From the sequence record ON528730: a stretch of DNA of 64,000 bases; one strand, given 5' to 3'. This document shows, one piece after another, positions 1 to 64,000 of this stretch. How positions within the stretch are numbered: position 1 is the first letter of the stretch; the number at the start of each line of letters is the position of its first letter. This DNA is from Shigella phage ESh20. The notes beneath the pieces are model-generated. The model ran no database searches, was not told the DNA's origin, and saw nothing but the letters and a program-made list of their open reading frames with translations. A program made the translations under genes and the position numbers.

Positions 1-1987
1 CAATTTCATATACATACTTCAACTCTTCATAATCAGGTACAATAAACAGAACGTTACCAGTTGCAGACTTCTTAGTTAAGATGAAGTCACGAATAGGGTA
101 TAGGCCGTTTGTCGTGTTAGTTGCCAGAGAAGAACTCTCATTAGGCATGTAAGCCTCTAACACAGAGTTACGGATACCTCCATTTTCCTTGATTCGCTGT
201 GACAGGTCATCCCAATCATAACGAAGTTTTGCATCGTGCTTTTCATCAATTTTCTTGTTAGCAGTCTTTGGTGGAACCCAACCGTCAGGGTACTTAGTAA
301 ACTGCATGTACTCTGGTACACCACGCTCTTTTGCGAGTCTTAAAGATGCTTCATGCAAGAAGTAAGAGTGCATCTCAGCCAACTCATGAAGTTTAGTTTT
401 ACCAGCCCTTGATGAGTAGTTCACATAGTTCTTCGCAAGGTAATGGGCCACATTAGTAAGACCAATACCAACAGAACGACGTTTCTGAACATGGTTACGC
501 ATTGACGGATACGGATAATCCATAAGGTCAATAACGGAGTCAACCATTGCAAGAGCATAATAAGCAACGTCAGCGTATTCATCTTCTGTGATTCTCCCTG
601 CAACCAAACTAGCTAGGAAGCAAAGAGCAACTTCACCGTCTTCTTTCTTGGCTGTGTAGCTATACAGGTCTCTTTCATCCTCAAAACCATGAACTGGTAA
701 GACAATCTCCATACACAGGTTTGACATTTTCAAAGGCTCTTTGAAAGGTGTATGATAGTTTGCGTTGTTAGTAAAGAACGGGTAAACACGTCCTGTAGCA
801 TAACGTTGTTGAATAAACAACTTGGCAACTTCACGAGCCTTTACACGTTTATGTTTAACACCTGTATGAACTGCGTGACCTACTGCCATAGCAAATTCAT
901 CAGCACTTGCTGTGTAGAACATGTCATACAGTCTTGGTGCATCTTTGTAAGAGAATAGCAACCAATCTGTATCGTACTGTACACATTGCCAGAAGTAATC
1001 ATTTGCACCAAATGAGTAATCCATTTCATTAATACGTTTTGCAGTAACCGTCGTAGGGTGCTTCAAGCGTAGCAAATCCTCAATCTGTGGGTCTAATGCA
1101 GTGAAGAAGTTATTAGCTGAACCACCACGACTCTTCTGCTTATTAGCCTCTACAGCAGCACGTACAAGCTTATAATAAGGGAGTTTTCCCATATGCTCAA
1201 TAGTGTTTTGTCGGATTCCATCACCAATTGTTCTGGTCTCCATCAGCATACCAATACCTGCTTGCTTAGTGGTCATGTCATAAGCTACTTTTGTAGCAAT
1301 GCCAAGAGATTCAGCAGTATCATTTGCTTTAATTAGGCAGCATGAAGCATAGCCAGATTTTGTAGCTCTCAGACCATTCAGATACGGTGTAGGAGCATTA
1401 ATCTTCAGGTCAGATAGATATGTGTAGAGTTTAATAACATCATCTAAACGACGCTGTTTAGGCTGTCTTTCAAAGGCTTTCATAGCCATACCCATGAACA
1501 TAAACTGTGGAGACTCAAATAGCTTACCACTTTTAATGTCACGGATTCCATACTTATCACGGAACTGCTTCAGTACTGCATACCCATAAGAGATATCTTT
1601 TGAATGTACGATGTGACCTTGTAAATAGTCAATATCTTCAGGTGTGTAATCCATGTGTTCCCAAAGCCCCATCTGCTCCATCTTCATCACAAATGGAAGT
1701 AACTGAGGAACCTTTGTAAATCCACCAAAAGCTTCTTTGTAGATAATACCAAGAAGTAGTCTCCCAGCCATATCAGAGTACTCTTGAGTTTGCTTATCAA
1801 TACAAACGTCAATCATAGCTTGGTGCATTTCTTTTGTTGTGCAACCTTCATAGACACGCTTCATAGCCTCCATTACAACCTCTGACCAGATAATTCCTCT
1901 CTTGTCAGCCCATGAAGCCCATTTATTTAAACGTTCTGGTTCGAATGGTACAATCGTACCGTCTGATTTGCGAATAGTAGTAATCAT
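1..1987 (-). CDS. nrdA: Ribonucleoside-diphosphate reductase alpha subunit (class I), partial; C-terminus runs off the window
   Basis: Own translation of minus strand from ATG at 1987: N-terminal ATP-cone-like MITTIRKSDGTIVPFEPERL and class I active-site motif SNLCMEI with conserved Cys/Glu; frame open to position 1. Confidence 0.85.
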   Translation of the reverse strand, partial: MITTIRKSDGTIVPFEPERLNKWASWADKRGIIWSEVVMEAMKRVYEGCTTKEMHQAMIDVCIDKQTQEYSDMAGRLLLGIIYKEAFGGFTKVPQLLPFVMKMEQMGLWEHMDYTPEDIDYLQGHIVHSKDISYGYAVLKQFRDKYGIRDIKSGKLFESPQFMFMGMAMKAFERQPKQRRLDDVIKLYTYLSDLKINAPTPYLNGLRATKSGYASCCLIKANDTAESLGIATKVAYDMTTKQAGIGMLMETRTIGDGIRQNTIEHMGKLPYYKLVRAAVEANKQKSRGGSANNFFTALDPQIEDLLRLKHPTTVTAKRINEMDYSFGANDYFWQCVQYDTDWLLFSYKDAPRLYDMFYTASADEFAMAVGHAVHTGVKHKRVKAREVAKLFIQQRYATGRVYPFFTNNANYHTPFKEPLKMSNLCMEIVLPVHGFEDERDLYSYTAKKEDGEVALCFLASLVAGRITEDEYADVAYYALAMVDSVIDLMDYPYPSMRNHVQKRRSVGIGLTNVAHYLAKNYVNYSSRAGKTKLHELAEMHSYFLHEASLRLAKERGVPEYMQFTKYPDGWVPPKTANKKIDEKHDAKLRYDWDDLSQRIKENGGIRNSVLEAYMPNESSSLATNTTNGLYPIRDFILTKKSATGNVLFIVPDYEELKYVYEI

Positions 1988-2005
1988 TATATTAAATCCT
2001 ACAGG

Positions 2006-2030
2006 TGAAAAAGGGTCTCCGAAGAGACCC
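2006..2030 (-). terminator. Rho-independent terminator-like hairpin
   Basis: Minus strand GGGTCTC-ttcg-GAGACCC followed by TTTTT, between the 2039..2374 gene and nrdA. Confidence 0.55.
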
Positions 2031-2038
2031 CTTAGAGA

Positions 2039-2374
2039 TTAAATGCTAAAAATCTTTTTACTTACCCAGAGTTCAACGAACTTCTGTGATACTTTTGTCA
2101 GTGAACCTTTAGACATTGCATTCATGTACCAGTAACGCATACCATCATCGAATGCCATATCAAGTTTTTCACTAACATCATCTTCAAGTCGTGCAATTGA
2201 GAAGTTGCCACGTACTTTGCAGACAACTCGTCCAAATTTGATATCACTGCGACCTTTGCAATCTTCAGTGTACATTACAAAATCACCATGACGGAGTATC
2301 TCACCAAACTTATCAGTGCCTAATTCTTCGCCAGATTTAATTTCTTCTTTAGTTAACTTTTTATTTTTAGACAT
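2039..2374 (-). CDS. Hypothetical protein (111 aa)
   Basis: ORF track; same-strand operon context. Confidence 0.5.
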   Translation of the reverse strand: MSKNKKLTKEEIKSGEELGTDKFGEILRHGDFVMYTEDCKGRSDIKFGRVVCKVRGNFSIARLEDDVSEKLDMAFDDGMRYWYMNAMSKGSLTKVSQKFVELWVSKKIFSI

Positions 2375-2693
2375 GGTATCTATCCAAGTTTCGTTTCAAG
2401 TAAATCCACTGGTCATCTGTGCGCTCTACACCCATGAACAGGGGGGCTACAACAACTTTACCAAAAGTATTTCTGTGCTGGCAAATCTCGTAAGAGTACG
2501 GTTTATCAATATTTAAGCCATACTTATACAACACTGCTGCTAATACTTGTTCATTATCCAGAATCGTTTCTGGCTTCTCTCCGTACTTGTCTAACAGTGA
2601 ATCATTCATAAACACTGTCATAGAGAGGTTGTAGTTGGAGAAGTGGCTTTTTGCCACCACTTCTTCACCTTTATTAATGTTCTGTGAATCCAT
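2367..2693 (-). CDS. Hypothetical protein (108 aa)
   Basis: ORF track; small overlap with neighbours. Confidence 0.5.
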   Translation of the reverse strand: MDSQNINKGEEVVAKSHFSNYNLSMTVFMNDSLLDKYGEKPETILDNEQVLAAVLYKYGLNIDKPYSYEICQHRNTFGKVVVAPLFMGVERTDDQWIYLKRNLDRYHV

Positions 2694-3429
2694 TATAACC
2701 GACTCCTTTCAACCACTGCTTGAGGTTGATTGCATCATAATTCAATTTCGGATATGAGGTTACATGGAACTTCTCACCATCATAGTACACAATATCCGCA
2801 AGCCATAATCCATTCTCACGGCAGAAGTCTTTATCTGCTTTTGAAGAGATTGGTTCAACTTTAGAAAAGTTTTTAATGCCAAGACTACCAAGACTTCCAA
2901 TCAGTCCTTGGCAGATAACGCATGTGTCAGATGTTACCACAAATAATTCTTTTGCGTCAACTTCTGCAATAAAACTTTCAAGTTGAACTTTTGGAAGATT
3001 AGACTGTTTCATAATCTTACCATCAGACTTGCGAATAATCGCAAACCACTCTTTACCTTCAATAATTGATTGACGCAGGTAACATTCATCACCAGTACGT
3101 TTCTCAATATCAAACATTCGCTGTAAAGCTTCTTGATAGTCGTCTGTGTATTTGAGGTTGTTGTTTTCACAAACAGCCTTGATAGCACCATCATGGTCAT
3201 GCTGTGTCAGGAAAATTAAACCATCAAGTACATACTGCAAATCAGCTTGAGCATCAAGGGTCTCAACAGGGTCTTTGGCTTCTACTGCTGCGACTAACTC
3301 TCTAGCTTCTTCAAGCATACACAGAGATTGACTTTTCAGTGATTCCCAATACTCTGTGCTATATGGTTCTTTTGGGTTATTGCCACAACGTAGATTCCAA
3401 TTTCTTACGGATTCTCTGGAATTAAACAT
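2674..3429 (-). CDS. Hypothetical protein; N-terminal region weakly resembles MazG-like NTP pyrophosphohydrolase
   Basis: Acidic helical motif EEARELVAAVEAKDPVETLDAQADLQYVLDGL recalled as MazG-like; not verified. Confidence 0.35.
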   Translation of the reverse strand: MFNSRESVRNWNLRCGNNPKEPYSTEYWESLKSQSLCMLEEARELVAAVEAKDPVETLDAQADLQYVLDGLIFLTQHDHDGAIKAVCENNNLKYTDDYQEALQRMFDIEKRTGDECYLRQSIIEGKEWFAIIRKSDGKIMKQSNLPKVQLESFIAEVDAKELFVVTSDTCVICQGLIGSLGSLGIKNFSKVEPISSKADKDFCRENGLWLADIVYYDGEKFHVTSYPKLNYDAINLKQWLKGVGYNGFTEH

Positions 3430-3659
3430 TAAGCCTCCTTATCTTCAAACAACTTTTGTTGAGACTCAATATAGTCCATTCGTTCTTTGAGTTCAACACG
3501 TTTGCTTAACAGATGTTGAATTTGTGATTCCAGAGCATCCATCTCAGCTTCTGTAGCTGACTTAGCTTTACTGATAGTTTCCTTCAGTGCTGCTACGCCA
3601 CTCTGGATTTTAGAAACATGGTCATTTTTGATTTTATTAAACATTTTAAACTCTCTCAT
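3429..3659 (-). CDS. Hypothetical coiled-coil protein (76 aa)
   Basis: ORF track; start overlaps upstream stop. Confidence 0.45.
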   Translation of the reverse strand: MREFKMFNKIKNDHVSKIQSGVAALKETISKAKSATEAEMDALESQIQHLLSKRVELKERMDYIESQQKLFEDKEA

Positions 3660-4146
3660 TAAGTTTCATGATTTTAGTGATTCTCTTCTCAGCTTCATCA
3701 TAAGTCTCTTTTGTAAGAAACTTGATTGCTGCAATGTTCGCATTGTAGAAGAGTCGAAGCTGAGAGTCAATCCTTTTTGTCATGACGTCAAACTTATGTT
3801 GTAGGTTAGCTTCGCCATAAACCAAGCCACCTCGCGTATAGTAAGTCTGGATGATGTAGAAGTCAAACTCTTTTTCACCAAAAGATTCAATATCCTTCTT
3901 AATGTACTCAGAAGATGTTTGGTAAGTCATCCAATCACTTTCTTTTGTCACGACTTTACGTCTGGTCTTTCCAGCAACCTTTTTCTTAGTGACGTTATTA
4001 AATTGTTTCTTTCCAATATAATATTGTCCAGTTTTCTTACAGTATACTAAATAGACAAAACCAAAATAGTTAGCGGGGTCAATTTCCCCGCACAGTGAAA
4101 TCCAATGTCCATAAACAGGGCAATTTCCAAATCCTTTAATCTTCAT
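3646..4146 (-). CDS. Putative GIY-YIG family endonuclease
   Basis: N-terminal GFVYLVYCKKTGQYYIGKK resembles the GIY...YIG motif pair. Confidence 0.45.
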   Translation of the reverse strand: MKIKGFGNCPVYGHWISLCGEIDPANYFGFVYLVYCKKTGQYYIGKKQFNNVTKKKVAGKTRRKVVTKESDWMTYQTSSEYIKKDIESFGEKEFDFYIIQTYYTRGGLVYGEANLQHKFDVMTKRIDSQLRLFYNANIAAIKFLTKETYDEAEKRITKIMKLNERV

Positions 4147-5203
4147 TCATAACTGGCTCCCAATTGTATTTTTTAAACGTAAAATCATCTTTAGGATTTC
4201 GTTCTTGATAAGCAATCCAGAAGTGCTGCTCCATTAGTTCTAGTGGAGTTCTTGTCACAATCTGACCATCCCATGATTCATAGGTGTATGACTCTTTCTT
4301 AGCATAAAGCTCATAGATTGCGTCTAAGCACTCTTTGTAGGTAGTTTTACCTTCCAGTGCATTCATCACCGCAACTTTACCAGCACCTTTTAAACCGAAG
4401 TAGTTATCTGCATTATCACCTGCTACAGCTTGATAGCAGAGGAATTTAAAACCTACTCCGACTGTCTTCTTAGCTTTCGGTTTAGATTTGATAGGGCAAT
4501 CCCAAATCTCACCAACGTTATTATCTGCAATGAAAATTAATGGAGCTTTCTCGTAAGTCATATCAATACAGTAAGTTCCTTCAGCTTGACGAAGGTCTTT
4601 ATCAATACTCATCAGAGCAGCTTTTTTACCCATCTTCTCAGCTTTTGCAATAACGATAGAGTCTGCTTCGAAGCCCCCTTTTAAGAGCTTAAACTCTGGT
4701 CGTGACAGAAGATACTCACGACAAGCAACTAGGTGTGTAGGTGTTACAGCTTCTTTTCTGTTACCTTGGTATTGGTGTTCAAGACCTTTGATATCCTTGT
4801 GTTTGTGAACACCTTTCTCAGTAAGGTAACCCATCCATTTGCGTTCTTTACCAACGACTTTCAACCACTCCTGAAGAACTTGCTGTGTAGCCATAATTGC
4901 TTCAGCTTCACTCTTAGCCTCCTTCCAAGTCTGTCTTTCCCATTCATCTTCATCAAAGTCAAGTCCTAACTCTTCAGTTAAAACTCTTTGGTCAGACAGC
5001 CATTGTGCTGCCAGTTTTGCACTATCAAAAGCGTCGGATTCTTCAGCAGTTATTTTATTCACATACTTGTACTTTGCTTTTTCAACTACACAAGCACCTT
5101 TGTAAGCAATGCTATCAGAGTCAATAAAGACGTGTGTAACGCTCTCTGGGAGCTTTGTTAAGGTGTATTGTTCCATTGTACTCTCCATACGAAAAAGCCC
5201 CAT
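4136..5203 (-). CDS. Flap endonuclease / 5'-3' exonuclease (RNase H-like)
   Basis: Motifs VFIDSDSIAYKG, EADSIVIAKA...LMSIDKDLRQ and GDNADNYFGLKGAGKVA match the conserved 5'-3' exonuclease family blocks. Confidence 0.8.
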   Translation of the reverse strand: MGLFRMESTMEQYTLTKLPESVTHVFIDSDSIAYKGACVVEKAKYKYVNKITAEESDAFDSAKLAAQWLSDQRVLTEELGLDFDEDEWERQTWKEAKSEAEAIMATQQVLQEWLKVVGKERKWMGYLTEKGVHKHKDIKGLEHQYQGNRKEAVTPTHLVACREYLLSRPEFKLLKGGFEADSIVIAKAEKMGKKAALMSIDKDLRQAEGTYCIDMTYEKAPLIFIADNNVGEIWDCPIKSKPKAKKTVGVGFKFLCYQAVAGDNADNYFGLKGAGKVAVMNALEGKTTYKECLDAIYELYAKKESYTYESWDGQIVTRTPLELMEQHFWIAYQERNPKDDFTFKKYNWEPVMNED

Positions 5204-5238
5204 ACGTCTGTACAGGGCTTTGTAGTAGTTACTGACTA

Positions 5239-6099
5239 TTACTCGTCGTCAGTTTCGAAATCATCTTCGTCATCATCATCTGGGTTTGGCAGGTCGTCGT
5301 CATCGTCATCACCACCTTTACCTTCATCACCAGAATCTTTTGCATCTTCTTCAGTGATTTCACCGTTGTCTTCAACACCTGCAAGACCAAGCATTGCCAG
5401 TTCATCTTCATCCAGTTCAGTCTCAGTAGCACCACCAGTACCACCAGTGTAAGGAACCAGAGTATCAATGATAAATTGTTCCTGAATTGGCTTGGTCAGA
5501 ACGTTACCTTCAAATGTGTAGAAGTGAGTCGCCAGAATCACACTACCAAATGAGCCGTTACCAACTGCAATATCTGGATGAATTACATCGTAAGTCTTAT
5601 CATCATCGTGCTTATCAGATTTTGCTGCCTTGATTTTCTTCATAGGCTGCTTAACTGCAACACGCTTACCGTTGATTTCTTCAACCAGCATTACAGGGAA
5701 ACTCTGTTTTGCTGACCACACAGCACCGTCTTTATATGCTGCTGAACGGCTAACCTTCAGGATGTGATAGGTGTCAGCTTCAAACGGAGGCTCACAACCA
5801 AACTTCTCTTCGAAGTCATCTGCATCAACAGCCTCTGTAGTAACTTTATCCCAACCTTCAGGACTCTTTTTAGACTTGGTGAACTCTTTAAAGAGCTTGT
5901 TACCATCTTTTGCCAGAATTGAAACGCTGTAGTTACAATCTTTGCCCGGAAAATGCTTATCCACAGATTTACCCTTTTGAGGACGTGGAATAGTGTTCAG
6001 GTAATAGAACCAAACATCTTTCAGTAGGTAACGCAGAGTCTCACGTTCTTGACCATTGTACTTCTCTACCGGAGCTTTCATTTTAACAACTTTAGACAT
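5239..6099 (-). CDS. Putative single-stranded DNA-binding protein
   Basis: 286 aa in replication module with strongly acidic C-terminal tail DDDDDDLPNPDDDDEDDFETDDE typical of phage SSBs. Confidence 0.4.
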   Translation of the reverse strand: MSKVVKMKAPVEKYNGQERETLRYLLKDVWFYYLNTIPRPQKGKSVDKHFPGKDCNYSVSILAKDGNKLFKEFTKSKKSPEGWDKVTTEAVDADDFEEKFGCEPPFEADTYHILKVSRSAAYKDGAVWSAKQSFPVMLVEEINGKRVAVKQPMKKIKAAKSDKHDDDKTYDVIHPDIAVGNGSFGSVILATHFYTFEGNVLTKPIQEQFIIDTLVPYTGGTGGATETELDEDELAMLGLAGVEDNGEITEEDAKDSGDEGKGGDDDDDDLPNPDDDDEDDFETDDE

Positions 6100-6184
6100 T
6101 TTAATACCTCTTTCTCAAATTAACTTTCAACTCAACTATCAAGGAGTACAATCTTACAGACTTCGTACTCCCTTGTCAAACACT

Positions 6185-6322
6185 TTAAGCAGATTTCTTA
6201 GCTGCTTTACGAGCCGTCTTACCCATGCGAACTCGCTTCTGTACATAGTATTCAGCAGGTTTACCAGCAGTTGCTTTCATGGAATCGCCAAATACTTTCT
6301 CGAATGCTTTAGAATGTTTCAT
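6185..6322 (-). CDS. Small basic protein (45 aa), not in ORF track
   Basis: Own translation MKHSKAFEKVFGDSMKATAGKPAEYYVQKRVRMGKTARKAAKKSA; ATGA start/stop overlap with upstream gene. Confidence 0.35.
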   Translation of the reverse strand: MKHSKAFEKVFGDSMKATAGKPAEYYVQKRVRMGKTARKAAKKSA

Positions 6323-6600
6323 GAATCTCTCCGATATATTTCATATTCAAAATGTTTATTAGTCAAGGTAAAGATGTAAACTGTAGATAAACCATCAATC
6401 GCTAATGCAAACTGCTCAACATTATCTTTTGATAAGTGCTCAAACTTTACTTCATGTCCCTTGTTGATGAGTACTTTACCGAACTGCTCTATCTTAGTCA
6501 AGCACTCTTTTACAAATTTTTTTCTACTTTCTTCTGAATAGAAGGGTTCAAAACCCTCCTTCAGATAACTATCAATCAGTTTCGAACGGACAGTCATCAT
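6319..6600 (-). CDS. Hypothetical protein (93 aa)
   Basis: ORF track. Confidence 0.5.
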   Translation of the reverse strand: MMTVRSKLIDSYLKEGFEPFYSEESRKKFVKECLTKIEQFGKVLINKGHEVKFEHLSKDNVEQFALAIDGLSTVYIFTLTNKHFEYEIYRRDS

Positions 6601-8563
6601 TATCCTCGTTAATCACAGGTGGAATGGTGGAGCTTTCACGTTGCTCTTGTGTGTAAATCTCTCCAGATTCACGGTCAAAATCAACATCTTCATAGTGTGG
6701 CATAGAGTCATCATAATGGTCTTCAGCCTCACCAATACCAAACTGCTGACGAATATTCTCTGCTGCACCATCAATATCAACACCACATCCAGCAGCCTTT
6801 ACAAGACGGCCTGTATCTGGATTGTACCAAGTGTGACCAGCAATACCAGTTGATTTACCATGACGACGACATTTCGTTAACTTGATTTTTGTCAAGTTCT
6901 TTTTAACAGGGTCTGGGTCAACCTTGTTACGCATAAGTAAAATGTTGTTCATGGAAATCTGGAAGTATGCACCAGAACCCTTGATATCTTCTTCAGAAAT
7001 ATCACCACCTTCAGAGTTAGCCTTTTGACCACCTGCACTCTTACGAACGTGACACACGTTTACCTGAGCATACTGATAACGCTTACAGCGACGAAGTAAC
7101 TCAGACAGAACTTCTTCTTCATCTGTATCAGAGCGTGACAGCGCCAATGTAATAGGGTCAAGGATGATAATCTTACAATCAAGACTGTTAACCAGATAGT
7201 CAACAAACTCCAGCAGGTTATCTTGGTCAATTGCCCCTTGGTGGTCTACGATGTGGATACGACGACCTTTTGACAACTCAGCATGTGCAACCTTAATCTC
7301 ATCCCAATTACGCTCATCGTAAGGAATCTCTGAAATCTGCTTACTAAGATGGATTGCACAGAGCATTTCCATAAGTTCTTCGTAAGTATCCTCTACAGGA
7401 ATTACACCGATGTTGTACTCAGTATCCTTCCATGCTTTGTAAATCATTTCACGAGTATATGCAGATTTACCTACAGATGAAGGTGCAGCAAGGGTTGTAA
7501 TCTCGCCTAAACCATACCCGCCATAAGTCAGCTTATTCAAATCCCCGAAAGAATCTGGGAAAGGAATTAAAGGAATCTGACCACGATTCTTCATAGCATC
7601 GAAACCATCTGCAAAGTTCTTGATACCAGCAGGGCAGTAACGAGGTGCATTGTAGATTCGTTGTTTAAATCCTTCTAAGACTGTATCTTTGTCTTTGAAG
7701 AACTTAGTCCACCACTCACTAAGGTCTTTAATACCCTCAGGATACTGGAACAGTCTTACTTTCTCAATAGGTAAGATACCAGCAGCTTCCTTAGTTGCTT
7801 TAGCCCCTGCTTCATCATTATCAAAGCATAGGTAAATCTCATCAAAGGAAGTAATATACTGATAGTTCTCTTTGATGGACTTAACATTAGCACCGGATGG
7901 TACAGAAACGTGGCAGTAATTCTTACGTCTAGACTTATCTTTAATTGCTAAAGAAGTCATGTAGATTGCTGTAGCACATTCCATCTCACCTTCCCAGATG
8001 AAAAGACGGTTACCACCTTCTGGAGCAATCCATGAACCGAACATAGCCAGTTCACCTTTAATATCCCCAACACCACCAGAAAAGTCTTTCAACTTCCCAC
8101 GTAAGTGCTCTTTATGATAGTCATCTGGATATTTGTGACGAACACGATAACCTACATGTTGCAACTTCCCATCTTCATCCTTTTTGTATGTTGGATAGAA
8201 ATGTGCATCAATATCACCGTTATCATCAATATCAACTTTAATACCAAGACGCTCAAGGACTTTTGCAGGAATCTTCCTGTCTTTTAAATCCATTGCTTCT
8301 AGGTTTTCTTTCACATCATCTAAATCCATACCACGAAATGTACGGTTTTTATTCTCTGAACCTGAAGTATGAGTACTCACAATCTGCCCTTTATCAAAAT
8401 CCCACTCTGGAAAACCTTTTCCACAACTGAAACATGTCATTGAATATGAACCGTCATCATGACGATATATAGAACCTGCATCTGAAGATAAACATTGAGG
8501 GCGTGGACATGCACAGTGACCTACAAATGTTCCAGCATCTTTCAGTTTTCTCTGTTTAGCCAT
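6572..8563 (-). CDS. DNA primase/helicase (T7 gp4-like)
   Basis: N-terminal Cys4 zinc motif CPRPQC...CFSCGKG, TOPRIM-like FDNDEAGAKA, Walker A APSSVGKSAY, Walker B-like IIILDP. Confidence 0.9.
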   Translation of the reverse strand: MAKQRKLKDAGTFVGHCACPRPQCLSSDAGSIYRHDDGSYSMTCFSCGKGFPEWDFDKGQIVSTHTSGSENKNRTFRGMDLDDVKENLEAMDLKDRKIPAKVLERLGIKVDIDDNGDIDAHFYPTYKKDEDGKLQHVGYRVRHKYPDDYHKEHLRGKLKDFSGGVGDIKGELAMFGSWIAPEGGNRLFIWEGEMECATAIYMTSLAIKDKSRRKNYCHVSVPSGANVKSIKENYQYITSFDEIYLCFDNDEAGAKATKEAAGILPIEKVRLFQYPEGIKDLSEWWTKFFKDKDTVLEGFKQRIYNAPRYCPAGIKNFADGFDAMKNRGQIPLIPFPDSFGDLNKLTYGGYGLGEITTLAAPSSVGKSAYTREMIYKAWKDTEYNIGVIPVEDTYEELMEMLCAIHLSKQISEIPYDERNWDEIKVAHAELSKGRRIHIVDHQGAIDQDNLLEFVDYLVNSLDCKIIILDPITLALSRSDTDEEEVLSELLRRCKRYQYAQVNVCHVRKSAGGQKANSEGGDISEEDIKGSGAYFQISMNNILLMRNKVDPDPVKKNLTKIKLTKCRRHGKSTGIAGHTWYNPDTGRLVKAAGCGVDIDGAAENIRQQFGIGEAEDHYDDSMPHYEDVDFDRESGEIYTQEQRESSTIPPVINEDNDDCPFETD

Positions 8564-8756
8564 TCACACCTCTTCGTTGTAGTTCTGCCTTAAGACCGTT
8601 TTCAATCTTATCAAGCTCATGGATTTCTTCTGCAATCTCTTTCCTTCTTGAAGCGACCCTTTCAAGTCGCTCCATCATAACTTCTTTGGAAAGAGATGAG
8701 AGTTCCACTGTACGGTGGTCAATTACTTTAAAGTTATTCTCTCTCATCTTCAACAC
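8556..8756 (-). CDS. Hypothetical protein (66 aa)
   Basis: ORF track. Confidence 0.4.
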   Translation of the reverse strand: MLKMRENNFKVIDHRTVELSSLSKEVMMERLERVASRRKEIAEEIHELDKIENGLKAELQRRGVNG

Positions 8757-8759
8757 CTT

Positions 8760-9530
8760 TTATAGATTGATAATGGTTTTAAGTTTACTCTCTAACTCTT
8801 CCATCGTTCCGTTATTCTGGATAATATCACGGGAGAAGTTAGTGGAGATACCACGTTCAGAGCTATGGGAAGCCACCTGAATAGCATCTTTTCTTGTAAT
8901 CTCAATTATCTGGCTATCATAGCTTTGAAGGAACTCAGCTTCAATATCAAATCTTAAATCACATATCAGTGCAATACCTATGTGACTTTTCTTAACGCAA
9001 TCACCATAGAATTTTTCAATACGTTCTGCCAAATCTGTAATCCAGAAACGCTCTCCAAGAATTTTACGGATAACCTCACTACCCCAGACTTGCTGTATTT
9101 GTCTTGAGGAAATCATATATTCATTTTTCAAACCAAGCTTTGTAAGCAATGTAGGTTTACCAACTTTCTTTAACTCTTTGATAAGCCTGTCTGTGATTTC
9201 CCCACAAAGTTTTGCATCTTCATGGATGCCCTTACTTTTCATGTTTAGCTGGAAAGCCCATGCCACACGGGAGTTAAGATTGTCAAAATCTAAGCTAAAC
9301 TTTTTAGGTGTTTCTTTCGTATCACCATACAGGTCTTGCCAGTTCAAGTCAAAGATAAATCCAGCAGTTGCTTTTAAGTTATCGGCAAACGCAAACACTT
9401 TAACAGTGTATCCAGCCTCATTCAATAGATTTTTTACAATACTGCAAGACGTATCCTTTCCAGAACGAGCTTTTCCAGTAAATGCAATAACACTTTTCAT
9501 ATCATTCACTCCATAATAAAAAGCCCCCAA
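8760..9530 (-). CDS. Putative deoxynucleoside monophosphate kinase
   Basis: N-terminal P-loop IAFTGKARSGKDT resembles T4 gp1-type dNMP kinases. Confidence 0.55.
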   Translation of the reverse strand: MGAFYYGVNDMKSVIAFTGKARSGKDTSCSIVKNLLNEAGYTVKVFAFADNLKATAGFIFDLNWQDLYGDTKETPKKFSLDFDNLNSRVAWAFQLNMKSKGIHEDAKLCGEITDRLIKELKKVGKPTLLTKLGLKNEYMISSRQIQQVWGSEVIRKILGERFWITDLAERIEKFYGDCVKKSHIGIALICDLRFDIEAEFLQSYDSQIIEITRKDAIQVASHSSERGISTNFSRDIIQNNGTMEELESKLKTIINL

Positions 9531-9557
9531 TTAAGGAGGCTTAAGGGTATGCCACAA

Positions 9558-10352
9558 TTATTGTAGTTTAGAACCAGTGAGTTCACGCTCAGACATTGCT
9601 TCTAACTGCTGAACAAAATCTTCACCGAAGTTGATTGCAATCTTGGTGCTAAGAACTGCTGCACCAGTTTGGCTAAATACATCCCCGAGTGCTGCTGTAT
9701 GAGCACCTTGTGAAATGCTCTCTACAAAGCTTGGGTCAGACTCTAACATTTTTGACACTTCAAGTAAAGCATGGATACCCATGATACTAAAGATAGCGTT
9801 TAACAGTGAAGTTACCTTAACCTGAATAGGGTCTAAAGAGAGACCATTAGTAATCTCTGACAGCTTATTCATTGTCTCATCAGCGTACTGAATTGCCTTG
9901 TCAGAGACTTCATCAAAGCCCCAATCCAGTTTTGCATAACGTGGTGACTTATCATTCATACGCTTCTCTAGCGATGCCATTACAGCAGCAACTGGTGTAC
10001 AAATACCTTTCAGAAGGTCTTCATCACTCATGTTATCAAGTTCTTTAATACCCTGCTCAGTAATCTGGATGTATCCACCTGAATACATTTCATCAAAGAT
10101 GTATGCTGCAAAGGCATCAACACCAATGAAGATGGTCTTCAGAGCATCAGTCTTATTAGACAGCAGGTATTCAACCTCTTTACGGAAATCTTCGTCATTC
10201 TCTACAGCGTTTTTTACAACACGCAGAGATTCAGGGATAAATTTTCCTGACAGTGAGTTGCTACGCATAATGATAGCAAGAGTCTCAACGGTGTTCAGCA
10301 TGAATGCTTCGTCAATACCTTTTTCTTCCAGAATCTCATTTACAGTTTTCAT
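9558..10352 (-). CDS. Hypothetical protein (264 aa)
   Basis: ORF track. Confidence 0.5.
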   Translation of the reverse strand: MKTVNEILEEKGIDEAFMLNTVETLAIIMRSNSLSGKFIPESLRVVKNAVENDEDFRKEVEYLLSNKTDALKTIFIGVDAFAAYIFDEMYSGGYIQITEQGIKELDNMSDEDLLKGICTPVAAVMASLEKRMNDKSPRYAKLDWGFDEVSDKAIQYADETMNKLSEITNGLSLDPIQVKVTSLLNAIFSIMGIHALLEVSKMLESDPSFVESISQGAHTAALGDVFSQTGAAVLSTKIAINFGEDFVQQLEAMSERELTGSKLQ

Positions 10353-10776
10353 CTTTAATCTCTCTCATTTTGTTAATAGTAAGTCGTGACAATCTTAAGC
10401 TTTCTTGTGAAGAGAAGTCAAGTCCTTTTTCAGACCGTGGGAAGTAATTTCTGTCCCAAGTATTCTCTGCATCCTGAAGCAGTTGGGATAGACTATCTAA
10501 GTCCGTTCCATTTTGCAACTTATTTTTTAAGGTATCTATCAAAAAGATTGTGTCTTTCGCTTTACGTCTTTCTGAAGATATCTCTTTCATGTGCTCAAAT
10601 ACAGAACACTTTAAACCTTCGTCGTATCCACTTGATAGTTCTATCTCATGCTGAACATCAACCATTCGACGATGTTGATAAGCATACTCCTTCTGAGCCT
10701 CGATGTAAAGTGCTTCAACTCTTTCTAAAGCTTGGACAAGGTTATTGATATCTGGGTGAACGTACATCCTCTGCAT
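10336..10776 (-). CDS. Hypothetical protein (146 aa)
   Basis: ORF track; first gene of minus-strand block. Confidence 0.5.
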   Translation of the reverse strand: MQRMYVHPDINNLVQALERVEALYIEAQKEYAYQHRRMVDVQHEIELSSGYDEGLKCSVFEHMKEISSERRKAKDTIFLIDTLKNKLQNGTDLDSLSQLLQDAENTWDRNYFPRSEKGLDFSSQESLRLSRLTINKMREIKDENCK

Positions 10777-11035
10777 GATTGCCTCTGTTAAGTATCTATA
10801 AAGATTTTAATCTCTTATCTTTATGTATGTTATACATATAACTTTAAAGCTTTTTAAAAGCTATTAAAAATCTTTTAAGACTTTTAAAGAAACTGTATAG
10901 TTAATCTATAAAGGGAGTCTATTAAGATAAAACCCACTTCGAAAAGACTAACACCTTGTCAAGTAGTTTGTCAACTTGCTTTTTGAAGAAAATTGCTGTA
11001 GGGTATTATCCAGAATGATTTGAGAGGGAGTAAAA
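10777..11035. promoter_or_regulatory. Divergent AT-rich control region between minus-strand and plus-strand early blocks
   Basis: 260 bp non-coding; 7-bp inverted repeat TATGTAT-gtt-ATACATA (10822-10838); TTGTCAAG...TTGTCAAC repeats (10956-10978); TATTAT -10-like at 11004-11009; RBS GAGGGAG before ATG 11036. Confidence 0.45.
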
Positions 11036-13735
11036 ATGGACAATGTAGATTTCGAAAAATTACATTTGGTTGGTGATACAGAAACTGATGGGTTGCTCCT
11101 TGAGTTTACAAAAGCACACGTAATGGCTTTCGCAGACTATAAAGATGACAGTGATGAACCTGCTGTGTGGGTTTTCACTGATGAGCCTATTCTTGGTCAC
11201 AAGTATACAAAATACATCAAAGGTGGTCTGCGTGAAGGTGTTGAGTTTGCACTGAAAGCTAAACGTCTTTGCATACATAATGGTTTAGGTTATGACTGGT
11301 GGGTGTTTAATCACATTGCACCTGACCTGTGGAACTTTGAGAATCCTAAGTGCAAGCCTTGGAGTGACTTCTTTCAGGATTCACTTATCCAATCTCGCGT
11401 ACAGTGGATGGATAGACCTACACCAAAAGGTTACAAAGGTGCTCATGGTTTGGCTGCATGGGGTGCTCGTGTTGGTGTTCGTAAACCAGAGATTGAAGAG
11501 TGGGGTGTCTGGAATGCAGAGATTCTTACTCGTGTTGTAGAAGATATTAAGATTAACGCCAAAACTAAACGTGCTCTTGATAATGAGTACCTCAAGCTTA
11601 AGAAGTGTGGTGTTGACACTTATGAAACCTACATGCGAGCTAAAGAAACATCTTTCTGGATGAGTCAGCAAGCTATCAACGGTTGGAAAGCTGATGTAGA
11701 ACTTATGCAGTTCCACGTTAAAGAGCTTGACAAGTTAACTAATGAGTTGGCTGCTGAGGTTGAACCACACCTTCCACCAACTATTAAGACAAAAGGTAAA
11801 GTCACAGGTGAAGAATTTGCCAAGTCTTGGAATGAGTATGTAGATACATTTGGTCACGTTGACGGTTTAAAAAGGATTACCAAGCACCCTAAGACAAAGT
11901 ATCGTGAACAGATGCGTGAAGGTGAGTTGAAGCAGTACCCTATCAAGCCATATGGTAAGCCAACCACAAAGATTTTTAATGTTGAGAAACGCAACTGCTA
12001 CACTCCAACTAACACGGTCACAAAAGAAGAGTACCCTGAAGGTTTTGTAGCAATGAAAGATGCTCGTGCAGTTTGTAATGAACTGAATGAGAAGATTGGC
12101 AAGAAGTGTAAAGATTGGAAGCCAGTTAAGACTGTGAAAACTGTGAAGTACTACAACGTTCACGTTGTTAATCACTTTGAGTTAGAGTCTAGTCGCTACA
12201 CTGGTTTGATTGATGCACCATTCACACCAATTGAGTTTGAAGTTTCACGAATGACTCAGGTAGCTGTGGTGAAGGATTACTTAAAATCCGTTGGCTGGAT
12301 TCCTGATGATTGGAACTATAAAAAAGATTCTGACGGTCGTCCTATCAAGGTTTGCAGGTTCAAAGACAACAAAAAGATGATTCGCAAACATCCTAAGTGG
12401 GATGAGATGGTTGAACGTTGTGGGTTGAACTATATTGAGCATGAAGGTGTCTACTACATCGAGCATAACTGGTCTGTTAAGAAGTACACAGATGTGCTTG
12501 AACCTTGCTTGATTAGGACTTCACCAAAGCTTACAGAGTCTTCTTATGATACAATCGAAGGTGAGCTTGGACAGAAGATTGCGAAGTACTATACTTTGAT
12601 GCACCGACGCAGGACTATTGAGAACTCAAAGGATGATGAGAAAGGTTGGCTGAACCAGATTCGTCCAGATGGTCGTTTGAGTGCAGGTGCAATGGTGTTT
12701 GGTACTTCTACTGGACGTATGACTCAGTATGGTATTGTAAACGTACCTTCTGGTGCTGCTGTTTACGGTGAGCCAATGAGGGCAGTGTGGATTTGTGAAG
12801 AAGGAACCAACGTAGTATCTGTTGATATGAACTCTGCACAGCTTGTACTACTCTGTAACTTCATGGGTGATAAAGACTTCACCAAAGCGGTAACAGAGGG
12901 TAAAGAAGAGATTGAGTTTGTTCGTCAAGAGGATGGAAGATACTACTGCAAACACTTTGACCAGTATCTGAATCCAGAGATTGACAAGTATCTGCGTTAT
13001 GACTCTGAAAACGATTTGTACGTAGTTTACTCAGGGACTGATGCTCACACTCTGAACAGTATCTACTTCAGCCTTAATGATGAGCAAGATATCTTGACTT
13101 GTCGTGCTACTCAGGATGAGAATCTTCTTCATGAGATTAGCAAGGGACGTAAGAAAGCTAAGAATGGTATCTATGCCCTGTTGTTCGGTGCAGGTGATGA
13201 GAAGTTTGCTAAAACAATTAAAGCAGCAACTACTCAGGAAGGTGCATTGACTAAGCAGACTTACTTTGTGCGTTTGCCGAAGATTAAGAAACTGTTAGAC
13301 AACTTGGAAGCTGATTTCAAAGCAACTAAGAAAGCACTTGAAGAGGTGTTTGGTAAAACTGCTGCGATAGCTAAAGGTGGTTTTGTGAAGGTTGCTGGAG
13401 CTTGGCTGTGGTGTAAGTCTCCACACAAGCTGTTAAATTACCTTTTGATGGGTTCAGAAAGTCAAGTCCAGAATGAAGCAATTAACCTTGCATGTCGTAG
13501 AGCATATGATGAAGGGTTGATGAAACTAAATGGGCGTAAGCCAGCTATTGGAGCTAGACTTCTTCTGGCATACCACGACGAAAATAGTTGGGAATGTCCA
13601 GAAAGTATGACTCAAGAAGTTAAGGCTATTACTGACTGGATGTACGGACAAGCTTCTAAAAACCTTGGACTAAGGAAAGAAACCTTGGTAACAGGTACTG
13701 GTAAAGTTGGTAAGAGCTGGTTGGAAGTTCACTAA
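11036..13735 (+). CDS. DNA polymerase, family A, with 3'-5' exonuclease domain
   Basis: Exo I motif DTETDGL; motif B-like RKKAKNGIYALLFG; motif C HDE. Confidence 0.9.
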   Translation: MDNVDFEKLHLVGDTETDGLLLEFTKAHVMAFADYKDDSDEPAVWVFTDEPILGHKYTKYIKGGLREGVEFALKAKRLCIHNGLGYDWWVFNHIAPDLWNFENPKCKPWSDFFQDSLIQSRVQWMDRPTPKGYKGAHGLAAWGARVGVRKPEIEEWGVWNAEILTRVVEDIKINAKTKRALDNEYLKLKKCGVDTYETYMRAKETSFWMSQQAINGWKADVELMQFHVKELDKLTNELAAEVEPHLPPTIKTKGKVTGEEFAKSWNEYVDTFGHVDGLKRITKHPKTKYREQMREGELKQYPIKPYGKPTTKIFNVEKRNCYTPTNTVTKEEYPEGFVAMKDARAVCNELNEKIGKKCKDWKPVKTVKTVKYYNVHVVNHFELESSRYTGLIDAPFTPIEFEVSRMTQVAVVKDYLKSVGWIPDDWNYKKDSDGRPIKVCRFKDNKKMIRKHPKWDEMVERCGLNYIEHEGVYYIEHNWSVKKYTDVLEPCLIRTSPKLTESSYDTIEGELGQKIAKYYTLMHRRRTIENSKDDEKGWLNQIRPDGRLSAGAMVFGTSTGRMTQYGIVNVPSGAAVYGEPMRAVWICEEGTNVVSVDMNSAQLVLLCNFMGDKDFTKAVTEGKEEIEFVRQEDGRYYCKHFDQYLNPEIDKYLRYDSENDLYVVYSGTDAHTLNSIYFSLNDEQDILTCRATQDENLLHEISKGRKKAKNGIYALLFGAGDEKFAKTIKAATTQEGALTKQTYFVRLPKIKKLLDNLEADFKATKKALEEVFGKTAAIAKGGFVKVAGAWLWCKSPHKLLNYLLMGSESQVQNEAINLACRRAYDEGLMKLNGRKPAIGARLLLAYHDENSWECPESMTQEVKAITDWMYGQASKNLGLRKETLVTGTGKVGKSWLEVH

Positions 13736-13744
13736 GGTGTTGAA

Positions 13745-14272
13745 ATGCTTACAAAAAATCGTTTAAAGGAGCTTTTAGAATATGACCCCGATACAGGGGT
13801 CTTTACTTGGTTACCAAGAGATGGGAATACACGTTCTGTTAAAGTTTTTAATAGTAGGTATGCAGGGAAAGTAGCTGGCAGCATTCAAGTAGACTCTTCA
13901 AAACACAAGCAGTTGGTTATCTATGTTGACAAAAAGAGTTACAAAGCACACAGACTCGCATGGCTGTATATGTATGGTGAACTCCCAGATGGTATAGTTG
14001 ACCACAAAAACGGAGACTCGCTGGATAATAGGTTTGTTAATCTAAGACTTGTTGATGATTATCAAAGTGCATGGAATAAAGGTAAGTTACTGACAAACAA
14101 ATCTGGATTCAAAGGGGTTTCCAGAAAGAAGAGAACTGGAAGGTGGGTTGCACAAATAAGCTACAAAGGTAAGAAGATACATATAGGAACTTATGACACA
14201 CCTGAAGAAGCCCATGAAGCTTACTGTGAAGCTGCTATAAAACTCCACGGGGATTTTGCAAAACTTAGTTGA
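13745..14272 (+). CDS. HNH homing endonuclease with AP2 DNA-binding domain
   Basis: HNH motif AHRLAWLYMYGELPDGIVDHKNGDSLDNRFVNLRL; AP2-like GVSRKKRTGRWVAQISYKGKKIHIGTYDTPEEAHEAY. Confidence 0.8.
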   Translation: MLTKNRLKELLEYDPDTGVFTWLPRDGNTRSVKVFNSRYAGKVAGSIQVDSSKHKQLVIYVDKKSYKAHRLAWLYMYGELPDGIVDHKNGDSLDNRFVNLRLVDDYQSAWNKGKLLTNKSGFKGVSRKKRTGRWVAQISYKGKKIHIGTYDTPEEAHEAYCEAAIKLHGDFAKLS

Positions 14273-14324
14273 CAAGGTGCTCATGGAAGAGTATCTTATA
14301 CTATATATTGTATAGGAGACTTGT

Positions 14325-14525
14325 ATGACTATTTCAGAAATTGAAGTTCAACTGCAATGTGCTGGATATTCTCAAAGTGAGATTGAGGCTATGTGCATCA
14401 TCATTTGCAGTAGCCATAAGCACCTCAAGCTTTCTAATGAAAATCTTCGCAAGGTTGATATTTTTATTGCTGGAGGTAAGATTATCAAGGATAAGACAGG
14501 CTACCTTAAAGGTGAACGTCTATGA
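14325..14525 (+). CDS. Hypothetical protein (66 aa)
   Basis: ORF track; RBS TAGGAGA upstream; ATGA overlap with next gene. Confidence 0.5.
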   Translation: MTISEIEVQLQCAGYSQSEIEAMCIIICSSHKHLKLSNENLRKVDIFIAGGKIIKDKTGYLKGERL

Positions 14526-14731
14526 GCCACCGTGGAAGAACCCATCTCGCCATGATGCAAGGTGCTTCAAAAGAGACTATCAAGAATCGGAAGAAAACTC
14601 TTTTTGACAGAATGAATAGACTCATTGATAATGCAAGCCTACCTAACTCTGAAAAGGTTTTCTTGAAAGGGAATCTGAAGAGTATTGCACAGGAACTTAT
14701 TGACATTGAATTTTGGAGACACCAAAAATGA
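14522..14731 (+). CDS. Hypothetical protein (69 aa)
   Basis: ORF track; ATGA overlaps on both sides. Confidence 0.5.
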   Translation: MSHRGRTHLAMMQGASKETIKNRKKTLFDRMNRLIDNASLPNSEKVFLKGNLKSIAQELIDIEFWRHQK

Positions 14732-14814
14732 CATACGAAGAAGCTCTCGAAGCTATGAAACAGGGCAAGAAAGTTCGAAATGAAAATTTCACATCTGAGA
14801 GTTCTTTGAAATAA
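14728..14814 (+). pseudogene. Truncated or frameshifted small ORF with DUF2829-like N-terminus
   Basis: Own translation MTYEEALEAMKQGKKVRNENFTSESSLK then stop; an overlapping frame stays open 14799-14915. Confidence 0.35.
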
Positions 14815-15037
14815 AAGACGGAAAGGTTGTATGTGAAATGGGTTACCCAATGGCTGCATGGTACAAGGGGGAACCTTGGCAGAAAACTGGATGGAGTATC
14901 TTTAATGAAACTTTATAGCATTTGGGGAAGAGTTGGTGAAGGTTATGACTGGACTCTTCTTAAAACAAATGTTAAAAGTAACGAGATAGCTTACTACAAA
15001 ATCTATTACCATAAAACTTTTAGAGAGGTAGAGTATC

Positions 15038-15289
15038 GTGAGCAATAAAGAGCAAGAAGCTTTAGCAATCTTCAAGAGCGAAGACAAATCAATAGCTTTT
15101 GTCTCAGAGGCTTGGTGCAGGGATTTGGGGTATGATTGGTATATCTTCTTATGCGCTAAGAAAGATGTTAAACCAGTTGATGAAACCCGATTCAAAGAAC
15201 TGTATAATATCTGCCAAGAGGGTTATGAAGAACATTACGAAGGTTCTTTGAATCCTGTAAATTCAAAAGCTTCAGATTTATTTTATTGA
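15038..15289 (+). CDS. Hypothetical protein (83 aa), GTG start
   Basis: ORF track. Confidence 0.45.
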   Translation: MSNKEQEALAIFKSEDKSIAFVSEAWCRDLGYDWYIFLCAKKDVKPVDETRFKELYNICQEGYEEHYEGSLNPVNSKASDLFY

Positions 15290-15299
15290 GAGGTTTGAA

Positions 15300-15545
15300 A
15301 TGTTAAAATTATTGATACCAGCTTTAGTAGTCCTACTGGTTGGATGTAACCCTTCTTATGAGAATAAGGATGCTTCTTACAGACTTCCTCCAGAAATGCA
15401 AGACTGCAAGATTTATAAACTTAATGGTGATGCCATTAGCAGGGATGTTATTGTAGTTCGCTGCCCAAATTCTCAGACGACAACTTCTTACAAGTATGGG
15501 AAGAATAGTCAGTCACACACCACAGTTTTTGATGGGGGATATTAA
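15300..15545 (+). CDS. Putative small lipoprotein
   Basis: Signal peptide with lipobox MLKLLIPALVVLLVGC. Confidence 0.55.
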   Translation: MLKLLIPALVVLLVGCNPSYENKDASYRLPPEMQDCKIYKLNGDAISRDVIVVRCPNSQTTTSYKYGKNSQSHTTVFDGGY

Positions 15546-15546
15546 T

Positions 15547-15753
15547 ATGCAGGTTCTGGTAAACTTTATCTATAAGTATGAAAACATCTTCAGCACTATG
15601 ACTGTAGCTCAACGCAATCCAGTTATTCCACGAGAAGGGGAGACTGTTGGGATTAATGATTGGAACTACAGAGTTGAAGAGGTCAAGCATAAACTTAAAG
15701 ATGGTTATGACCACCAAGTTGTAAATGTGTATTTAAAAGGTAAGTGGCAATGA
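15547..15753 (+). CDS. Hypothetical protein (68 aa)
   Basis: Start moved to ATG 15547 to avoid overlap with lipoprotein gene; ATGA overlap downstream. Confidence 0.4.
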   Translation: MQVLVNFIYKYENIFSTMTVAQRNPVIPREGETVGINDWNYRVEEVKHKLKDGYDHQVVNVYLKGKWQ

Positions 15754-16283
15754 GTGAAAAAAGGTTATTCAAAGAGTCCTACAGTAATCTGAAGATGGGT
15801 TATCAAGGCTACTCAATACCTTGGTATGAAGATAAGAAAAAACAGTATTCAAACCCTTTTATATATCAACCTGTAAAACTCTCTGTACTGGAGTTTTGGC
15901 ATGAAACTGGAGCTACGCCATACCAATTTGACAACATGGAATATGCGCGTATTTGTAAAAGTCTTGGTGCAAGACAAGTTGATAATATCATTGAACATTT
16001 GAAGGATTTGTATAAAGATTTTGCTGGATACTTATACGAGAAACAGTTTGGGGAGTGCTTAAAATACCCAGATGGGTCACTTGTTCTGCTCTCATACATG
16101 TCTAATGGTAACATAAAAATTGCATACAAAGACCTGTGTGATAACTACTATGATTTTTATACTAGATTGAGACTACCATACCCAGATAGCTCCTTTTCCT
16201 TATCTAGCAATGCAATGACGCACTCTGGGAATATTGTTTCTGTTGAAAAATTAAAAAAGACGTGGGAGAAGAAAAATAAATGA
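15750..16283 (+). CDS. Hypothetical protein (about 177 aa)
   Basis: ORF track (ATG at 15750 preferred over GTG 15744). Confidence 0.5.
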   Translation: MSEKRLFKESYSNLKMGYQGYSIPWYEDKKKQYSNPFIYQPVKLSVLEFWHETGATPYQFDNMEYARICKSLGARQVDNIIEHLKDLYKDFAGYLYEKQFGECLKYPDGSLVLLSYMSNGNIKIAYKDLCDNYYDFYTRLRLPYPDSSFSLSSNAMTHSGNIVSVEKLKKTWEKKNK

Positions 16284-17380
16284 CAATTCTGTACAAACAA
16301 AATAAAGATGGTTCTTTCAACGTCTGGTCATGTGTTGCTGTAGGTGATAAAGTCGTCACAACTTATGGTAAAGAAAATGGCAAGATGATGTTTGAAGAGT
16401 ACAAAGCAGAGCCAAAGAACATCGGTAAGAAGAATGAGCGTAATGCTGAACAGCAAGCTCTTTTTGAAGTTGCTGCTAAGTACAAGAAGCAGGTTGACCG
16501 TAAAGGGTATGCTTACACAAAATCTGAAGCAGAGAATGTTGAAAAGGTTGGTGTACAGCTTGCTCAGGATGCTTCCAAGATAAGTCACAAGAAGTATCTG
16601 GTATTTCCTGCCGATGCTCAACCTAAACTTGATGGGGTTCGTTGCAGGATTTCAAGAGATGCTGACTCAGAAAGTTTTACAGCATATTCTCGTGAGAACA
16701 CGGTATACAACATTCCTATAGAGTTGATTCCTGATGTTCTTCTTATGCTGAAACTGCACAAAGATGTTGAGGATTTCGACGGGGAGATTTATGCTCATGG
16801 TTGGGACTTGGAAGATATTGTATCTATGATTAAGAATGCTGACAATCCAGACCGTCACCTTCTTAAATTCTACTGGTATGATATCTGTGACAAGACTAAA
16901 TCTTGGCCTGAGCGTCGTGAAGTTATTGATAATTCACCAATCGTTGAACTCGGTGATGCTTGCAGGGTTGTACCTGTTCAGACAATCCGTGTTAACTCTT
17001 GGGAAGAATTTGATAATGCTCATGACAACTGGGTTAAACTCAAGTTTGAAGGGGCAATGTATCGGTCAATCTCACCAGATTCGTTCTATGAGTGTGGTCA
17101 TCGCTCTTACTTCCTGATTAAGCACAAGAAGATGCACACACAGGAATTTAAAGTAACTGGTGTAAAGACTGATAAACGTGGTCATGGTAAGTTCGTTGTA
17201 GAGACTCTTCCTAACGTCTTTGTAGATGTTTCATGGAAAACTGCACACGAGAAGAAAAAGTATCTTGCTGAACATCCTGAAGAGTTTATCGGGAAGCCTT
17301 TAACGGTTCAGTTCCAGAAGATGACTCGTAAGGGTTCTTTACAGTTCCCTGTTGGGCTAGTAATTCGAGATTATGAATAG
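16280..17380 (+). CDS. ATP-dependent DNA ligase
   Basis: Adenylation motif KLDG in PKLDGVRC; size and context. Confidence 0.8.
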   Translation: MTILYKQNKDGSFNVWSCVAVGDKVVTTYGKENGKMMFEEYKAEPKNIGKKNERNAEQQALFEVAAKYKKQVDRKGYAYTKSEAENVEKVGVQLAQDASKISHKKYLVFPADAQPKLDGVRCRISRDADSESFTAYSRENTVYNIPIELIPDVLLMLKLHKDVEDFDGEIYAHGWDLEDIVSMIKNADNPDRHLLKFYWYDICDKTKSWPERREVIDNSPIVELGDACRVVPVQTIRVNSWEEFDNAHDNWVKLKFEGAMYRSISPDSFYECGHRSYFLIKHKKMHTQEFKVTGVKTDKRGHGKFVVETLPNVFVDVSWKTAHEKKKYLAEHPEEFIGKPLTVQFQKMTRKGSLQFPVGLVIRDYE

Positions 17381-17388
17381 AGGTTAGT

Positions 17389-17538
17389 ATGTTTAGTACA
17401 ATTATCCTGTTTGTTTTTGTTGTTTTATCATTATCTTACTTCATAAGTAAACTGTTAAGTATAACATACAAAGCAGCCTTAGCCCTTACTCTGTTATCAT
17501 TTGCAGTGAATGCAGCAGTTAGGATGTATTTAGTATAA
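17389..17538 (+). CDS. Small hydrophobic membrane protein (49 aa), not in ORF track
   Basis: Own translation MFSTIILFVFVVLSLSYFISKLLSITYKAALALTLLSFAVNAAVRMYLV; RBS AGAGG 7 nt upstream. Confidence 0.4.
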   Translation: MFSTIILFVFVVLSLSYFISKLLSITYKAALALTLLSFAVNAAVRMYLV

Positions 17539-17543
17539 AGTTG

Positions 17544-17571
17544 TTGACATGAGTAACCTGACGGGTATACT
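17544..17571 (+). promoter_or_regulatory. Sigma70-like promoter
   Basis: TTGACA (17544-17549), 16-nt spacer, TATACT (17566-17571); followed by inverted repeat CTGACGGGT...ACCCGTCAG and RBS GGAGGT before ATG 17622. Confidence 0.55.
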
Positions 17572-17621
17572 GCCTATATAGAAAATTATATAGGAACCCG
17601 TCAGAAACCTCGGAGGTAGTT

Positions 17622-18002
17622 ATGAAAAAGTTACTTGTTGGTGTTGTTGCTCTTGGTATGAGTTTTAGTGCAGCAGCTATGAAGATGCCTGAAGCAAACT
17701 TTAATGGTGTTGCTTTAGAATCTTGTAAGATTGTACAGAAAATTGCTTCAAATGCTGGAGAGTTGACTAAACCGTTGTCTGCTCAGACTGTTCAAGAAAT
17801 GACTGATAAGATGGTTGACTACAACTACCATTTTATGGGAGATTACTATGACAGATTGGCAGATGAGATGGTTACTCAGAACGTTGACCTTCTTGATAGC
17901 AAAGGTATTGAGACTGTAGAAGATGTGAAAGACAACTTTATGCGTGAGTCTTTCAAAGGTGTTCAATACTTTATTGAAAATCGTCACTGCATGGGTTTAT
18001 AA
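17622..18002 (+). CDS. Secreted/periplasmic hypothetical protein
   Basis: N-terminal signal peptide MKKLLVGVVALGMSFSAAA. Confidence 0.55.
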   Translation: MKKLLVGVVALGMSFSAAAMKMPEANFNGVALESCKIVQKIASNAGELTKPLSAQTVQEMTDKMVDYNYHFMGDYYDRLADEMVTQNVDLLDSKGIETVEDVKDNFMRESFKGVQYFIENRHCMGL

Positions 18003-18004
18003 TC

Positions 18005-18208
18005 ATGAAGAAGAATATCTGTAGAACAGACTATGGTGAAGTGGTCGATGATGACGGAGTAGTTATTTACAGAGTTTGGGCTAATGATTTTGCAACAGTT
18101 GTAGAGTCTTTAGATAACTACATCAATGGGACTCGTGAAAACGTCAGAGCAACTAATCTTGATTCGTTAATAGACACTTCTCGAAAACGGAGAAAGAAAG
18201 ATGAATGA
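18005..18208 (+). CDS. Hypothetical protein (67 aa)
   Basis: ORF track. Confidence 0.45.
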   Translation: MKKNICRTDYGEVVDDDGVVIYRVWANDFATVVESLDNYINGTRENVRATNLDSLIDTSRKRRKKDE

Positions 18209-18500
18209 AGTCTTTGACCCATATGCACCTCAAGATTCTTGGGAGGCTGATAGAGAGGTTGAAATGGAGAGTTATATCTGTCCAATGGATATAGAAGAGA
18301 TGAAAGATTTTGTATCTTTCAGATTCTCTAAAGAGATTGAGAAGCTAAAACTTTCTCAGGCTCAAGTAGCAACTGTTTGTGAAATCTCACAGAGTCGTGT
18401 GTCAAATATCATTAACGACCCTCAAAAGATTTCTTTAGAGTACATGCTTAATGCTTGTACAAAACTTGGTGTAAATTTTAACTTAAGGCTGGCAGATTAA
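18201..18500 (+). CDS. Putative HTH DNA-binding protein
   Basis: Helix-turn-helix-like LSQAQVATVCEISQSRVSNI. Confidence 0.45.
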   Translation: MNEVFDPYAPQDSWEADREVEMESYICPMDIEEMKDFVSFRFSKEIEKLKLSQAQVATVCEISQSRVSNIINDPQKISLEYMLNACTKLGVNFNLRLAD

Positions 18501-18501
18501 T

Positions 18502-18861
18502 ATGAAACGTGAAAATGCAATCTTTAACGATAACTTTGCAATTGGCTTCTATGGTAAACCAACTCCAGCAGAGAAGCTTTATGGTAATGCAATTCTGGAG
18601 ACCTTGAAAGAGGTTTACACAACTGGTGGTATGAAGCATACTGAAGCAAATCGTGTAAGAGGTTATATGGCAATTGGCTCTGCAATCTCTAACATCAAAC
18701 TTGAAACTACAAGTGCTAAAAAGGTGCGAGACCACTTCATCAAAGAGTTGTCAGAGAACCTAGATGGTGTTGATGTTAAGGCTGTCTGGTTAGATGTTGA
18801 TGGTCACAACTACACAACTTTTGTGTTTAAAAATGAGGATATCAAATGTCTCTTCCCTTAA
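18502..18861 (+). CDS. Hypothetical protein (119 aa)
   Basis: ORF track. Confidence 0.5.
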   Translation: MKRENAIFNDNFAIGFYGKPTPAEKLYGNAILETLKEVYTTGGMKHTEANRVRGYMAIGSAISNIKLETTSAKKVRDHFIKELSENLDGVDVKAVWLDVDGHNYTTFVFKNEDIKCLFP

Positions 18862-19349
18862 AACTCAATTTATACTTTGGGTACAGTGTATTGCAAGGCA
18901 GCATACTGTCACTACCAAAGTCAGATTATCGTTGTGATTTAGGTTCTGTGAAACGTGCATCACACTTTAACAACAACATCTTAGGCTTGCAGACACTTCA
19001 CAGGTGGCTTGAGGAAGATGGACGGTTGAATGAATATCTTCACCAACTAGAACTAGCCAAAGAAGAAGGGCATATGGGTTGGAATTTACTACCCCATCTG
19101 TACAAACCTGCAAGTCCTATGGAGATACGCTATAACGAACAAGCAATTGATAGCTATAACAAATATAATATAACTATTGGCTCAAGACCTTGGAAGGAGT
19201 ATGGAAAGCTCCGTGAAATCATTATACAGACCATTGGAAAGCGTGTAGCAAAAGGTATTGCTTATGATGAAAAGGTTGACTGGAATACACAAAAGTGTAT
19301 AAAATTCTTCAAGTACGATAATGACAAAGATACTTTTGTAGAGGTTTAA
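18846..19349 (+). CDS. Hypothetical protein (167 aa)
   Basis: ORF track. Confidence 0.5.
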   Translation: MSLPLKLNLYFGYSVLQGSILSLPKSDYRCDLGSVKRASHFNNNILGLQTLHRWLEEDGRLNEYLHQLELAKEEGHMGWNLLPHLYKPASPMEIRYNEQAIDSYNKYNITIGSRPWKEYGKLREIIIQTIGKRVAKGIAYDEKVDWNTQKCIKFFKYDNDKDTFVEV

Positions 19350-19350
19350 C

Positions 19351-19866
19351 ATGAAAATTGGAATTACCCTTTGCCAGCCTGAAGCAGAGTTCTTGAAATC
19401 AATGTTGTCTGAGCATATGAAGTCCACAAATCACACTGAGAAGACATTCTTGATTGACACTAACTATGATGCAGGAACTATTGAGTTCATTGATGAAGAC
19501 ACTGCTGATTCTCTGTGTGTTCTTCCTGCTCACTTATTTACTCCAGAGCTACGTGAAAGTCGTTCTATTGAAGTTAATCTGGAGCCAAGTATTGAACTGT
19601 ACTCAGATACACAGTATCCAAGAAGCTTTAAAGCATTGCTAAACATCTTCGTAGCTGATATTGTAGAGATTGTTAAACAGACTGAAGGTGGTCATGTAGT
19701 AACTGCTGAGTATGAACAAGGCACTATCAAACTGACAGGTGACTTTGGTTCTATGAGTTTCTTAGACTTTGTTCCAAAACACTTTGAAGACTTTCTATCA
19801 AGTGAAGTTGATGACCTTGATTTCATACTAAAATTTGAACGCACTTTTAAGGTAAACAAAAAATGA
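19351..19866 (+). CDS. Hypothetical protein (171 aa)
   Basis: ORF track. Confidence 0.5.
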   Translation: MKIGITLCQPEAEFLKSMLSEHMKSTNHTEKTFLIDTNYDAGTIEFIDEDTADSLCVLPAHLFTPELRESRSIEVNLEPSIELYSDTQYPRSFKALLNIFVADIVEIVKQTEGGHVVTAEYEQGTIKLTGDFGSMSFLDFVPKHFEDFLSSEVDDLDFILKFERTFKVNKK

Positions 19867-20135
19867 AAATCTTAAGCGGAGTATCACAGTGTTACATGAA
19901 TGATGGTGAGCCAGTTAAATGCTGCCATTGTGGAGGTGAGAACTTCCAAGGTGAAGTTTCAGAGATTGTCTCTGGCAATATCGCTGAAGAGTACACCCGT
20001 TGCTGTGGATGTGGAAAGATTTTATCTTTTTGGGCTTATGGAAGTTATGAACCACAACCTCACCTTATTTACCATCCAAACAGGATTGTGAAGCGTGTTC
20101 TGAACTGGTTCATTATCAAAGGATTTACAAAATGA
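19863..20135 (+). CDS. Hypothetical zinc-ribbon protein (90 aa)
   Basis: Paired Cys clusters CCHCGG...CCGCGK. Confidence 0.45.
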   Translation: MKILSGVSQCYMNDGEPVKCCHCGGENFQGEVSEIVSGNIAEEYTRCCGCGKILSFWAYGSYEPQPHLIYHPNRIVKRVLNWFIIKGFTK

Positions 20136-20677
20136 TTAAGTTAATTTTTGCAAGTGGTATTAACGGGGAGTTTGGCACAGCTACTGGAATGCCTTGGCCT
20201 CGTAATAAACAAGATATGGCAGAGTTTAAGAAGCAGACTGTTAACCAGTTAATCTTGATGGGTAGCGAAACTTGGAAGACTCTTGGGAGTAAGCCTTTGC
20301 CAAACCGTGAGAACCTTGTCTTGACAAACTCTCTTGACTTTTATGGTCTGGACTTTAAAGATGACTCTCATTGCAAAGCAAGAGTTAAGCCTGAAGCTTT
20401 TGGGGCTTTCCTGAAGTATATTGATAGCTCTATTGAGGAAGATGTTTTAGTAATCGGTGGAGCCAACATCTTAATCTCAGCTTTACCGTATGCTGACGTA
20501 GTTTTCCACAGTGTTATTAAGGAAGTTACTGAAGAGGCTACTGTCAAGCTACCTTATGAGGGTTTCTTCCAGTACTTGTATGACACAGAGTTATTTGCTA
20601 AAGTACAGTCCAAACCTTCAGAAGATAAGTCTGTGGTTTTTGATACCTATGTTCCACAAGTAAGAGGACGTTTCTAA
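20132..20677 (+). CDS. Dihydrofolate reductase
   Basis: N-terminus MIKLIFASGINGEFGTATGMPWPRNKQDMAEFKK matches DHFR family; adjacent to thymidylate synthase. Confidence 0.8.
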   Translation: MIKLIFASGINGEFGTATGMPWPRNKQDMAEFKKQTVNQLILMGSETWKTLGSKPLPNRENLVLTNSLDFYGLDFKDDSHCKARVKPEAFGAFLKYIDSSIEEDVLVIGGANILISALPYADVVFHSVIKEVTEEATVKLPYEGFFQYLYDTELFAKVQSKPSEDKSVVFDTYVPQVRGRF

Positions 20678-20678
20678 T

Positions 20679-21578
20679 ATGTCACAAGCAGATGTAAGCT
20701 ACAAAGCTATTTTAAACCATGTTTTATCAGTTGGTGAGTTGCGTAAAACCCGAACTGGCTCAGTGATTTCAACCTTTGCTCCACCTGAGTTCCGTTTTGA
20801 TATGCGTAGTGGATTTCCATTAATCACCTCAAAACAAACATTCATGCGTCAAGTCCTCGGTGAAGCATTATGGTTTATGAACGGTGAAAACCAACTAGGC
20901 CATTTGCGTTACAGAACTTGGGGAGAGAACGACGGAGAGCGTTGGACTATCTGGACAGATGATTTTAAACGTTGGTTGAAAACAACCTATGCTACAGAGA
21001 ATGATTGGCTGGAGGATGCTGGAGGAAGAATCTATGGAGTCCAATGGAGAGCCTACGAAGGTCATGGTGGCGTTGTTGTAGACCAGTTGAGTAATCTTGT
21101 AGAGAAGATGAGAAAGTCTCCTACAGACCGTTACATGCTCGTTAACGCATGGAATGCAGCAGATATCTCAAGTAACTCTATGGCATTAGCACCTTGCCAT
21201 GTACTTTTTCAGATTTATATCTCGAACACTAATGAGGTGGATTTGAAATGGTATCAGCGTTCTTGTGATACGTTCTTAGGGTTACCATTTAACATTGCTT
21301 CCTATGCCTTTATCTTGGAAGTGTTGTGTAAACTGACGGGATATACACCGCGATATCTGGTAGGGACTTATGGTGATACTCAAATCTATCAGAACCATAT
21401 GTCACAGGTTTTTCAGCTTCTTGGCAATGAAGAGTTCCCAGCACCTAAGTTTGAAATTCATCAAGATTTGAAGTCTCTTGAAGACTTGAGACATATGACA
21501 GCAGATGACTTCCTAGGTGGGTTGAAAGGGTATAAACATGCTGGTAAGATTGAAGCACCTTTATCAGTAGGTAAGTAG
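20679..21578 (+). CDS. Thymidylate synthase
   Basis: Conserved blocks RTGTGSVISTFAPPEFRFDM and catalytic-Cys region LAPCHVLFQIY. Confidence 0.9.
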   Translation: MSQADVSYKAILNHVLSVGELRKTRTGSVISTFAPPEFRFDMRSGFPLITSKQTFMRQVLGEALWFMNGENQLGHLRYRTWGENDGERWTIWTDDFKRWLKTTYATENDWLEDAGGRIYGVQWRAYEGHGGVVVDQLSNLVEKMRKSPTDRYMLVNAWNAADISSNSMALAPCHVLFQIYISNTNEVDLKWYQRSCDTFLGLPFNIASYAFILEVLCKLTGYTPRYLVGTYGDTQIYQNHMSQVFQLLGNEEFPAPKFEIHQDLKSLEDLRHMTADDFLGGLKGYKHAGKIEAPLSVGK

Positions 21579-21586
21579 AAACAAAA

Positions 21587-21615
21587 AAGGCTCCCGTAAA
21601 AAGGAGCCTTAGAAT
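21587..21615. terminator. Bidirectional hairpin terminator between convergent genes
   Basis: AAGGCTCC-cgtaaaa-GGAGCCTT flanked by A-run and T-rich tract. Confidence 0.6.
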
Positions 21616-21989
21616 TATTTCTTTTTAGTGCTTTGGGTATTTTGTTCTGTAATTGCTTGCAAAGCTGATACAGATTGTGCTAAGTTGTTAACACTGTCAG
21701 AGAACTTATCAAGGGTCTTAGTCAACTTAGCGTTTTCTCCCTTAACATTCTCTAGCTGAACTTTCTGGTTCTCCATCCCTAATTGTAGGAGCTTCATATC
21801 AGATTGTAAGTCACGAATAACTGAATAGTTACCTTTTGAGTAACCATCCAACTGCTGTAACTTATTTGTGATAGACACTTCCTGTTTACCATCAGAGACC
21901 TGCATTGTAGTGTACATCCCAATTACACTGAAAATACCTACAACGATTGCACCAATATTATTCTTAAAAGCATCTTCAAGCCACTTCAT
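21615..21989 (-). CDS. Membrane-anchored coiled-coil protein (possible i-spanin-like)
   Basis: N-terminal TM segment IGAIVVGIFSVIGMYTT then coiled-coil periplasmic region; function inferred from topology only. Confidence 0.3.
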   Translation of the reverse strand: MKWLEDAFKNNIGAIVVGIFSVIGMYTTMQVSDGKQEVSITNKLQQLDGYSKGNYSVIRDLQSDMKLLQLGMENQKVQLENVKGENAKLTKTLDKFSDSVNNLAQSVSALQAITEQNTQSTKKK

Positions 21990-22183
21990 TATTTCTCACC
22001 TTTAAAAGCCTTTTCCAAGGTATCTACAAATTCATCATCAATAGGTGTATCTGTTTTACTCGCAAGGTATCTTGCAAGCTTAAAGAACACTTTTTCAATC
22101 ATGTATTCACTGAGAAGAGAAAAAAGAAGCTTCCAAAAGAATGCCCCAAGGTTTTTCATGAGGATTGCTAGAATGGTTGGCAT
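21989..22183 (-). CDS. Small membrane protein (possible holin-like)
   Basis: 64 aa, hydrophobic N-terminus, charged C-terminus; own promoter upstream. Confidence 0.3.
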   Translation of the reverse strand: MPTILAILMKNLGAFFWKLLFSLLSEYMIEKVFFKLARYLASKTDTPIDDEFVDTLEKAFKGEK

Positions 22184-22232
22184 TTAATCACCTTACTTCT
22201 TGAGCCAAGATGGTGAGAATACCTACTAAGAA

Positions 22233-22261
22233 ATATTAACACCATCTTGACAGTTAGTCAA
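22233..22261 (-). promoter_or_regulatory. Sigma70-like promoter (minus strand)
   Basis: Minus-strand TTGACT, 17-nt spacer, TAATAT; overlapped by the 10-bp inverted repeat CAAGATGGTG (22206-22215) / CACCATCTTG (22241-22250). Confidence 0.5.
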
Positions 22262-22269
22262 CAAGGTAA

Positions 22270-24648
22270 TTATGCAGTTCTTACCCAAGCCATTAATTTA
22301 ATGTAAGTGTTAAGAACACTGAATGCTGCACCAGAACCAGTTGCACCAGTGTTACCACTGAATGTATGGTTGTGAGCACCAATACCTACACCGTGACCGT
22401 GAGCACCTACCCAACTTGTTCTTCCTGTCCAAGTTCTTGATGCGTAGAAGTTAACTGGTGTACCATAAGTGAACTGTGAACCAGTGTAACCTCTAGACGC
22501 TTGTGAACCTGAGATAGCAAACGCCCCACTTGCTGTATAAAAGCTGTTTGCGTCACTTCTGAAGAAACCAAAGTCACCAGAGATTTCCATGTTACCTCTG
22601 TCATGGTCGTGAGCACCTTGAGCGTCTGTGTACTTAGTACCATAATCAAAGGTAGTGGTTGTTCCAGAGAAGCTGTGAGTGTGCGCAGGGATATGACCAA
22701 CACTTAATGCAACTGTATCAGCACCACCAAGCCCTTTCACATCGGAACCATTTGCAGAACCAATTCTAATGGTTCTGTTTGCACCCTCTGTCAAGTAAGT
22801 CCAAGTAGTGCCTGGGAAAGCTGTATTTGGGTTGACATTAGAAGCAAAGAACGTCACAATACCAACTGGATACACTTTCTTAAGGTCTGTAGAATCAGTT
22901 ACCGCAGAGGCAATACGTTGGTCTACTTCAGCCTTGGTGTAAGCACCAAGTTCAGCAGGTGTAGGTTTAGCCTTATCTGTATAGATTTTAGACCAAAACT
23001 CTTCAAAACCAAAACTGTCCCTTGCCGTTCTATAGTAGATTCCACCATTTTTGTATTCGAACCTAAGCTGTGCAGAAGGTGTGGATGCGCCAATCCCAAG
23101 GTACATTTGGTAAACTAAGTGAGTTGAACCACCACTTGAACTTGTAACATTGTACAAACCTGTTTTTGCATTCCAAGCAACACCTGTTTCATCACCGACT
23201 TCGGTTCCCGTTCCAGATACACCAGACAACATATATCTTGAGTTTGCAGCAGATTGTGTGTAGTATCTTGAGTCAAAGTTTGACCAATCTGTAGGCTGAA
23301 CCTGACCGGTTACTGATACACTTCTGTTGAACATGAAAGTATCAGCAATTTCTAACTGAACACCACCGCTTGAGTAGTTATACAGGAATAGAGAATTTGG
23401 TCTACTACCTTCACCGTTACCAACATACCAACGTCTGTTGCCGTCTGCATTAGCACCAACAATATACAGTGGTGAATTAGCTGTCCCACTTTGCAATGTG
23501 AAAGCCGCATCTGTAGTAACAATAGTTTGTGGGTTAGTAAAAACGTTTGCAGCATTAGTTCTTGCAAGAACGTTCGTTAAAGAGCTTGGAACATATCTTG
23601 TATCAAAGTTTGCAAAGTCACTTGGTTTTACCTGACCAGATACATTAATAGCTTTGTTAAATGAAAACTCTGTAGCAATTTTCAAGTTAACATTTGTCAT
23701 CTGGTTTGCTAAAACAATCTCAGACTGCGTACCATCTGGTTGACCCACATACCAAGCACCTGTCCCAGCACTGTTGTAACCACGCATAAATAATGCAGCA
23801 TTCTCTGTAGCCGCTCTTAAGTTAAGTGCATTTCTATCTGCAATAACATAAGTCTTCCCGTTGAAGTTGTTAACCCCAACAAAGTTATTACTTGCATTAA
23901 GTCTTGCAAATCTCTGGTCAGCAGCAGTCTGTGTAAAGAATCTTGCATCAAGGTTGTTCCAGTTATTAGGCTGAACCTGACCATTGATTTCAAAGTTCTT
24001 GTCAACACTAACAGAGTTTGTACCAAGAGTCAACGTAGCACCTTTGCTGTTAACTAATGTAACATCAGTACCAGAAGTCAAGTTACCAACTGTGAATCTC
24101 AAAGCATTATTTGAATCTCTTGCTTCAATATATGCTCCACCATCTGGTAAGATGCTTTTAAGTGTTAAACCAACACCGTTGATATTAATGATTTGTCTTG
24201 CCAAGAAGGTATTTTCAGTTTCCTTCATAGCATATCTTGCATCATTTTCAGTATTAGTTCTCATACCTAATTCATTAGGAGATGGTTTATTAAGTGTGTG
24301 ATAAACTGTTGCAGACCTTGTGGCATCATTTACAGTTAATCTTAAAGCACTTGCATTAATTCTAAAGGTCTTGGCAGTGTCACCGAGAATAACTTCAGAA
24401 GAACCTGTTGGGTCTAATAAGTCTTTTCCACCGTATCTTAATTTGACGATGCCAAGATTCCCTGTCATATCCCCACCAGTTAGTTGTAAGAATCTTTCTA
24501 GTTTGAAAGAGGCAAGGAAATTTGCATAGGTCATTTTACGGTCTTCATCACCTAGCATATCAGACCTTTTGATAATTCTTAGGTGAAGTAAATCTTCTGA
24601 GCGAACTGTATCAATACTGTTTAGCTCACTTAGCTTATATTCAGCCAT
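22270..24648 (-). CDS. Tail fibre protein with His-x-His-rich C-terminal tip
   Basis: 792 aa; internal repeats NLDARFFTQTAADQRFARL / NFDTRYVPSSL / NFDSRYYTQSAANSRY; C-terminal HTHS, GAHDHD, GAHGHGVGIGAHNHT motifs. Confidence 0.75.
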   Translation of the reverse strand: MAEYKLSELNSIDTVRSEDLLHLRIIKRSDMLGDEDRKMTYANFLASFKLERFLQLTGGDMTGNLGIVKLRYGGKDLLDPTGSSEVILGDTAKTFRINASALRLTVNDATRSATVYHTLNKPSPNELGMRTNTENDARYAMKETENTFLARQIININGVGLTLKSILPDGGAYIEARDSNNALRFTVGNLTSGTDVTLVNSKGATLTLGTNSVSVDKNFEINGQVQPNNWNNLDARFFTQTAADQRFARLNASNNFVGVNNFNGKTYVIADRNALNLRAATENAALFMRGYNSAGTGAWYVGQPDGTQSEIVLANQMTNVNLKIATEFSFNKAINVSGQVKPSDFANFDTRYVPSSLTNVLARTNAANVFTNPQTIVTTDAAFTLQSGTANSPLYIVGANADGNRRWYVGNGEGSRPNSLFLYNYSSGGVQLEIADTFMFNRSVSVTGQVQPTDWSNFDSRYYTQSAANSRYMLSGVSGTGTEVGDETGVAWNAKTGLYNVTSSSGGSTHLVYQMYLGIGASTPSAQLRFEYKNGGIYYRTARDSFGFEEFWSKIYTDKAKPTPAELGAYTKAEVDQRIASAVTDSTDLKKVYPVGIVTFFASNVNPNTAFPGTTWTYLTEGANRTIRIGSANGSDVKGLGGADTVALSVGHIPAHTHSFSGTTTTFDYGTKYTDAQGAHDHDRGNMEISGDFGFFRSDANSFYTASGAFAISGSQASRGYTGSQFTYGTPVNFYASRTWTGRTSWVGAHGHGVGIGAHNHTFSGNTGATGSGAAFSVLNTYIKLMAWVRTA

Positions 24649-24693
24649 TTATAAATCCTCTTTCTAGGGGCTGTGTAGCCCCTTATAAAATAA

Positions 24694-25869
24694 TTACGCA
24701 GTTCTCTTCCAAACATATACAACATAAGAAGGTTGCTCAATATTAAATGCTTGTCCAGCACCAAATGCACCAGTTGTACCTGAGTGAGTGTGCTCAGAAG
24801 ATTGAACTGTCACAGTACCTGAGTGTCCATGTGAACCAATTGCAACGCTGTGTCCATGTGCTCCGATATACACACTGTGAGAGTGGTTACCACCAACTGA
24901 AGAGTTAACGTTGAAGGTATGTGTGTGAACCCCATCAAAGTCTGTATATGACGCATTACCAACACCTGCATCAGCCGTTGCCGTAATAGCGTTTACACCA
25001 CCCCTGTCAGAACCCCTCAATGGAATCCTGTGGCTGTGACTACCAGCACTGCTTACAGAACCATTAACGTTATGAGCGTGGCTTCCAGAGTCGTTTGTGG
25101 CCTTAGAACCATAATCAAAACTTGATGTGCTCTTAGTTCCATAGTCAAAGCTAGAAATTACTACTGTTGCATTATGGGAGTGTCCACCACCAGTTAACAA
25201 CACAGAGTGTGTGTGACTTGGAATGTTATTTTGTGTAAGTGTTACAGTAGCAGAACCAAATACTGATTCTACAGGTCTTGTATCTGTATCATAACCGACA
25301 AGAGACCTTCCTTTAGAAACTAACTCCCAAGTACCACCACAAAGTAAATATGTAGATGGGTTTGCAGGGTTAACTGACAAATGAATAGTACCAATTGGAT
25401 AGCTATTCTGGATAGCTCTATATAAAGCATTCACAGCTTTTGCAGTAGCATACTTATCAGCATCTTCAGAGTAAGAGTTTGAATATGTCCAGTTTTGAAT
25501 ATTAGACAAACCTACTTGAATCTTGTTAGTGTTGTGAGGGTTATTCTTGTCATTAATGTGATTCTGGATAAGAGCATTAACTTCATCACTTGATAGAATA
25601 TTAAGGTTCTGCCTAGCCTCTTCAACACTAACCACGTCTGACAAGTTATTAGCAGCCACTAATTGGAGTGCGTTAACAACATTACCAAGTTCTACGTGAA
25701 CCTTTGTAACACCGTGTGGGTTATTTCTTAAAGATGCGTGTGGAGCAAGTAATTGCTCAAGTGTGCATCGTTTATCCTCAATACCTTGCTTAAGGTGAAA
25801 GATATCACTTAAATCAATAGGCAACGAGGCTTGAGGTAATGCACTAATTTGAATTTCACCTACTGGCAT
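24694..25869 (-). CDS. Tail fibre protein (second fibre, related C-terminal tip)
   Basis: N-terminal repeats NNPHGVTKVHVELGNV / NNPHNTNKIQVGLSNI; C-terminal HxH repeats; C-terminal end (...VWKRTA) similar to fibre 1 (...AWVRTA). Confidence 0.7.
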   Translation of the reverse strand: MPVGEIQISALPQASLPIDLSDIFHLKQGIEDKRCTLEQLLAPHASLRNNPHGVTKVHVELGNVVNALQLVAANNLSDVVSVEEARQNLNILSSDEVNALIQNHINDKNNPHNTNKIQVGLSNIQNWTYSNSYSEDADKYATAKAVNALYRAIQNSYPIGTIHLSVNPANPSTYLLCGGTWELVSKGRSLVGYDTDTRPVESVFGSATVTLTQNNIPSHTHSVLLTGGGHSHNATVVISSFDYGTKSTSSFDYGSKATNDSGSHAHNVNGSVSSAGSHSHRIPLRGSDRGGVNAITATADAGVGNASYTDFDGVHTHTFNVNSSVGGNHSHSVYIGAHGHSVAIGSHGHSGTVTVQSSEHTHSGTTGAFGAGQAFNIEQPSYVVYVWKRTA

Positions 25870-25871
25870 TA

Positions 25872-26171
25872 TTAGCTCCCTTTATATTCGTATGTGTAAA
25901 GGTTAGTCGTGCTAGTGGGTGCAGTTCCTGTTACTGTGTCAATTAATTCCCAACCATTGGAAACTAAATCAGGTTGCTCCGTAGCAAATGAACGAACCTC
26001 TCCAACCGTACCATTTACTTTGTTAAGCAAATAGTTGATAATATAGTTAAACCACTGACGACCCATAGGTTCACCCCTTAATAGGCCAGTGGCTTGAATT
26101 TCTGGAGGTGGTAAAACTTTAAGCTGGTTACCATCAGCATCAACTGTATCTGTAGACCATGAAAGAGACAT
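25872..26171 (-). CDS. Hypothetical tail/baseplate-associated protein (99 aa)
   Basis: ORF track; synteny. Confidence 0.4.
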
Positions 26172-27067
26172 TATGAACTTCCTTCTTGTTGAGATTTATC
26201 TTTTCTGCCTTTGACGATTTGGGCGACTTCTGCCATAATCCCATAATCACCACCTGCTACTGTTTCTTTACCAGCAATGAAATAGTCGTTGCTATTGTTT
26301 GTTTTGCTGACTTTTAAATAATCTTTACTGGTACTTCCACCAGTTTTATCCACTCTTACATAACCATCTCTTACACCTGCATCTGCAAAACTACCTAATT
26401 TATTTGCTTCTAGAGAGCCACCTGTGTTGTTCGTAATAAGACCCTTGTTAGTGTTTGTTACAAACCAGTTATTGTTCTCATCAGTAATTGCCAGAGATGA
26501 ATCAGCAACCTCTACAGGAGTCCAAGCAGTACCATTTAAGGTAACATCTCTAAGGATAACTGCTGAACCAATAGTTGTTGCAGCAATCTTAGAAAGTGTG
26601 TATGCTGTATCTAACACGTTATTACGAGTGTTTACACGGATAACAATTCCACCAGTCATTGGCGTAATGTGCTCAAAAATCTGACTGAATGATGCGTTGT
26701 AAAGGGTCATAACAGCCCTTTGTAAGAAGCTTGGTGTGGTGTCAGAACGTCTTAAGAAAATTTGAATGTAGAGGATAGCTCTGTAAGTGTCATCATCAGC
26801 ACCAATAGGTCTAGGGACTTTAATCAAAGCCCCGATGTTATCAAGTTGTGTGCCAACACCTACACGAATATTTCTTTCAGTATATAACTGATTACTGATA
26901 TCCTCTAATAATTGTAACTCATCTGTGATAGATTTCAATAGACTTGTGTAAATAAACTTATCTTTGAATTGTGTTACAGTTCTTTCGTCCAATGTTTTCT
27001 CATAAAAGTTTTCAATCTTTTTAAACATTGTTACTCCTTGGTAATTGTATACTGTGAGCTTTCCCAA
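26171..27067 (-). CDS. Putative baseplate/tail fibre attachment protein
   Basis: Position between baseplate genes and tail fibres; no motif verified. Confidence 0.35.
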
Positions 27068-28500
27068 ACAGTGTACTGGTCACCATCAATAGTGATTCTT
27101 GAAGTTGTGTACTGCCCCTCAGCAGGTGGAATTGCTTGGTTATTTGAAAGTGCAACCTTAATCTCATTAATCTCGATACCTTGAATCACATCATAGATAT
27201 GTCCATAGATTCTGTTAGGGATTACATCGTTACCAACTTTCAAAGTTCTACCATAGGCATTAATACCTTGAACAATTCTGTCATGGATATCCTGTTCAGG
27301 GATGTTAAGAGTTTCTTCATCGTAAAGAGAGTAAGTAACCTTGACAAAAACGTATTTAGGCATTGGTCTACTAAAGTAAACGTCGTGAGGGAGAGAGCCT
27401 AAGTCGTATGCAGTCCCAAAGATTGAACCATATGGGCGAATACCAGCAGGTTTCGTGTCCCAGATTGCCTGTGCAATATTATCATTCTGACCACCAACTA
27501 CAACAATCTTAAAGGACTTCGGAGGAAGACCGTCAGAGTTTGTTGTCTCAGTATCATTTTCTACACCAGAAGCATCAGACACACCTTGAACTCTCTTGAC
27601 AGCAGCTACAATAGCATCTAGAGTACCTACACCAGTAACAGCCAGAGATTCTAAGTAACGTTGTCTCAGTTCTGTGTCAGTTTCCTCATCACGACCTGTT
27701 GTCAAGTCATATCTGTTGAAAACACTATCAAGACCATCTACAGTTGTTTCAATCTCAATCAAGGTTCCTGCCAGAGTCTGGATAGCTCCAGTTTCATCTG
27801 CTACAACGTCACTGATTGAAGTAATCTTTGTAAATGTTAAGAATGTCGTTGCAGTAACAACCATAGGGTTAGTTCTGGCAATGATATCTCCAGTGTCTTT
27901 ATAGATTCTTAGAACTGAGCCATCATTAATAACTTCAGCCTTTGCAATAATACCACCATTAATAGCATCTGCAAGTTTCTGTAGCAATGTTGTAATGGTA
28001 TCAGAACTAGTCGGCTGATATGAATACTCAATGTTGTCAATGATAATAACATAGTTTGCATCTGTTCGTAAAGAGTTAACTTCTAAGTTTGCCTCTACAC
28101 AGTAAGATGGAGTCAGTGTGAAAGTTGACACAGGGTAAAAGATATTACCTGCTGTGCTTCTTAATCTTGTAGTGGCTGGTACAGGAGCACCAGAATTACC
28201 AGTGAACTCAGCTTGGCCTCTTGTAGCCTGTGCCACATATCTGTATACAGCATTCAAAGCTGTTACATCATCTAAACTGAATCCTTCAGCTTTGTCAATA
28301 GTACCACCATCATAGATTTCTGACAAGATTTCATGAACGTCTGCAAGACCTCGGCAAACAGAAGCTAAGAATAACCCAAGTTCGCTATCTTCAGAAACAT
28401 CAAGGTTTGGTGAGATATCTCTATACAGACTTGCTTTAACATCATCCAAGATTTCTTGATATCTTTTTGTTTGTAAACCTGTAGTTGTTAATCCAGCCAT
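27031..28500 (-). CDS. Putative baseplate J-like protein
   Basis: 489 aa immediately downstream of the gp25/W-like wedge gene; synteny only. Confidence 0.4.
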
Positions 28501-28915
28501 TAAATGTTTACCTCTGTATTAATTTCAACATCGTCAGCAGTTGTCGTTGCATTAAATCTGACTGACACTTTTCTCATTGCATTATCCATTGTTGAAGAGT
28601 AGTTGTAGATGTTTGTTACATCTCTCGTTTCAACAAGGTAACCTTTCATATAATTATCAAAAATAGAGGTCTTCTGCTTGAACTTAGCAAGCTGTAAATA
28701 AGGGAATCCAGCAGATGTATTAAAGAATACCTCTCCAGCCCTTAGAAGACACCTAATATGTAATCTTTGAGCTACCTGAGTAGCTTTATCGTCTTCTGGG
28801 ATAATTCTAATCTGATTACCCGTAATTTTTAAATCTCCGTGAGCAACGTATACAGAATCATTTCCTAATTTAGCTACGTAGTCACCACCAAGATTGATTG
28901 CAAAATCTGTTTTCA

Positions 28916-28916
<1 letters not shown>
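28500..28916 (-). CDS. Putative baseplate wedge protein (gp25/W-like)
   Basis: Motif [27 protein letters not shown] resembles the conserved gp25/GPW block. Confidence 0.5.
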
Positions 28917-31677
<2,761 letters not shown>

Positions 31678-31678
<1 letters not shown>

Positions 31679-33915
31679 TATTCATCCTCTGGGTAGCTAG
31701 AGTTTAACAGAATATCTTCCTGACTCTTATCAGTGATATCCACCATCTTAGTAGCAATCTGCTTACCATCCAGATTAAAGGAAACGTTAAGCGTCTGCTT
31801 AGTTTGCAATGGTAGTCCAGAAGGAGTCATCATCATAGGTGTCTGGTTAAACTTGTTTGCAAAGTTATTTAGAGACTCAGACAGGTTGTTCATGATAATA
31901 TCCCAATTTGACAAACCATTATCAACTCTCTGAATATTTCCAGAAGTGTCTGTGGTATATTGTGCAAACTGAAGTTGTCCATTCTGGTCAAAGAACATTG
32001 GACGTTTTGGATTAGTGATTCCTGAGATAGCTTCATTGAAAGGATTAGGTGTGTTAACCTCGTTAAATCTCTTTCCAGCATTCTTGTCAACTGAACCAGA
32101 TAACATTAATGCAGAACCACCTACACCAAGAGCCATTCTGGTTGCTGATACACCAGCCGTTGTAGCTGCTGTTTCTGCTGCTGTAGTTAATCCAAACTTC
32201 TGTGCAATCTTAGCTAAGATACCTTCTTCAAAGATACTCTTGACAAATGCTACAGTACCACCAAAGATTTTAGCGACTTTTGTAATAGCTGCAATTGAGA
32301 CACCAATAGCGGTGAACGTAGCAACTAACTCAGCAGAATCCTTGATTAGTTTCTGTTGACTAGCATCTAATTCCTTGAAATAGCCCATTGAGGTATAGTA
32401 CAATGAAGAAATGCGGTACATGATATCTGTCACGAAGTCTAGAAGGTTACTAGCACCTTTTAAAAGGTAACCAATACCTGTACCAAGTGCTTCAGATGTA
32501 CCAAGGGAACCTTGCAAGAACATTGCAACTGAGTTAGAGAGTTGTGAAATACCTTCGCTAGAGTTGTTAAACAAAGCTACAAGGGTGTTATCCCACATTG
32601 CCTTTGCTTGACCCATAGAGGTAGCTGTCTGCTTAGAAACTGCATTCATACCACCTGCTGCTTCAACAAGCTCTCTCATTTTTTCTGAGACTTTTGGTAG
32701 AACGTCTTTTGCAAGAAGCTGACCATCTTTCATCATCTTGTCAAGTTCTTGTGGAGTTTTACCAATAGCATCAGAGAATAACTGAACAGCACCTGCCAAA
32801 CGGTCACCTAACTGTCCACGAAGTTCTTCAGCCTGAATCTTACCTTTAGATGCCATTTGCTGGAAAGCAACCATGATACCTTTCAAGTCTTCATCAGAAG
32901 CACCACGGATACGTGAGAACATAGCAGCATTCTTATAGAACTCTTGAGTCCCTTTAAAACCTAACTCTGGTTGAGCACCAGCAGCGAAGTTTGAGTACTG
33001 CTTCATAGTGTCTGTGTAGTTCTGACCAATCTGGTGAGAGAACGTAGCAGCGAACATTCTAGCTTGCTGTGTATCCCCTCCAAAGATAGCTGTTGAGGCT
33101 AACTGTGCAGACTGTCTCTTTACACCTGCATCAATAGTCTTCTGAGCTAATTCCAACATAGCATACGCTGAAACAAAACCACCTACAAGCTGTCTTAGTG
33201 AAGAGTTTGCTCTGTCTTGTAACCAAGCTGACTCTCTGACTGCCTTAAGTCTAGCATTTTCTGCAATAACCCAACGTTTGGTAGTGTCAATGAGTTTCTT
33301 AACTTCCATTTCATACTCACCGACTTTACCACTACCTTTGTACTTATTATAGATTCCTTGTAAGCTTCCTCTGAAGGAAGTAGCCATTTGGTTACCTTGT
33401 CCACCAATTGTTTCAAGACGACGAGTCAAACCAGAATAGAAGTTGTTATTAAACATTCTTTCCATTTGTCTTTGAGCAATATCAGGTCTAACTCTAGGTG
33501 AACCACCACCCCCAACCGGAGGGATAGTGTTACCACGGCCTCTACCAACTCCACCACGAACATTGACTTTACCTTCAACATTCATAGCTTGTCTTAGAGC
33601 CTTATTAATTTCTTTGGCTGTTTTCTTACCCTGTGTTTCTAATCTACGAAGTGATTTTACACCTTGTGAATCTAAATTCATAGCATTGTTTAGGGATTTA
33701 TTGATTCTGCCTGAAGCAGTCTGAGCGTTTTTTACAAGTCTGTTTAGAGCGTCTTGTGAACTTCTATTAGGCTTCACATCAAAGGCTTTATTGATATTGC
33801 GTTCGATACGTTGAGCAGACTGCATAGCCATTTTCTCAACTCTTTGCAAACCCTTAACAACCTTTTCACTGAATCCAAGTTCAACAATAAAACTATCAAC
33901 TGTATATTGTGCCAT
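31678..33915 (-). CDS. Tail tape measure protein
   Basis: 745 aa, Ala/Gly/Gln-rich with predicted helical N-terminus; follows two small chaperone-like ORFs. Confidence 0.7.
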
Positions 33916-34142
33916 TAAATTTTACCTGCTTTTCTGAGTTCGTTGTAAGCCATTTCTTCTTTATATGACTTCTGGATTTCTAAATACTGACGTAGAGATA
34001 ATAAATCAACGAAGGTCATATCAAAAAGTTGGTTGAGTGTTTCTTTACACCCATCCATACCATAAATAGCAAGCACAAATTTCATCTCATCTGCTTCATC
34101 ATAAGTTGCCTTTACAGCCCCGTCAGTCAGCGGGGTCTGCAT
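33915..34142 (-). CDS. Putative tail assembly chaperone (distal ORF)
   Basis: 75 aa directly upstream of tape measure gene. Confidence 0.35.
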   Translation of the reverse strand: MQTPLTDGAVKATYDEADEMKFVLAIYGMDGCKETLNQLFDMTFVDLLSLRQYLEIQKSYKEEMAYNELRKAGKI

Positions 34143-34150
34143 AGAATAAC

Positions 34151-34552
34151 TTAAGCTTCCTGCTGAGAAGTTAGGCTTTTGAAAATGCTTGCCTCGAAAA
34201 AACTTCCGAAGTTTGCCTCCAAAGCAAATGCTAAGAAGTCAATAAATTCACCGTAGTTCGCTTGGAAGTAACTATCAATTTTCAGTGGGAAGTCGTTAAC
34301 TGTTGCCCCCTGAAATAGTGTCTCTGCCATTGCATCAATATCTAGTTCGTCAACCTTTTCAAAGCAAGCTTCAACGAGTTCTTTAAATGGGATTTTAGCT
34401 TCCCCATCTTTAGAGGTTAAACCAGAGAACATCTGTGCAAATGCTGGTACAACTGCTTTACCAAGTTTCATAGAGATACGGATACCATCTCTTGCTCCAA
34501 GAAGAATAATAGTTACCTTCTTGCCGTTAATCATTTTAGTTTCAGTCTTCAT
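34151..34552 (-). CDS. Putative tail assembly chaperone
   Basis: 133 aa between tube and tape measure genes. Confidence 0.4.
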   Translation of the reverse strand: MKTETKMINGKKVTIILLGARDGIRISMKLGKAVVPAFAQMFSGLTSKDGEAKIPFKELVEACFEKVDELDIDAMAETLFQGATVNDFPLKIDSYFQANYGEFIDFLAFALEANFGSFFEASIFKSLTSQQEA

Positions 34553-34577
34553 TGTGATTCCTTAAAAGTTATGCTAT

Positions 34578-34614
34578 AAAAACACAAAAGGGGAAGACCT
34601 TTTACAGTCTCCCC
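34578..34614 (-). terminator. Hairpin with T-run (minus strand) after putative tube gene
   Basis: Minus strand GGGGGAGAC-tgtaaaa-GGTCTTCCCC followed by TTTTGTGTTTTT. Confidence 0.4.
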
Positions 34615-34628
34615 CTTATTAGGATTTG

Positions 34629-35075
34629 TTAAACGCTTGACGCAGGGATTGTTGAAGTGTAGTCTAACTTCTCACAACCGAAAATCCAAGTTTTCGAGTT
34701 CTGGTCACGACCTAATTCAATCTGTGGAAGCTCTTGCAACCAAGCATTAATACCTGTTGCCAGAACTGAACCAGATGGGTCGTAAATTACAAAGTTAGAT
34801 GAGATATCTTCTTCAAGTTCCATGTCATCTTGTTTAGCTTGAATTGCAGAAAGCATCTGGTTTGATAGAGAAGTCTGCATTAGCTCAATCTCAATCGTAC
34901 CTGTCTTGTCTGCATTTCTTGTCAGAGCTACTTGACCACCTGCACCTACAACTGGCGTAACAAGTGGAGAAGTTCTCTGAAGACGCAAGAATGAGTCTGG
35001 TGCAAAACCTTCAATGGCAATGCCATTCCAGCTACAAACTACATCTTTAGGGGAATATTGCTGATACATAGCCAT
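34629..35075 (-). CDS. Putative tail tube protein
   Basis: 148 aa downstream of sheath-sized gene; synteny. Confidence 0.4.
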   Translation of the reverse strand: MAMYQQYSPKDVVCSWNGIAIEGFAPDSFLRLQRTSPLVTPVVGAGGQVALTRNADKTGTIEIELMQTSLSNQMLSAIQAKQDDMELEEDISSNFVIYDPSGSVLATGINAWLQELPQIELGRDQNSKTWIFGCEKLDYTSTIPASSV

Positions 35076-35089
35076 TCCTAATTACTCCT

Positions 35090-36442
35090 TTATTCGTAAG
35101 CCACTGTGCCTTTCAAGTCAACATCCAAGATAGCCCCTGCAAGAATACCGTGGAAGGTAACGTCTTTCAGGATACGTGCTTTCTTATCTGCCAATGCAAC
35201 TTGTGAGGCTTTAGGAACAGTAACGGTGTAAGTTGACAAAAAGTTTCTGTTAACTGCTCGCTGAAGAGATGTTTCAATGACCTGACGAATACGGGTAATA
35301 CCAGTATCATCATAAGTAATCTTACCACCCTTCTGATTAATTAGCAAGTCTCTCAGAGATGTTTTCAAATCAGATTCAAGCCAATCAACACCACGTACAA
35401 TATCAATCCATTCACCACCAGAAGTGATACCTCTGCGCACTACAGGAACCCCTCCATCAAGGTCAATGAAGTTACAGCTACGGGTATCCAAAGCTGACTT
35501 CTGAATGCTTGTCAGTGGTCTCTGGTTAGCAGGTTGTAGGGATGCTGCAACACCAGTTAACTGAGCGTTACCCCAAGCAATTGAACCTGCATCGTATGGA
35601 GCACCATATGCAATGTAAGCCATTTCTGGGTAGTCAAACTCGGCTGTGTGATGCCACAAGCAAACTGTACGAGTGTACTTGCTCTTAGCTAACTGTGCCG
35701 GAACATCTGTTGCAGAGGTCAAATCAGTGCCTTGCAGAGCCTTAACGTCAGCATTAGCTGTGAAGAAAATCTTCTTACGAGCCTGAATCTCTGAAGCCAT
35801 TGCTAAGACAAACTGTTGAGTTCTGTCTTCTGCTGAGATGAAGTACCAATCTGTTGAATATGTCTCAATGGATGCCAGAGCAGCGGAAGCCGTGTCAGCA
35901 GTTGTTGCTGCAATAGACGTTGTAGGTGTAATAGATGTTACTTTTACGAAGTCATTATCACCAGCTTTAGTAATAATCATCGTCGCAGAAGCACCAGTAC
36001 CTGTTACACTAGCATTAACACCATCTTTAATTGTTGGGCTTGCTTCAATCTGTGATTTAAACTCATTCAAGACAATAAGTGCTGTGTCGTTTTCTTTTGC
36101 AGTGTATTGGAATGGCTGAGAAACACCACCACCGATAGCAACTGTCAATGAATATTCACTTCCTTCAGCCACTGTGTCAGGAATAGAAACAGTATATTGC
36201 ATAGTTCTTCTACCAATATACAGTTGAGTTACTTTTGGAGTTTGGCTCCATAGCTGTTTTGCAGCTTTATACGCAGCAGTACTTTCATCAAAGTCTTCAG
36301 CTACTTCTGTTAATGAAGTATAACCACGGATTCTTTCTTCAAAGTTATCTGTTGAAGCAAGGAATAATGGTAAACCAAAACCTTCTCTTGTAGTTCCTGC
36401 TGTGTTCAATGTAATATCTACATTAACAATTGGATTCCACAT
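35090..36442 (-). CDS. Putative tail sheath protein
   Basis: 450 aa preceding tube-sized gene and gp25/J-type baseplate; synteny only. Confidence 0.4.
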   Translation of the reverse strand: MWNPIVNVDITLNTAGTTREGFGLPLFLASTDNFEERIRGYTSLTEVAEDFDESTAAYKAAKQLWSQTPKVTQLYIGRRTMQYTVSIPDTVAEGSEYSLTVAIGGGVSQPFQYTAKENDTALIVLNEFKSQIEASPTIKDGVNASVTGTGASATMIITKAGDNDFVKVTSITPTTSIAATTADTASAALASIETYSTDWYFISAEDRTQQFVLAMASEIQARKKIFFTANADVKALQGTDLTSATDVPAQLAKSKYTRTVCLWHHTAEFDYPEMAYIAYGAPYDAGSIAWGNAQLTGVAASLQPANQRPLTSIQKSALDTRSCNFIDLDGGVPVVRRGITSGGEWIDIVRGVDWLESDLKTSLRDLLINQKGGKITYDDTGITRIRQVIETSLQRAVNRNFLSTYTVTVPKASQVALADKKARILKDVTFHGILAGAILDVDLKGTVAYE

Positions 36443-37042
36443 TTATTTTACCCCTTTGGAGTCTACATCTAGATGGATAGTATATTCTGGTGGCTCCTGT
36501 CCTTCCTCATAAACCAATTCACCATCCACAATGACACGTTCAATAATACTTCCACGTTCATCTTTTAATACTGAATTTTTTACAAGGGTTACAACAAGAG
36601 GTGCAGAATTTTCAAAATCTGTGTTGAGATAAGTATAATCATTCGGGATAGTCCCTGTATCAAGTACTGAAGCACCTGTCATGTCAGCTAGATAATCTCT
36701 TGTAGTACTCATCTCTAATCTTTGTTTTAGCTCAAGCATAATACTGTGAGCACCTTTACCATTTACAGTAATCAGTACAGGAATCTGGAAAGCAATTCTA
36801 TAACAAACTACATCATCTTCCACGAACTTATCAAGAACCCAACCATAAGGTGTGGTAGCATCTTGACAGTATACTGTAATAAAAGGTTGGTCTGGTTTCA
36901 GACCTTTATCATTGGAATTATCTGAAGGGTAAGCCCTAATAACGTTTGGTCTGTTATTCTTGTCTCTCGCTAAACGGTGACCAATAACATCAACCAAAAC
37001 TCGGACAATACCTTTCTCAAGTTCTGCTGTTTCTAACTGCAT
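36443..37042 (-). CDS. Hypothetical head-tail joining/tail completion protein
   Basis: ORF track; position between capsid and tail genes. Confidence 0.35.
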   Translation of the reverse strand: MQLETAELEKGIVRVLVDVIGHRLARDKNNRPNVIRAYPSDNSNDKGLKPDQPFITVYCQDATTPYGWVLDKFVEDDVVCYRIAFQIPVLITVNGKGAHSIMLELKQRLEMSTTRDYLADMTGASVLDTGTIPNDYTYLNTDFENSAPLVVTLVKNSVLKDERGSIIERVIVDGELVYEEGQEPPEYTIHLDVDSKGVK

Positions 37043-37418
37043 TCATCTTATCCCTTCTAATAATGATATACTCATAATGGGATGTGTGAGCTAATTGTTC
37101 AGACCAATCCATTGTCATAAAGACTTCGTATTCGTGTCCCTTAATCATGACAATATCAGCTTCAGTCCAATCAACATCATCAGACGTTCTTAACTCAGCT
37201 ACAGTGAAAAGGATTCTTGTATCTGTCAGTCTGATACCTTCAGGTAAAACAATCTGTGTACCATTCTTTACAGAACCCTTAATATAAGGTTGAATATTAC
37301 CTTTACAGTTAATTGATACAATATCCTGTGAAGCTACCCAATCACCATCTTCATTGTAATGACCATCTTCAGATACCTTTCTTTTAACTACAAAGCTGTG
37401 TCTATTTAAGAGTCTCAT
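37017..37418 (-). CDS. Hypothetical head-tail joining protein
   Basis: ORF track; synteny. Confidence 0.35.
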   Translation of the reverse strand: MRLLNRHSFVVKRKVSEDGHYNEDGDWVASQDIVSINCKGNIQPYIKGSVKNGTQIVLPEGIRLTDTRILFTVAELRTSDDVDWTEADIVMIKGHEYEVFMTMDWSEQLAHTSHYEYIIIRRDKMNAVRNSRT

Positions 37419-37897
37419 TTTTTAATACCTTTCTTAGTAGAGATTTTATAAGCAAGGTTATCTCGTAAATCTCCAGTTTCTACAAGAGGGGCATTGAAGC
37501 CTTTCTTTTTAACTGTAGATGGAGCGTTAGGAGGCAATATAGCCGTATTACCAAAACCTCTTTTAATTGCTTTCTGAGCACTCTTTGCAAATGCTTCTAA
37601 AGTATCTGAGGGGTCAGTATTAAGACTGTTTAATTGCTTATAGAGATTCTTCTTAGTCTGCTCTAACAAGGTCTGTCTGTGTAACATCATAGTAATTTCA
37701 AACAACCTACGATATACTTTACCTGAAGCTGCTGGTACACCAATAACTTCATGCAAGTACATTAAAGCAGAGTAAGAAAAACCAGAGCTATGTTGACCTT
37801 GTTCCTGAAAATACCCAACTTGAGCATTAGCCGTATGCAAGTTCTTCATAGCCCCGACTAATTTAGCTCTAGCGGGGTGAATAACCCTTTTAACCAT
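37415..37897 (-). CDS. Hypothetical head-tail joining protein
   Basis: ORF track; synteny. Confidence 0.35.
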   Translation of the reverse strand: MVKRVIHPARAKLVGAMKNLHTANAQVGYFQEQGQHSSGFSYSALMYLHEVIGVPAASGKVYRRLFEITMMLHRQTLLEQTKKNLYKQLNSLNTDPSDTLEAFAKSAQKAIKRGFGNTAILPPNAPSTVKKKGFNAPLVETGDLRDNLAYKISTKKGIKK

Positions 37898-38346
37898 TAT
37901 TCATCTCGCTCGATAATAAATACACCATTGACACGTTCACAGTAATCTCTACCGTAGTATCTAACAGCATCGCCATATTCAGTATATTTCTTGACAGAGC
38001 AAGGATTTTGACGACGCATGTCAATATCACACTGGTTAATACCACCCGCATAAGGGAGGCCACTAACAGAGCTTTTAACTAGGTCGTCATAGACAGCTTT
38101 CAGAGATTTGAATCTGGAAGAGTTTCGTAAATAAACACCACCAACTTTCTCATCTCCCATCTTGGCTACTTGAAAGAGTAAATATTTAAGAGCTTTGATG
38201 GCTGCTTTCTTTTCATCCTTTCCAGATTCTTGGTAGAACCACTCTAGCACCGATTGGTCAATGAGGATTTCATTGTTGTCAGTATCGGTGCAGAGGATTC
38301 GAACTCTATCAAGAGGGTTATTAGCGGGGTCGCCTGTATAACACAT
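37897..38346 (-). CDS. Hypothetical head-tail connector protein
   Basis: ORF track; synteny. Confidence 0.35.
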   Translation of the reverse strand: MCYTGDPANNPLDRVRILCTDTDNNEILIDQSVLEWFYQESGKDEKKAAIKALKYLLFQVAKMGDEKVGGVYLRNSSRFKSLKAVYDDLVKSSVSGLPYAGGINQCDIDMRRQNPCSVKKYTEYGDAVRYYGRDYCERVNGVFIIERDE

Positions 38347-38368
38347 TTATAACCCTCCTTTCAAGTTA

Positions 38369-39472
38369 TTACTCAGCGTCTGAACGAACGTCAACAAGCA
38401 GTTGAGGACGTGTGCAGTATGGCAGCATGTAAGAGTGGGCTTCGAAGTCAATACCTTCGTCACGGTCTTTCTCATATTCGAACACATACAGTTCCTGACC
38501 CAGAGTGTTTGCATAACCCATCTTAGGACATGGAGCGTAAGCAACTTCGAAGATGTTGTTAGCTTCACCTAACATTGCTACGTTAGGGAATGCGTGACCT
38601 ACACCAACATTAGTATCAGATACACCGTCAATGCTAACCAGAGTATGAGTCTTACCACGCTTATCTTTGAACTTACCGTTGTACTGTACGAATACAACAC
38701 CACCGTAGTAGAAGCGGTTCATGTGAGCCTGAACACCATCAGTACCACCAGTTCTCAGAGAACCAGTAATCTGTTGCCAAGCCAGCGGAGTCTGTTGTGC
38801 AAGGTATGCGTCACGAATCTTAGGATGCTTGATAAGCTTGCTGAAGAAAGTTCTGTCAACAACGATGTGAATTTCTTCACCGTTGATTACAGTACCCGTC
38901 TTAGCTTCATCTTCCATGTGCATACGCAGGTCTTCGATGTGTGCATCGATATCAGAGTTCGGGTTGTCCAAGTCGAAGTAGATAGTCTTCTTAGTTACAT
39001 CAAACTGCTTGTACAGGTCTGCGTACAGAACACCGTTAGCGTCGATAACTTTACCCTTCAGAGCTTGCATAAACAAGAACTCACGAGTAATATCAAACTT
39101 GGTACGAATCTTCATCAGCTTCTTAGCACGTACAACTGCTTCAGTAGTCAGTTCATTTGCAGTGCCTGGCTGACGAACACCCTGAATCTCATCAGGAGTG
39201 ATGCTTTCAACTTCCTTGAAGTACATCATCGGGAAGCTAATCTGACGAACACGCTCAGGAGCGCTAGTCTCAGCTTTACGGCTGGTACGGTCTACCGCAT
39301 CCAGTAAGCTGATATCCCAATCAGTCAAGTCCATCAGGAAAGTAGTCTGTGTTTGTGGAGCAGAACGGAACAGTCCCAGACCAGAGATATATCCGTAAGT
39401 ATTTGGAATAGACTGGACTTCACCAGTTAAGTCAGCAAGGAAAAATCTGCTTTTTTCAGAATTAGTCAACAT
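38369..39472 (-). CDS. Major capsid protein (lambda gpE-like arrangement)
   Basis: 367 aa following decoration-like and protease/scaffold genes. Confidence 0.6.
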   Translation of the reverse strand: MLTNSEKSRFFLADLTGEVQSIPNTYGYISGLGLFRSAPQTQTTFLMDLTDWDISLLDAVDRTSRKAETSAPERVRQISFPMMYFKEVESITPDEIQGVRQPGTANELTTEAVVRAKKLMKIRTKFDITREFLFMQALKGKVIDANGVLYADLYKQFDVTKKTIYFDLDNPNSDIDAHIEDLRMHMEDEAKTGTVINGEEIHIVVDRTFFSKLIKHPKIRDAYLAQQTPLAWQQITGSLRTGGTDGVQAHMNRFYYGGVVFVQYNGKFKDKRGKTHTLVSIDGVSDTNVGVGHAFPNVAMLGEANNIFEVAYAPCPKMGYANTLGQELYVFEYEKDRDEGIDFEAHSYMLPYCTRPQLLVDVRSDAE

Positions 39473-39503
39473 TGTAAAATTCTCCAGAATGTCTTATTAT
39501 TAA

Positions 39504-39881
39504 TTACAGGCCAGTTGGGACGAAATCAATACCTTTCGCCTTAAGAGCAGACTTGACAGCAGCAGCATCAACACTATCTGCCAGAGTTAGCATGTCTTTC
39601 AGTTCAGCGTCACGGTAAATACCAACAACTTTTAACTGACCGTGGTAAGACAGTTGTAGGTCTGCGTAGAAGTTAACGATACATACAGAATCTGCCTGAG
39701 CTTCTTCACCTGCTGCGACTTTAGTACCATCAGCTTTCAGAACTTCACCTACACGATACTCAGTGCTGGCTACTGGAGCGTACTCTTTACGAGAGTGACC
39801 AGTTGGTGTAATCTGTTCCCAAAGGATGATATCGTTCAGAGGTTCTCTGTTACCTAATTTAGTAAAACCTTGATATGCCAT
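39504..39881 (-). CDS. Putative head decoration protein
   Basis: 125 aa between protease/scaffold and capsid genes (lambda D-like position). Confidence 0.45.
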   Translation of the reverse strand: MAYQGFTKLGNREPLNDIILWEQITPTGHSRKEYAPVASTEYRVGEVLKADGTKVAAGEEAQADSVCIVNFYADLQLSYHGQLKVVGIYRDAELKDMLTLADSVDAAAVKSALKAKGIDFVPTGL

Positions 39882-39893
39882 TATTTGTGTTCC

Positions 39894-41240
39894 TTATTTG
39901 ATAAGAGTTTTCAAAGCATTCTGGAGAGCCAGTTTGCGTTGGTCAGCGTTAGCATTAGCATTTGCTTCTGGAGCGGTGTCTTTACCGTCATCCACTTCTG
40001 CTTCGCCGTCATTGCCAAGTTCTTCCATAGCGTTTGAGTGTTCCAGAACAGCACCAGCAGCTTCTTTCAGCTTAGTGATTTCAGAATCCTTCTCAGACAT
40101 GGCAGAAGCATGGGACGCGATAGTTTCATTAAGTTTCTGGTTAGCACCTTCCATAGCATTCATAAACAGAACACTCAGAGGGTTGCCAAGACCAGCACCT
40201 AAAATAGCTGTTGCAGCTTCTTTTGCATCAAACCCAAAAGCTTCAGCAGATGCAGAAATCTTACCAGTTAAATCTGTAAGAACTGCTTCCTGTTCCTTAG
40301 CTTTCATTTGAGCAACCTGAAGACGCAGAGCTTCTAGTTCTTGCTTTTCTTGTTCAGTCATTTCTTCACCTGAATTGTTTGTGTTTAAACTTACAGGAGC
40401 TTCTTCAGAACCTTGTAAGTAATTTAAGAAATCATCTTGAGACATGATAGAGTTAATTAAACCAAGTTCAAGAGCTTCCTGAGCAGAATAAACATTCGCC
40501 TCAGTATTCTTTACAGCTTCTTCAGAGATATTACGAGCTTCAGCTACAAAACCTGTAAAGGTTGCGTAGGTATCATTAATTCTCTTTTGAAGTCTTTCTT
40601 TGCTTTCTTCTGAGAGTGCTTGGAATGGTGAACCCATACCTTTAAACTCACCAGCTTTGATGACGTTAATTGTTACGCCATTCTTTTCAAATGCCTTAGT
40701 TAATTCCTGATGAACCATGATTACACCAATTGAACCAACATCTGCATCTGGTGATGCAATAATTTCTTCAGCGGAAGATGCAAGAGCGTATGCAGCAGAG
40801 CAAGCAAACTCATCTACATAAGCAATAATTTTCTTTTGGCCTCTTGAAGCCATGATGTGACGTGCCAACTCAAAACAACCTGACGCTTCACCACCACCTG
40901 AATCAACGTGCAGCACGATAGTCTTAATAGACTCATCTGCTAGGGCTTCGTCAAAGCCTCTGCGTAAACCTTCATAAGAACTTAGCCCACCAGTACACAT
41001 TGCATCCATGAAGGTCATACGATGTGTTAGGCCGCCCATAATAGGGATGATAGCAATGTCTTCTTTAACTTTTAAAAGACTTCTTGCTTCACCTTTTGGC
41101 TTATCGAAGTTTACTGCTGCTTGTACCTCACCTAACAAGCGGTTATTAACATAAGTCGCTGCTGAGTGGGCTAATGATTCTGTAGCTAGTAAAGGTTGGT
41201 TGAATAATCTGTCAGCAAGTCTGAAGATATTCGAACTCAT
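39894..41240 (-). CDS. Prohead protease (S49/ClpP-like) fused to scaffold-like helical C-terminal domain
   Basis: Motifs IVLHVDSGGGEASG and AYVDEFACSAAYALASSAEEIIASP resemble S49 peptidases; Ala/Glu-rich helical C-terminus. Confidence 0.6.
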   Translation of the reverse strand: MSSNIFRLADRLFNQPLLATESLAHSAATYVNNRLLGEVQAAVNFDKPKGEARSLLKVKEDIAIIPIMGGLTHRMTFMDAMCTGGLSSYEGLRRGFDEALADESIKTIVLHVDSGGGEASGCFELARHIMASRGQKKIIAYVDEFACSAAYALASSAEEIIASPDADVGSIGVIMVHQELTKAFEKNGVTINVIKAGEFKGMGSPFQALSEESKERLQKRINDTYATFTGFVAEARNISEEAVKNTEANVYSAQEALELGLINSIMSQDDFLNYLQGSEEAPVSLNTNNSGEEMTEQEKQELEALRLQVAQMKAKEQEAVLTDLTGKISASAEAFGFDAKEAATAILGAGLGNPLSVLFMNAMEGANQKLNETIASHASAMSEKDSEITKLKEAAGAVLEHSNAMEELGNDGEAEVDDGKDTAPEANANANADQRKLALQNALKTLIK

Positions 41241-41251
41241 TTTTACTCACC

Positions 41252-41584
41252 CTATTTATTTAAGTCAATGGATACTGAAGATATAACATAAATTCCTTCT
41301 TCAGCAAAGAACTGAGGGCTACTTAGAGCACCTGTTGCCACGCACTTAGAGTTGTCATCCCATAAGCTAAAATGAGAAACTGTAGCAGAAGCCGGAACAG
41401 TAATATTAACTGTGTCTTCTGAGGCAATTAATCCATTATTAGGTTCTGAGAAGAAGATAGCCACTGGCTGAGTAACCTTGTTTGCTGTAGGGTCTGCCGT
41501 TGGGTCTACATTGTGTAATACAATAGTTGTTGGGGTTAGTGTGGCTAGGATTTTATTCTTACCATCAATCGTTAATGTTCCCAT
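41252..41584 (-). CDS. Hypothetical head protein (110 aa)
   Basis: ORF track. Confidence 0.4.
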   Translation of the reverse strand: MGTLTIDGKNKILATLTPTTIVLHNVDPTADPTANKVTQPVAIFFSEPNNGLIASEDTVNITVPASATVSHFSLWDDNSKCVATGALSSPQFFAEEGIYVISSVSIDLNK

Positions 41585-42084
41585 TAATTAAACCTTACTT
41601 TTTGTTTAAGGATTGTTGAATGGTTACCAGATTCATCTACCACATTTACAATCATATCATAAACTTTACCTTTGACAAGTACTTTGTAATCATTTTGTGA
41701 AAAAATGTACTCAAGTCTGTTAGACTCTTTATTTACTGTCATTGGAGATTGAAATGCTGTATCAATGGTAATGAATGCAGCTTCAACACTATTAACGTTA
41801 ACACGTTTATTCTCACAGTTATATAACTTTACACCCAAAAGGCATGAACTGTCAAATGGAATTTTAACAATTTCGTTACAATTGTTTGAAATAAACTGTT
41901 TTCCGTTCATTGGAGCATCAAGTAACCTGCAAATAGTGAAAACGTCAGAGGTTCCACCATCACTAACATACCCTGAAAGGCTGACCCTTGAGCCAGCCTC
42001 TACAGTTAATTCATCAGTGATAATTAAGACACCCCTATAAGAATGCACTCGCGTAGCATTGGAAATAGAGATAACTTCTGCCAT
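41584..42084 (-). CDS. Hypothetical head protein (166 aa)
   Basis: ORF track. Confidence 0.4.
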   Translation of the reverse strand: MAEVISISNATRVHSYRGVLIITDELTVEAGSRVSLSGYVSDGGTSDVFTICRLLDAPMNGKQFISNNCNEIVKIPFDSSCLLGVKLYNCENKRVNVNSVEAAFITIDTAFQSPMTVNKESNRLEYIFSQNDYKVLVKGKVYDMIVNVVDESGNHSTILKQKVRFN

Positions 42085-43550
42085 TATTTGTTTGCCTTAT
42101 TAGCTGTACTTGGGTCTCTAGCTGAAGGAGTATTAGCAGTCCCTTCTCCAGCAGTTTTATAACCATCACCAGAACGACTTTGAGTGTTTGGAGATAGTTT
42201 CTCAGATACTGGTTTAGACTCATCAGCAGGTTCAAGGTCAAGATATTCTCTAAGCTTGTCAGACAATGGCTTGTCAACTTCCAGAGCACCAACTGCAACT
42301 GTTTTCTGAATGAATGATGCAATAGCTTCAAGGTCTGGTGTCTCAATATCATCATACACAATTTCTACGTGTTCTTCATCATCCCACATATTTAGTGCAT
42401 AAGTCTGAGCAACCAAATCACGGTTAATTACATTCTTCACTTGCTTCAGAAGAATATCAACTGACATTGCCAGTAAGCTTGTCTTAGAATCTGCCAGAGA
42501 GAATGAGCCATACTTTGACTGTCCCATAGCAAGAACATCAGACATAAACGCCATCATAATCTGCTTAGAGTATCTATCAATGATAGAACCTGTATCATAA
42601 GCTTTAGCACCCTGTCGAGAAACTAATGAGAACTCAAAGATATCTTCTTTAGTTTCTGGGTCGATAAATCTAGGCCAAATTAAACCTGCTCTGTCATTAG
42701 CAATTAAATCATTTACTACTTCTTGGCAGTATTTAACAAAAGCTTTCTTTTCAGGTTCTGCATCTTCACCTAAGTAATCAGGTGGAAGACCAATCTTTGG
42801 CATACCTACTAAGTCTCTGGAAACACCAACTGCTTCAAACTCTTCAATTTGAACTTTGTATTTCCAAGGAACATAAGCATTAAGCAATGGTGAACGTCCC
42901 TCTGGGTTTCCGTATTCATCATCATACTTGAACAATAAGAATTTACTTCTAGGAAGCTTTCTTGTCAATGGCTGTTCACCAAGATTAATTGCTCCTGCAA
43001 TATGGGAAACATTACGCAGGTTCTGTCTAACACCAATAACTTTTCTATAGTCAGAGTCAAAGTACCATTTGTCTAATGTAGTCTGATTACGGATTGGTAA
43101 TTTAGCCCAACCAATTAAACCATCATTATATTTTGAAGGGTACTTACCTTTCTTACCTTGACGTTTCTTATAAACTTTCTCGTTTACACAGAAACCGTAA
43201 GTACAGAATGACATTACAGAGTTAATAAAGTCAGCCCAATCGTGCTCCATGTCATTCATTAGTGAGTTAAAGAAATTAGCCCTTTCAATCATTTTGGCAT
43301 CTTTCTCTTTTCCCTTCGGTGGTACGAATCTCCAGTTAACCTTTCTGACAAACATCTTAATAATATTTACAGAGGCTGCTACTGAAGGGTCTCTCATCAT
43401 AAGTTGGAAAGTCTTAATACTTTCTGGGAATCTTAAAGCCTGTCTAGGTTCTTCATAGATTCTTCCTGAGCGAACTTTAAGGCCAAGACTCCCAACCTCA
43501 CCCATTCTGAATGGAGGAAGGCTTTCTTGTGTTTCTGTGATATCTGCCAT
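42084..43550 (-). CDS. Portal protein
   Basis: 488 aa immediately downstream of large terminase. Confidence 0.6.
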   Translation of the reverse strand: MADITETQESLPPFRMGEVGSLGLKVRSGRIYEEPRQALRFPESIKTFQLMMRDPSVAASVNIIKMFVRKVNWRFVPPKGKEKDAKMIERANFFNSLMNDMEHDWADFINSVMSFCTYGFCVNEKVYKKRQGKKGKYPSKYNDGLIGWAKLPIRNQTTLDKWYFDSDYRKVIGVRQNLRNVSHIAGAINLGEQPLTRKLPRSKFLLFKYDDEYGNPEGRSPLLNAYVPWKYKVQIEEFEAVGVSRDLVGMPKIGLPPDYLGEDAEPEKKAFVKYCQEVVNDLIANDRAGLIWPRFIDPETKEDIFEFSLVSRQGAKAYDTGSIIDRYSKQIMMAFMSDVLAMGQSKYGSFSLADSKTSLLAMSVDILLKQVKNVINRDLVAQTYALNMWDDEEHVEIVYDDIETPDLEAIASFIQKTVAVGALEVDKPLSDKLREYLDLEPADESKPVSEKLSPNTQSRSGDGYKTAGEGTANTPSARDPSTANKANK

Positions 43551-43562
43551 TCTTTCTACCTA

Positions 43563-45179
43563 TTAGCGTCTTAGCCCCTGATATGGATTACTCTTCATAA
43601 TATCTGTATGAGCACCCATTGAAGGTGGCTTGAATAGTTTAACTTCGTTTAGACTGTTGAAAGCATCACTGGTAGCATCCACTTGGTCATCCTTAGTACG
43701 ACCATCACCACAAAAACCTTCTAGTTCTTGGAAATATGCTTCATTCCAAGAGCCTCTAACAATTTTGACAAGTCCTGCCTCAGAAGCAGCAGAGAAACCC
43801 GCAAAACGGGTGACTTTATCTTTATTTGTTGGTTTAGCTCTTGCTCGGAAACCTTTCTCAGCAAGTTTTCTAATAAGGGAGGTTGCGTAGGATTTACCAG
43901 CAGCGCCGGGGTCTTGAGGGATAAAAATACCTGTGCGCTTACCATCACCTTCAGCAGTTTGGTTAATTTGTGTTTCAACTCCAGAAGGTCTATCTCTAAA
44001 TCTTACTACGTTAATCACATAATAGCAACCATCTTTTTTAGATTTACCCATTTTAACACCTGCTGTCCAGTCAGGGTTAGGGTTAACCTCAGAAGGTAAT
44101 GTTGCTGCTAAGTCCCATGCTCTTACGTCAAATACGTCTGCTGGAACACTATCAACAATTTCACACCATTGCCTTTGCCAGTAGTTTGAACCTTCAGCAC
44201 GAGCTTTCCAGTTACCAAAACGTAAACGTGCAACGTTAACTGGTGTGTTGTTTTCTAATTTACCACGATACTTAGGTTCAAGGAAATCTAGAATAGGGTT
44301 GTCATCAATTGTACCGGAAATAAAGGTATATGTTTGAGGAATCTCAAGAGGGAACATTTCAAGAATTTTATCTCTATCCCAATCAGAAACCATGACACCA
44401 TCATTCATAACATACCAACGAATCCTACCGCACTTCTCTGGGTCTGGATATCCAGCATCATCTAGGAAAGGTTCTACCCAATCATAAATAAAGTGGTCTC
44501 TATCTGGGTTCATTGAGATTTTCATATATGAGTCACCTTCAGCACCAGAACGTAAACGTGTCTGAAGATATGAAATCTGTGAAGCCGAGAAGTGTGTACC
44601 TTCGTCGAAATAAATAGCTGAGTATTCGATACCTTGGTGACCTTCTGAGTGTTTCTCAAGTTCCAAATAAGTAAACTTGATAGTTGCTCCAGAAGGGAAA
44701 GTGATAGTCATTTTCTGTTCATGTGGAACTCCACCAAACTTACCAAATAACTTCTTAGCCGCAGGCCATAGACCACCTTGTAACTGTGTTGTATTTCGAC
44801 GGAAATAAACAGCATTATAGTTTGGGTCTTCAATGAACCTTAGTGAGTCCATTAATAGGGCAGCAGTCTTACCAGCACCAGCAGCACCACCATATAGTAC
44901 CAAGTCAGCATTAGTGTTCAAGAATACCTCTTGAGAGCCAGGCTGTGGAGCTACATAGTTCTTGTCAGTCATCAATTTAAAGATGAGTCTTACTTGGTCT
45001 GGGGTGTATCTTAATAAAGTCAGAATTTGAGTTGGAAGGAATTTAGAGGGGTCTTTACCAAAGGATTTGATAATATCTTTTACTTCTTCAGAAAGCCCCA
45101 ACTCACCTGCTAGGACTTTCCTTACATCTTCCACTCGCTTCTGCTTAATAACATTTAAGTCCATTAAGCACCTCTGCAA
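43563..45179 (-). CDS. Terminase large subunit
   Basis: Walker A LYGGAAGAGKT near N-terminus; size 538 aa; adjacent to portal. Confidence 0.85.
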   Translation of the reverse strand: MQRCLMDLNVIKQKRVEDVRKVLAGELGLSEEVKDIIKSFGKDPSKFLPTQILTLLRYTPDQVRLIFKLMTDKNYVAPQPGSQEVFLNTNADLVLYGGAAGAGKTAALLMDSLRFIEDPNYNAVYFRRNTTQLQGGLWPAAKKLFGKFGGVPHEQKMTITFPSGATIKFTYLELEKHSEGHQGIEYSAIYFDEGTHFSASQISYLQTRLRSGAEGDSYMKISMNPDRDHFIYDWVEPFLDDAGYPDPEKCGRIRWYVMNDGVMVSDWDRDKILEMFPLEIPQTYTFISGTIDDNPILDFLEPKYRGKLENNTPVNVARLRFGNWKARAEGSNYWQRQWCEIVDSVPADVFDVRAWDLAATLPSEVNPNPDWTAGVKMGKSKKDGCYYVINVVRFRDRPSGVETQINQTAEGDGKRTGIFIPQDPGAAGKSYATSLIRKLAEKGFRARAKPTNKDKVTRFAGFSAASEAGLVKIVRGSWNEAYFQELEGFCGDGRTKDDQVDATSDAFNSLNEVKLFKPPSMGAHTDIMKSNPYQGLRR

Positions 45180-45185
45180 ATAGAA

Positions 45186-45392
45186 TTATTCAGAAACTTC
45201 TTCAGATTCCTGTTTAGGTTCTACACCAAACTTTTCATCTACTAAATTAAGAAGTTTATCCATCGTTGCTTCTTGTGGGTTAATACCAGTTGCAACAATT
45301 AAACGTTCAGCCACAGCCATTACAGTTGCCTGAAGCATCTGAGCCTGTTTCTGAGTTTCATATAGTTCTTTGTAAACATTAGTCTCGTTCAT
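45186..45392 (-). CDS. Hypothetical protein (68 aa)
   Basis: ORF track. Confidence 0.4.
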   Translation of the reverse strand: MNETNVYKELYETQKQAQMLQATVMAVAERLIVATGINPQEATMDKLLNLVDEKFGVEPKQESEEVSE

Positions 45393-45430
45393 TGTATTTC
45401 TCCAAAATTAAAGTTATAGTGATTCTCCTG

Positions 45431-45454
45431 AAAAAAGACGGTGCAGAGACCGTC
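45431..45454 (-). terminator. Rho-independent terminator (minus strand) closing the tRNA array
   Basis: Minus strand GACGGT-ctctgc-ACCGTC followed by TTTTTT. Confidence 0.55.
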
Positions 45455-45611
45455 AAGGAGAAACCACAATGTATGCCAGAGACATACTGTATAGGTCTTC
45501 CCATAAAGTATAACTCTATAAAAAAGCCCTGTCTAAAAATACTCTCCGGTAGCGAAAGGGAGAATACTCATAGCAGGGCATAATAACTTTGAGAGAGATA
45601 TTAATATAAAT

Positions 45612-45687
45612 TGGAGTATCGGAAGGGACTCGAACCCTCATAAACCTGTTTTGCAGACAGGCACATAACCATTTCTGACACCGACAC
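45612..45687 (-). tRNA. tRNA-Cys (anticodon GCA)
   Basis: Acceptor GTGTCGG/CCGATAC, discriminator U, anticodon loop CUGCAAA, T-arm GAGGG-TTCGAGT-CCCTT, CCA encoded. Confidence 0.7.
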
Positions 45688-45693
45688 ATAATT

Positions 45694-45786
45694 TGGAGGA
45701 AGATACCAGACTTGAACTGGTACGCCGATTTCTCGGTTACTGGCAGTTTAGCAAACTGCTCCCTTACCTTTTAGGGTTAATCTTCC
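45694..45786 (-). tRNA. tRNA-Ser (anticodon GCT), type II
   Basis: 7-bp acceptor, T-arm ACCAG-TTCAAGT-CTGGT, long variable arm, anticodon loop TTGCTAA, 3-bp D stem. Confidence 0.65.
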
Positions 45787-45787
45787 A

Positions 45788-46522
45788 TTATTTGTTCAGA
45801 GCTTCTTTCATCTCTGGAGTTGCGATAGTATCAATCACACCAGTTTTACATGAATCATCAAACCAGCTTGGTAGAACATTCGCAAGGAAACCATTAATAT
45901 TTGTTTTCAGGTATTCTGCAATCAGTGCTGCTTCATCTGCAATCATCTGAGTTACTTCATTAGCATATGCAGTAATCTTTGCAATACCCTCATTAATCGC
46001 TGTAACGGCCTGTGTAGCGAGTTCAGAGATTGTATCTAGTCCTTGGTCGATTGCATCTTGCAAATCGCTTAGAACGCTATTTACAGCGTCTATGGAGGTA
46101 TTAATCAAATCCATCGCTTTATTACCGTACTCGGTAGCTACGCCCATGATACCGCTAAACGGTGTACATCCAACCTGTTCACCTGCTGCCCCCATAACGT
46201 TAGAGTAACCTTTAGCCACTTGCATACGTTGTGAAAACTCATCTACAGACTTTTGTCCATACTCAGTAAGTGTACTTGTCGTTGAAGTTGTACTTCCAAG
46301 GCTTGTTGTGAAGCTTCCTAATAAGGCTGTTGTCAGTCCAGCAGCAACTAAAATCTGTTGTGTAGCTGGGTCTGTTACAGAACTAATTGAGTTAACTAAT
46401 GATTGAGAGGCAGCTATAGTACCACCAAGAACTGCTGCACCAGTAATAAGAGGGTTTGAGAAACCATTACCAGTTTTAAGGAGATTAAAAATCTCTTTAC
46501 TTTGTTCTGTCATCTCTTTCAT
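45788..46522 (-). CDS. Hypothetical protein embedded in tRNA array (about 244 aa)
   Basis: ORF track frame; start moved to ATG 46522 to avoid overlap with tRNA at 46539. Confidence 0.45.
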   Translation of the reverse strand: MKEMTEQSKEIFNLLKTGNGFSNPLITGAAVLGGTIAASQSLVNSISSVTDPATQQILVAAGLTTALLGSFTTSLGSTTSTTSTLTEYGQKSVDEFSQRMQVAKGYSNVMGAAGEQVGCTPFSGIMGVATEYGNKAMDLINTSIDAVNSVLSDLQDAIDQGLDTISELATQAVTAINEGIAKITAYANEVTQMIADEAALIAEYLKTNINGFLANVLPSWFDDSCKTGVIDTIATPEMKEALNK

Positions 46523-46538
46523 TATGCACCTATAAAGT

Positions 46539-46614
46539 TGGTAGCCCATCGGGATTTGAACCCTGTTCTCATGTTTTTCAGACACGCGCTTTAACCATAT
46601 AAGCTAATTGAGCT
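46539..46614 (-). tRNA. tRNA-like gene, tentative tRNA-Phe (anticodon GAA), imperfect T-stem
   Basis: Anticodon arm CGTGT-CTGAAAA-ACATG, T-loop TTCAAAT with only 3 clean stem pairs, acceptor pairing 6/7. Confidence 0.4.
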
Positions 46615-46621
46615 ATTAAAT

Positions 46622-46698
46622 TGGGGTGACCTACGGGAATCGAACCCGTATAGACCATGTTCACAGCATGGGTCATTATCCATTTATGATAAGGCCAC
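46622..46698 (-). tRNA. tRNA-His (anticodon GTG)
   Basis: Acceptor GTGGCCT/AGGTCAC, discriminator C, T-arm ACGGG-TTCGATT-CCCGT, anticodon loop CTGTGAA. Confidence 0.7.
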
Positions 46699-46729
46699 AT
46701 TTAAGGACTCTCGTAAGAACCCTTAGAAG

Positions 46730-46805
46730 TGGCAGCAGTATAAGGATTTGAACCTTAATCTTTCAGCTTCAGAGGCTGGAGCATTGCCAGTTATGCTATA
46801 CTGCT
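46730..46805 (-). tRNA. tRNA-Gln (anticodon CTG)
   Basis: Perfect 7-bp acceptor, T-arm TAAGG-TTCAAAT-CCTTA, anticodon loop CTCTGAA. Confidence 0.6.
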
Positions 46806-46811
46806 AATATT

Positions 46812-46890
46812 TGGTACTCCATATCGGATTCGAACCGATACATAACACAGATTTTAAATCTGGCCTCTCTGCCAATTGGAGTAATGGAGC
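46812..46890 (-). tRNA. tRNA with Leu-type anticodon TAA (tentative), short variable region
   Basis: T-arm ATCGG-TTCGAAT-CCGAT, anticodon loop TTTAAAA, Leu-like D-loop containing CCAATTGG. Confidence 0.45.
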
Positions 46891-46892
46891 AT

Positions 46893-46968
46893 TGGCGGGG
46901 GATGATGGAATTGAACCATCTTCTTCGATTTCAAAGACCGAGGTTTTAACCTTGTAAACTAATCCCCT
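46893..46968 (-). tRNA. tRNA-Gln (anticodon TTG)
   Basis: T-arm GATGG-TTCAATT-CCATC, anticodon arm TCGGT-CTTTGAA-ATCGA, A1:C72 mismatch at acceptor end. Confidence 0.55.
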
Positions 46969-47194
46969 AACGAACTCTTGAAAGAATATATGCGTTATTG
47001 CAAGTATCCTTATTTTCAGGTAGTGATGTTTCGAAGATAACTTGCTTAAGTTCTAATCCAGCAAAGTTATAAACAATCTTTCTAACTTCTAACGGGTCAC
47101 ATTGCCAACCAACCGCTATAAAGAAAGTATCTCCAAATCTACCTGTTTCAATCTTGTGGTCATCTTTATGTTTTTCAACTATGAGTTTATACAT
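46967..47194 (-). CDS. Hypothetical protein within tRNA array (75 aa)
   Basis: ORF track; fills gap between two tRNAs. Confidence 0.35.
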   Translation of the reverse strand: MYKLIVEKHKDDHKIETGRFGDTFFIAVGWQCDPLEVRKIVYNFAGLELKQVIFETSLPENKDTCNNAYILSRVR

Positions 47195-47212
47195 AATGTT
47201 ACCTATTAAATT

Positions 47213-47289
47213 TGGTGCAGAATAGAGGATTCGAACCTCTAACTAACAACTTCGTAGGTTGCTGCTCTATCCATTTGAACTAATTCTGC
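47213..47289 (-). tRNA. tRNA-Arg (anticodon ACG)
   Basis: Perfect acceptor GCAGAAT, T-arm AGAGG-TTCGAAT-CCTCT, anticodon loop CTACGAA. Confidence 0.7.
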
Positions 47290-47467
47290 AATATCCTTTT
47301 GAGATTCCTGTCTAGCTCTCTTCTTATCTCTTCTGAGAAAGCGTTTACGATGGTCTGTACGCCATTTGTAATAATCTTCTTCACCATCATGTGCTGCACA
47401 GCAGCCACAACTTGCAATTTCAACTTTACCATGTCTACCATAAGGCTTCATAGGAATCTCCTAAAAT

Positions 47468-47545
47468 TGGTGTTCCAAGACGGATTCGAACCGTCACTAA
47501 TACAAGGTTTGAGCTTGCATCCTCTGCCAATTGGGATACTGGAAC
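47468..47545 (-). tRNA. tRNA with Leu-type anticodon CAA (tentative), short variable region
   Basis: T-arm GACGG-TTCGAAT-CCGTC, anticodon arm GCAAG-CTCAAAC-CTTGT, D-loop with CCAATTGG. Confidence 0.45.
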
Positions 47546-47546
47546 T

Positions 47547-47621
47547 TGGTACTCGCTGAAGGACTTGAACCTTCTTCACCAACTTGTAAGGATGGAGCTT
47601 TACCATATAAACTAAGCGAGC
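47547..47621 (-). tRNA. tRNA-Val (anticodon TAC)
   Basis: T-arm GAAGG-TTCAAGT-CCTTC, anticodon loop CTTACAA. Confidence 0.55.
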
Positions 47622-47716
47622 TTTGAAGAGGTCTGAAGCTGTGCCGCTAACTCAACTCCGTGGAATTTGTTACGGTCTTCAGTTGACTCAAGCGGTCTTT
47701 CACTTGACCTCAAAAT

Positions 47717-47792
47717 TGGTGCTCCCACAAGGATTCGAACCCTGATAAGTTGCTTACAAGGCAACCGTAATAGCCAATTATACGATAAGAGC
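47717..47792 (-). tRNA. tRNA-Thr (anticodon TGT)
   Basis: T-loop TTCGAAT, anticodon arm GTTGC-CTTGTAA-GCAAC, acceptor with two G:U pairs. Confidence 0.55.
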
Positions 47793-47798
47793 ATTATT

Positions 47799-47873
47799 TG
47801 GAGCATCCAGAGGGAATCGAACCCTCAACCTCAGTTTGGAAGACTGTAATTTTCCCGTTTAAACTATGGATGC
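47799..47873 (-). tRNA. tRNA-Gly (anticodon TCC)
   Basis: Perfect acceptor GCATCCA, T-arm GAGGG-TTCGATT-CCCTC, anticodon loop CTTCCAA. Confidence 0.7.
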
Positions 47874-47879
47874 ACTAAT

Positions 47880-47955
47880 TGGTGGAGAAGCAGGGAATTG
47901 AACCCTGTACTTAAGTTTGCAAAACTTATGTTTTAACCATGTAAACTACATCCCC
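47880..47955 (-). tRNA. tRNA-Ala (anticodon TGC)
   Basis: T-arm CAGGG-TTCAATT-CCCTG, anticodon loop TTTGCAA, G3:U70 wobble pair characteristic of tRNA-Ala. Confidence 0.7.
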
Positions 47956-47961
47956 ATTGTT

Positions 47962-48037
47962 TGGTACAGGTGGAGGGAATTGAACCCATCATCTTACTGA
48001 TTAAGAGTCAGCCGCATAACCATTTTGCTACACCTGC
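47962..48037 (-). tRNA. tRNA-Lys (anticodon CTT), T-stem with only 3 clean pairs
   Basis: Acceptor GCAGGTG/CACCTGT, anticodon arm CTGA-CTCTTAA-TCAG, T-loop TTCAATT. Confidence 0.5.
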
Positions 48038-48043
48038 ATTAAT

Positions 48044-48120
48044 TTGGTACACCTAGAGAGATTCGAACTCACACTGAGCAGATTCTAAGTCTGCTGCCTC
48101 TTCCAATTGGGCTATAGGTG
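48044..48120 (-). tRNA. tRNA with Leu-type anticodon TAG (tentative), short variable region
   Basis: Anticodon arm GCAGA-CTTAGAA-TCTGC, 3-bp D stem with loop CAATTGGAAGA. Confidence 0.45.
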
Positions 48121-48376
48121 CATTAAATCTTTGTAGAGAACTGCTAAGACGCCAAAGCAACAATGGTATCAAATGCCTTAACAATTCTCTAAAAAGACCT
48201 ATTGGCCTTTGCATAGTCTTGCTTAATCCGGTGACTAGAACCTTTGGAGAGCTTGATACTATCTCTTCTCCGTGACACCTACTAGGTGCTTTACCAGTGC
48301 CGTGTACGCCAATACACGAAGAGGAAACCTGAAACACTTGCTCGAACAAATAGTCTCAGCTTTAAATCTTATTAGG

Positions 48377-48464
48377 CGGTAGATAAAGGAGTCGAACCCT
48401 CACCGTATCTCTACAATGGCAATAGTTTTCAAGACTATTTGGCTTCCATTAGCCGCTACCTACC
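48377..48464 (-). tRNA. tRNA-Ser (anticodon TGA), type II, CCA not encoded
   Basis: T-loop TTCGACT, long variable region, anticodon arm ATAGT-CTTGAAA-ACTAT, acceptor GGTAGGT/ATCTACC. Confidence 0.5.
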
Positions 48465-48477
48465 CCTAATAAGACTT

Positions 48478-48560
48478 TGGCATGGGACGGAGGATTCGAA
48501 CCCCTTTGAGTAAGTTTTGGAGGCTTACGCACATGCCTTAGTGTCTTAACATCGTCCCAT
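48478..48560 (-). tRNA. tRNA-Trp (anticodon CCA), enlarged D region
   Basis: Perfect 7-bp acceptor ATGGGAC/GTCCCAT, T-loop TTCGAAT, anticodon loop CTCCAAA, about 8 extra nt in D region. Confidence 0.5.
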
Positions 48561-48724
48561 ACTATATTTCGAAGCTTACCCTGTTATCTCAACACTGTCA
48601 AGCTTCTTCTCAGATTATTTACATGTTCTGGAAAACATGAGATACAGACCACCTCCTTATGAGATTGACTCTTTCAAGTCAATGCGGAGACCCATAAAGG
48701 TCGTCATAGTAATCTGCTAACTAA

Positions 48725-48843
48725 TTGGCAGTCAAGGTAGGAGTCGAACCTACTTACTATTAAAGGGAGCTACCCTTCAGCAACTATCCGACTTTCGTTT
48801 ATCTCTTAACGCGTATCCAAGATAACTTACTCGTGTTGTCTTG
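48725..48843 (-). ncRNA. tRNA-like element with about 40-nt internal insertion (not a canonical tRNA)
   Basis: CCA-rc and 7-bp acceptor AGTCAAG paired with CTTGACC 119 nt apart; canonical T-arm GTAGG-TTCGACT-CCTAC; no canonical anticodon arm identified. Confidence 0.4.
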
Positions 48844-48854
48844 ACCATTAAAAT

Positions 48855-48931
48855 TGGCACACCCTACAGGATTCGAACCTGTAACTGACGGTTTAGAAGA
48901 CCGTTGCTCTATCCGTTTGAACTAAGGGTGC
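48855..48931 (-). tRNA. tRNA-Arg (anticodon TCT)
   Basis: T-arm ACAGG-TTCGAAT-CCTGT, anticodon arm ACGGT-CTTCTAA-ACCGT. Confidence 0.7.
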
Positions 48932-49178
48932 ATTATCTTTAAAGGCTCTCTTAGAAAACCCTTAAAGATGCCCACTTTATTAATCATACCGTGGGCTAGT
49001 ACGCCAAATTCTTTAACAGGGAGTTGGAATACCCTGCTGGTGTTTAGCCTATTAAGCTACTGCCAGAAAAACATTATCGTTTGCATTTATTTTTAAGTTT
49101 TTAAAATAGACGCTACGCTAACGAAAACTAAGGTTATCTTAAAGTGGTCACATCTGAATGTCAACAACTTTATGAAAT

Positions 49179-49254
49179 TTGGTACTGGTAGGTGGAATCG
49201 AACCACCGATATTCCCTTATCAGGGGAGTGTTATAACCTTCTTAACTATACCAG
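49179..49254 (-). tRNA. tRNA-Ile (anticodon GAT)
   Basis: T-arm GGTGG-TTCGATT-CCACC, anticodon loop CTGATAA. Confidence 0.65.
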
Positions 49255-49256
49255 CA

Positions 49257-49333
49257 TTGGAGGTTCAGGTGGGAATCAAACCCACATTCATAGGGCTTAT
49301 GAAACCCTTGCATTACCTTATCTGCGACTGAAC
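49257..49333 (-). tRNA. tRNA-Met (anticodon CAT), elongator-type (G1:C72 paired)
   Basis: Perfect acceptor GGTTCAG, T-arm GTGGG-TTTGATT-CCCAC, anticodon loop TTCATAA. Confidence 0.6.
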
Positions 49334-49415
49334 CATTATAAGTTGCCCCTTTGTAGAGAACTGATTGAGTGGGTGTTTCCAGCCGCGCATGTGTTCTTCA
49401 GTTAAGGGGCGAATT

Positions 49416-49491
49416 TGGTAGAAGTGGAGGGATTCGAACCCGTCGCCTGTCAGATTAAAAGTCTGCCGCATCACCATTCTGCTACACTTCC
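49416..49491 (-). tRNA. tRNA-Lys (anticodon TTT), same T-stem pattern as Lys(CTT)
   Basis: Anticodon arm CAGA-CTTTTAA-TCTG, T-loop TTCGAAT with 3 G:C pairs. Confidence 0.5.
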
Positions 49492-49914
49492 ATTAAATCA
49501 TCTTTGCAGTAACCTACGCAAACCTTGCTAAAGGGTTTGTAGAGTCATCTCTTATAAGCTAATCTAGAATCATGCTCAAGAGACTCTTCGGCACTCATGG
49601 GACGACTGGTTAGCTCCATAAGTCACTGCAAAGAGGATTACCAGACCGTATTTATCTTAAGTGCTTCCATTACACCAACACGCCGTAACGTGTGAAGGAA
49701 TCGAACCTTCGCCTTTTCTTTATAAGAGAAATAGATTGTTTATTGTTTGCTGTAAACGGTCTTCTGTAAAATTGTTGGAACCAGACCAAGTTTTAAATTT
49801 TTCAAATTAAATTGGCTTGAAATATTAAAATTGCTTGCTGTATTTGGTCTTCTGCTCCTTTAAAGAATACTCGTAAGAACTCTTTAAGGGAGGGGCTAAA
49901 AAGCCCTCTCAAAT

Positions 49915-49991
49915 TTGGCGGTTACGAAGGGATTCGAACCCTCATCATCCTCCGTGACAGGGAGGTATTTTGACCAGTTAAACTACATAAC
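49915..49991 (-). tRNA. tRNA-Asp (anticodon GTC)
   Basis: T-loop TTCGAAT, anticodon arm CCTCC-CTGTCAC-GGAGG. Confidence 0.7.
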
Positions 49992-49997
49992 CTTTAT

Positions 49998-50085
49998 TTG
50001 GTGCGCCGTGAAGGAGTCGAACCTCCCGAGTCATAATGACAAGTGATTTACAGTCACCACCGCTTCCATCTACGGGATAACGACG
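49998..50085 (-). tRNA. tRNA-Tyr (anticodon GTA), type II
   Basis: T-loop TTCGACT, long variable arm hairpin, anticodon loop CTGTAAA, 3-bp D stem. Confidence 0.6.
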
Positions 50086-50154
50086 CATTTTATTCTATTC
50101 AGGCTAAGGACTTGCACCTTACAAATCGGTGAGCAATCGCTTCTCTCCCAAATC

Positions 50155-50231
50155 TTGGCGGTTAGTCAGGGATTCGAACCCTGTACCATTCGGTTAACAG
50201 CCGACCGCACATGCCTTATGTGCTTCCTAAC
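50155..50231 (-). tRNA. tRNA-Asn (anticodon GTT)
   Basis: T-arm CAGGG-TTCGAAT-CCCTG, anticodon arm TCGG-CTGTTAA-CCGA. Confidence 0.65.
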
Positions 50232-50315
50232 CATGTTAGTATTACCAGACCGTATCTTTTCATTTTTTGCCTATAAAAAATTTTAAGTGTTTGCTGTAAA
50301 CGGCCTTCTGTAAAT

Positions 50316-50392
50316 TTGGAGGCGGGTGTAGGAGTCGAACCTACCGATAACATGCTAATGAGACATGTGAGACACCCTTTCTCTATACCCGC
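50316..50392 (-). tRNA. tRNA with CAT anticodon and unpaired position 1:72 (initiator-like or Ile2-like)
   Basis: T-arm GTAGG-TTCGACT-CCTAC, anticodon loop CTCATTA closed by T:G pair, U1:C72 mismatch. Confidence 0.5.
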
Positions 50393-50479
50393 AATTCTTA
50401 ATGACCAGACCAAATCTTTTTTGGATTTCTATGCGCGAAATTGAAAAGTTTGTTTGCTGTAATTGGTCTTCTGTCAAAA

Positions 50480-50557
50480 CTGGCATTCCCGAAGGGACTT
50501 GAACCCTCAAACCACACCTTGAAAGGGTGTTGACTTTACCTAATTTGTCTACGGGAA
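50480..50557 (-). tRNA. tRNA-Glu (anticodon TTC)
   Basis: Perfect acceptor CGGGAAT/ATTCCCG, T-loop TTCAAGT, anticodon arm ACACC-CTTTCAA-GGTGT. Confidence 0.7.
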
Positions 50558-50563
50558 TATAAT

Positions 50564-50643
50564 TTGGTCTCCGTTGAAGGATTTGAACCTTCGACCCCTT
50601 GCTCCCAAAGCAAGTGCTGCTAAACCAAACTGAGCTAAACGGA
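50564..50643 (-). tRNA. tRNA-Pro (anticodon TGG)
   Basis: Perfect acceptor, T-arm GAAGG-TTCAAAT-CCTTC, anticodon arm CTTGC-TTTGGGA-GCAAG. Confidence 0.7.
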
Positions 50644-50775
50644 GATAATCTTTTTAACAACCTATGTAACAACTATAACACTATTTTTTAGTGTCTGTCA
50701 AGAGGTTTTTTAAAATAATTTGATTTATTTCAGAAAACTTCTTTTTCGTTTCTATGTAGAACATATTAAAGGGTA

Positions 50776-50806
50776 TTAAACACTTTGTCAATACCCTTTT
50801 TAAAAC
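50776..50806. terminator. Hairpin between vWA gene and tRNA array
   Basis: AAGGGTATT-aaacactttgtca-AATACCCTT followed by TTT. Confidence 0.4.
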
Positions 50807-50809
50807 TTT

Positions 50810-52225
50810 TTACCAATCGTAGCGTTCAATAATTACTGCTTTGAGCATTACGCTGATAGGGTCAAACTTCTCACCACCAAGCAAAGCTTTTAAAGTGGCT
50901 GGAGAGAAACCAGATACCATCGCTACACCGTTATCCTTTACAGACACTTCGCAAGTACCGTTACGGTTTGCTAAGTACCAGAATACCAGTTGTGGCATCT
51001 CATATCCAGCTTTCTTGTACTTTTCTTGAATTGCTTCAAAGTTAGTACGACCATCTGCTCCATCAACCTGATTAAACTGCATATCAGAGAAGATGATAAG
51101 CTTACTAGGCATCTCTTTCTGAGTCAAGTTGTTTTTAACACCAGTCTCAAGGATTCTTGCAAAAGCAGCTTGTAGGTCAGTTGAACCATACTCTACATGA
51201 CTCTTCACTTGACGTAAGCGAGTCTGTAAATCACCACTCAATGTGATGAAGTGAGGTCTGCTAGAGTAAACCATCAATTCATCTTTAAAGCAACCTGTAT
51301 TACGTTCTGAAACGTACAGGGCTAAAGATACACCAATGTCTAGCGCTGTAACAGAACCATGTCGCTCCCAAGTCATAGATGAAGATACATCTGCCATGCA
51401 CAGAATGTTCTCACCCTCTTTCATCCAGTTTGGTAAAGCTTTCCACTGCTCATTTGCAACGGTTGCATTACCATAACCGACTGACTTTGTAATGTCATAA
51501 GGGTAGACTGCACCAGCATTAATCTTTGTCTCACCTTTAGTCAGTGCTGCAATGTATGCTGCATAACGCTCACCATCTTTACGACTGAAGAGTTTTTGAT
51601 AACGTGCAGCAGCCAGTGAAGGAAGCTTGCTGTAATCAATCTCTCCGAACTCATTTGCTGAAATCTTTTGTTCAACAGTATCAGACAGTGCTGACAGAAG
51701 AACTCGATACTGCTTCTCTGAAAGATTTGCAAACTTACAGAAACGACGAACAAAACGCATGTGTCGTGATTTTACTCGTGGTAACCATTTTGCTGCCAGA
51801 GCCGATGTTGCAGGGTCTAACAGTGCAGCTTCTAAATGCTTGAAAGCATCTGTTTCGTAACGTGTACCAACAAAGATTTTAAAGTCGTCATAACGACCTA
51901 AATCAGAAATCTTGTCCATGATACGTAACACTTGGAACTCATCAAGAATCCCGTCAGAGATTGCTTTAGTAAGAGTATAACGGAACGCTTTACGCTCACC
52001 CATACCTTCTCGTGCATCTCGCATATGTAACAGGATTCGAACTGCTACATCAATATCTTCTCGCATTGCCTTGTAAAACAAGTTTGGAAGAACTTCTACG
52101 TTTGTTCTGCTTGAACCAGCAGCTTTGTAGAAATCTACCAGTGCAGACATTGAAGAGGTGTGGTTAACAGCACCGTTTTCAGTTAAACCTGCATGTAAAT
52201 GCGAGTGTTTAAATAATTCGCTCAT
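50810..52225 (-). CDS. vWA-domain protein with N-terminal domain of unknown function
   Basis: MIDAS-like DxSxS motif in ILCMADVSSSMTWERHG at about residue 279; 471 aa; adjacent to tRNA array. Confidence 0.55.
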   Translation of the reverse strand: MSELFKHSHLHAGLTENGAVNHTSSMSALVDFYKAAGSSRTNVEVLPNLFYKAMREDIDVAVRILLHMRDAREGMGERKAFRYTLTKAISDGILDEFQVLRIMDKISDLGRYDDFKIFVGTRYETDAFKHLEAALLDPATSALAAKWLPRVKSRHMRFVRRFCKFANLSEKQYRVLLSALSDTVEQKISANEFGEIDYSKLPSLAAARYQKLFSRKDGERYAAYIAALTKGETKINAGAVYPYDITKSVGYGNATVANEQWKALPNWMKEGENILCMADVSSSMTWERHGSVTALDIGVSLALYVSERNTGCFKDELMVYSSRPHFITLSGDLQTRLRQVKSHVEYGSTDLQAAFARILETGVKNNLTQKEMPSKLIIFSDMQFNQVDGADGRTNFEAIQEKYKKAGYEMPQLVFWYLANRNGTCEVSVKDNGVAMVSGFSPATLKALLGGEKFDPISVMLKAVIIERYDW

Positions 52226-52301
52226 ATTAATTCTCTCTCGTTAGAATGTTTTGGTGAGACAGACTCTAGCGTTTAATTTAGAACCTGTCAACACCTTTTT
52301 A

Positions 52302-52673
52302 TTATTTTTTCAGAGTTGCTACAGCAGAGAACGTTGGTTTGTTCTCCTGTGCTCCCTGCCCTCCATTTTCAGAAGGTTTTTTACTATCTGCTGCAATTGC
52401 TTTCATCTCACCTGCTGAGTGAGTCATGATGGTTTTACCAGCTTCCATCATGGACTTTAAGTTTACATCTTCAGCCTTTAATCCGAACTCTGCAAGCTTG
52501 TCAGCATTACGTGTGACAATGGCCTCAAACAGCTTTGCAGCATACTCTGCTGAGTTATCAATAGTCAACTGTGCCTTGACCAGTGAACTCTTGTTACGTG
52601 AGCCTTTGGGTCTACCTGATGGGTTACCAGATTGACCTTTCTTGAATTGGCCTTTGTTTGTTCGTTTCGTCAT
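52302..52673 (-). CDS. Small basic protein with GNPSGRPKG motif (possible DNA-binding or terminase small subunit-like)
   Basis: N-terminal KGQSGNPSGRPKGSRNK; function not verified. Confidence 0.3.
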   Translation of the reverse strand: MTKRTNKGQFKKGQSGNPSGRPKGSRNKSSLVKAQLTIDNSAEYAAKLFEAIVTRNADKLAEFGLKAEDVNLKSMMEAGKTIMTHSAGEMKAIAADSKKPSENGGQGAQENKPTFSAVATLKK

Positions 52674-52920
52674 TCTTCACCTCTTTTAAGACCTCTTAAA
52701 AGGCTTTTAAGATAAGAGATAGATATCCAGAAAGATATCTGTTTAAATAGCCTTTTTAGAAGAGTCTTTTAAGTAATCTTCTAAGTATTTATTAGGCTAC
52801 ACGTTGTCAAGAGGAATGTCAAGTAAATTTTTTAGTTGCAATACTTCTTGACTTGTTGTATGGATTACTGTACCATCTTACTAAAGCTGTAGGTCTGCCT
52901 TTATCTACAAAGGAGACTTA

Positions 52921-53082
52921 ATGAGAAACAATTCAAAATTGAAGACAGGTAATAATACCAATCACTGTAAGGAATCAAAGCGGGTAGAATTACTCTATTA
53001 CAAATCCTCTGAAATTGGTTTGTACCTATACTTTCAAAATTATAGACGACAAGAGGATTATTTATGTGTAGCTCCCAACTAG
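52921..53082 (+). CDS. Small ORF (53 aa), not in ORF track
   Basis: AAGGAG RBS 5 nt upstream of ATG 52921; overlaps next gene by 19 nt. Confidence 0.25.
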   Translation: MRNNSKLKTGNNTNHCKESKRVELLYYKSSEIGLYLYFQNYRRQEDYLCVAPN

Positions 53083-53297
53083 AAATCACAGATATTATTG
53101 ATTTATACCAAACTGCAAAGAGTCATGGGTATATCACTTCAATTGGAAAGAATAAGCACTATGATGCACTAACTGGTATGTATTTCAGAGCAATAGCTCA
53201 ATCTAGTGAACAGGTTCTAATGGTTTCTTCCAGTGAATTTGCTTCATTTCTCTATTGCAGCAAGATTATCAATCGTAGGAGAACTGATAAATGCTAA
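53064..53297 (+). CDS. Hypothetical protein (77 aa)
   Basis: ORF track; RBS AAGAGGA upstream. Confidence 0.45.
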   Translation: MCSSQLEITDIIDLYQTAKSHGYITSIGKNKHYDALTGMYFRAIAQSSEQVLMVSSSEFASFLYCSKIINRRRTDKC

Positions 53298-53881
53298 ACG
53301 TGAGTTTTAATTATAATGGTGACGGGTCTGTATCAATCACTTCACCATATTCTGATGACCTTCTTAAAGAGTTGGTTAATCAATGTGAAAGAGGTATGCA
53401 CTATGTACCTAATTCATTTAAACAGAAAACAATTGCAAATAACTTGATGCGTGTTACTGTTCAGTCAATGAACCCAGATTATAACATTGATGGTGAAAGC
53501 CCATACTCACTTATGGCTTTAGGTGCTAATAGTGAATTTAAACTGGTGTGTCATGATTCAGAAACATTCTTCAAAGTATTCTCAAATCTTATCCACAATG
53601 CTAAATACAGTTATGTAGCTGGTTCAACATCATTCTCTCCAGCAAACTACACATGTGTTGTGATTGATAACCTCAGAGAGTCTGAAGATACTTCCACAGA
53701 GATTTCTTTCGATGTGAACACCTCTCCAGAGTCCACTCCAAGTAATGACTTCGACATGAACTATGCGTTATCTCTGAGTAAGAAATCTGATTTCATTGAG
53801 TACGTCAATGGATTTGGATTTAAGTTGGATGAGACAATGAATCTCAAAAAACTTAAAAACATGCTTAAGACTATGGCTTAA
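53291..53881 (+). CDS. Hypothetical protein (196 aa)
   Basis: ORF track. Confidence 0.5.
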   Translation: MLNVSFNYNGDGSVSITSPYSDDLLKELVNQCERGMHYVPNSFKQKTIANNLMRVTVQSMNPDYNIDGESPYSLMALGANSEFKLVCHDSETFFKVFSNLIHNAKYSYVAGSTSFSPANYTCVVIDNLRESEDTSTEISFDVNTSPESTPSNDFDMNYALSLSKKSDFIEYVNGFGFKLDETMNLKKLKNMLKTMA

Positions 53882-53888
53882 GTTTTAT

Positions 53889-53910
53889 GGGGCGAAAGCC
53901 CCTTTTATTT
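53889..53910 (+). terminator. Rho-independent terminator
   Basis: GGGGC-gaaa-GCCCC followed by TTTTATTT. Confidence 0.65.
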
Positions 53911-53924
53911 GTTAAGGATAGATA

Positions 53925-54293
53925 ATGAAAGCAAAGAGTGGAAAAGACTTTTATTGCTTCCTGCAATCTTATGTCCAAAGTGTTCAAGAAGGTGACAGGT
54001 ATAATCTTGATGATGTACTTCCGACACCCTTAACATGGCGTGATAGTAAATGGCCTGAAAAGGATATCAACCCTACCGAAACATATTTCGAATACACACC
54101 TAAAATCCCTCTACCAGATACTGAAGAACTTCTTTACCCGATGTTTCATATCGTTGGTCTTGGTACATTTTTGATGGATATTCAATATGTGATGGGTAAA
54201 GGCTATAAGATTGACGGAGTTGTTGTAGGTGACGTTTCACCGCAACACAAAGGTTATTTTAGACTAAACGCAAGATTAGAGGCTAAGAAATGA
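53925..54293 (+). CDS. Hypothetical protein, paralogous to N-terminal domain of next gene
   Basis: Shares the blocks EELLY and FFMDLQYA / FLMDIQYV with the first 120 aa of the 54290..55174 product. Confidence 0.5.
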   Translation: MKAKSGKDFYCFLQSYVQSVQEGDRYNLDDVLPTPLTWRDSKWPEKDINPTETYFEYTPKIPLPDTEELLYPMFHIVGLGTFLMDIQYVMGKGYKIDGVVVGDVSPQHKGYFRLNARLEAKK

Positions 54294-55174
54294 TTAAAGC
54301 AAAGACATATCCAGATTTTAAAGAGTTCGTTAAAAACTTTGTAGCGAATGTTAAAGCTGGCAAAAGATACGACTTCAGAAAGTATCAAGAGGCCGTTCTG
54401 CCTCTGACATATAGCTCACCGTGGCCTGAGTCTGATATTCCAGAAGTTACTGACTTCAATTACACACCAGACTACACAGTTCCATTTAGTGAAGAACTTT
54501 TATATTCAGTTGGTGCTCAGATGAGGACTGCTGACTTCTTCATGGACTTGCAGTATGCAATCATCAATGGGAAGGATGTTGACACAGTTTATTGTGAATG
54601 GTTGGCAAGGGTTAAACCTTTCTCCATGCTTAATGCAAAGTTGAAGGATGCAATCACACCTCCAGTTATTACACAGCAGCCAACTGACCAAACTGTTAAC
54701 GAGGGTGGAACACTTACACTTTCAGTTGTTGCTACTGGTGCAACTGGTTATCAGTGGAAGAAAGGTGCATCAAACATCTCTGGAGCAACCTCTGCAACAT
54801 ATACTAAGAATGGCGTAGTCCCTACTGATGCTGGCGCATACACCTGTGTAGTTTCTGGTGAAGGTGGCTCAAGTGTTAATTCCAACGCTGCCACAGTAAC
54901 TGTGAATGCACTGCCTGTGATTACACAGCAACCTACTAACCAAGAGATTACAGAGGGAGATACACTCACCCTTAGCATCGTAGCCACTGGTGCAACTGGT
55001 TATCAGTGGAAGAAAGATGATGTAGATATCCCTTCAGCAACATCTGCAACATATGAAAAGACACCGACTTCTAAAGCTGATGATGAAGGTACTTACTCTT
55101 GTGTTGTAACTGGTGTAGGTGGCTCAATCACATCCCAATCTGCCAAGGTGGTTATTAACGCAGTAGGAGGTTGA
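54290..55174 (+). CDS. Protein with two tandem Ig-like domains
   Basis: Two about 85-aa repeats each with ITQQPT...TLTLS..ATGATGYQWKK...GATSATY...Y.CVV.G.GGS. Confidence 0.6.
   Translation: MIKAKTYPDFKEFVKNFVANVKAGKRYDFRKYQEAVLPLTYSSPWPESDIPEVTDFNYTPDYTVPFSEELLYSVGAQMRTADFFMDLQYAIINGKDVDTVYCEWLARVKPFSMLNAKLKDAITPPVITQQPTDQTVNEGGTLTLSVVATGATGYQWKKGASNISGATSATYTKNGVVPTDAGAYTCVVSGEGGSSVNSNAATVTVNALPVITQQPTNQEITEGDTLTLSIVATGATGYQWKKDDVDIPSATSATYEKTPTSKADDEGTYSCVVTGVGGSITSQSAKVVINAVGG
54650..55160. repeat. Tandem duplication (about 255 bp x2) encoding the Ig-like domains
   Basis: Identical 31-mer ACTGGTGCAACTGGTTATCAGTGGAAGAAAG in both copies; approximate boundaries. Confidence 0.55.
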
Positions 55175-55641
55175 TAATGCAACTCTCAAGTAAAGGCTTA
55201 GAAGCCATTAAGTTCTTTGAAGGGCTTCGTTTAGAAGCCTATAAAGACTCTGCTGGAATCCCTACAATTGGTTATGGAACAATCCGTATCAACGGAAAAC
55301 CTGTAACAATGGGGATGAAGATTACTGCTGAACAAGCTGTTCAATATCTCCTTGCAGATGTTGAAAACTATGTAGGTGCAGTAAACAAAGCAATCAAGGT
55401 TCCAACTACACAGAACGAATTTGATGCACTTGTTGTAGAGACTTACAACATCGGTATCAATGCTATGCAGGATTCAACTTTTATCAAGCGTCACAATGCT
55501 GGTAACAAAGCTGGTTGCGCAGAAGCTATGCAGTGGTGGAACAAGATTACAGTGAATGGTCAAAAAGTAACTTCCAAGGGTCTACAAAATAGGCGTAGTT
55601 TGGAAGCCAAAATTTACCTTGACGCTGTTTATCCAAAATAG
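55171..55641 (+). CDS. Endolysin, T4-type lysozyme (GH24-like)
   Basis: N-terminal KGLEAIKFFEGLRLEAYKDSAGIPTIGYGT with catalytic Glu/Asp/Thr spacing. Confidence 0.85.
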   Translation: MIMQLSSKGLEAIKFFEGLRLEAYKDSAGIPTIGYGTIRINGKPVTMGMKITAEQAVQYLLADVENYVGAVNKAIKVPTTQNEFDALVVETYNIGINAMQDSTFIKRHNAGNKAGCAEAMQWWNKITVNGQKVTSKGLQNRRSLEAKIYLDAVYPK

Positions 55642-55651
55642 TAGATTAAGA

Positions 55652-55677
55652 GGCTCCTTCGGGAGCCTTTTTTATTT
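55652..55677 (+). terminator. Rho-independent terminator
   Basis: GGCTCC-ttcg-GGAGCC followed by TTTTTTATTT. Confidence 0.7.
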
Positions 55678-55679
55678 CT

Positions 55680-56090
55680 ATGGAGAAAACTATGAAGCTT
55701 TGGGCAAATGATAATGGTACTTTCAAGTACACAAGAAGTGGTATGAAGGTTCGTATTGCAGGAACCAAGTTGATTACGATGGGTGACAAGGTGTTCACAA
55801 AGTTTGTTGTTGAGGTCATTGAACGCTCACCTATCACAATGGCTAACAAGGGTTTCTTTGCTGGTGAACTGTACAACGTTGATGACAATGGCATGTTCTC
55901 ACCTTTAGGTGAAAGTTCTCTTGATATTATTTCAGAGCACCCCTTGACAAGAGAGCAGTTATCAGGTTACTATAAATTTCTACTTGAGCAGAAGAAGAAG
56001 TTACACCAGAGTGAGGCTACATACCATAACAATGAGTGTATTAAACTTCTGGATAAAATTGAGAAAGCTGAGAGAGGTTATTATGAATAA
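55680..56090 (+). CDS. Hypothetical protein (136 aa)
   Basis: ORF track. Confidence 0.5.
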   Translation: MEKTMKLWANDNGTFKYTRSGMKVRIAGTKLITMGDKVFTKFVVEVIERSPITMANKGFFAGELYNVDDNGMFSPLGESSLDIISEHPLTREQLSGYYKFLLEQKKKLHQSEATYHNNECIKLLDKIEKAERGYYE

Positions 56091-56466
56091 AGAGATTCAA
56101 GTCAAAGTTGACACTTCGCGTCATGGTGTTCAAGATTTGGAATTAGTTGATGCTTCCATCTATGAACGTGATGGGGAGCTTTTCCTTCATTTTACAAAGG
56201 CTGATAATGAGCTTATCCGTGTACGTGATGATGAAGATGGTTGCCCTGTTTTTGGTTGGTATGGTGTTGATTTCCCGTTATACGCTTACCACTACCCAGA
56301 TGGTCAGGAAGATTGGACTACACAAGCTATCTTTGATGAACTGAATGGTGTACCTCTGGAAGATGAGGTTACAGAACCAACTCTTCTAACTTTCACCTTC
56401 ATCAAAGAAGAAAAAGTCGGTGATATCTCCGTAACAGAAGCGTTGCAAGTTACACAGGTACTTTGA
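56087..56466 (+). CDS. Hypothetical protein (about 126 aa)
   Basis: ORF track frame; start set to ATG 56087 with RBS AGAGAGG. Confidence 0.45.
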
Positions 56467-56467
56467 T

Positions 56468-56761
56468 ATGAGTAAAGTACAGGTTATCTTTCCGATTAAT
56501 GACTTTAGCTATGAAGCTGAGTTTGACCTGTACGAAGAACTCACTGATGATGTTATCTGGAGCGTGGTATCAAAGGCCATTAAGAAACTCTATGGTGGCC
56601 TTTTAAACCCTAATAACCCAAAAGTGTCAACAAAGCAAGTTTCCGAGCCATACACAAGCTATGATGCTGAAAAGAGTAAGTTCGAAATTACTTGCTATGA
56701 CCTTCTGGTATCTGATAACAAAATCAACTACTTCTTCGTCAGAGAATATGCAGATGCTTAA
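56468..56761 (+). CDS. Hypothetical protein (97 aa)
   Basis: ORF track. Confidence 0.5.
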   Translation: MSKVQVIFPINDFSYEAEFDLYEELTDDVIWSVVSKAIKKLYGGLLNPNNPKVSTKQVSEPYTSYDAEKSKFEITCYDLLVSDNKINYFFVREYADA

Positions 56762-57098
56762 GCTCCACATCGTTGTTTATAAGAATTTTGCAGATATACA
56801 AGAAGCCCTGTCATCAAGGCTGGACAAATGTCAGCAAAGACTATTTCTGATGTTTGATATGCTTGACTATAAACAACCTGATAAGCTTGTGTATAAAGAT
56901 GGTACAGTAATCTTTAAAAGTGAAGAGTCAGTGACCATCTTTGTTAAGCATGATATGCCAGCTAAAAATATAGGGATGCTTGAGTTCTACATCTACCAAT
57001 CCACAGGTATGCGTGGTGAGAGCATCAAAATAGATTCTATTGAGGTCTTTGAAAAACCGAAGACACCACTTAAAAAGTATTTAGTGAGGAAGTTATAG
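56754..57098 (+). CDS. Hypothetical protein (about 114 aa)
   Basis: ORF track frame; start trimmed to ATG near upstream stop. Confidence 0.4.
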   Translation: MLKLHIVVYKNFADIQEALSSRLDKCQQRLFLMFDMLDYKQPDKLVYKDGTVIFKSEESVTIFVKHDMPAKNIGMLEFYIYQSTGMRGESIKIDSIEVFEKPKTPLKKYLVRKL

Positions 57099-57099
57099 T

Positions 57100-57693
57100 A
57101 TGAGTGTACACATTAAAGAAAAGGGTGGAGTTGATTCTCCACAAGTTGCATTAGTCCAACATTACGGTAATGTTCAGGGTGTGCTTGCTGCGTTCCAGCC
57201 AAACATTAACTCACCAGCAAAAGTTGTCAAATTGACTATGGATGTGAACAATATCTCTGCATGTGTCATTGAAGATGTGCAGTACTTTAAGTTCTCATCT
57301 AAAGAAGTTGATGAAGCACTTCTGAAGTATCGTTTAGACCTTGAGAAAGACATTAACCACCAAGAGGTTGTGAAACTGTTTGGTGACCTACATGATATGC
57401 TTGATAAAGTCCACAAGCGTACATATTACATGAATGGTGGTTCAGTTATCACTACGTACACTTCCCCATTCACTAAAGAGGTCATCTTAACCGATGATGA
57501 GCAGTTCTTTGTTATGACTGCTTCAAGCTCAGATTGGTGGGTGAAGAACACAGGAATGAAGACGATTATTGAAGCTATTCGTCAACACATCCCAAACTTC
57601 AGCCCTTGGAAGGGTGCTTCTGATGACTTCATAGCTATCCTTGAAGATGTTCGAAGCAGAAAAAGTAAATTACTGCCTAGAAAATATACTTGA
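57100..57693 (+). CDS. Hypothetical protein (197 aa)
   Basis: ORF track. Confidence 0.5.
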   Translation: MSVHIKEKGGVDSPQVALVQHYGNVQGVLAAFQPNINSPAKVVKLTMDVNNISACVIEDVQYFKFSSKEVDEALLKYRLDLEKDINHQEVVKLFGDLHDMLDKVHKRTYYMNGGSVITTYTSPFTKEVILTDDEQFFVMTASSSDWWVKNTGMKTIIEAIRQHIPNFSPWKGASDDFIAILEDVRSRKSKLLPRKYT

Positions 57694-57719
57694 CAGTAAT
57701 ATCTAGAATTTTGTATGAT
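57690..57719 (+). promoter_or_regulatory. Sigma70-like promoter
   Basis: TTGACA (57690-57695), 18-nt spacer, TATGAT (57714-57719), upstream of gene at 57764. Confidence 0.5.
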
Positions 57720-57763
57720 GGGAGCTATCGAAAGGTGGTTCCCTTTTTTATTGGAGAGATAAA

Positions 57764-58504
57764 ATGGTTAAAGTTAAAGAGACAGACACAATTTACATTT
57801 ATGTAAAGGCTTCACCAGCCCAAAGAACTAAGGCATTTGTTACGTATGTGTCTGATAGCGGGGTTGTGTACTTCCGACCTATGAAGACATTACATTTCAA
57901 GATTTATCCAGCAACATCACTTGGTCCAGAAGCACACTTATGGGCTGGTAAAGTCTATTCGACCACTGATATTGAAAACTTAACCTTCACAGGAAGCTTC
58001 AGAAAGCTTCTGGGTATTTCTTTACAAGATACTGTGGTAGGGGATGAAGAAGAAACTGAAAAGGCAACTTTTGAGGCAACTCCGACTCTGAAGAAAGAGG
58101 CAACTCCAAAGGTTAGAACGATTGATGTTACTATAGAGGCTCCTACACACAGACTTGCAGATGTACCTGAGCAAGAGTCTCGATACCAAACTAAAGAAGA
58201 TGGTCATCAAACTCTGGTTGTAGATAACGTCAGAGATTACTTCAAGTATTTCTGTGATGCAAATCCACATAGTCATGCTTGGACTACACCACAAAAGAAA
58301 TTTAACTCCATGTTGACCAGCGCTTGTGAAGATGCTAAAAAGAATGTGGAAGAGTTAAAAGAAGCAATCAGTGTCACAGACCATGTGGTTAATAAGAATG
58401 ACATTGAGTACACAGTAAGAATGATGTTAAAAGCTGGTTTCACACCTTATCAGATTGCTGAAGAGATTCAAAGGCAATTCTACAACGCAATGGTGAAAGA
58501 ATGA
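57764..58504 (+). CDS. Hypothetical protein (246 aa)
   Basis: ORF track. Confidence 0.5.
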   Translation: MVKVKETDTIYIYVKASPAQRTKAFVTYVSDSGVVYFRPMKTLHFKIYPATSLGPEAHLWAGKVYSTTDIENLTFTGSFRKLLGISLQDTVVGDEEETEKATFEATPTLKKEATPKVRTIDVTIEAPTHRLADVPEQESRYQTKEDGHQTLVVDNVRDYFKYFCDANPHSHAWTTPQKKFNSMLTSACEDAKKNVEELKEAISVTDHVVNKNDIEYTVRMMLKAGFTPYQIAEEIQRQFYNAMVKE

Positions 58505-58719
58505 AAAAGTTTACAACTCTAGGTGAATACTGGAAGCTCTCTGTTTCTGAGCAGTACAGACGAGCTAAGAAGACTAAACAGTGCTATGGCAAGTTTGCCA
58601 GAGGTGATATTCTGGTATGTACTGAAGAGTCACTTAAGAATGTTACTCCAAGAGGTAAGACATTCCAGAGAATGATTGACAGAGAGTGGAATGCACGATT
58701 AAAGAGGATTGAACAATGA
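58501..58719 (+). CDS. Hypothetical protein (72 aa)
   Basis: ORF track. Confidence 0.45.
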   Translation: MKKFTTLGEYWKLSVSEQYRRAKKTKQCYGKFARGDILVCTEESLKNVTPRGKTFQRMIDREWNARLKRIEQ

Positions 58720-59222
58720 TTTATGAAGATTCAAGAGACCAGATTTCTTATGAGAAGTCAAGACACCATGTATCTTTCAAGATTGTGAAAGCAAACGGTG
58801 AAGAAGGAACTATTTCACACTTCGGAGGTGAAAATTGGTTTGGTACAGGATGCTTTGAAGGTTACAGCAGAGAGTATTTGAAAGCTTTCTACAGAGACTT
58901 CTCAGCAGACTACAATGAACTTATCAATCTTGAAAATAAGCGTAGAAATGCTGAGTATAACACCAGAGGATGGGCAGGTCTAGCAATTATGGTCTCTGTA
59001 GTTCTTGCTATGATTTGTATCATCTCTTTTGGAAGTGTGTACATGCAAGATTTAACCTTTAACCAAGCTGAGAAGAAGATTTCTGAGATTTGGTACTTGT
59101 TTGTACTGCCAATAGTTGGTATCATACTTTCATATTGGAGAATGACGACTTACAAGAAGAAGATTGTAGAGTCTGAGAAGAAGTTTGAAGAGGTAAGTAG
59201 AGAATGCAACCTAAAATTTTAG
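58716..59222 (+). CDS. Membrane protein with two predicted TM helices
   Basis: Hydrophobic segments WAGLAIMVSVVLAMICIISFG and IWYLFVLPIVGIILSYW. Confidence 0.5.
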   Translation: MIYEDSRDQISYEKSRHHVSFKIVKANGEEGTISHFGGENWFGTGCFEGYSREYLKAFYRDFSADYNELINLENKRRNAEYNTRGWAGLAIMVSVVLAMICIISFGSVYMQDLTFNQAEKKISEIWYLFVLPIVGIILSYWRMTTYKKKIVESEKKFEEVSRECNLKF

Positions 59223-59292
59223 TAATTTGTATCCGCTATGCTATTGCGGAAATGATTAACCAGAAAATCTTAAAAGATATCTCGGAGGGTAA

Positions 59293-59502
59293 ATGATTAG
59301 AACACCTGTCAAGCCTTTTGGCTTTAACACTCTGGAAGAGTTCAAAGAGTACCTTGAGAAAGGTTTCTACAACGAACAACCAGTAACAGTGATTAAATCT
59401 GACTTAGCACAGCTTGTTGACATTGCTATTGCAGCAACTGAGCCTAAGAAGAAAGAGAAAAAGGCTTCTTCAAAGAAAGATAAAGAATCTGTTGAAGAGT
59501 AA
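59293..59502 (+). CDS. Hypothetical protein (69 aa), Lys-rich C-terminus
   Basis: ORF track. Confidence 0.45.
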   Translation: MIRTPVKPFGFNTLEEFKEYLEKGFYNEQPVTVIKSDLAQLVDIAIAATEPKKKEKKASSKKDKESVEE

Positions 59503-59545
59503 TCTGTCAAGGGGTGTAAAAGCCCCTGTTTAGAGGTAGCGAAAA

Positions 59546-59839
59546 ATGAGTTTAAATTTGAAAGAAGGTCAGAAGGTTGTTATTGTTGACTACGACACAA
59601 AAAGCCTATTAACAAAAGGTGTGGTTACTGATATTGGTTCATCAGGAAATTACCCTATTGGTGTTAAAATTGATGAACCCTTTGTAATAGGTTCTGATGA
59701 CAAAGATGAGTTGTCTTTTCTCACAGGTGAGAGACTAACTTTCAACGGAGAATACCTATACCGTGGACATGTACATGAAGACCACAAGAAATGGGATTTA
59801 GAAGTGTTATCCGAAGAATACTATAACAAAAATTATTGA
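59546..59839 (+). CDS. Hypothetical protein (97 aa)
   Basis: ORF track. Confidence 0.5.
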   Translation: MSLNLKEGQKVVIVDYDTKSLLTKGVVTDIGSSGNYPIGVKIDEPFVIGSDDKDELSFLTGERLTFNGEYLYRGHVHEDHKKWDLEVLSEEYYNKNY

Positions 59840-59848
59840 GGCAAAACT

Positions 59849-60145
59849 ATGACTCCACAATCCAGAGGTGTTAAAGGTATCCACCCTCCAAAGGGTGGTT
59901 GGAAAGATAACACTTTCTACATCGTTGAAGTTGCTTACAAGCCACTTAACATGATTCATAAAGCGATGTTCTACACAGGGTTCTGTGATGATAATGGTGT
60001 ACCTGCTGGTTACAACTGGCTTATGAATGGTGGTTATGAAGAACTTTGCAATATTCAAGAAGCTTATTACTTGAAAGCTATTGCAGAGTTACCTGATGAG
60101 TTTCAAATTGAGAGAGATGAGGATTGGAAAGATGAAGAATGTTAA
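59849..60145 (+). CDS. Hypothetical protein (98 aa)
   Basis: ORF track. Confidence 0.5.
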   Translation: MTPQSRGVKGIHPPKGGWKDNTFYIVEVAYKPLNMIHKAMFYTGFCDDNGVPAGYNWLMNGGYEELCNIQEAYYLKAIAELPDEFQIERDEDWKDEEC

Positions 60146-60566
60146 AGAGACAGTACGCAAAGCTATGCTTAACAATGGTACTAAAGATGATATGTATAAA
60201 GATATCGTCGAAGACCTTGGTTGTTCAAGACATGCTGCAAAGGTTCTTCTTCATAGCTTTATCTGGGAGTGTTCAGAAGCTTACATGCAATCTGTAATAA
60301 CTGAAGGGCTTGATATGTCTCTACCTGAACGCTTCAAAGAAGAGACTAAGGCTAGTTCCATAAAGCTAAACACACTCTATATTGTAGAAACCGTTGATAC
60401 AGGTGAACCAGTAGGCACAATACATATTGAAAGTATGTGTGATGGTAAGTTCCTTGGTTATGGTGAAGCAAACGCATATAGTGCATTCTCAACCGCACAC
60501 TGGATAGTTGAAAATGATGGGTATATTCAGGTCAATGGTAAAAATACTTTCAAACTTAAGATGTGA
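60132..60566 (+). CDS. Hypothetical protein (about 144 aa)
   Basis: ORF track frame; start set to ATG 60132. Confidence 0.45.
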   Translation: MKNVKETVRKAMLNNGTKDDMYKDIVEDLGCSRHAAKVLLHSFIWECSEAYMQSVITEGLDMSLPERFKEETKASSIKLNTLYIVETVDTGEPVGTIHIESMCDGKFLGYGEANAYSAFSTAHWIVENDGYIQVNGKNTFKLKM

Positions 60567-61234
60567 TTATGGGACACCTACTGAAGAAGAGTTGGAAGAA
60601 CTTAACAGATATGGTTCCCCATCTGAAGAGGGAGAGAAAGAACTCAGAAGAATGGGAAGCAATTACTAAGAAATGTTTTAAGGATTTGATAGAGATGAAA
60701 AAGTTTGAACTTGAAAGAAAGTATCTGGTACTTAGCCTAGATGATATCAACACACATCTTGACGAAAGTGAGAAGTGGTCTTTAGACTTACTTGTTAATC
60801 GACTTAAGATGGAACGAGAAGATTCAGGTAAAGAGCCACTTGAAGGTGTCTTTGTCAAGAAGTCTTATCCGTTCTATGAAGATACTTTGAAGAAACTTGA
60901 GATGTATGTTAAGCAGCAGAACCGTAAAGAGTTCTCTATGATTTCTCTTGGTGGACAACAAATGCTGGTTATGGAAGATATAAACCCTAAGAGAACCAAC
61001 AAAGGTGTTTGTATCAAGGTCACAGGTAAAGAAGAATTTGTTGAATATGACATACTCAGACACATTATAGATGGTTTGGGTGTTGTACTGAACATGAATG
61101 AATACCATATTAGTTCACACCCGATTAAGGGTGACCAGATAATGATTCAGGTAAGAGAACGTCATAATGGGTTCACACACTTCTTCCAGACTTCTAAAAC
61201 TTCATTGCAAACTATGCTTAGTGAAGTGATGTAA
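60563..61234 (+). CDS. Hypothetical protein (223 aa)
   Basis: ORF track. Confidence 0.5.
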   Translation: MIMGHLLKKSWKNLTDMVPHLKRERKNSEEWEAITKKCFKDLIEMKKFELERKYLVLSLDDINTHLDESEKWSLDLLVNRLKMEREDSGKEPLEGVFVKKSYPFYEDTLKKLEMYVKQQNRKEFSMISLGGQQMLVMEDINPKRTNKGVCIKVTGKEEFVEYDILRHIIDGLGVVLNMNEYHISSHPIKGDQIMIQVRERHNGFTHFFQTSKTSLQTMLSEVM

Positions 61235-61242
61235 AACTATAC

Positions 61243-61267
61243 AGCCCCTTAATTGGGGCTTTTTATT
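61243..61267 (+). terminator. Rho-independent terminator ending the plus-strand block
   Basis: AGCCCC-ttaatt-GGGGCT followed by TTTTTATT. Confidence 0.7.
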
Positions 61268-61269
61268 GA

Positions 61270-62842
61270 GTAAAATTTACGAAATTTATAATTTTTATAA
61301 AATTTGGGATTCACTCCGTTCATCTTGGGTCACCATGATATGTGATAAAATATCTATACCCTTCTAAACACCCTCTCTAAGCATCATCTCTATATAGTAT
61401 TATATAGTATCTATATAGCCTCTTAGTCCCTAAATAGTGCTCTCTATATAGCCCTCTATAAAGCCTTCTAAGCCTCCCATTAATCAACCCTATACAATCA
61501 CCTTCCTAACCTCTTCCTAGCCCCTTAGGAGCCCCTATACTCATCTTAATCTCTAGGTAAACGATAGTACCCTATATAGCAGAATCACTAGGTATTACTA
61601 AGCCTCTATATAGACTGTTATATAACACTAAACAGGTATTCCCTGTAAAGGCTTATCCTACAAGGTCTAACACGGCACTAACAAGGTCTCTTATAAGCCT
61701 GTTAATTCCTGTTTTATATAAGATAGTGTATAGATAGTTATTCAGAATTATAAAATTTTTATAAAATAGACTAGGTAGTGTTTATTTAGGGGTCTTTGGA
61801 GAATCTGAAAAATATCTACTTAGGATGTATATCTGCTTGGTAGCCCTTAACAGCCCTGTAACATCCCCTTTGCAAAATCTTAAAATATCATTAACAATCT
61901 CTTAACAACTCTCCCAAGCTCTTAACATCTCTTCAAAGTTCTTAACAGTCTCTTAACAGAACTAACAAGAGCTTAACAAGTCTGTAACATTGCTTACAAG
62001 AGTCTAACAAGTTGCTTATAAGTTGCTAAATAGTTAAATCTTAAGAGTTATTTTGTTAAGATAATTAACAAGATGCTAACAAGTTCTAAACCTTTTTAAC
62101 AAGCTATTAACATGGTCACAGTGGTTGTTTACAAACACAACTTCTCTTGGTCTATAGCTCCCTATGCTTCTTAGTGATTCTCTATAAAGCCCTCTTAAAA
62201 GCTCTGTATAGCTCTGTATAGCCTCTTCTAAGGTTCTCCCTAGTAACTACACCCCAACTACCTGTATAGCTCTTTATAGGGCTTTCTAGGGGCTTATACA
62301 GGGACTTCAAAGAGTCTAACAAGCTTTTAACATACCACTAACAAGGATTTAACAAGGGGCTAACAAGTCTCTAATAAGCATAACTATGTAGCATTTGTTA
62401 AGATTTTGTTAAGAGAATGTAAAGGGGGCTAACTTTTACGTTACTTTTACGTTACTTTTACGTTACTTTTACGTTACTTTTACGTTACTTTTAAGCTCTT
62501 TTTAGTTCCCCATAACACATTACTAAGTAACTAGCAAGCCCCCTGTTTAACTATTCACAAGATTCTATCCAGCTTATAAGCTTATACCCTTATAAGATTC
62601 TTTTAAGGCTCTGGAAAGCTCTATAAAGGGCTTTTAAGAGTAGGTTAATATGATTGCTTAAGATGAGATGATAAGCCCGTATAGAGCGTTATAGAGCGTT
62701 TTAGGGATTGCCCTTCCCTTTCGGGTTATGGGCTTATATTTAAGTTGATTTGATAAGAGGATATAGAGTAAGCTATAGAGTTATTGTTCTAAATGTATGA
62801 GATAGATTCTATCGAATCAATGGTAAGATTCTAGGAAGACGT
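61270..62842. repeat. Repeat-dense non-coding region (candidate origin / packaging region)
   Basis: About 1.6 kb without long ORFs; recurring CTATATAG, CTCTATAAAGCC, TTAACA and CTAACAAG motifs, AT-rich near-palindromes, tandem 11-mers. Confidence 0.6.
62432..62493. repeat. Tandem repeat, 11-bp unit ACTTTTACGTT x about 5.6
   Basis: Read directly: aacttttacgttacttttacgttacttttacgttacttttacgttacttttaa. Confidence 0.85.
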
Positions 62843-62864
62843 AAAAAAGCCCCATCTAAGGGGC
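62843..62864 (-). terminator. Rho-independent terminator (minus strand)
   Basis: Minus strand GCCCC-ttagat-GGGGC followed by TTTTTT, downstream of gene ending at 62907. Confidence 0.65.
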
Positions 62865-62906
62865 TGTAAAGGTGTCTGGGGCTATTTGCCCCGTTGCGGC
62901 GACTTG

Positions 62907-63158
62907 TTAGTTATTGAAGCCGTCAACTTCATAGTAAAGCGTGATAAGAGAATCACCCCAATAGTAAGAGGATTTGCCATCCTTTAAGACTTCTTGTTTT
63001 ACTTCTTTCCAGAACCACTCAGATTGATTGTAGTCCTGAATAGTTGCTTTTAGACACATATCAACCATGCCAAAAACATCGCCAGTTCCAACCATATCAA
63101 ATTTAACATCTAATACATGGAAGCCAAAATTGTTAACAGTTGCGTGGATAGTAGCCAT
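62907..63158 (-). CDS. Hypothetical protein (83 aa)
   Basis: ORF track. Confidence 0.5.
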   Translation of the reverse strand: MATIHATVNNFGFHVLDVKFDMVGTGDVFGMVDMCLKATIQDYNQSEWFWKEVKQEVLKDGKSSYYWGDSLITLYYEVDGFNN

Positions 63159-63164
63159 TTTCAG

Positions 63165-63230
63165 ATTCTCCAGTTTAGGAATTTAGGTTAGTGGGGAAGT
63201 CTCCCTCCCCGTTGAAAGTAATATTAATTC
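63165..63230 (-). promoter_or_regulatory. Conserved intergenic element, copy 1
   Basis: Shares TCTCCAGTTTAGGA...GGGGAAG.TC..CCTCCCCGTTGA.AAGTA with copy 2; contains hairpin-forming GGGGAAG/CCTCCCC. Confidence 0.45.
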
Positions 63231-63487
63231 ATTGCTGCATAAGTTGCAAGTCTTTTTTCATTGTATTTTGTAAGAATCTCACAAGATAAAACGTCATATT
63301 TTGCAACGGCTTCAGATTTAGTTAAACCAAAATGGCTTACAATTTCACCATTCATGAATCCGACTACTTCATAAGATTCTGCGATGATTTCACCGTTGAA
63401 CCAATCACTTTCAATACGTTTGCAAAGTTGGATATCTTCTTTGTCAGTACCGATTTGTAACAGGATAGTGATTTCTTGATTATTCAT
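63224..63487 (-). CDS. Hypothetical protein (87 aa)
   Basis: ORF track. Confidence 0.5.
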   Translation of the reverse strand: MNNQEITILLQIGTDKEDIQLCKRIESDWFNGEIIAESYEVVGFMNGEIVSHFGLTKSEAVAKYDVLSCEILTKYNEKRLATYAAMN

Positions 63488-63494
63488 TTTCTAG

Positions 63495-63560
63495 TCTCCA
63501 GTTTAGGATTGTTGGGGAAGGTCATTCCCTCCCCGTTGATAAGTACTTTATAGATTTGTG
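63495..63560 (-). promoter_or_regulatory. Conserved intergenic element, copy 2
   Basis: Same motif set as copy 1, in the equivalent position upstream of the next minus-strand gene. Confidence 0.45.
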
Positions 63561-63898
63561 ATGATTTCGTCAAGGGAATTTTCTAAGTTTTTTAAAGATT
63601 GTTCGTAAAGCCTAATTCCCCTATTTAATGCTTCCCCTAACGTAATTTTAAAATTAGTTGTTGGGTAGTCACTTGTAAAGATGTTTTCCACTTCATAGAG
63701 TGGGTATTGTTGGTTACCCGTTCCCATAGCATACATCCCTGTATAATGGATTGCAATAAAAAGATTATGGGACTTAATAGAGCGCTCATAAGCCATTTTA
63801 AAGCGGTTTAACTCGTTTTTAGTTGCCTTAATAGCCATTTCGTGAATTTCTGCGACTATAGCCATATAATCATTCAGAATGAGAGAAATAGCCCCCAT
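63548..63898 (-). CDS. Hypothetical protein (116 aa or longer; frame stays open upstream to window edge)
   Basis: ORF track; the 102 nt upstream of ATG 63898 are in-frame without a stop. Confidence 0.45.
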   Translation of the reverse strand: MGAISLILNDYMAIVAEIHEMAIKATKNELNRFKMAYERSIKSHNLFIAIHYTGMYAMGTGNQQYPLYEVENIFTSDYPTTNFKITLGEALNRGIRLYEQSLKNLENSLDEIITNL

Positions 63899-64000
63899 AA
63901 AGTTGTTAGCTGTTACCGCTTTTACATTTGGTCGGTGTACATAAAACTTCTTATCTTCCCCTTTTGTGATAACTGCAAAAACTTTGCTCTTTAAGGTAAA

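Follow-up and report, generated by a model that had tools for sequence, protein, structure and literature searches.

Two protein-coding genes within the tRNA array

The DNA analysed here (the window, 64,000 nucleotides of Shigella phage ESh20 from sequence record ON528730) belongs to a Mooglevirus of the subfamily Ounavirinae and shares 99.7% identity with the Shigella phages Sf18 and Sf19. Its 26 tRNA genes, found by ARAGORN and confirmed by Rfam, all lie on the minus strand; Rfam adds one weak tRNA-like element at 49686..49760. Two reading frames, here called ORF-A and ORF-B, occupy spacers between these tRNA genes and lie on the tRNA strand (Table 1), just as an earlier sequence-only reading of the window had described them. 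That reading also gave ORF-A a length of 244 aa, which stands. The longest frame at this position is 45788..46585 on the minus strand (265 aa, GTG start), the first 21 codons of which overlap tRNA-Phe, and the ATG at 46522, with AGGTG ahead of it, is the start kept in all relatives.

Both genes are already known, being annotated as hypothetical in dozens of genomes of the Felix O1 and Moogle types, including near-identical published ones, and as sequence features they are ordinary. On the basis of family membership and selection, presented below, we are confident that these are genuine genes of a Felix O1-like myovirus (Mooglevirus), sited in spacers of its tRNA array.

Table 1. Features of the tRNA array and of the two genes that it encloses (positions in the window)
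Feature	Position	Strand	Source
Whole tRNA array, 26 genes enclosing ORF-A and ORF-B	45612..50644	minus	ARAGORN, Rfam
Two terminator-like hairpins, past tRNA-Cys and ahead of the packaging genes	45437..45487	minus	
tRNA-Ser(GCT), 5' end 1 nt past the ORF-A TAA stop	45694..45786	minus	ARAGORN, Rfam
ORF-A TAA stop codon	45788..45790	minus	sequence
ORF-A, 244 aa, DUF7217 family; predicted acidic ten-helix bundle, conserved Cys119 and Cys225	45788..46522	minus	
ORF-A leader, 16 nt, from the tRNA-Phe CCA end to ATG; Shine-Dalgarno AGGTG at 46527..46531	46523..46538	minus	
tRNA-Phe(GAA), immediately upstream of ORF-A	46539..46614	minus	ARAGORN, Rfam
tRNA-Gln(TTG), first two bases (46968, 46967) inside the ORF-B stop	46893..46968	minus	ARAGORN, Rfam
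ORF-B, 75 aa, phrog_14202, Ounavirinae only; ATG start, AGGT ahead	46967..47194	minus	
ORF-B leader, 18 nt, from the tRNA-Arg(ACG) CCA end to ATG; AGGT at 47201..47204	47195..47212	minus	
tRNA-Arg(ACG), immediately upstream of ORF-B	47213..47289	minus	ARAGORN, Rfam
Second promoter-like match, within the array; TTGACA, 17 nt, TAAGAT	49136..49164	minus	
Sigma-70-like promoter match just upstream of the first tRNA; TTGACA, 18 nt, TG-TATAGT (11/12)	50672..50701	minus	

Probable transcription and processing of the array

The two genes are packed tightly against their neighbours. Upstream, they are separated from the preceding tRNAs by 16 and 18 nt; downstream, a single nucleotide lies between the ORF-A stop and tRNA-Ser, and the ORF-B stop codon (TAG, 46967..46969) supplies, with its A and G, the first 2 nt of tRNA-Gln. 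Such gaps leave no room for a private promoter or terminator, so co-transcription with the tRNAs, which the sequence-only reading had proposed, is forced by the layout; a search of the minus strand from 50768 to 45487 found no terminator-like site. Judged from this arrangement, co-transcription is very probable. The length of the ORF-A leader and its AGGTG motif are kept in Felix O1, wV8, ESh21, HP1 and Erwinia phage Rouille. In Rouille it is a tRNA-Ser that lies upstream of the ORF-A homologue, yet the junction of CCA, 16 nt and ATG, with its AGGTG, is preserved.

Both genes would be transcribed within the tRNA precursor, which probably runs from sigma-70-like promoters near 50701 and 49164 to the hairpin terminators at about 45487-45437, the second of which reads GACGGTCTCTGCACCGTC followed by TTTTTT. 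The inner of the two promoter-like matches occupies the position equivalent to that of the proposed Felix O1 promoter 'P45' (PMC3185647). Transcripts of Felix O1 ORF45, 46, 48 and 49 have been found by RT-PCR, all peaking at 5 min (PMC3185647, Table 3). The same table has the major capsid gene in the 5-min class too, and is therefore noisy (PMC3185647). A literature search for transcriptomes of Felix O1-like phages gave nothing relevant.

The enzymes that free the tRNAs would also excise the ORF-A and ORF-B messages. If RNase P cut at tRNA-Ser, 1 nt would remain past the stop codon of the ORF-A message, and a cut at tRNA-Gln would take two bases from the stop codon of ORF-B. Because cleavage would thus bare one stop and strip the other, translation would have to compete with processing and use precursor that is still uncut or only partly cut. 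The two genes are candidates for tRNA-punctuated messages, in which RNase P removes or bares the stops and tRNA processing thereby sets the protein yield; we advance this idea alongside the apical-cap reading of ORF-A given below, of which it is independent, and regard it as speculative. The layout itself is a clean bacterial case of messages lying between tRNAs almost without untranslated regions, and could be used for studying the competition of tRNA processing with translation.

The ORF-A family

ORF-A is a full-length member of the Pfam family DUF7217 (PF23854), which it matches with E = 3e-84 and 282.9 bits (gathering cut-off 29), residues 7-242 aligning to positions 1-237 of the 238 in the model; its match to phrog_2114 has E = 2.8e-109. 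The product is 100% identical to gp26 of Sf14 and is the orthologue of Felix O1 ORF49. It is 81-83% identical to its orthologues in Felixounavirus, the genus of Felix O1, and about 30% identical to proteins of the Ackermannviridae. The family is represented by 584 phage records and by 75 clusters at 50% identity, nearly all of 220-290 aa, and full-length matches reach down to 23% identity. Orthologues are found throughout the Ounavirinae, and dN/dS values of 0.07-0.16 against them indicate purifying selection.

The sequence-only reading left both genes without a function, in line with their annotation as hypothetical; for ORF-A, the family provides contextual clues. NCBIfam gave nothing meaningful for this protein, the PADLOC defence models gave only a weak match of coiled-coil type to the tail of ZorA (E = 9e-4), and a literature search found no papers on 'DUF7217'. 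The name 'Red protein' of Felix O1 (O80222) was set aside, as it carries no usable lead and a literature search on it came back empty. P0041 (149 aa, not compared with O80222) is a chimeric fragment, the C-terminal 81 residues of which are DUF7217.

AlphaFold2 models ORF-A as an all-helical protein of ten helices (pLDDT 96.2, pTM 0.86), and Thr (11.5%), Ala (11.5%), Ser (9.0%) and Gly (8.2%) are prominent in its composition, so that the earlier description of an Ala/Thr/Ser-rich helical protein was apt. The prediction for the product is a bundle of ten helices, elongated, acidic and soluble. Foldseek searches with the model found nothing significant in the PDB (best E = 0.18, TM < 0.4), and in BFVD matched other DUF7217 proteins only. 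Sequence-profile matches to PDB entries (designed bundles, spike HR1, haemagglutinin HA2, SNAREs and apolipophorin-III) are of the coiled-coil or heptad type and were rejected as compositional.

Two cysteines, Cys119 and Cys225, are both present in 60 of the 68 family members and both missing in seven. The only sequence with a single cysteine of the two is truncated, and the pair otherwise co-varies perfectly, a pattern suggesting that a Cys119-Cys225 disulfide probably locks the bundle.

Some records label proteins of this family as an integral membrane protein or holin. We reject this label, since alignment of the family and Kyte-Doolittle analysis found neither a conserved signal peptide nor a conserved transmembrane segment. 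In ORF-A the highest-scoring Kyte-Doolittle window of 19 residues reaches 1.62, the family median being 1.35, and the position of this window differs between members; the N-terminal hydrophobic stretch is lost in relatives at 23-34% identity, and AlphaFold2 packs the helices of the hydrophobic stretches into one bundle.

A possible virion protein linked to the tail tip

Mass spectrometry of purified Ackermannviridae virions has detected protein homologues of ORF-A (PMC3296691, PMC10892097). The DUF7217 protein of LIMEstone1 is ORF129 (25.03 kDa), which was detected at 18% coverage and is annotated as a 'confirmed structural protein'; according to the LIMEstone1 paper, every unknown structural protein there has a structural counterpart in phage ViI. 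That of Sajous1 is gp166 (DUF7217, E = 6.5e-99), for which CsCl-purified virions gave 8 spectra, the same count as for the tail completion protein, with the authors cautioning that low spectral counts may be contaminants.

Gene order suggests a more precise location. A PAAR gene lies immediately upstream of the DUF7217 gene in the metagenomic phages L014, L018, L019 and L027; in L028/L029 it is also upstream, with one gene in between. The genes of L018 run from baseplate through gp5-like hub and PAAR to DUF7217. The DUF7217 copies of these phages are only 26-35% identical to each other. A place directly after PAAR, or one gene after it, is what one would expect of a protein carried by the spike tip or assembled with it. 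In the window, the other Ounavirinae and the Ackermannviridae, no PAAR or spike gene stands next to DUF7217, and tblastn found no PAAR gene in the 64-kb window. The needle of Sf14 is of the P2 gpV type.

We tentatively read ORF-A as a virion or tail-tip protein, a reading to which we give somewhat less than an even chance. It would most likely be a low-copy component of the virion at the membrane-puncturing tip of the tail, delivered to the host envelope on infection, where its small-residue, apolipophorin-like helices may act on membranes. Taken as a whole, the combination of genuine genes, co-transcription with the tRNAs and a tail-tip virion protein encoded by ORF-A is our best explanation of the locus, and comes close to being an even bet.

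A more specific version, put forward together with the tRNA-punctuated messages, would make DUF7217 (Sf14 gp26) the 'apical cap' seen on the needle of the Sf14 tail; it is conjectural. Equally so is its broader form, in which the family would represent a new class of disulfide-locked helical-bundle protein on the spike tips of contractile tails, beside or instead of PAAR. Such a cap would open on contact with the envelope, aiding passage through the membrane. The lead is testable, and the family concerned is conserved in two large groups of therapeutic-candidate myoviruses, the Ounavirinae and the Ackermannviridae, and its putative virion protein, probably disulfide-bonded and linked genetically to the spike tip, is a candidate for an unassigned density in a published cryo-EM map.

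Other roles considered for ORF-A

ORF-A could instead be a non-structural early protein, made along with the tRNAs and acting in the infected cell or at the inner membrane (taking over the host, excluding superinfection or maintaining the envelope are examples), in which case the mass-spectrometry hits in the Ackermannviridae would be carry-over. We hold this to be possible, if rather unlikely. A sigma-70-like promoter does lie upstream of the array, and a structural gene would not usually have its transcript in the 5-min class, as Felix O1 ORF49 does. The protein is also missing from two virion inventories of close relatives, ORF49 not being listed in the whole-phage shotgun proteome of Felix O1, nor gp26 among the structural proteins of Sf14 that a published mass-spectrometry table records. 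Depositors label orthologues of ORF-A 'putative membrane protein', the homologue in one Acinetobacter phage sits within a run of small early-like genes, and the 8 spectra of Sajous1 gp166 are few. However, at least two Ackermannviridae, and three by report, have a homologue in their virions; the adjacency to PAAR and hub genes recurs in divergent phages, and the LIMEstone1 gene carries a late-promoter annotation. A strictly co-varying cysteine pair is hard to square with a cytoplasmic protein, and the lack of a conserved transmembrane segment or signal peptide in the family counts against a role at the inner membrane.

The 'Gp49, 51 kDa' band of Felix O1 was rejected as evidence on ORF49, which is a 25 kDa protein; the band is probably the 48.9-kDa gp63 of the shotgun list.

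Another reading would place ORF-A in the head rather than at the tail tip, as an internal or ejection protein that is packed into the capsid and leaves it together with the injected DNA. The Ounavirinae gene directly precedes a small ORF, the large terminase and the portal module, the homologue in Kuttervirus and Limestonevirus comes after the head gene block, and ORF-A weakly matches the capsid scaffolding family of T4 (E = 0.018). In T4, moreover, internal-protein genes flank the tRNA cluster. Yet adjacency to PAAR and hub genes indicates the tail, the nearest structural neighbour in the Ackermannviridae is a gp3-like tail completion gene, and no protease-cleaved targeting sequence was identified in ORF-A, all of which makes a head protein improbable.

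Somewhat less probable still is a role in assembly, as a chaperone or adaptor of the central spike or PAAR tip, with the protein not kept in the finished particle. The adjoining PAAR and hub genes would suit such a protein, just as adaptor genes of type VI secretion systems adjoin those of PAAR and VgrG, and so would its absence from, or scarcity in, several virion proteomes. On the other hand, LIMEstone1 virions contain the homologue, at the coverage and with the structural annotation given above, and co-variation of the cysteines suggests exposure to an oxidising compartment. We keep the tail-tip virion protein as our tentative reading of ORF-A.

ORF-B and its slot

ORF-B matches phrog_14202 (E = 3.4e-43) over residues 1-75 of 76. 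A profile search of 5.8 billion proteins found its relatives only in Ounavirinae-type phages or contigs thereof. There is no Pfam match and no nuclease motif; PADLOC gave nothing, and NCBIfam nothing meaningful. The AlphaFold2 model is of low confidence (pLDDT 67), and with it Foldseek returned only non-significant partial matches to ribosomal protein uL23; the product is predicted to be a small alpha/beta protein. In other phages, ORF-B is translationally coupled to the gene of a DUF7338 membrane protein.

Close relatives show four states of the slot between tRNA-Arg(ACG) and tRNA-Gln(TTG). In Sf13-16 nothing fills it; the window, Sf17-19 and ESh21 have only ORF-B there, Felix O1 has only DUF7338, and wV8, UAB_69, phiWec172 and HP1 have both genes. 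Judged by these genomes, ORF-B is a dispensable accessory gene in a slot of gain and loss. Conservation in the tRNA arrays of related phages, a point raised by the sequence-only reading, thus differs for the two genes: ORF-A lies between tRNAs in both Felixounavirus and Mooglevirus, and the ORF-B slot is variable.

Such variability, together with the TAGG direct repeat that flanks the ORF-B indel and the HNH endonuclease genes that fill other slots in Felix O1 and wV8, could mean that ORF-B is the cargo or remnant of a mobile element, comparable with the homing endonuclease genes in other tRNA-array slots of the Felix O1 and T4 types. We think this quite unlikely, as the protein lacks a nuclease motif or Pfam match, is too small at 75 aa for an endonuclease, and where present is under strong purifying selection (dN/dS 0.04-0.22 against orthologues; 23 invariant residues among sequences 44-96% identical to ORF-B). 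A tblastn search of the 64-kb window found neither HNH remnants nor a DUF7338 remnant.

That the two frames are untranslated products of chance in tRNA spacers, as their shortness, their setting in an RNA-gene cluster and the lack of direct proteomic support in ESh20 might suggest, is scarcely credible, and for ORF-A effectively refuted, in view of the full-length family matches at low identity, dN/dS well below 1, the conserved Shine-Dalgarno motif and spacing, homologues seen as protein and the very confidently predicted fold of ORF-A; the matches to Pfam and PHROG families and the dN/dS values bear out the earlier claim of real coding sequences.

Comparison with known systems

The closest likeness of ORF-A is with the other members of DUF7217, such as Sf14 gp26, Felix O1 ORF49, LIMEstone1 ORF129 and Sajous1 gp166, with which it shares length, the cysteine pair, an N-terminal F-x-LL-x-x-G-x-x-F-x-NPL motif and a C-terminal LP-W-x-x-D-x-C motif. 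The protein itself does not differ from this family, which has no assigned function. The location of the gene does: only Felixounavirus and Mooglevirus have it between tRNA genes, whereas in Kolesnikvirus the gene lies past the last tRNA and in the Ackermannviridae it is found in the head/tail region, with no tRNA genes among its annotated neighbours.

Like apolipophorin-III and the Senescence domain of spartin, ORF-A is an all-helical bundle rich in small residues. It matches the Senescence domain with E = 5e-5 and 23.7 bits, below the cut-off of 24.6, and has weak matches to the apolipophorin-III and tape-measure families (E = 0.004-0.04, those to apolipophorin-III being about 0.01-0.04); the Sf14 record for gp26 cites CATH 1.20.120.20. 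As all matches to exchangeable-apolipoprotein bundles fall under the curated thresholds, they reflect a likeness of composition and not membership.

In T4, gp5.4 sits at the tip of the spike, and type VI secretion systems have PAAR-linked cargo and adaptors. Five divergent phages likewise pair DUF7217 with PAAR. Unlike these PAAR-associated proteins, DUF7217 carries neither a toxin or enzyme domain nor a known adaptor domain, and its putative link to PAAR is one of gene order.

Homing endonuclease genes, such as those for the HNH proteins ORF44, 45 and 47 of Felix O1 and segB of T4, are also ORFs on the tRNA strand in the spacers of tRNA arrays. Pfam, NCBIfam and PHROG found no HNH, GIY-YIG or LAGLIDADG domain in ORF-A or ORF-B. 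Homing endonuclease genes are present or absent among close relatives; ORF-A, by contrast, is a fixed gene of all Ounavirinae. When Rfam was scanned for a Y-RNA-like partner of the Ro-like protein encoded nearby, the sole result was a YrlA match below threshold, overlapping two tRNAs.

Co-transcripts of tRNA and mRNA are known from the thrU-tyrU-glyT-thrT-tufB operon of E. coli, from the ORFs in the tRNA regions of phages T4 and T5, and from mitochondria, with their 'tRNA punctuation'. As in these systems, the coding sequences described here would lie on a tRNA precursor and, to judge from the layout, be freed by the tRNA-processing nucleases. There is a resemblance to mitochondria in detail as well: ORF-A and ORF-B likewise abut tRNAs almost without untranslated regions, and the stop codon of ORF-B overlaps a tRNA. 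We know of no routine completion of truncated stop codons in bacteria, so that cleavage at tRNA-Gln is expected, unlike in mitochondria, to destroy the stop codon of ORF-B.

Two conserved genes in the tRNA array

Across 45500..47500 the sequence shares 99.7% identity with Sf18 and Sf19, both Shigella phages, and 99.5% with Sf17 and 3HA14, and by this sequence comparison the phage belongs with Mooglevirus, in the Ounavirinae (Felix O1 relatives). The tRNA array is followed on the same strand by a small ORF, the large terminase gene and the portal gene, and has upstream of it a DUF5681 protein and an 'RNA-binding' DUF2828/DUF7788 protein, whose domains are related to the Ro60/TROVE and vWA domains. 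An Rfam scan gave no convincing Y-RNA-like partner for this DUF2828/DUF7788 protein.

Features in and around the tRNA array
Feature	Position	Strand	Basis or remark
ORF-A (DUF7217)	45788..46522	minus	244 aa
ORF-B	46967..47194	minus	75 aa
tRNA array, 26 genes	45612..50644	all minus	ARAGORN; confirmed by Rfam
tRNA-Arg(ACG)	47213..47289	minus	
tRNA-Ser(TGA)	48375..48464	minus	
Terminator-like hairpins	45487-45437	minus	consensus scan
Strong sigma-70-like site (TTGACA, 18 nt, TG-TATAGT)	just upstream of first tRNA		consensus scan
Second sigma-70-like site	49164		consensus scan; equivalent of Felix O1 'P45' proposal
DUF2828 + DUF7788 protein	50810..52225	minus	471 aa; phrog_850 'RNA-binding protein'; adjoins array upstream
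70-aa ORF	47239..47451	minus	phrog_10765
Match to Felix O1 ORF46 (65 aa)	48203..48403	minus	translated match, 69% identical
Borderline 27th tRNA-like element	49686..49760	minus	Rfam 30.1 bits vs gathering score 29; no ARAGORN call
Long ORF-free gaps	48465..48854, 48932..49179, 49492..49915		

The sequence-only reading had placed two ORFs between tRNA genes, on the tRNA strand, and both are borne out at these coordinates. ORF-A and ORF-B are genes, annotated in Sf18 as the hypothetical proteins gp112 and gp111, respectively. Read mechanically, the ORF-A frame runs to a GTG at 46585, within tRNA-Phe; its start is the ATG at 46522, which every orthologue shares and which follows AGGTG at a distance of four bases. 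ORF-A matches Pfam DUF7217 (PF23854, E = 3e-84) and phrog_2114, and has orthologues in each Ounavirinae genus sampled, with identities of 82-92% in Felixounavirus and Suspvirus, 45% in Erwinia Kolesnikviruses, 43% in one Yersinia phage and ~30% in Ackermannviridae. The family totals 584 phage records, and an exhaustive profile search yields 75 clusters at 50% identity, nearly all of stand-alone proteins of 220-290 aa. ORF-B matches phrog_14202 and has relatives in a subset of Felixounaviruses (79-80 aa, 42-49% identity, 23 invariant positions); none was found beyond the Ounavirinae, even by profile search. Both ORFs are conserved, with dN/dS against orthologues well below 1 (0.07-0.16 for ORF-A, 0.04-0.22 for ORF-B).

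The slot of ORF-B, between tRNA-Arg(ACG) and tRNA-Gln(TTG), takes four states among the phages compared. In Sf13-16 it is empty, the two tRNAs lying 9 nt apart. The window, Sf17-19 and ESh21 have just ORF-B there, and Felix O1 has just ORF48, a DUF7338 membrane protein of 185 aa. In wV8, UAB_69, phiWec172 and HP1 the slot holds both genes, which overlap at ATGA. A TAGG direct repeat bounds the ORF-B segment lacking in Sf15 (L003 3468..3478). ORF-B is thus dispensable, although strongly constrained where retained. Its predicted structure, arranged beta-beta-beta-alpha-beta-beta, is of low confidence (pLDDT 67) and matches no other structure significantly. That it might act together with DUF7338 is a guess from the translational coupling.

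The 70-aa ORF is preceded by a strong ribosome-binding site, AGGAG, and encodes a protein that is rich in Cys at its start and basic in its middle. The final 51 nt of the ORF overlap tRNA-Arg(ACG); it is kept in ESh21 and Sf15 and missing in the Felixounaviruses wV8 and phiWec172, where only 5 nt separate tRNA-Leu(CAA) and tRNA-Arg. The ORF46-like match begins within tRNA-Ser(TGA), and the first start codon of its frame lies 54 nt downstream, at 48349. The match represents a non-coding RNA that has been conserved, or else an ORF called in error in Felix O1. The borderline tRNA-like element, which may be a degenerate tRNA, sits in a 424-nt gap between tRNA-Lys(TTT) and tRNA-Asp. Where the window has its long ORF-free gaps, the corresponding part of the Felix O1 and wV8 arrays has spacer slots filled by genes for HNH homing endonucleases (ORF44, 45 and 47 in Felix O1); tblastn detected no HNH remnant in the window.

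tRNA-mRNA junctions

tRNA-Phe ends in CCA (46539) 16 nt (ACTTTATAGGTGCATA) ahead of the ORF-A ATG, and a single base lies between the TAA stop (45790..45788) and the 5' end of tRNA-Ser(GCT) at 45786. Similarly, 18 nt separate the CCA end of tRNA-Arg(ACG) from the ORF-B ATG, and the A and G of the ORF-B TAG stop (46969..46967) double as bases 1-2 of tRNA-Gln(TTG), the 5' end of which is put at 46968 by both ARAGORN and Rfam. In our reading of its acceptor stem, this tRNA has an A1-C72 mismatch. The junction upstream of ORF-A (CCA, 16 nt with AGGTG, ATG) is kept in Felix O1, wV8, ESh21 and HP1, and also in Erwinia phage Rouille, though there the upstream tRNA is Ser, not Phe.

The gaps flanking the ORFs cannot hold a promoter or terminator, sigma-70-like sites lie upstream, and minus-strand terminator-like hairpins occur solely after tRNA-Cys. 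Co-transcription of both ORFs with the tRNAs, as first proposed from the sequence, is therefore inferred from the gene layout. RNase P acts at tRNA 5' ends. Its processing would leave an ORF-A message with a single base beyond the stop codon and would cut the stop codon of ORF-B, so productive translation of either would be expected on the unprocessed precursor.

DUF7217 proteins in virions

Published virion proteomes contain members of the ORF-A family. ORF129 of LIMEstone1 belongs to DUF7217 (29% identity, E = 4e-27), is annotated 'confirmed structural protein' and has a gp3-like tail completion gene two genes away. The LIMEstone1 paper lists it as an 'unknown structural protein' (25.03 kDa, 18% ESI-MS/MS coverage), and its authors state that every unknown structural protein there has a structural counterpart in phage ViI. 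In the Kuttervirus Sajous1, the DUF7217 gene product gp166 (E = 6.5e-99) gave 8 spectra in CsCl-purified virions, equal to the tail completion protein gp168. Against this, the orthologue ORF49 is unlisted in the Felix O1 shotgun proteome, and Sf14 gp26 is missing in the published structural table. A copy number as low as one to a few per particle could account for the detections and the absences alike.

The Felix O1 paper gives 'Gp49' as a 51-kDa structural protein, possibly the sheath (PMC3185647). In record NC_005282, ORF49 (29271..30005; L008 7272..8006) is the 244-aa DUF7217 gene of the tRNA array, and its 25-kDa product led us to reject this band as ORF49. The band better fits the 48.9-kDa gp63, and the name is likely a labelling slip that has since spread to Felix O1 structural lists.

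Predicted structure and a paired cysteine

The first description of ORF-A as an Ala/Thr/Ser-rich helical protein agrees with its composition (Thr, Ala, Ser and Gly make up 40% of residues) and with a very confident AlphaFold2 model with ten helices of up to 57 residues (41-sequence family alignment; pLDDT 96.2, pTM 0.86). The protein is acidic, with 26 Asp+Glu versus 12 Lys+Arg. No solved structure matches the model significantly, and in a viral predicted-structure library it matches DUF7217 proteins only. Some records label ORF-A a 'membrane protein'; we find this unsupported, as its N-terminal helices are moderately hydrophobic while their counterparts in relatives are not (the median best 19-residue hydropathy window of the family is 1.35). 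Weak similarities to Senescence domain, apolipophorin and tape-measure families suggest that the product could possibly be membrane-active.

Two cysteines co-vary perfectly among 68 family members: 60 have both, seven have neither, and the sole member with one is a truncated sequence. Such a pair reads as the signature of a disulfide or other paired function, and argues for a protein found in an oxidising compartment.

Gene neighbourhood and possible function

The order DUF5681, DUF2828/DUF7788, tRNAs, DUF7217, small ORF, large terminase, portal is typical of Ounavirinae-like phages and holds down to 23% DUF7217 identity (metagenomic phage L012, from DUF5681 to large terminase). In Kolesnikvirus the DUF7217 gene comes after all the tRNAs; the embedding of the gene in Moogle- and Felix-type phages thus amounts to tRNA-Ser and tRNA-Cys on its far side.

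In contractile systems, as known from T4 gp5.4 and type VI secretion, the spike that pierces the membrane is capped by a PAAR protein. A PAAR-motif gene lies upstream of DUF7217 in five of the eleven distant family members looked up, all five in divergent metagenomic phages: directly upstream in L014, L018, L019 and L027, and one gene further in L028/L029. L018 has the series baseplate proteins, gp5-like hub, PAAR, DUF7217. As the PAAR-linked copies are only 26-35% identical to one another, the linkage has outlasted long divergence, and given the role of PAAR proteins we consider it the best functional clue available. No PAAR gene was detectable in the 64-kb window. On one short contig from a metagenome, DUF7217 is preceded by a gene (L016 1..582) that has a sub-threshold match to Peptidase_M15_3 (19.4 bits, cut-off 23.2) and that may be another cell-envelope-related neighbour.

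The best reading, quite possible if short of probable, is that the ORF-A product is a virion protein of low copy number with a functional link to the tail tip. Felix O1 ORF45, 46, 48 and 49 transcripts were found by RT-PCR, each peaking at 5 min (PMC3185647), a timing to which we give little weight, since the same table also has the capsid gene at 5 min; beside the virion detections, an early non-structural protein is an unlikely reading of ORF-A. A head-internal protein seems very improbable, and an assembly chaperone slightly more so.

The Sf14 cryo-EM paper describes a P2-type needle (gp47) topped by an apical cap, the identity of which it calls 'currently unclear'. That ORF-A is this cap is rather improbable, the 85-Å-long bundle not being an obvious 'dome'.

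Both ORFs are already in public annotation, the ORF-A family is already in Pfam, and ORF-A itself is 100% identical to Sf14 gp26. New in our analysis are the covariation of the cysteines, the linkage to PAAR genes, the connection with virion proteomes already published, and the closeness with which tRNAs and mRNAs adjoin.

Follow-up and report, generated by a model that had tools for sequence, protein, structure and literature searches.

Three tRNAs in an array of Shigella phage ESh20 carry leucine anticodons but only short variable regions, which raises the question of whether they are leucine tRNAs at all and whether an enterobacterial LeuRS would charge them. The textbook view is that tRNA-Leu is type II everywhere, animal mitochondria excepted. 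A preliminary description of the window, the 64,000-nucleotide stretch of ESh20 DNA (sequence record ON528730) that was analysed, left two explanations standing: that its manual parse was wrong, or that these are unusual isoacceptors with altered identity. The evidence set out below favors the more ordinary answer as the more likely one, namely that the three appear to be working leucine tRNAs of an under-noticed type.

Gene calls and architecture

ARAGORN and the Rfam tRNA model RF00005 placed three tRNA-Leu genes on the minus strand (Table 1). ARAGORN found two of them exactly where the preliminary description had located them (46812-46890 and 47468-47545) and the third shifted by 1 nt, from 48044-48120 to 48045-48121. 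The two methods, which are independent, concur on three leucine anticodons (of the NAG or YAA type), the same TAA, CAA and TAG that had been read by eye, and the Rfam alignments put UAA, CAA and UAG at the anticodon position with 5–7 nt separating the anticodon and T stems. All three genes cover the full model (1-71) and score 15–27 bits over its gathering score of 29 bits. The reported lengths of 77–79 nt and variable regions of 5–7 nt were confirmed by ARAGORN, Rfam and our own parse; the manual parse had been right, and neither ARAGORN nor Rfam returned another anticodon, another amino acid or a long arm.

Table 1. Leucine tRNA genes of the ESh20 window, the array that holds them and the type-II tRNAs of the same array.
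Feature	Position	Strand	Length and arm	Evidence
tRNA-Leu(UAA), type I	46812-46890	minus	79 nt including encoded CCA	ARAGORN; Rfam, 46.9 bits; parse
tRNA-Leu(CAA), type I	47468-47545	minus	78 nt including encoded CCA	ARAGORN; Rfam, 44.0 bits; parse
tRNA-Leu(UAG), type I	48045-48121	minus	77 nt including encoded CCA	ARAGORN; Rfam, 56.1 bits; parse
tRNA array, 26 genes with small ORFs interspersed, holds all three Leu genes	45612-50644	minus		ARAGORN
tRNA-Ser(GCU), type II	45694-45786	minus	93 nt, 21-nt variable arm	ARAGORN; parse
tRNA-Ser(UGA), type II	48375-48464	minus	90 nt, 20-nt variable arm	ARAGORN; parse
tRNA-Tyr(GUA), type II	49999-50086	minus	88 nt, 15-nt variable arm	ARAGORN; parse

Each of the three tRNAs parses into a 7-bp acceptor stem, UA at positions 8-9, a 3-bp D stem, an 11-nt D loop (CAAUUGG(C/A)AGA), a 5-bp anticodon stem and a T loop of UUCGAAU, followed by A73 and CCA. 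The Leu-like D stem and the D-loop motif CCAATTGG pointed out earlier are thus present in every one of them. The variable region is GUUAUGU (7 nt) in Leu(UAA), AUUAGU (6 nt) in Leu(CAA) and UCAGU (5 nt) in Leu(UAG); no stem is possible at these lengths, and none of the three has the long arm of type II, in which more than 10 nt include a stem. The departure from the bacterial long-arm norm is therefore real, with 13–15 nt in the host leuZ, leuX and leuW against 5–7 nt in the phage tRNAs. The Ser and Tyr tRNAs of the array served as an internal control for arm length in the parse: these keep arms of 15–21 nt, and the arm is missing in the Leu tRNAs only.

Leu(UAA) and Leu(UAG) have G1:U72, and the stems contain two irregularities, a U50-U64 mismatch in the T stem of Leu(UAG) and a C27-U43 blemish in Leu(UAA). 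Single-sequence folding gave z-scores of -2.1, -1.8 and -0.6; in Leu(UAG) the cloverleaf is not the fold of minimum energy. Because such folding is uninformative for AT-rich, unmodified tRNAs, we relied on the covariance model and on covariation.

Conservation and distribution

The window is ∼99% identical to Shigella phage Sf17 (Ounavirinae), rising to 99.2% in the tRNA region, and the Sf17 annotation already names the three genes tRNA-Leu; the source is a Felix-O1-like enterobacterial phage. The armless form is not due to chance, since all three Leu genes have it and, in a comparison with related phages of the kind that the preliminary description had suggested, Leu(UAA) is identical at 78/79 positions and Leu(CAA) at 78/78 in Felixounavirus Mushroom. 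Matched tRNAs of the ESh20 and Mushroom arrays average 89% identity, and the excess over this mean points to purifying selection on Leu(UAA) and Leu(CAA). Nearly complete copies of the Leu(UAA) gene occur in 254 phage records, the Leu genes are near-identical over hundreds of genomes, and the trio is strongly conserved in a phage family growing on E. coli, Shigella, Salmonella and Citrobacter. One relative, FG1m, has a recombinant hybrid Leu gene.

Among the matches listed, 160 distinct viral type-I tRNA-Leu sequences show 97% standard pairs at stem positions, compared with 40–60% at most stem positions in a shuffled control, and 19 of 20 stem pairs occur as three to six pair types. The cloverleaf stems are upheld by compensatory change among type-I homologues. 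Of these 160 sequences, 95% have A73 and 94% have U48, and the two are kept in ∼95% of the 160 viral and 144 genomic type-I Leu sequences among the matches listed. Neither nucleotide was part of the search pattern that defined the type-I sample.

The type-I form was seen in phages of Klebsiella, Vibrio, Pseudomonas, Acinetobacter, Enterococcus, Synechococcus, Mycobacterium and Streptomyces, as well as in IMG/VR contigs, bacterial tRNA arrays and actinobacterial chromosomes; among the matches listed, many of these chromosomes carry it as a singleton gene. The layout itself, in which a Leu anticodon and a Leu-type D arm go with an unstructured variable loop of ∼5–7 nt, is matched in KaOmega, ArcherS7, BoomerJR, 16Q, EFDG1, S-CBWM1 and Vibrio 1.081.O, and gammaproteobacterial phages have kept the form independently (Klebsiella KaOmega, Vibrio 1.081.O, Pseudomonas 16Q and an Acinetobacter phage). 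The collection scans were anchored on an AATTGG pattern, so that the sample is biased to that D loop, and their counts are lower bounds (at least 120 each). A sample anchored on Arg(UCU) gave a type-I fraction of 12%, a rough value because the sample consists partly of host tRNAs flanking prophages.

The best body matches of the phage tRNAs are type I, at 75–81% identity (with the near-identical viral contig L107 set aside), versus 57–64% for E. coli tRNA-Leu; in the means, the gap between the type-I set, which was picked with the AATTGG pattern, and the host set is only ∼0.04–0.06. Leu(UAG) matches tRNA-Leu from phages of Klebsiella, Mycobacterium and Streptomyces at ∼80% identity along almost all of its length. 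A BLAST search with Leu(UAG) gave no match in 5,426 complete E. coli genomes, and therefore no host or prophage source. Armless tRNA-Leu is not unique to ESh20; it is common among tRNA arrays, Actinomycetota and other phages.

Our literature search found no account of short-arm tRNA-Leu in phages; it yielded a Streptomyces study, a one-sentence remark on mycobacterial tRNA clusters and a paper on Sf14 that is silent on the variable region. The classical coliphage T5 has the type-II form, which probably accounts for the scant attention paid to armless tRNA-Leu. The T5 tRNA-Leu lies, as here, within the tRNA cluster of a virulent enterobacterial phage, but T5 tRNA-Leu(UAG) is 85 nt long with a 13-nt arm, and the T4 tRNA-Leu is also type II. 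Suppressor tests of T5 tRNAs are noted in the T5 annotation.

In the mycobacterial tRNA clusters, tRNA-Leu(TAG) has a short variable loop (Behra et al. 2019, PMC6582537). Like ESh20, these clusters and the Bxz1-like mycobacteriophages combine an armless Leu tRNA in a mobile multi-tRNA array with a host type-II isoacceptor alongside, and their type-I tRNA-Leu is ∼80% identical to the phage Leu(UAG); their hosts, however, are actinobacterial and often have a chromosomal type-I tRNA-Leu of their own. Animal mitochondrial tRNA-Leu, for example human mt-tRNA-Leu(UUR), is also type I, and its identity elements include A73 and A14 (PMC9976931). Whereas mitochondrial tRNAs are structurally relaxed and have a dedicated LeuRS, the phage trio has a canonical elbow of G18G19 and UUCGAAU, which rules out the mitochondrial class for tRNAs encoded in what is phage DNA. 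The trio is an additional instance of a known, rare kind of tRNA.

Leucine identity and the host LeuRS

For E. coli LeuRS, A73, A15-U48, G18G19 and A20a matter, whereas the anticodon and the long arm do not, and the enzyme is still active on armless minimal tRNA-Leu variants (PMC9976931). All three phage tRNAs have A73 as the discriminator and, as read from the sequence, U8, A14, A15 and a variable region ending in U (U48), and their G18G19 and A20a are in the register of E. coli leuZ, leuX and leuW. Indeed, apart from the arm, the E. coli K-12 leuW, leuZ and leuX tRNAs have the same architecture, with a 3-bp D stem, an 11-nt D loop of the form N-A-A-U-Y-G-G-N-A-G-A, a U-final variable region, A73 and the anticodons UAA, CAA and UAG. 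The host D loop, (A/G)AAU(U/C)GGUAGA, is alike in length and register to that of the phage tRNAs; leuZ has G1:U72, in common with Leu(UAA) and Leu(UAG), and shares its anticodon loop, UUUAAAA, with Leu(UAA). Beyond the arm, host tRNA-Leu differs in having G9 where the phage tRNAs have UA at 8-9, and the anticodon loop of Leu(UAG) is unlike that of the host at three positions, with A37 in place of the G37 of leuW.

The three tRNAs thus hold every sequence element reported for E. coli LeuRS substrates. In the sister phage Sf14, whose Leu genes are near-identical, tRNAscan-SE isotype scores from the literature place Leu at the top for all three (67.4, 49.1 and 60.2). Whereas the short-arm form proposed in the preliminary description stands, the altered identity that it attached to this form is not supported, given the full set of LeuRS elements, the lack of a signature for another synthetase and the ranking of Leu first in the Sf14 scores.

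Besides SerRS, bacterial TyrRS contacts the variable arm. Arm size in tRNA-Ser is a major identity element for SerRS (PMC9976931), whereas the arm is reported to be dispensable for E. coli LeuRS, which fits its loss in the Leu tRNAs only. E. coli LeuRS does touch arm nucleotides 47f-47i with its C-terminal domain, and its leucine-specific domain favors large arm loops; given these contacts, the efficiency with which armless tRNAs are charged may be lowered.

The literature is divided on LeuRS and armless tRNA-Leu, with PMC9976931 for charging and PMC6614811 against. In the passages of PMC9976931 that draw on Larkin 2002, Asahara 1993 and 1998 and Tocchini-Valentini 2000, E. coli LeuRS is described as charging armless tRNA-Leu variants if A73 and the tertiary contacts of the D loop with the T loop are intact. 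The features described there for engineered armless E. coli tRNA-Leu are the same as those of the phage trio, but those molecules are laboratory constructs, of which the phage genes would be natural counterparts. In the sole biochemical study of bacterial type-I tRNA-Leu, by contrast, E. coli LeuRS is said to be restricted to type II, and it failed to leucylate the type-I tRNA-Leu(CAA) of S. coelicolor (Fan et al. 2019, PMC6614811). The substrate in that study has C48, whereas E. coli LeuRS reportedly requires U48, and because the phage tRNAs have U48 this negative result may not transfer to them.

The S. coelicolor tRNA has a 5-nt variable loop and exists beside type-II tRNA-Leu with a single LeuRS, an actinobacterial enzyme with a special leucine-specific domain; U8:A14 is important, the variable loop needs at least 5 nt, and the gene is chromosomal and essential, with C48 and with an A73 that its own LeuRS does not use (PMC6614811). 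The trio, unlike this tRNA, is phage-borne, combines U48 with A73 and must be served by an enterobacterial LeuRS. A Streptomyces sp. homologue (L275) has a D arm near that of the trio, GCCCAAUUGGCAGCAGGC, with a 12-nt loop.

Proposed function and alternatives

We propose that the three genes probably encode functional type-I leucine isoacceptors that are charged by the host LeuRS. The trio would be transcribed with the rest of the 26-tRNA array, and the encoded CCA, A73, U8:A14, the A15:U48 Levitt pair and the host-like D loop would offer an acceptor end and an elbow to the enterobacterial LeuRS. The host enzyme would leucylate the trio because LeuRS reads neither the anticodon nor the long arm for identity, and the products would decode UUA/UUG, UUG and CUA (other CUN codons by wobble), respectively. 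Across 41 long ORFs of the window, TTA, TTG and CTA account for 50.6% of the Leu codons, the AT-rich phage uses UUA, UUG and CUA far more than its host does, and in Sf14 TTA and CTA are significantly over-used relative to Shigella. It is from gene structure, conservation, covariation, identity nucleotides, codon usage and distribution that we infer expression, leucylation and use in translation. If the host does charge the trio, these tRNAs are minimal substrates of natural origin that show what enterobacterial LeuRS truly needs; they would serve as useful scaffolds for tRNA engineering and give grounds for regarding type-I tRNA-Leu as normal in phages and not as an error of prediction.

A more far-reaching version of this idea is that armless tRNA-Leu forms a widespread, possibly horizontally circulating phage and array lineage that crosses bacterial phyla. 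Given that several coliphage-like lineages have it, enterobacterial LeuRS would then naturally charge type I, and arm loss was perhaps selected as well, for instance as a way past enzymes that read type-II tRNAs. We put this forward tentatively, as it is rather unlikely to hold. If true, it would contradict both the published claim that type II alone is charged by E. coli LeuRS (PMC6614811) and the textbook rule of type II outside animal mitochondria.

The armless form might instead be adaptive, with the tRNAs still charged and used but evading tRNA-targeting nucleases or toxins, from the host or from competitors, that read either the shape of type-II tRNAs or the anticodon loop of the host; such a reading is a refinement on top of the functional-isoacceptor explanation, and an unlikely one. 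Phage tRNAs are already known as a counter to tRNA-cleaving defences (tRNA-Tyr against retron Eco7, for example), and mycobacterial tRNA arrays have been discussed as putative anti-defence units. The recurrence of type-I Leu across many unrelated phage lineages and the three differences in the anticodon loop of Leu(UAG) would also fit, but no nuclease is known to read the variable arm of tRNA-Leu and our literature search found none, the logic of phage evasion is inapplicable to the actinobacterial chromosomal singletons, and neutral loss of a dispensable arm fits the data equally well. The Gifsy-1 terminase is a tRNA-Leu-specific tRNase of Salmonella, a host genus of Felix O1-like phages; it was rejected as an explanation, as it cleaves the anticodon region of CAG isoacceptors and the phage encodes none. 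It is less probable still that the trio are not substrates of the host LeuRS and serve instead as decoys, regulators or primers with no part in translation, or are poorly charged passengers. The reported failure of E. coli LeuRS to charge a natural type-I tRNA-Leu (PMC6614811), the contacts that LeuRS makes with the arm and the weak thermodynamic stability seen in folding speak for this possibility. However, the trio keeps all LeuRS identity nucleotides, as does ∼95% of type-I Leu sequences among the matches listed for A73 and U48, and CCA is encoded. Leu(UAA) even retains the host's anticodon loop with the A36-A37-A38 context for host modification enzymes, and the anticodons suit the Leu codons that the phage prefers, where a decoy would need no such fit. 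Should the host not charge the trio, a role beyond translation follows for these conserved genes, and that outcome would be of still greater interest.

We regard it as highly improbable that another synthetase charges the trio, with partial recoding of UUR and CUA codons in infected cells as the outcome. Only the type-I shape, which removes one feature separating type-II from type-I tRNAs, favors such a switch. The sequences lack G3:U70 for AlaRS, have A35 instead of the U35 or C35 of LysRS, GlnRS, TyrRS and ArgRS, and lack C36 (ValRS), G34 (PheRS) and CAU (MetRS/IleRS); these rules are in part general background and otherwise as given in PMC9976931. Published isotype models put Leu first in Sf14, and recoding ∼4% of all codons would be highly deleterious. 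The least credible reading of all, that the genes are parsing artefacts or decaying pseudogenes, could draw on the two stem mismatches and on the hybrid Leu gene of FG1m. It is refuted by the agreement of ARAGORN and Rfam at 15–27 bits over threshold, by strong covariation in the family, and by conservation, both in Mushroom and as near-identity in hundreds of genomes.

Structure of the three tRNA-Leu genes

By ARAGORN, the minus strand of the window carries 26 tRNA genes between 45612 and 50644, three of them tRNA-Leu genes with the anticodons UAA, CAA and UAG. All three match the Rfam tRNA covariance model (threshold 29 bits) from end to end; its alignments show the ARAGORN anticodons in the loop, and no more than a few inserted bases separate the anticodon stem from the T stem. 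In our own parse of each tRNA, a 7-bp acceptor stem and U8-A9 precede a 3-bp D stem, which closes an 11-nt D loop, CAAUUGG(C/A)AGA; a 5-bp anticodon stem and the T loop UUCGAAU follow, and all three genes end in A73 and an encoded CCA. The same parse supplies an internal control: the variable arms of the two tRNA-Ser in the array are 21 and 20 nt long and that of tRNA-Tyr is 15 nt. The short-arm observation is therefore correct and specific to leucine.

Coordinates of the three tRNA-Leu genes and of other features in and beside the array
Feature	Position	Strand	Length	Variable region	Rfam (bits)	Remarks
tRNA-Leu(UAA)	46812-46890	minus	79 nt	GUUAUGU, 7 nt	46.9	ARAGORN call
tRNA-Leu(CAA)	47468-47545	minus	78 nt	AUUAGU, 6 nt	44.0	ARAGORN call
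tRNA-Leu(UAG)	48045-48121	minus	77 nt	UCAGU, 5 nt	56.1	ARAGORN call
tRNA model match	49686-49760	minus			30.1	just over threshold; no ARAGORN call
DUF7217 protein ORF	45788-46585	minus	265 aa			inside array
ORF	46967-47194	minus	75 aa			inside array; no Pfam match
ORF	47239-47451	minus	70 aa			inside array; no Pfam match; Cys-rich; overlaps 5' end of tRNA-Arg(ACG)
ORF	50810-52225	minus	471 aa			directly adjoins array; matches DUF2828 and DUF7788

The preliminary description had arrived at short variable regions and leucine anticodons by a manual parse that it did not fully trust. That parse was right, as ARAGORN, the Rfam model and our independent parse all bear out, and the feature is real and conserved. 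Two of its gene positions were exact and the third, given as 48044-48120, was off by 1 nt. Its suggestion that these tRNAs might have an altered identity is unsupported.

Conservation and distribution

The tRNA region is 99.2% identical to that of Shigella phage Sf17 and has matches in 358 phage records, for the most part of Felix-O1-like myoviruses (Ounavirinae) whose hosts are Escherichia, Salmonella, Shigella and Citrobacter. The preliminary description had proposed a comparison with related phages, and in the matched records the three genes already carry a tRNA-Leu annotation. For the sister phage Sf14, a computational paper published in 2025 lists tRNAscan-SE isotype scores in which the Leu model ranks first for all three genes (67.4, 49.1 and 60.2). 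The word 'variable' is absent from that paper, so the short-arm architecture went unremarked there.

Over the tRNAs matched between the arrays of ESh20 and Felixounavirus Mushroom (KP143762), mean identity is 89%, with Leu(UAA) identical at 78 of 79 positions and Leu(CAA) at 78 of 78; 254 phage records contain Leu(UAA) over nearly its whole length, with ≥95% identity in almost every case. The UAG slot differs. Syntenic with window 48045-48121, Mushroom (locus L362:3183-3260) and Salmonella phage FG1m (L363:3921-3998) carry an unrelated tRNA-Leu(UAG) (46/78 identity) that starts GGGAGAUUGACGGUAAUUGGUAAACC and is type I as well. Between these phages the tRNA-Leu(UAG) slot has been swapped, with Leu(UAA) and Leu(CAA) remaining all but identical. 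FG1m also has an unannotated hybrid tRNA gene (L363:4501-4578) that joins the 5' part of Leu(CAA) to the 3' part of Leu(UAA) and whose acceptor stem pairs at 6 of 7 positions; the junction lies within the GGTTCGAATCCG T arm common to both, and the genes found between them elsewhere are absent. The Mushroom record annotates its tRNA genes opposite to the sense strand, which is that of the terminase and other genes.

A BLAST search with Leu(UAG) matched tRNA-Leu-annotated genes, over most or nearly all of the gene, in phages of Mycobacterium, Streptomyces, Gordonia, Klebsiella, Enterobacter, Pseudomonas, Enterococcus, Acinetobacter, Synechococcus and other hosts. Individual records confirm short Leu genes in Klebsiella phage KaOmega (Vequintavirinae; tRNA-Leu of 77 and 78-80 nt, tRNA-Ser of 87-97 nt), Mycobacterium phage ArcherS7 (three genes, 74-76 nt), Pseudomonas phage 16Q (75 nt), Enterococcus phage EFDG1 (74 nt), Acinetobacter phage vB_AciJM_313 (two genes, 73 nt) and Vibrio phage 1.081.O (KVP40-like; two genes, 74 nt). 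The tRNA-Leu of phage T5, by contrast, is type II and 85 nt long. A type-I tRNA-Leu and one of 80-82 nt coexist in some phages: Streptomyces phage BoomerJR has genes of 76 and 82 nt (the latter at L003:6089-6170), and Synechococcus phage S-CBWM1 (L370) has one of 74 nt and two of 80-81 nt. In BoomerJR the variable region of the second gene, at 13 nt, is of intermediate length; this gene also has a UAG anticodon and adjoins the type-I copy. These 80-82-nt genes may represent intermediate steps towards loss of the arm, or the phages may employ both forms side by side.

A pattern scan of IMG/VR for the type-I Leu layout yielded at least 120 loci. Among the matches listed, tRNA-Leu variable regions are bimodal, with 5-8 nt in 154 of 217, while they are ≥14 nt in 87 of 88 tRNA-Ser and ≥10 nt in 38 of 38 tRNA-Tyr. 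Across 160 distinct viral type-I tRNA-Leu, standard pairs occupy 97% of stem positions (40-60% for most positions after shuffling), and 19 of the 20 stem pairs occur as 3-6 pair types. A73 (95%), a variable region ending in U (94%) and a 17-nt D arm (81%) recur in this set, and none of these was demanded by the search pattern. In a second sample, anchored on an unrelated tRNA-Arg(UCU) pattern, short tRNA-Leu account for 5 of 41 among the matches listed, in 4 of 33 Leu-bearing loci, indicating that type I is a recurrent minority form.

The type-I Leu pattern scan of cellular genomes, one per species, gave at least 112 loci with a tRNA. Among the matches listed, 78 of 112 tRNA-bearing loci have a lone tRNA in 8 kb. 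By record title the hits are largely Actinomycetota chromosomes (Nocardia, Gordonia, Mycobacterium, Rhodococcus, Corynebacterium, Bifidobacterium, Arthrobacter, Amycolatopsis, Streptomyces); the singletons, with UAA, CAA or UAG anticodons, span many genera beyond Streptomyces, and the D arm seen most often, GCCCAAUUGGCAGAGGC, nearly matches that of the window's tRNAs. Another 18 of the listed loci (Acidobacteriota, Nostoc, Asanoa and others) are dense arrays of 9-34 tRNAs with several type-I Leu genes. Nothing similar to the phage Leu(UAG) was found in 5,426 complete E. coli genomes. With the variable region excluded, the window's tRNA bodies are 75-81% identical to their best type-I matches, a set biased by the way it was collected, and 57-64% identical to E. 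coli tRNA-Leu; descent of the phage genes from a common armless lineage is one possibility.

The three genes are new phage-borne members of type-I tRNA-Leu, a class that is known but rarely discussed. A one-sentence remark notes a short variable loop in tRNA-Leu(TAG) of a mycobacterial tRNA cluster (Behra et al. 2019, PMC6582537). Our literature search found no description of short-arm tRNA-Leu in phages, and their wide phage distribution seems to be undescribed.

Probable charging by the host leucyl-tRNA synthetase

The window's tRNA-Leu occur in a host whose own tRNA-Leu are exclusively type II. Parsed in the same way, E. coli K-12 leuW (UAG), leuZ (UAA) and leuX (CAA) agree with the phage tRNAs in the D arm, where a 3-bp stem carries an 11-nt loop whose A14, A15, G18G19 and A following position 20 stand in the same register, and likewise in A73 and in a variable region that ends in U; G1:U72 of leuZ also occurs in two of the three phage tRNAs. 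They differ in the variable arm (13-15 nt in E. coli, 5-7 nt in the phage) and at position 9 (G in E. coli, A in the phage). The anticodon loop of phage Leu(UAG) differs from the host's at three positions; leuW has U32 and G37, the m1G37 site, whereas the phage tRNA has C32 and A37. A37 occurs in about two thirds of viral type-I Leu tRNAs with NAG anticodons.

E. coli LeuRS is reported to rely on A73, the A15-U48 Levitt pair, G18G19, A20a and D/T-loop contacts, but on neither the anticodon nor the long arm, and engineered tRNA-Leu lacking the arm is still active; for tRNA-Ser, arm size is the major identity element (2023 review of tRNA identity, PMC9976931). All three window tRNAs have A15 and U48. 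This difference explains how the arm could have been lost from phage tRNA-Leu while tRNA-Ser retains it. Bacterial TyrRS contacts the arm of tRNA-Tyr too. In 41 long ORFs of the window, leucine is encoded by TTA (25.2%), TTG (16.1%), CTT (28.4%), CTC (4.8%), CTA (9.3%) and CTG (16.3%), so about half of the leucine codons in the phage are direct matches to the three anticodons. TTA and CTA are significantly over-used in Sf14 relative to Shigella (2025 Sf14 paper).

Gene structure, conservation, the presence of the identity nucleotides, the codon match and the distribution are established here, and the most economical reading is that the three genes encode functional leucine tRNAs that host LeuRS charges. 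They would be expressed, charged and used in translation, supplementing rare host isoacceptors, and the arm would have been lost because LeuRS has no need of it. The main evidence against simple host charging comes from a study of the type-I tRNA-Leu(CAA) of S. coelicolor, which describes nearly all bacterial tRNA-Leu as type II and states that E. coli LeuRS charges type II alone and did not charge the S. coelicolor tRNA (Fan et al. 2019, PMC6614811). There is tension between this result and the arm-less variants that the 2023 review covers. The S. coelicolor tRNA has C48, whereas the window tRNAs have U48 with A15, the pair that E. coli LeuRS reportedly needs. It is also possible that the armless shape is itself selectively advantageous, for example in escape from tRNA-targeting enzymes, but we found no support for this here, and the one tRNA-Leu nuclease considered, that of Gifsy-1, cuts the anticodon region of CAG isoacceptors, which the phage lacks. 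The genes already carry an annotation, and their likely mechanism is ordinary; the wide phage distribution conflicts with the published claim on E. coli LeuRS.

Other features in and beside the array

The tRNA model match at 49686-49760 has a good T arm (GAAGGUUCGAUUCCUUC), a loop CUUAUAA (anticodon possibly UAU) and a poor D arm; this could be a 27th tRNA that is degenerate or atypical. The FG1m homologue of the adjoining 471-aa ORF is annotated 'RNA-binding protein', and a Ro-like RNA-binding protein is encoded close to the tRNA array of BoomerJR; tRNA arrays and RNA-binding proteins may be associated. In Mushroom, which lacks tRNA-Arg(ACG), a different ORF, annotated 'holin', lies between Leu(CAA) and Gln(UUG).

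What the first reader, a model, noticed from the sequence alone, without database searches (positions are those of the whole stretch)
48121..48370. Structured non-tRNA spacers inside the tRNA array sharing the 15-mer CTTTGTAGAGAACTG
The 250-nt gap at 48121-48370 and the 80-nt gap at 49334-49415 contain no tRNA but share an identical 15-mer (48128-48142 and 49347-49361). In the second gap the 15-mer lies inside a long-range stem (GCCCCTT ... AAGGGGC closing about 60 nt). A third gap (49501-49632) is closed by a perfect 10-bp inverted repeat TCTTTGCAGT ... ACTGCAAAGA. A fourth unexplained gap at 47622-47716 holds imperfect repeats CGGTCTTCAGTTGAC / CGGTCTTTCACTTGAC. These look like stable small RNAs or processing structures.
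Basis: seen in the sequence. Interest (0 to 1): 0.5.

Follow-up and report, generated by a model that had tools for sequence, protein, structure and literature searches.

The report
Non-tRNA RNAs inside phage tRNA array
The "empty" spacers in this phage's tRNA gene array encode conserved, folded small RNAs that are not tRNAs, and their neighbours in the same array belong to a widespread, undescribed RNA family that always sits beside a Ro60-like phage protein and closely resembles the enigmatic Class I RNAs of the amoeba Dictyostelium.

Summary
The window is a Mooglevirus (99% identical to Shigella phage Sf17). All 26 tRNAs lie on the minus strand, so the spacers must be read on that strand.

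The 15-mer is real, at 48129-48143 and 49349-49363. In both copies it is the 3' strand of a terminal helix.

**The four flagged intervals** (RNA-A to RNA-D):
- They are bracketed by the same A/U-rich linkers as the tRNAs.
- They are conserved about as well as the tRNAs, and better than coding DNA.
- RNA-A, RNA-B and RNA-C keep their helices through compensatory changes.
- RNA-D is nearly invariant, so its fold is untested.
- No Rfam family matches any of them.

**What lies around them.**
- The gene directly upstream (DUF2828/DUF7788) folds like Ro60.
- Four neighbouring spacers hold a stem plus UUACAGCAA module.
- This module sits beside DUF2828 genes, on the same strand, in very distant phages: 76 sense hits, 3 antisense, about 2.6 expected by chance.
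- It shares the hallmarks of Dictyostelium Class I RNAs.
- Some copies enclose a YrlA-type tRNA mimic.

**Best reading:** a suite of small RNAs cut from the tRNA precursor, probably working with the Ro60-like protein. Expression and binding are untested.

The parts
48122..48374 (-). It has four parts: a variable 5' hairpin (48325-48363); the hairpin CGUGUA..UACACG (48301-48318); an invariant core of about 115 nt (about 48203-48322); and a 26-bp 3' hairpin (48125-48200). The 3' strand of that hairpin is the 15-mer (48129-48143) and its partner strand is 48182-48196. The apical loop UUGUUGCU (48156-48163) is invariant.
   Evidence: Found in 253 GenBank phage records, at most with spurious 'hypothetical protein' or tRNA-Leu labels and never as an RNA gene. 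An HNH gene inserts after it, not within it.
49345..49410 (-). RNA-B. Two helices (GCCCCUU/AAGGGGC and GAAGAAC/GUUCU) flank an invariant apical segment, CGCGGCUGGAAACACCCAC (49369-49387). The second copy of the 15-mer is at 49349-49363.
   Evidence: Present only in Moogleviruses, L006, L015 and L060. Compensatory changes occur in both helices. The strand is inferred from context.
49499..49634 (-). RNA-C. A roughly 24-bp closing stem (arms 49617-49634 and 49501-49518) encloses three hairpins. The last hairpin (49514-49542) has the conserved loop CUU(U/A)AGCAA.
   Evidence: Five closing-stem pairs and one inner-hairpin pair are changed on both sides between Mooglevirus and Felixounavirus, and an extra A-U pair is present only in Felixounavirus. 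Further changes are seen in L060 and L061.
47628..47711 (-). RNA-D. The closing helix is GAGGUC/GACCUC. It holds two nested repeats, GUCAAGUGAAAGACCG (47693-47708) and GUCAACUGAAGACCG (47673-47687). The GAAGACCGU core matches the 5' strand of the modules.
   Evidence: Mean column identity is 96%, and no pair changes on both sides.
50402..50477 (-). Module M1 (Glu-Met spacer): outer helix UGAC/GUCA, internal loop AGAA/UG, stem GACCAA/UUGGUC, then UUACAGCAA.
   Evidence: (RF01414, 21.3 bits).
50242..50314 (-). Module M2 (Met-Asn spacer).
   Evidence: (RF01414, 22.2 bits).
49777..49858 (-). Module M4 (inside the Asp-Lys spacer).
49638..49770 (-). Module M3. The same handle encloses a permuted tRNA mimic: a V hairpin, a T arm (49694-49710), a covarying closed 'acceptor' hairpin (49678-49693) and a D arm (49661-49676). 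It ends 4 nt before RNA-C begins.
   Evidence: (Rfam tRNA 30.1 bits; RF01414 21.2 bits). Its counterparts in FBKp34 and Snenia match the YrlA model at 39 bits.
50810..52225 (-). Ro60-like protein gene (DUF2828 plus DUF7788), directly upstream of the array.
   Evidence: Pfam. AlphaFold2 model with pLDDT 88. The top 11 Foldseek PDB matches are all Ro60/TROVE. Its Bas63 counterpart, gp130, counters the ppl defence system.
50672..50701 (-). Sigma-70-type promoter-like site, TTGACA-18-TG-TATAGT, just 5' of the first tRNA.
   Evidence: 11 of 12 matches, extended -10. This is a consensus match only.
45612..50644 (-). The tRNA operon: 26 tRNAs, all with encoded CCA, joined by A/U-rich linkers of 1-7 nt. 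The same linkers bracket every non-tRNA element.

Best explanation
The four intervals are genes for non-tRNA structured RNAs, read on the minus strand inside the phage tRNA operon.

**How they would be made (inferred).**
- They are transcribed together with the tRNAs from the promoter-like site at 50701-50672.
- Each is bracketed by the same A/U-rich linkers that separate the tRNAs.
- The host tRNA-maturation nucleases would therefore release them as discrete, stably folded molecules: RNase E in the linkers, RNase P at the 5' end of the next tRNA, and 3' trimming.
- The long helices of RNA-A and RNA-C could additionally be RNase III sites.
- The shared 15-mer is simply the 3' strand of two such terminal helices.

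**What they belong to.** They are part of a suite of at least eight non-tRNA RNAs in this operon.
- Four of these (M1-M4) belong to a widespread family defined by:
  - a start at (A/U)AG;
  - a covarying 5-8-bp stem;
  - (U)UACAGCAA directly after the 5' strand of the stem;
  - a variable interior;
  - a 3' end CUG(U/G).
- That family is tightly linked to the Ro60-like DUF2828/DUF7788 gene directly upstream.
- One copy in this window, and the counterparts of that copy in other phages, carry a YrlA-like tRNA mimic.

**Most likely role (inferred, not shown).** These RNAs are the Y-RNA-like partners, scaffolds or regulators of the phage Ro60-like protein. The homologue of that protein in Bas63 counters a host defence system. 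RNA-A to RNA-D would be lineage-specific accessory members. RNA-D, RNA-B and the inner hairpin of RNA-C carry degenerate versions of the module's 5' motif.
For: **The flagged RNAs are discrete and conserved.**
- The tRNAs and their linkers show that each spacer element sits in the array like a tRNA cassette.
- Conservation exceeds the coding baseline.
- Helices covary in RNA-C, RNA-A and RNA-B.
- Folding is asymmetric between strands for RNA-A and RNA-C.
- The HNH insertion respects the boundary of RNA-A.
- A promoter-like site and a terminator-like site frame the operon.

**The upstream gene is Ro60-like**.

**The modules are a real family linked to that gene.**
- There are four per genome in Ounavirinae, with compensatory differences between copies.
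- In 29 instances from 8 lineages the stem is 91.6% paired, with a covariation score of 0.90 against 0.22 for shuffles (0 of 500 as high).
- They lie beside the DUF2828 gene, on its strand, in phages of Klebsiella, Aeromonas, Vibrio, Mycobacterium, Listeria, Campylobacter and Staphylococcus.
- In 75 further environmental loci there are 76 sense hits, 3 antisense and 2.6 in shuffles. Of the 76, 57 lie within 600 nt of the gene.
- 49% of motif instances have a stem of at least 6 bp, against 14% when the 5' strand is shuffled.

**Independent Rfam models recognise them.**
- The Dictyostelium Class I model scores 18-30 bits on them.
- The YrlA model scores 39.6 and 39.3 bits on the large modules of FBKp34 and Snenia.

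**Precedents in the literature.**
- Thermus phage phiLo Ro60 binds phage-encoded Y-like RNAs (PMC12135203).
- Bas63 gp130 is Ro60-like, lies upstream of the tRNAs and counters ppl. Its authors only guessed that some tRNAs might be Y RNAs (PMC11482910).
Against: - No transcript, processing or binding data exist for any of these RNAs.
- RNA-D has no covariation and folds equally well on both strands.
- RNA-B folds better on the plus strand.
- One Sf17 substitution breaks a pair in RNA-B.
- RNA-A, RNA-B and RNA-C are detectable only as far out as the L060 lineage. The Ro60-like gene and the modules reach much further. Their link to the protein therefore rests on position and weak motif resemblance.
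- No RNA here has the canonical Ro-binding GNCGAA/CGAA motif.
- The YrlA model does not hit this window.
- All Class I and YrlA scores are below Rfam's gathering thresholds.
- The module instances used for the covariation count were picked because they had a stem.
- In Bas63 the tRNA genes were mostly dispensable on laboratory hosts.
Confidence: 0.6

Rival explanations
1. They are purely cis-acting punctuation. On this view the structured spacers exist only to insulate neighbouring tRNAs from misfolding and to guide RNase III, RNase E or RNase P cleavage of the long precursor. The excised pieces would then be degraded and have no function of their own.
For: - Helices of 24-26 bp are long enough for RNase III.
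- The position of each element directly 5' of a tRNA, and the A/U-rich linkers, fit a processing role.
- RNA-B can be absent without loss of the flanking tRNAs.
Against: - Most tRNAs in the array are separated by only 1-7 nt and need no such spacer.
- A processing signal does not explain an invariant single-stranded core of about 115 nt in RNA-A.
- It also does not explain invariant loops such as UUGUUGCU, CGCGGCUGGAAACACCCAC and CUUWAGCAA sitting between helices that are free to vary.
Confidence: 0.22
2. They are decaying relics of former tRNA genes or former modules, kept similar only by recent common ancestry or by recombination between co-infecting phages.
For: - The gap lengths are close to multiples of a tRNA slot (81, 95, 248-253 nt).
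- Degenerate tRNA-like pieces do exist in other gaps, at 48478-48560 and 48726-48793.
- RNA-D and RNA-B contain module-like fragments.
Against: - Conservation equals that of the tRNAs and exceeds that of the coding gene in the same array.
- Helices are maintained by compensatory changes over lineages whose Ro-like proteins are only 54-62% identical.
- None of the four intervals shows a T arm or a cloverleaf.
Confidence: 0.07
3. They are DNA-level elements: recognition or insertion sites for homing endonucleases, promoters or terminators, or other protein-binding palindromes.
For: - An HNH gene sits in the Ser-Leu gap in some relatives.
- A promoter-like site lies in the neighbouring Ile-Arg gap, at 49164-49136.
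Against: - Many helix positions are G-U pairs. These would be A-C mismatches on the other strand or in a DNA cruciform.
- The minus strand of RNA-A folds 22 kcal/mol better than the plus strand.
- No promoter-like or terminator-like site on the minus strand falls inside the four intervals.
- The HNH gene inserts beside RNA-A, not within it.
Confidence: 0.06
4. They encode small proteins.
For: A 98-codon ORF with a TTG start (48053-48349, minus strand) and some shorter ORFs overlap RNA-A.
Against: - The ORF runs into tRNA-Leu.
- Relatives differ by insertions and deletions that are not multiples of three.
- The core has no synonymous-type variation at all.
- Several depositors left the interval unannotated.
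Confidence: 0.02

Closest known systems
Phage T4 stable RNAs, species 1 and 2 (rnaC, rnaD)
   Same: They are non-tRNA small RNAs that occupy slots in a phage tRNA gene cluster on the tRNA strand. From textbook knowledge, marked as such: they are co-transcribed and co-processed with the tRNAs, and their function is still unknown.
   Different: No sequence similarity was detected. The T4 locus was in the nhmmer search and gave no hit. T4 rnaC ends in a T-arm-like hairpin, which RNA-A to RNA-D lack. No Ro60-like gene is annotated in the 6.5-kb stretch of T4 fetched around its tRNA cluster.
Ro60 with Y RNAs: Salmonella rsr-yrlBA (YrlA, RF02553), and Thermus phage phiLo Ro60 with Yrl1 and Yrl2
   Same: In both cases a ring-shaped TROVE-plus-vWA protein gene lies beside genes for small RNAs. 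The 5' and 3' ends of those RNAs pair into a stem with a purine-rich asymmetric loop, and some of them carry a permuted tRNA mimic with T, closed-acceptor and D arms. M3 has that topology. Its counterparts in FBKp34 and Snenia match the YrlA model at 39 bits.
   Different: The protein belongs to the DUF2828/DUF7788 family, not the Pfam TROVE family, and no PDB chain matches it by sequence. The RNAs lack GNCGAA/CGAA and instead carry (A/U)AG, a stem, then UUACAGCAA. They are embedded in a tRNA operon. The flagged RNA-A to RNA-D have neither the handle nor the tRNA mimic.
Dictyostelium Class I RNAs (RF01414)
   Same: M1-M4 and their phage relatives share the defining layout:
- a start at AAG;
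- an invariant G opening a short covarying stem that joins the two ends;
- (CC)UUACAGCAA directly after the 5' strand of the stem;
- a variable A/U-rich interior;
- a 3' end CUG(U);
- a length of about 55-65 nt.

The Rfam model, built from Dictyostelium sequences only, picks them as its best non-tRNA match in three phage lineages.
   Different: Scores of 18-30 bits are below the gathering score of 41.5. The spacing from the G to CAGCAA is one nucleotide shorter. In Ounavirinae an extra outer helix is present. The phage copies are part of phage operons rather than genes with their own upstream promoter element (DUSE). Class I RNAs were reported to be unique to Dictyostelia. Whether the resemblance is homology or convergence is open.
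Bas63 (Felixounavirus) gp130
   Same: It is the orthologous Ro60-like gene in the same position, upstream of the tRNAs. It was shown to counter the ppl defence system.
   Different: That study named no RNA partner. It only suggested that some annotated tRNAs might be Y RNAs. The candidates found here lie in the unannotated spacers.

Membership tests
tRNA | A cloverleaf with T and D arms, detectable by ARAGORN or Rfam RF00005 | tested here: not met
   There is no call in 48122-48374, 49335-49415, 49492-49636 or 47622-47716. Only M3, outside the flagged intervals, scores 30.1 bits.
Y RNA / YrlA (RF02553) | Encoded next to a Ro60 orthologue | tested here: met
   The gene at 50810-52225 has the Ro60 fold. 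The RNAs lie 0.2-4.6 kb downstream of it on the same strand.
Y RNA / YrlA (RF02553) | A 5' motif GNCGAAN0-1G (or CGAA) in the terminal stem or bulge | tested here: not met
   By inspection, the motif is absent from RNA-A to RNA-D and from M1-M4. The modules carry ANAAG, a stem, then UUACAGCAA instead.
Y RNA / YrlA (RF02553) | A permuted tRNA-like domain (T arm, closed acceptor-like hairpin, D arm) | tested here: inconclusive
   By inspection it is present in M3, and the middle hairpin covaries among relatives. It is absent from RNA-A to RNA-D.
Y RNA / YrlA (RF02553) | A covariance-model score at or above the gathering score of 69 bits | tested here: not met
   There is no YrlA hit in the array region at E<=1 or on M3 at E<=10, apart from a 21.6-bit match over tRNA-Phe/His. 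Counterparts in FBKp34 and Snenia reach 39.6 and 39.3 bits.
Y RNA / YrlA (RF02553) | Bound by the Ro60 protein | not testable with these tools
   This needs immunoprecipitation or a gel-shift assay.
Dictyostelium Class I RNA (RF01414) | A short stem joining the 5' and 3' ends, conserved in structure but not in sequence | tested here: met
   Met for M1-M4 and their phage relatives: 91.6% paired, covariation score 0.90 against 0.22, with a shuffled-strand control. Not met for RNA-A to RNA-D.
Dictyostelium Class I RNA (RF01414) | The 11-nt motif CCUUACAGCAA next to the 5' strand of the stem, an AAG start and a CUGU end | tested here: inconclusive
   M1-M4 have (A/U)UUACAGCAA, an AAG start and a CUGG end. 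Aeromonas and Listeria phage copies have CCUUACAGCAA or UAACAGCAA with UAG/AAG starts and CUGU ends. The spacing is 1 nt shorter than in Dictyostelium.
Dictyostelium Class I RNA (RF01414) | A covariance-model score at or above the gathering score of 41.5 bits | tested here: not met
   21.2-22.2 bits in the window, up to 29.6 bits in phage LAh_9, and none at the gathering threshold.
Dictyostelium Class I RNA (RF01414) | A dictyostelid gene with the upstream DUSE promoter element | tested here: not met
   These are phage operon sequences. The feature cannot apply.
T4-type stable RNAs of tRNA clusters (rnaC, rnaD) | A non-tRNA gene occupying a slot in a phage tRNA cluster on the tRNA strand | tested here: met
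T4-type stable RNAs of tRNA clusters (rnaC, rnaD) | Sequence or structure homology to rnaC or rnaD | tested here: not met
   nhmmer profiles of RNA-A to RNA-D gave no hit on the T4 locus. The folds differ.
T4-type stable RNAs of tRNA clusters (rnaC, rnaD) | Accumulates as a stable processed RNA during infection | not testable with these tools
   This needs RNA sequencing or a Northern blot.
Intrinsic terminator | A G+C-rich hairpin followed by a run of U on the transcribed strand | tested here: not met
   No minus-strand terminator-like site falls inside the four intervals.

The most novel reading that the evidence does not exclude
DUF2828/DUF7788 proteins form a second, widespread branch of the Ro60 family with their own dedicated RNA partner class, and that class is the same as the Class I RNAs of Dictyostelium.

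If so:
- Class I RNAs are not unique to social amoebae. They would be the 'Y RNAs' of DUF2828-type Ro proteins.
- The same RNA-protein pair would occur in phages of at least three bacterial phyla. Because the protein family is also present in giant viruses of protists and in eukaryotes, the pairing could extend to protists.
- The uncharacterised protein pulled down with a Dictyostelium Class I RNA, DDB_G0281243, would be a prime candidate for the eukaryotic DUF2828 partner.

Within this phage, RNA-A to RNA-D would be accessory RNAs of that particle. RNA-A's invariant apical loop UUGUUGCU is complementary to the modules' AGCAA(A)CAA and might regulate them.
Probability: 0.4. Interest if true: 0.9.

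Novelty: new variant of a known kind. Interest (0 to 1): 0.78.

Why it matters
- **Annotation.** Phage tRNA arrays are annotated as tRNAs plus empty spacers. Here the spacers hold at least eight conserved RNA genes that no database names, in a phage family used for typing and therapy (253 or more GenBank genomes carry RNA-A, never annotated as an RNA gene).
- **A missing RNA partner.** The neighbouring Ro60-like protein has an experimentally shown anti-defence role in Bas63, but no known RNA partner. The modules give concrete, testable candidates.
- **A new RNA-protein gene pair.** The same stem plus UUACAGCAA RNA sits beside DUF2828 genes in phages of Proteobacteria, Firmicutes and Actinobacteria. 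This defines a gene pair comparable in reach to Ro60 with Y RNA.
- **An old open question.** Its point-by-point resemblance to Dictyostelium Class I RNAs offers a direct hypothesis for their partner and function. Those RNAs are abundant and developmentally important, have been mechanistically unexplained since 2004, and were believed to be restricted to one lineage.

Tried and rejected
**Rejected readings.**
- Protein coding: the ORFs run into tRNAs and relatives carry frame-breaking insertions and deletions.
- tRNA or pseudo-tRNA for the four intervals.
- tmRNA: weak hits at 48998-49238 lie in another gap and lean on tRNA-Ile.
- Any riboswitch, ribozyme or sRNA family: no Rfam match at E<=1 over 44500-52000.
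- Terminators or promoters inside the intervals.
- Homology to T4 rnaC or rnaD.
- The 15-mer as a conserved motif: it varies among close relatives.
- The modules as sigma-70 promoters. TTGACA/TTTACA-like hexamers do overlap the outer helix. However, the complementary 3' strand covaries, the -10 positions are poor, copies also lie downstream of the gene, and they occur in tandems of 3-7.

**Searches that found nothing.**
- A sequence search of the Ro-like protein against PDB. The fold search then succeeded.
- The retron Eco2 paper was not relevant.
- nhmmer did not find RNA-A to RNA-D beyond the L060 lineage.
- Text searches for the motif, or for any link between Class I RNA and Ro60, found nothing relevant.

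**Not possible with the tools at hand.**
- MAFFT misaligned the 3' ends of full-length modules. I therefore counted pairs on length-matched trimmed sequences and did not build my own covariance model.
- I could not establish whether Dictyostelium has a DUF2828 protein, or what DDB_G0281243 is. The AlphaFold-database library was unavailable, Avesson et al. 2011 is not held, and homologue lists are capped at phage hits.
Full report
**Context.** The window matches Shigella phage Sf17 (Mooglevirus, Ounavirinae) at 99.1% over the queried 4-kb array region. ARAGORN finds 26 tRNAs between 45612 and 50644, all on the minus strand. In the Sf17 RefSeq record the flagged intervals carry no annotation. 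RNA-A is found in 253 GenBank phage records, under which the only annotations are absent, spurious 'hypothetical protein' or tRNA-Leu labels, never an RNA gene.

**Checking the observation.** All the described features exist, with coordinate offsets of 1-4 nt.
- The gaps are 48122-48374, 49335-49415 and 47622-47716.
- The 15-mer lies at 48129-48143 and 49349-49363.
- The inverted and direct repeats are where stated.
- On the RNA-sense strand the 15-mer reads CAGUUCUCUACAAAG.
  - In the first interval it pairs with CUUUUUAGAGAAUUG (48182-48196) to form a 26-bp hairpin.
  - In the second it forms the 3' side of two helices.
- The exact identity of the two copies is lineage-specific, so it is not a conserved motif. 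Sf17 already differs in one copy, and Felixounaviruses differ in the other.

**The four RNAs.** I name them RNA-A (48122-48374), RNA-B (49345-49410), RNA-C (49499-49634) and RNA-D (47628-47711).

*They sit in the array like tRNA cassettes.* tRNA-tRNA linkers are 1-7 nt and A/U-rich (AAUUAU, AAUAAU, AUUUAAU). Every non-tRNA element begins and ends with the same kind of linker.

*Identity between this phage and Felixounaviruses*:

| Segment | Identity |
|---|---|
| RNA-D | 91-93% |
| RNA-A overall | 75-77% |
| Most tRNAs | 84-100% |
| DUF7217 coding gene inside the array | 75-77% |

*RNA-A.*
- It has an invariant core of about 115 nt.
- Its core is identical in all 27 IMG/VR contigs that hold it, including Suspviruses.
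- Its 5' hairpin has 17 different sequences, nearly all predicted to form a hairpin.
- Its 3' hairpin is 94.9% paired, has 7 pairs changed on both sides, and contains many G-U pairs. None of 500 shuffles does as well.
- In a more distant relative (L060, whose Ro-like protein is 62% identical) the internal helix CUAGUC/GACUAG becomes CUAGCC/GGCUAG. The upper 3' hairpin is completely replaced, while its base CUUUGUAGA/UCUACAAAG is kept.
- The minus strand folds at -73.8 kcal/mol (z -3.3), the plus strand at -51.9 (z -1.0).
- Where relatives carry a 720-nt gap, a 150-codon HNH endonuclease ORF lies after an intact RNA-A.

*RNA-C.*
- It keeps a closing stem of about 24 bp. Five pairs are changed on both sides between Mooglevirus and Felixounavirus, and Felixounavirus has one extra A-U pair.
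- Its inner hairpin with loop CUU(U/A)AGCAA keeps the loop while its stem changes. The stem is AAACC/GGUUU, then CAGAC/GUCUG, then CAGUC/GACUG in L060, then UGUUC/GAACG in L061.

*RNA-B.*
- It occurs only in some lineages.
- It keeps an invariant apical segment.
- It shows compensatory changes, and a paired deletion, in both helices.
- It folds better on the plus strand, so its strand rests on context.

*RNA-D.* It is 96% identical on average, but no pair changes on both sides and it folds equally well on both strands. Its fold is therefore untested.

*No known family.* No Rfam family matches any of the four.

**Surroundings: a Ro60-like gene.** The gene directly upstream of the array (50810-52225, minus strand) matches Pfam DUF2828 and DUF7788.
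- It has no sequence match in PDB.
- An AlphaFold2 model (pLDDT 88) matches Ro60/TROVE structures over its whole length. The top 11 Foldseek hits include phiLo Ro60, Xenopus Ro60 and Deinococcus Rsr, with E-values of 1e-9 to 1e-6 and TM-scores of about 0.4-0.6.
- Homologues occur in 709 phage records, and some are annotated 'Ro-like RNA binding protein'.
- The family is also present in giant viruses of protists.
- In the Felixounavirus Bas63 the orthologue, gp130, was shown to counter the ppl defence system. Its authors only speculated that some annotated tRNAs might be Y RNAs (PMC11482910).
- A canonical phage Ro60, from Thermus phage phiLo, binds two phage-encoded Y-like RNAs and host PNPase (PMC12135203).

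**Surroundings: a repeated module.** Four other spacers (M1 50402-50477, M2 50242-50314, M4 49777-49858, M3 49638-49770) share one layout:
- an outer helix;
- an internal loop, A-N-A-A opposite U-G;
- a 6-bp stem beginning with G;
- UUACAGCAA directly after that stem;
- a variable interior;
- the complementary strand followed by UGG.

The four copies differ by compensatory changes, GACCGU/ACGGUC against GACCAA/UUGGUC. M3 encloses a V hairpin, a T arm, a covarying closed hairpin and a D arm. That is the YrlA topology described by Chen et al. 2014.

**The module follows the Ro60-like gene across phages.**
- It is present in four copies in the 54%-identity relative L061, with quite different stems.
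- It also lies beside the DUF2828 gene, on the same strand, in the following phages:

| Phage | Copies |
|---|---|
| Klebsiella phage FBKp34 | 3-4, directly downstream |
| Aeromonas phage LAh_9 | 6 in tandem upstream, plus others |
| Vibrio phage phi-pp2 | at least 2 |
| Three environmental lineages | present |
| Mycobacterium phage Snenia | 3 downstream |
| Listeria phage List-36 | 3 upstream |
| Campylobacter phage F358 | 2 upstream |
| Staphylococcus phage SEP9 | 3 downstream |

- A strict pattern finder gives 4-7 sense hits per locus, 0-1 antisense and 0.05-0.3 in shuffles.
- On 75 further diverse IMG/VR loci (642 kb) it gives 76 sense hits, 3 antisense and 2.6 in shuffles. Of the 76, 57 lie within 600 nt of the gene.
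- Half of the motif instances have a stem of at least 6 bp, against 14% when the 5' strand is shuffled.
- Lengths fall into two classes: about 55-63 nt, and about 87-136 nt for copies with an inserted domain.
- In 29 instances from 8 lineages the stem is 91.6% paired, with a covariation score of 0.90 against 0.22. The caveat is that these instances were chosen because they had a stem.

**Independent models.**
- The best non-tRNA Rfam match of the modules is Dicty_Class_I_RNA (RF01414, gathering score 41.5 bits):
  - 21-22 bits for M1-M3;
  - 29.6, 28.0, 25.7, 23.4, 18.9 and 18.4 bits for the six tandem copies in LAh_9;
  - 25.2 and 23.6 bits in FBKp34.
- The published hallmarks of Class I RNAs (PMC7919456) are:
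  - a start at AAG;
  - an invariant 5' G opening a 6-bp covarying stem that joins the ends;
  - the 11-nt motif CCUUACAGCAA;
  - a variable interior;
  - an end at CUGU;
  - a length of 42-65 nt.
- The phage consensus matches these point by point. The spacing from the G to CAGCAA is one nucleotide shorter.
[quoted passage not shown] No paper in the library links them to Ro60.
- The large modules of FBKp34 and Snenia match YrlA (RF02553) at 39.6 bits (E = 2.9e-5 over 56 kb) and 39.3 bits.
- So the same handle carries a YrlA-type tRNA mimic beside a Ro60-like gene in two distant phages.

**How the flagged RNAs relate to the modules.** The links are weak and inferred.
- RNA-D's two repeats, GUCAAGUGAAAGACCG and GUCAACUGAAGACCG, match the module 5' strand ACAGAAGACCG(U). 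Each repeat precedes a helix.
- RNA-B has AACUGAAGAAC on the 5' side of its helices.
- RNA-C's inner hairpin, (C/U)UACAGACC-UUAAGCAA-GUCUGGGUAG in its Felixounavirus form (CUACAAACC-CUUUAGCAA-GGUUUGCGUAG in this window), looks like a collapsed module.
- RNA-A's invariant apical loop UUGUUGCU is complementary to the modules' AGCAA(A)CAA.
- Sequence profiles find RNA-A, RNA-B and RNA-C only as far out as L060. They are therefore lineage-specific additions to a much older pair of Ro-like gene and module.

**Mechanism.**
- *Shown:* sequence conservation, maintenance of the helices, the strand (for RNA-A and RNA-C), cassette-like placement, a promoter-like site at 50701-50672 and a terminator-like site at 45454-45437 that frame the operon, the Ro60 fold of the neighbouring protein, and the statistical coupling of module and gene.
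- *Inferred:* co-transcription with the tRNAs, release by RNase E, RNase P and 3' trimming (possibly RNase III at the 24-26-bp helices), stability of the products, binding of the modules to the Ro60-like protein, and a role of RNA-A to RNA-D in that particle or in the anti-defence function.

**Verdict.**
These are structured small RNA genes, but the 15-mer is incidental and expression is unproven.
- The flagged RNAs are new, unnamed members of the known kind 'stable RNAs embedded in phage tRNA clusters'.
- The adjacent modules together with the Ro60-like gene form a new variant of the Ro60 and Y RNA system.
- Their unexpected and testable resemblance to Dictyostelium Class I RNAs is the most interesting lead.

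Noticed in passing
window 50402-50477, 50242-50314, 49777-49858, 49638-49770 (minus strand): Four copies of a module: a stem followed by UUACAGCAA. It resembles Dictyostelium Class I RNAs and is coupled to DUF2828 (Ro60-like) genes across very distant phages.
   Followed up: yes
window 50810-52225 (minus strand): The DUF2828/DUF7788 protein is predicted to have the full Ro60 fold (TROVE ring plus vWA domain). The family also occurs in giant viruses such as Pithovirus, CroV, Marseillevirus and mimivirids.
   Followed up: yes
window 48478-48560 and 48726-48793 (minus strand): Two tRNA-like elements with an encoded 3' CCA that ARAGORN and Rfam do not call. The first has a CCA (Trp) anticodon in an irregular loop, and some Felixounaviruses have a regular tRNA-Trp in this region. 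The second is a shortened molecule of about 68 nt with a good T arm.
   Followed up: partly
window 48932-49179 (minus strand): The 248-nt Ile-Arg spacer is 83-92% conserved among the relatives compared. It contains a promoter-like site, TTGACA-17-TAAGAT (49164-49136), gives weak sub-threshold tmRNA-model hits, and ends in a 14-bp hairpin.
   Followed up: partly
window 46703-46724, 48941-48963, 49862-49884 (minus strand): Three copies of a hairpin, AAG(G/A)GUU(C/U)U-loop-AG(A/U)(G/A)(U/C)CUU. The copy in the 31-nt Gln-His spacer is 96-100% conserved.
   Followed up: no
window 48156-48163 (minus strand): RNA-A's apical loop UUGUUGCU is invariant while the stems around it change. It is complementary to the modules' AGCAA(A)CAA and to the AGCAA of RNA-C's loop. 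This could be a kissing interaction or chance.
   Followed up: partly
loci L003, L008, L012 (Ser-Leu gap of about 720 nt): A 150-codon HNH homing endonuclease ORF is inserted between the 3' end of RNA-A and tRNA-Leu in some relatives.
   Followed up: yes
L063 7334-7450 and L062 12003-12116: These are 'tRNAs' of 114-117 nt with a long insertion at the anticodon-loop position. The LAh_9 insertion contains a UUACAGCAA motif.
   Followed up: no
window 47239-47451 and 46967-47194 (minus strand): Two small ORFs (70 and 75 codons) sit inside the tRNA array. The first is Cys- and His-rich and overlaps the annotated tRNA-Arg(ACG) by about 50 nt. A DUF7217 membrane-protein gene (45788-46585) also lies within the array.
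   Followed up: no
L066 (Listeria phage List-36) and L063 (Aeromonas phage LAh_9): The Ro60-like gene lies close to RNA-repair genes: an RtcB-type 'tRNA splicing ligase' 1.3 kb downstream in List-36, and an RNA ligase 2 gene 3.7 kb downstream in LAh_9.
   Followed up: no
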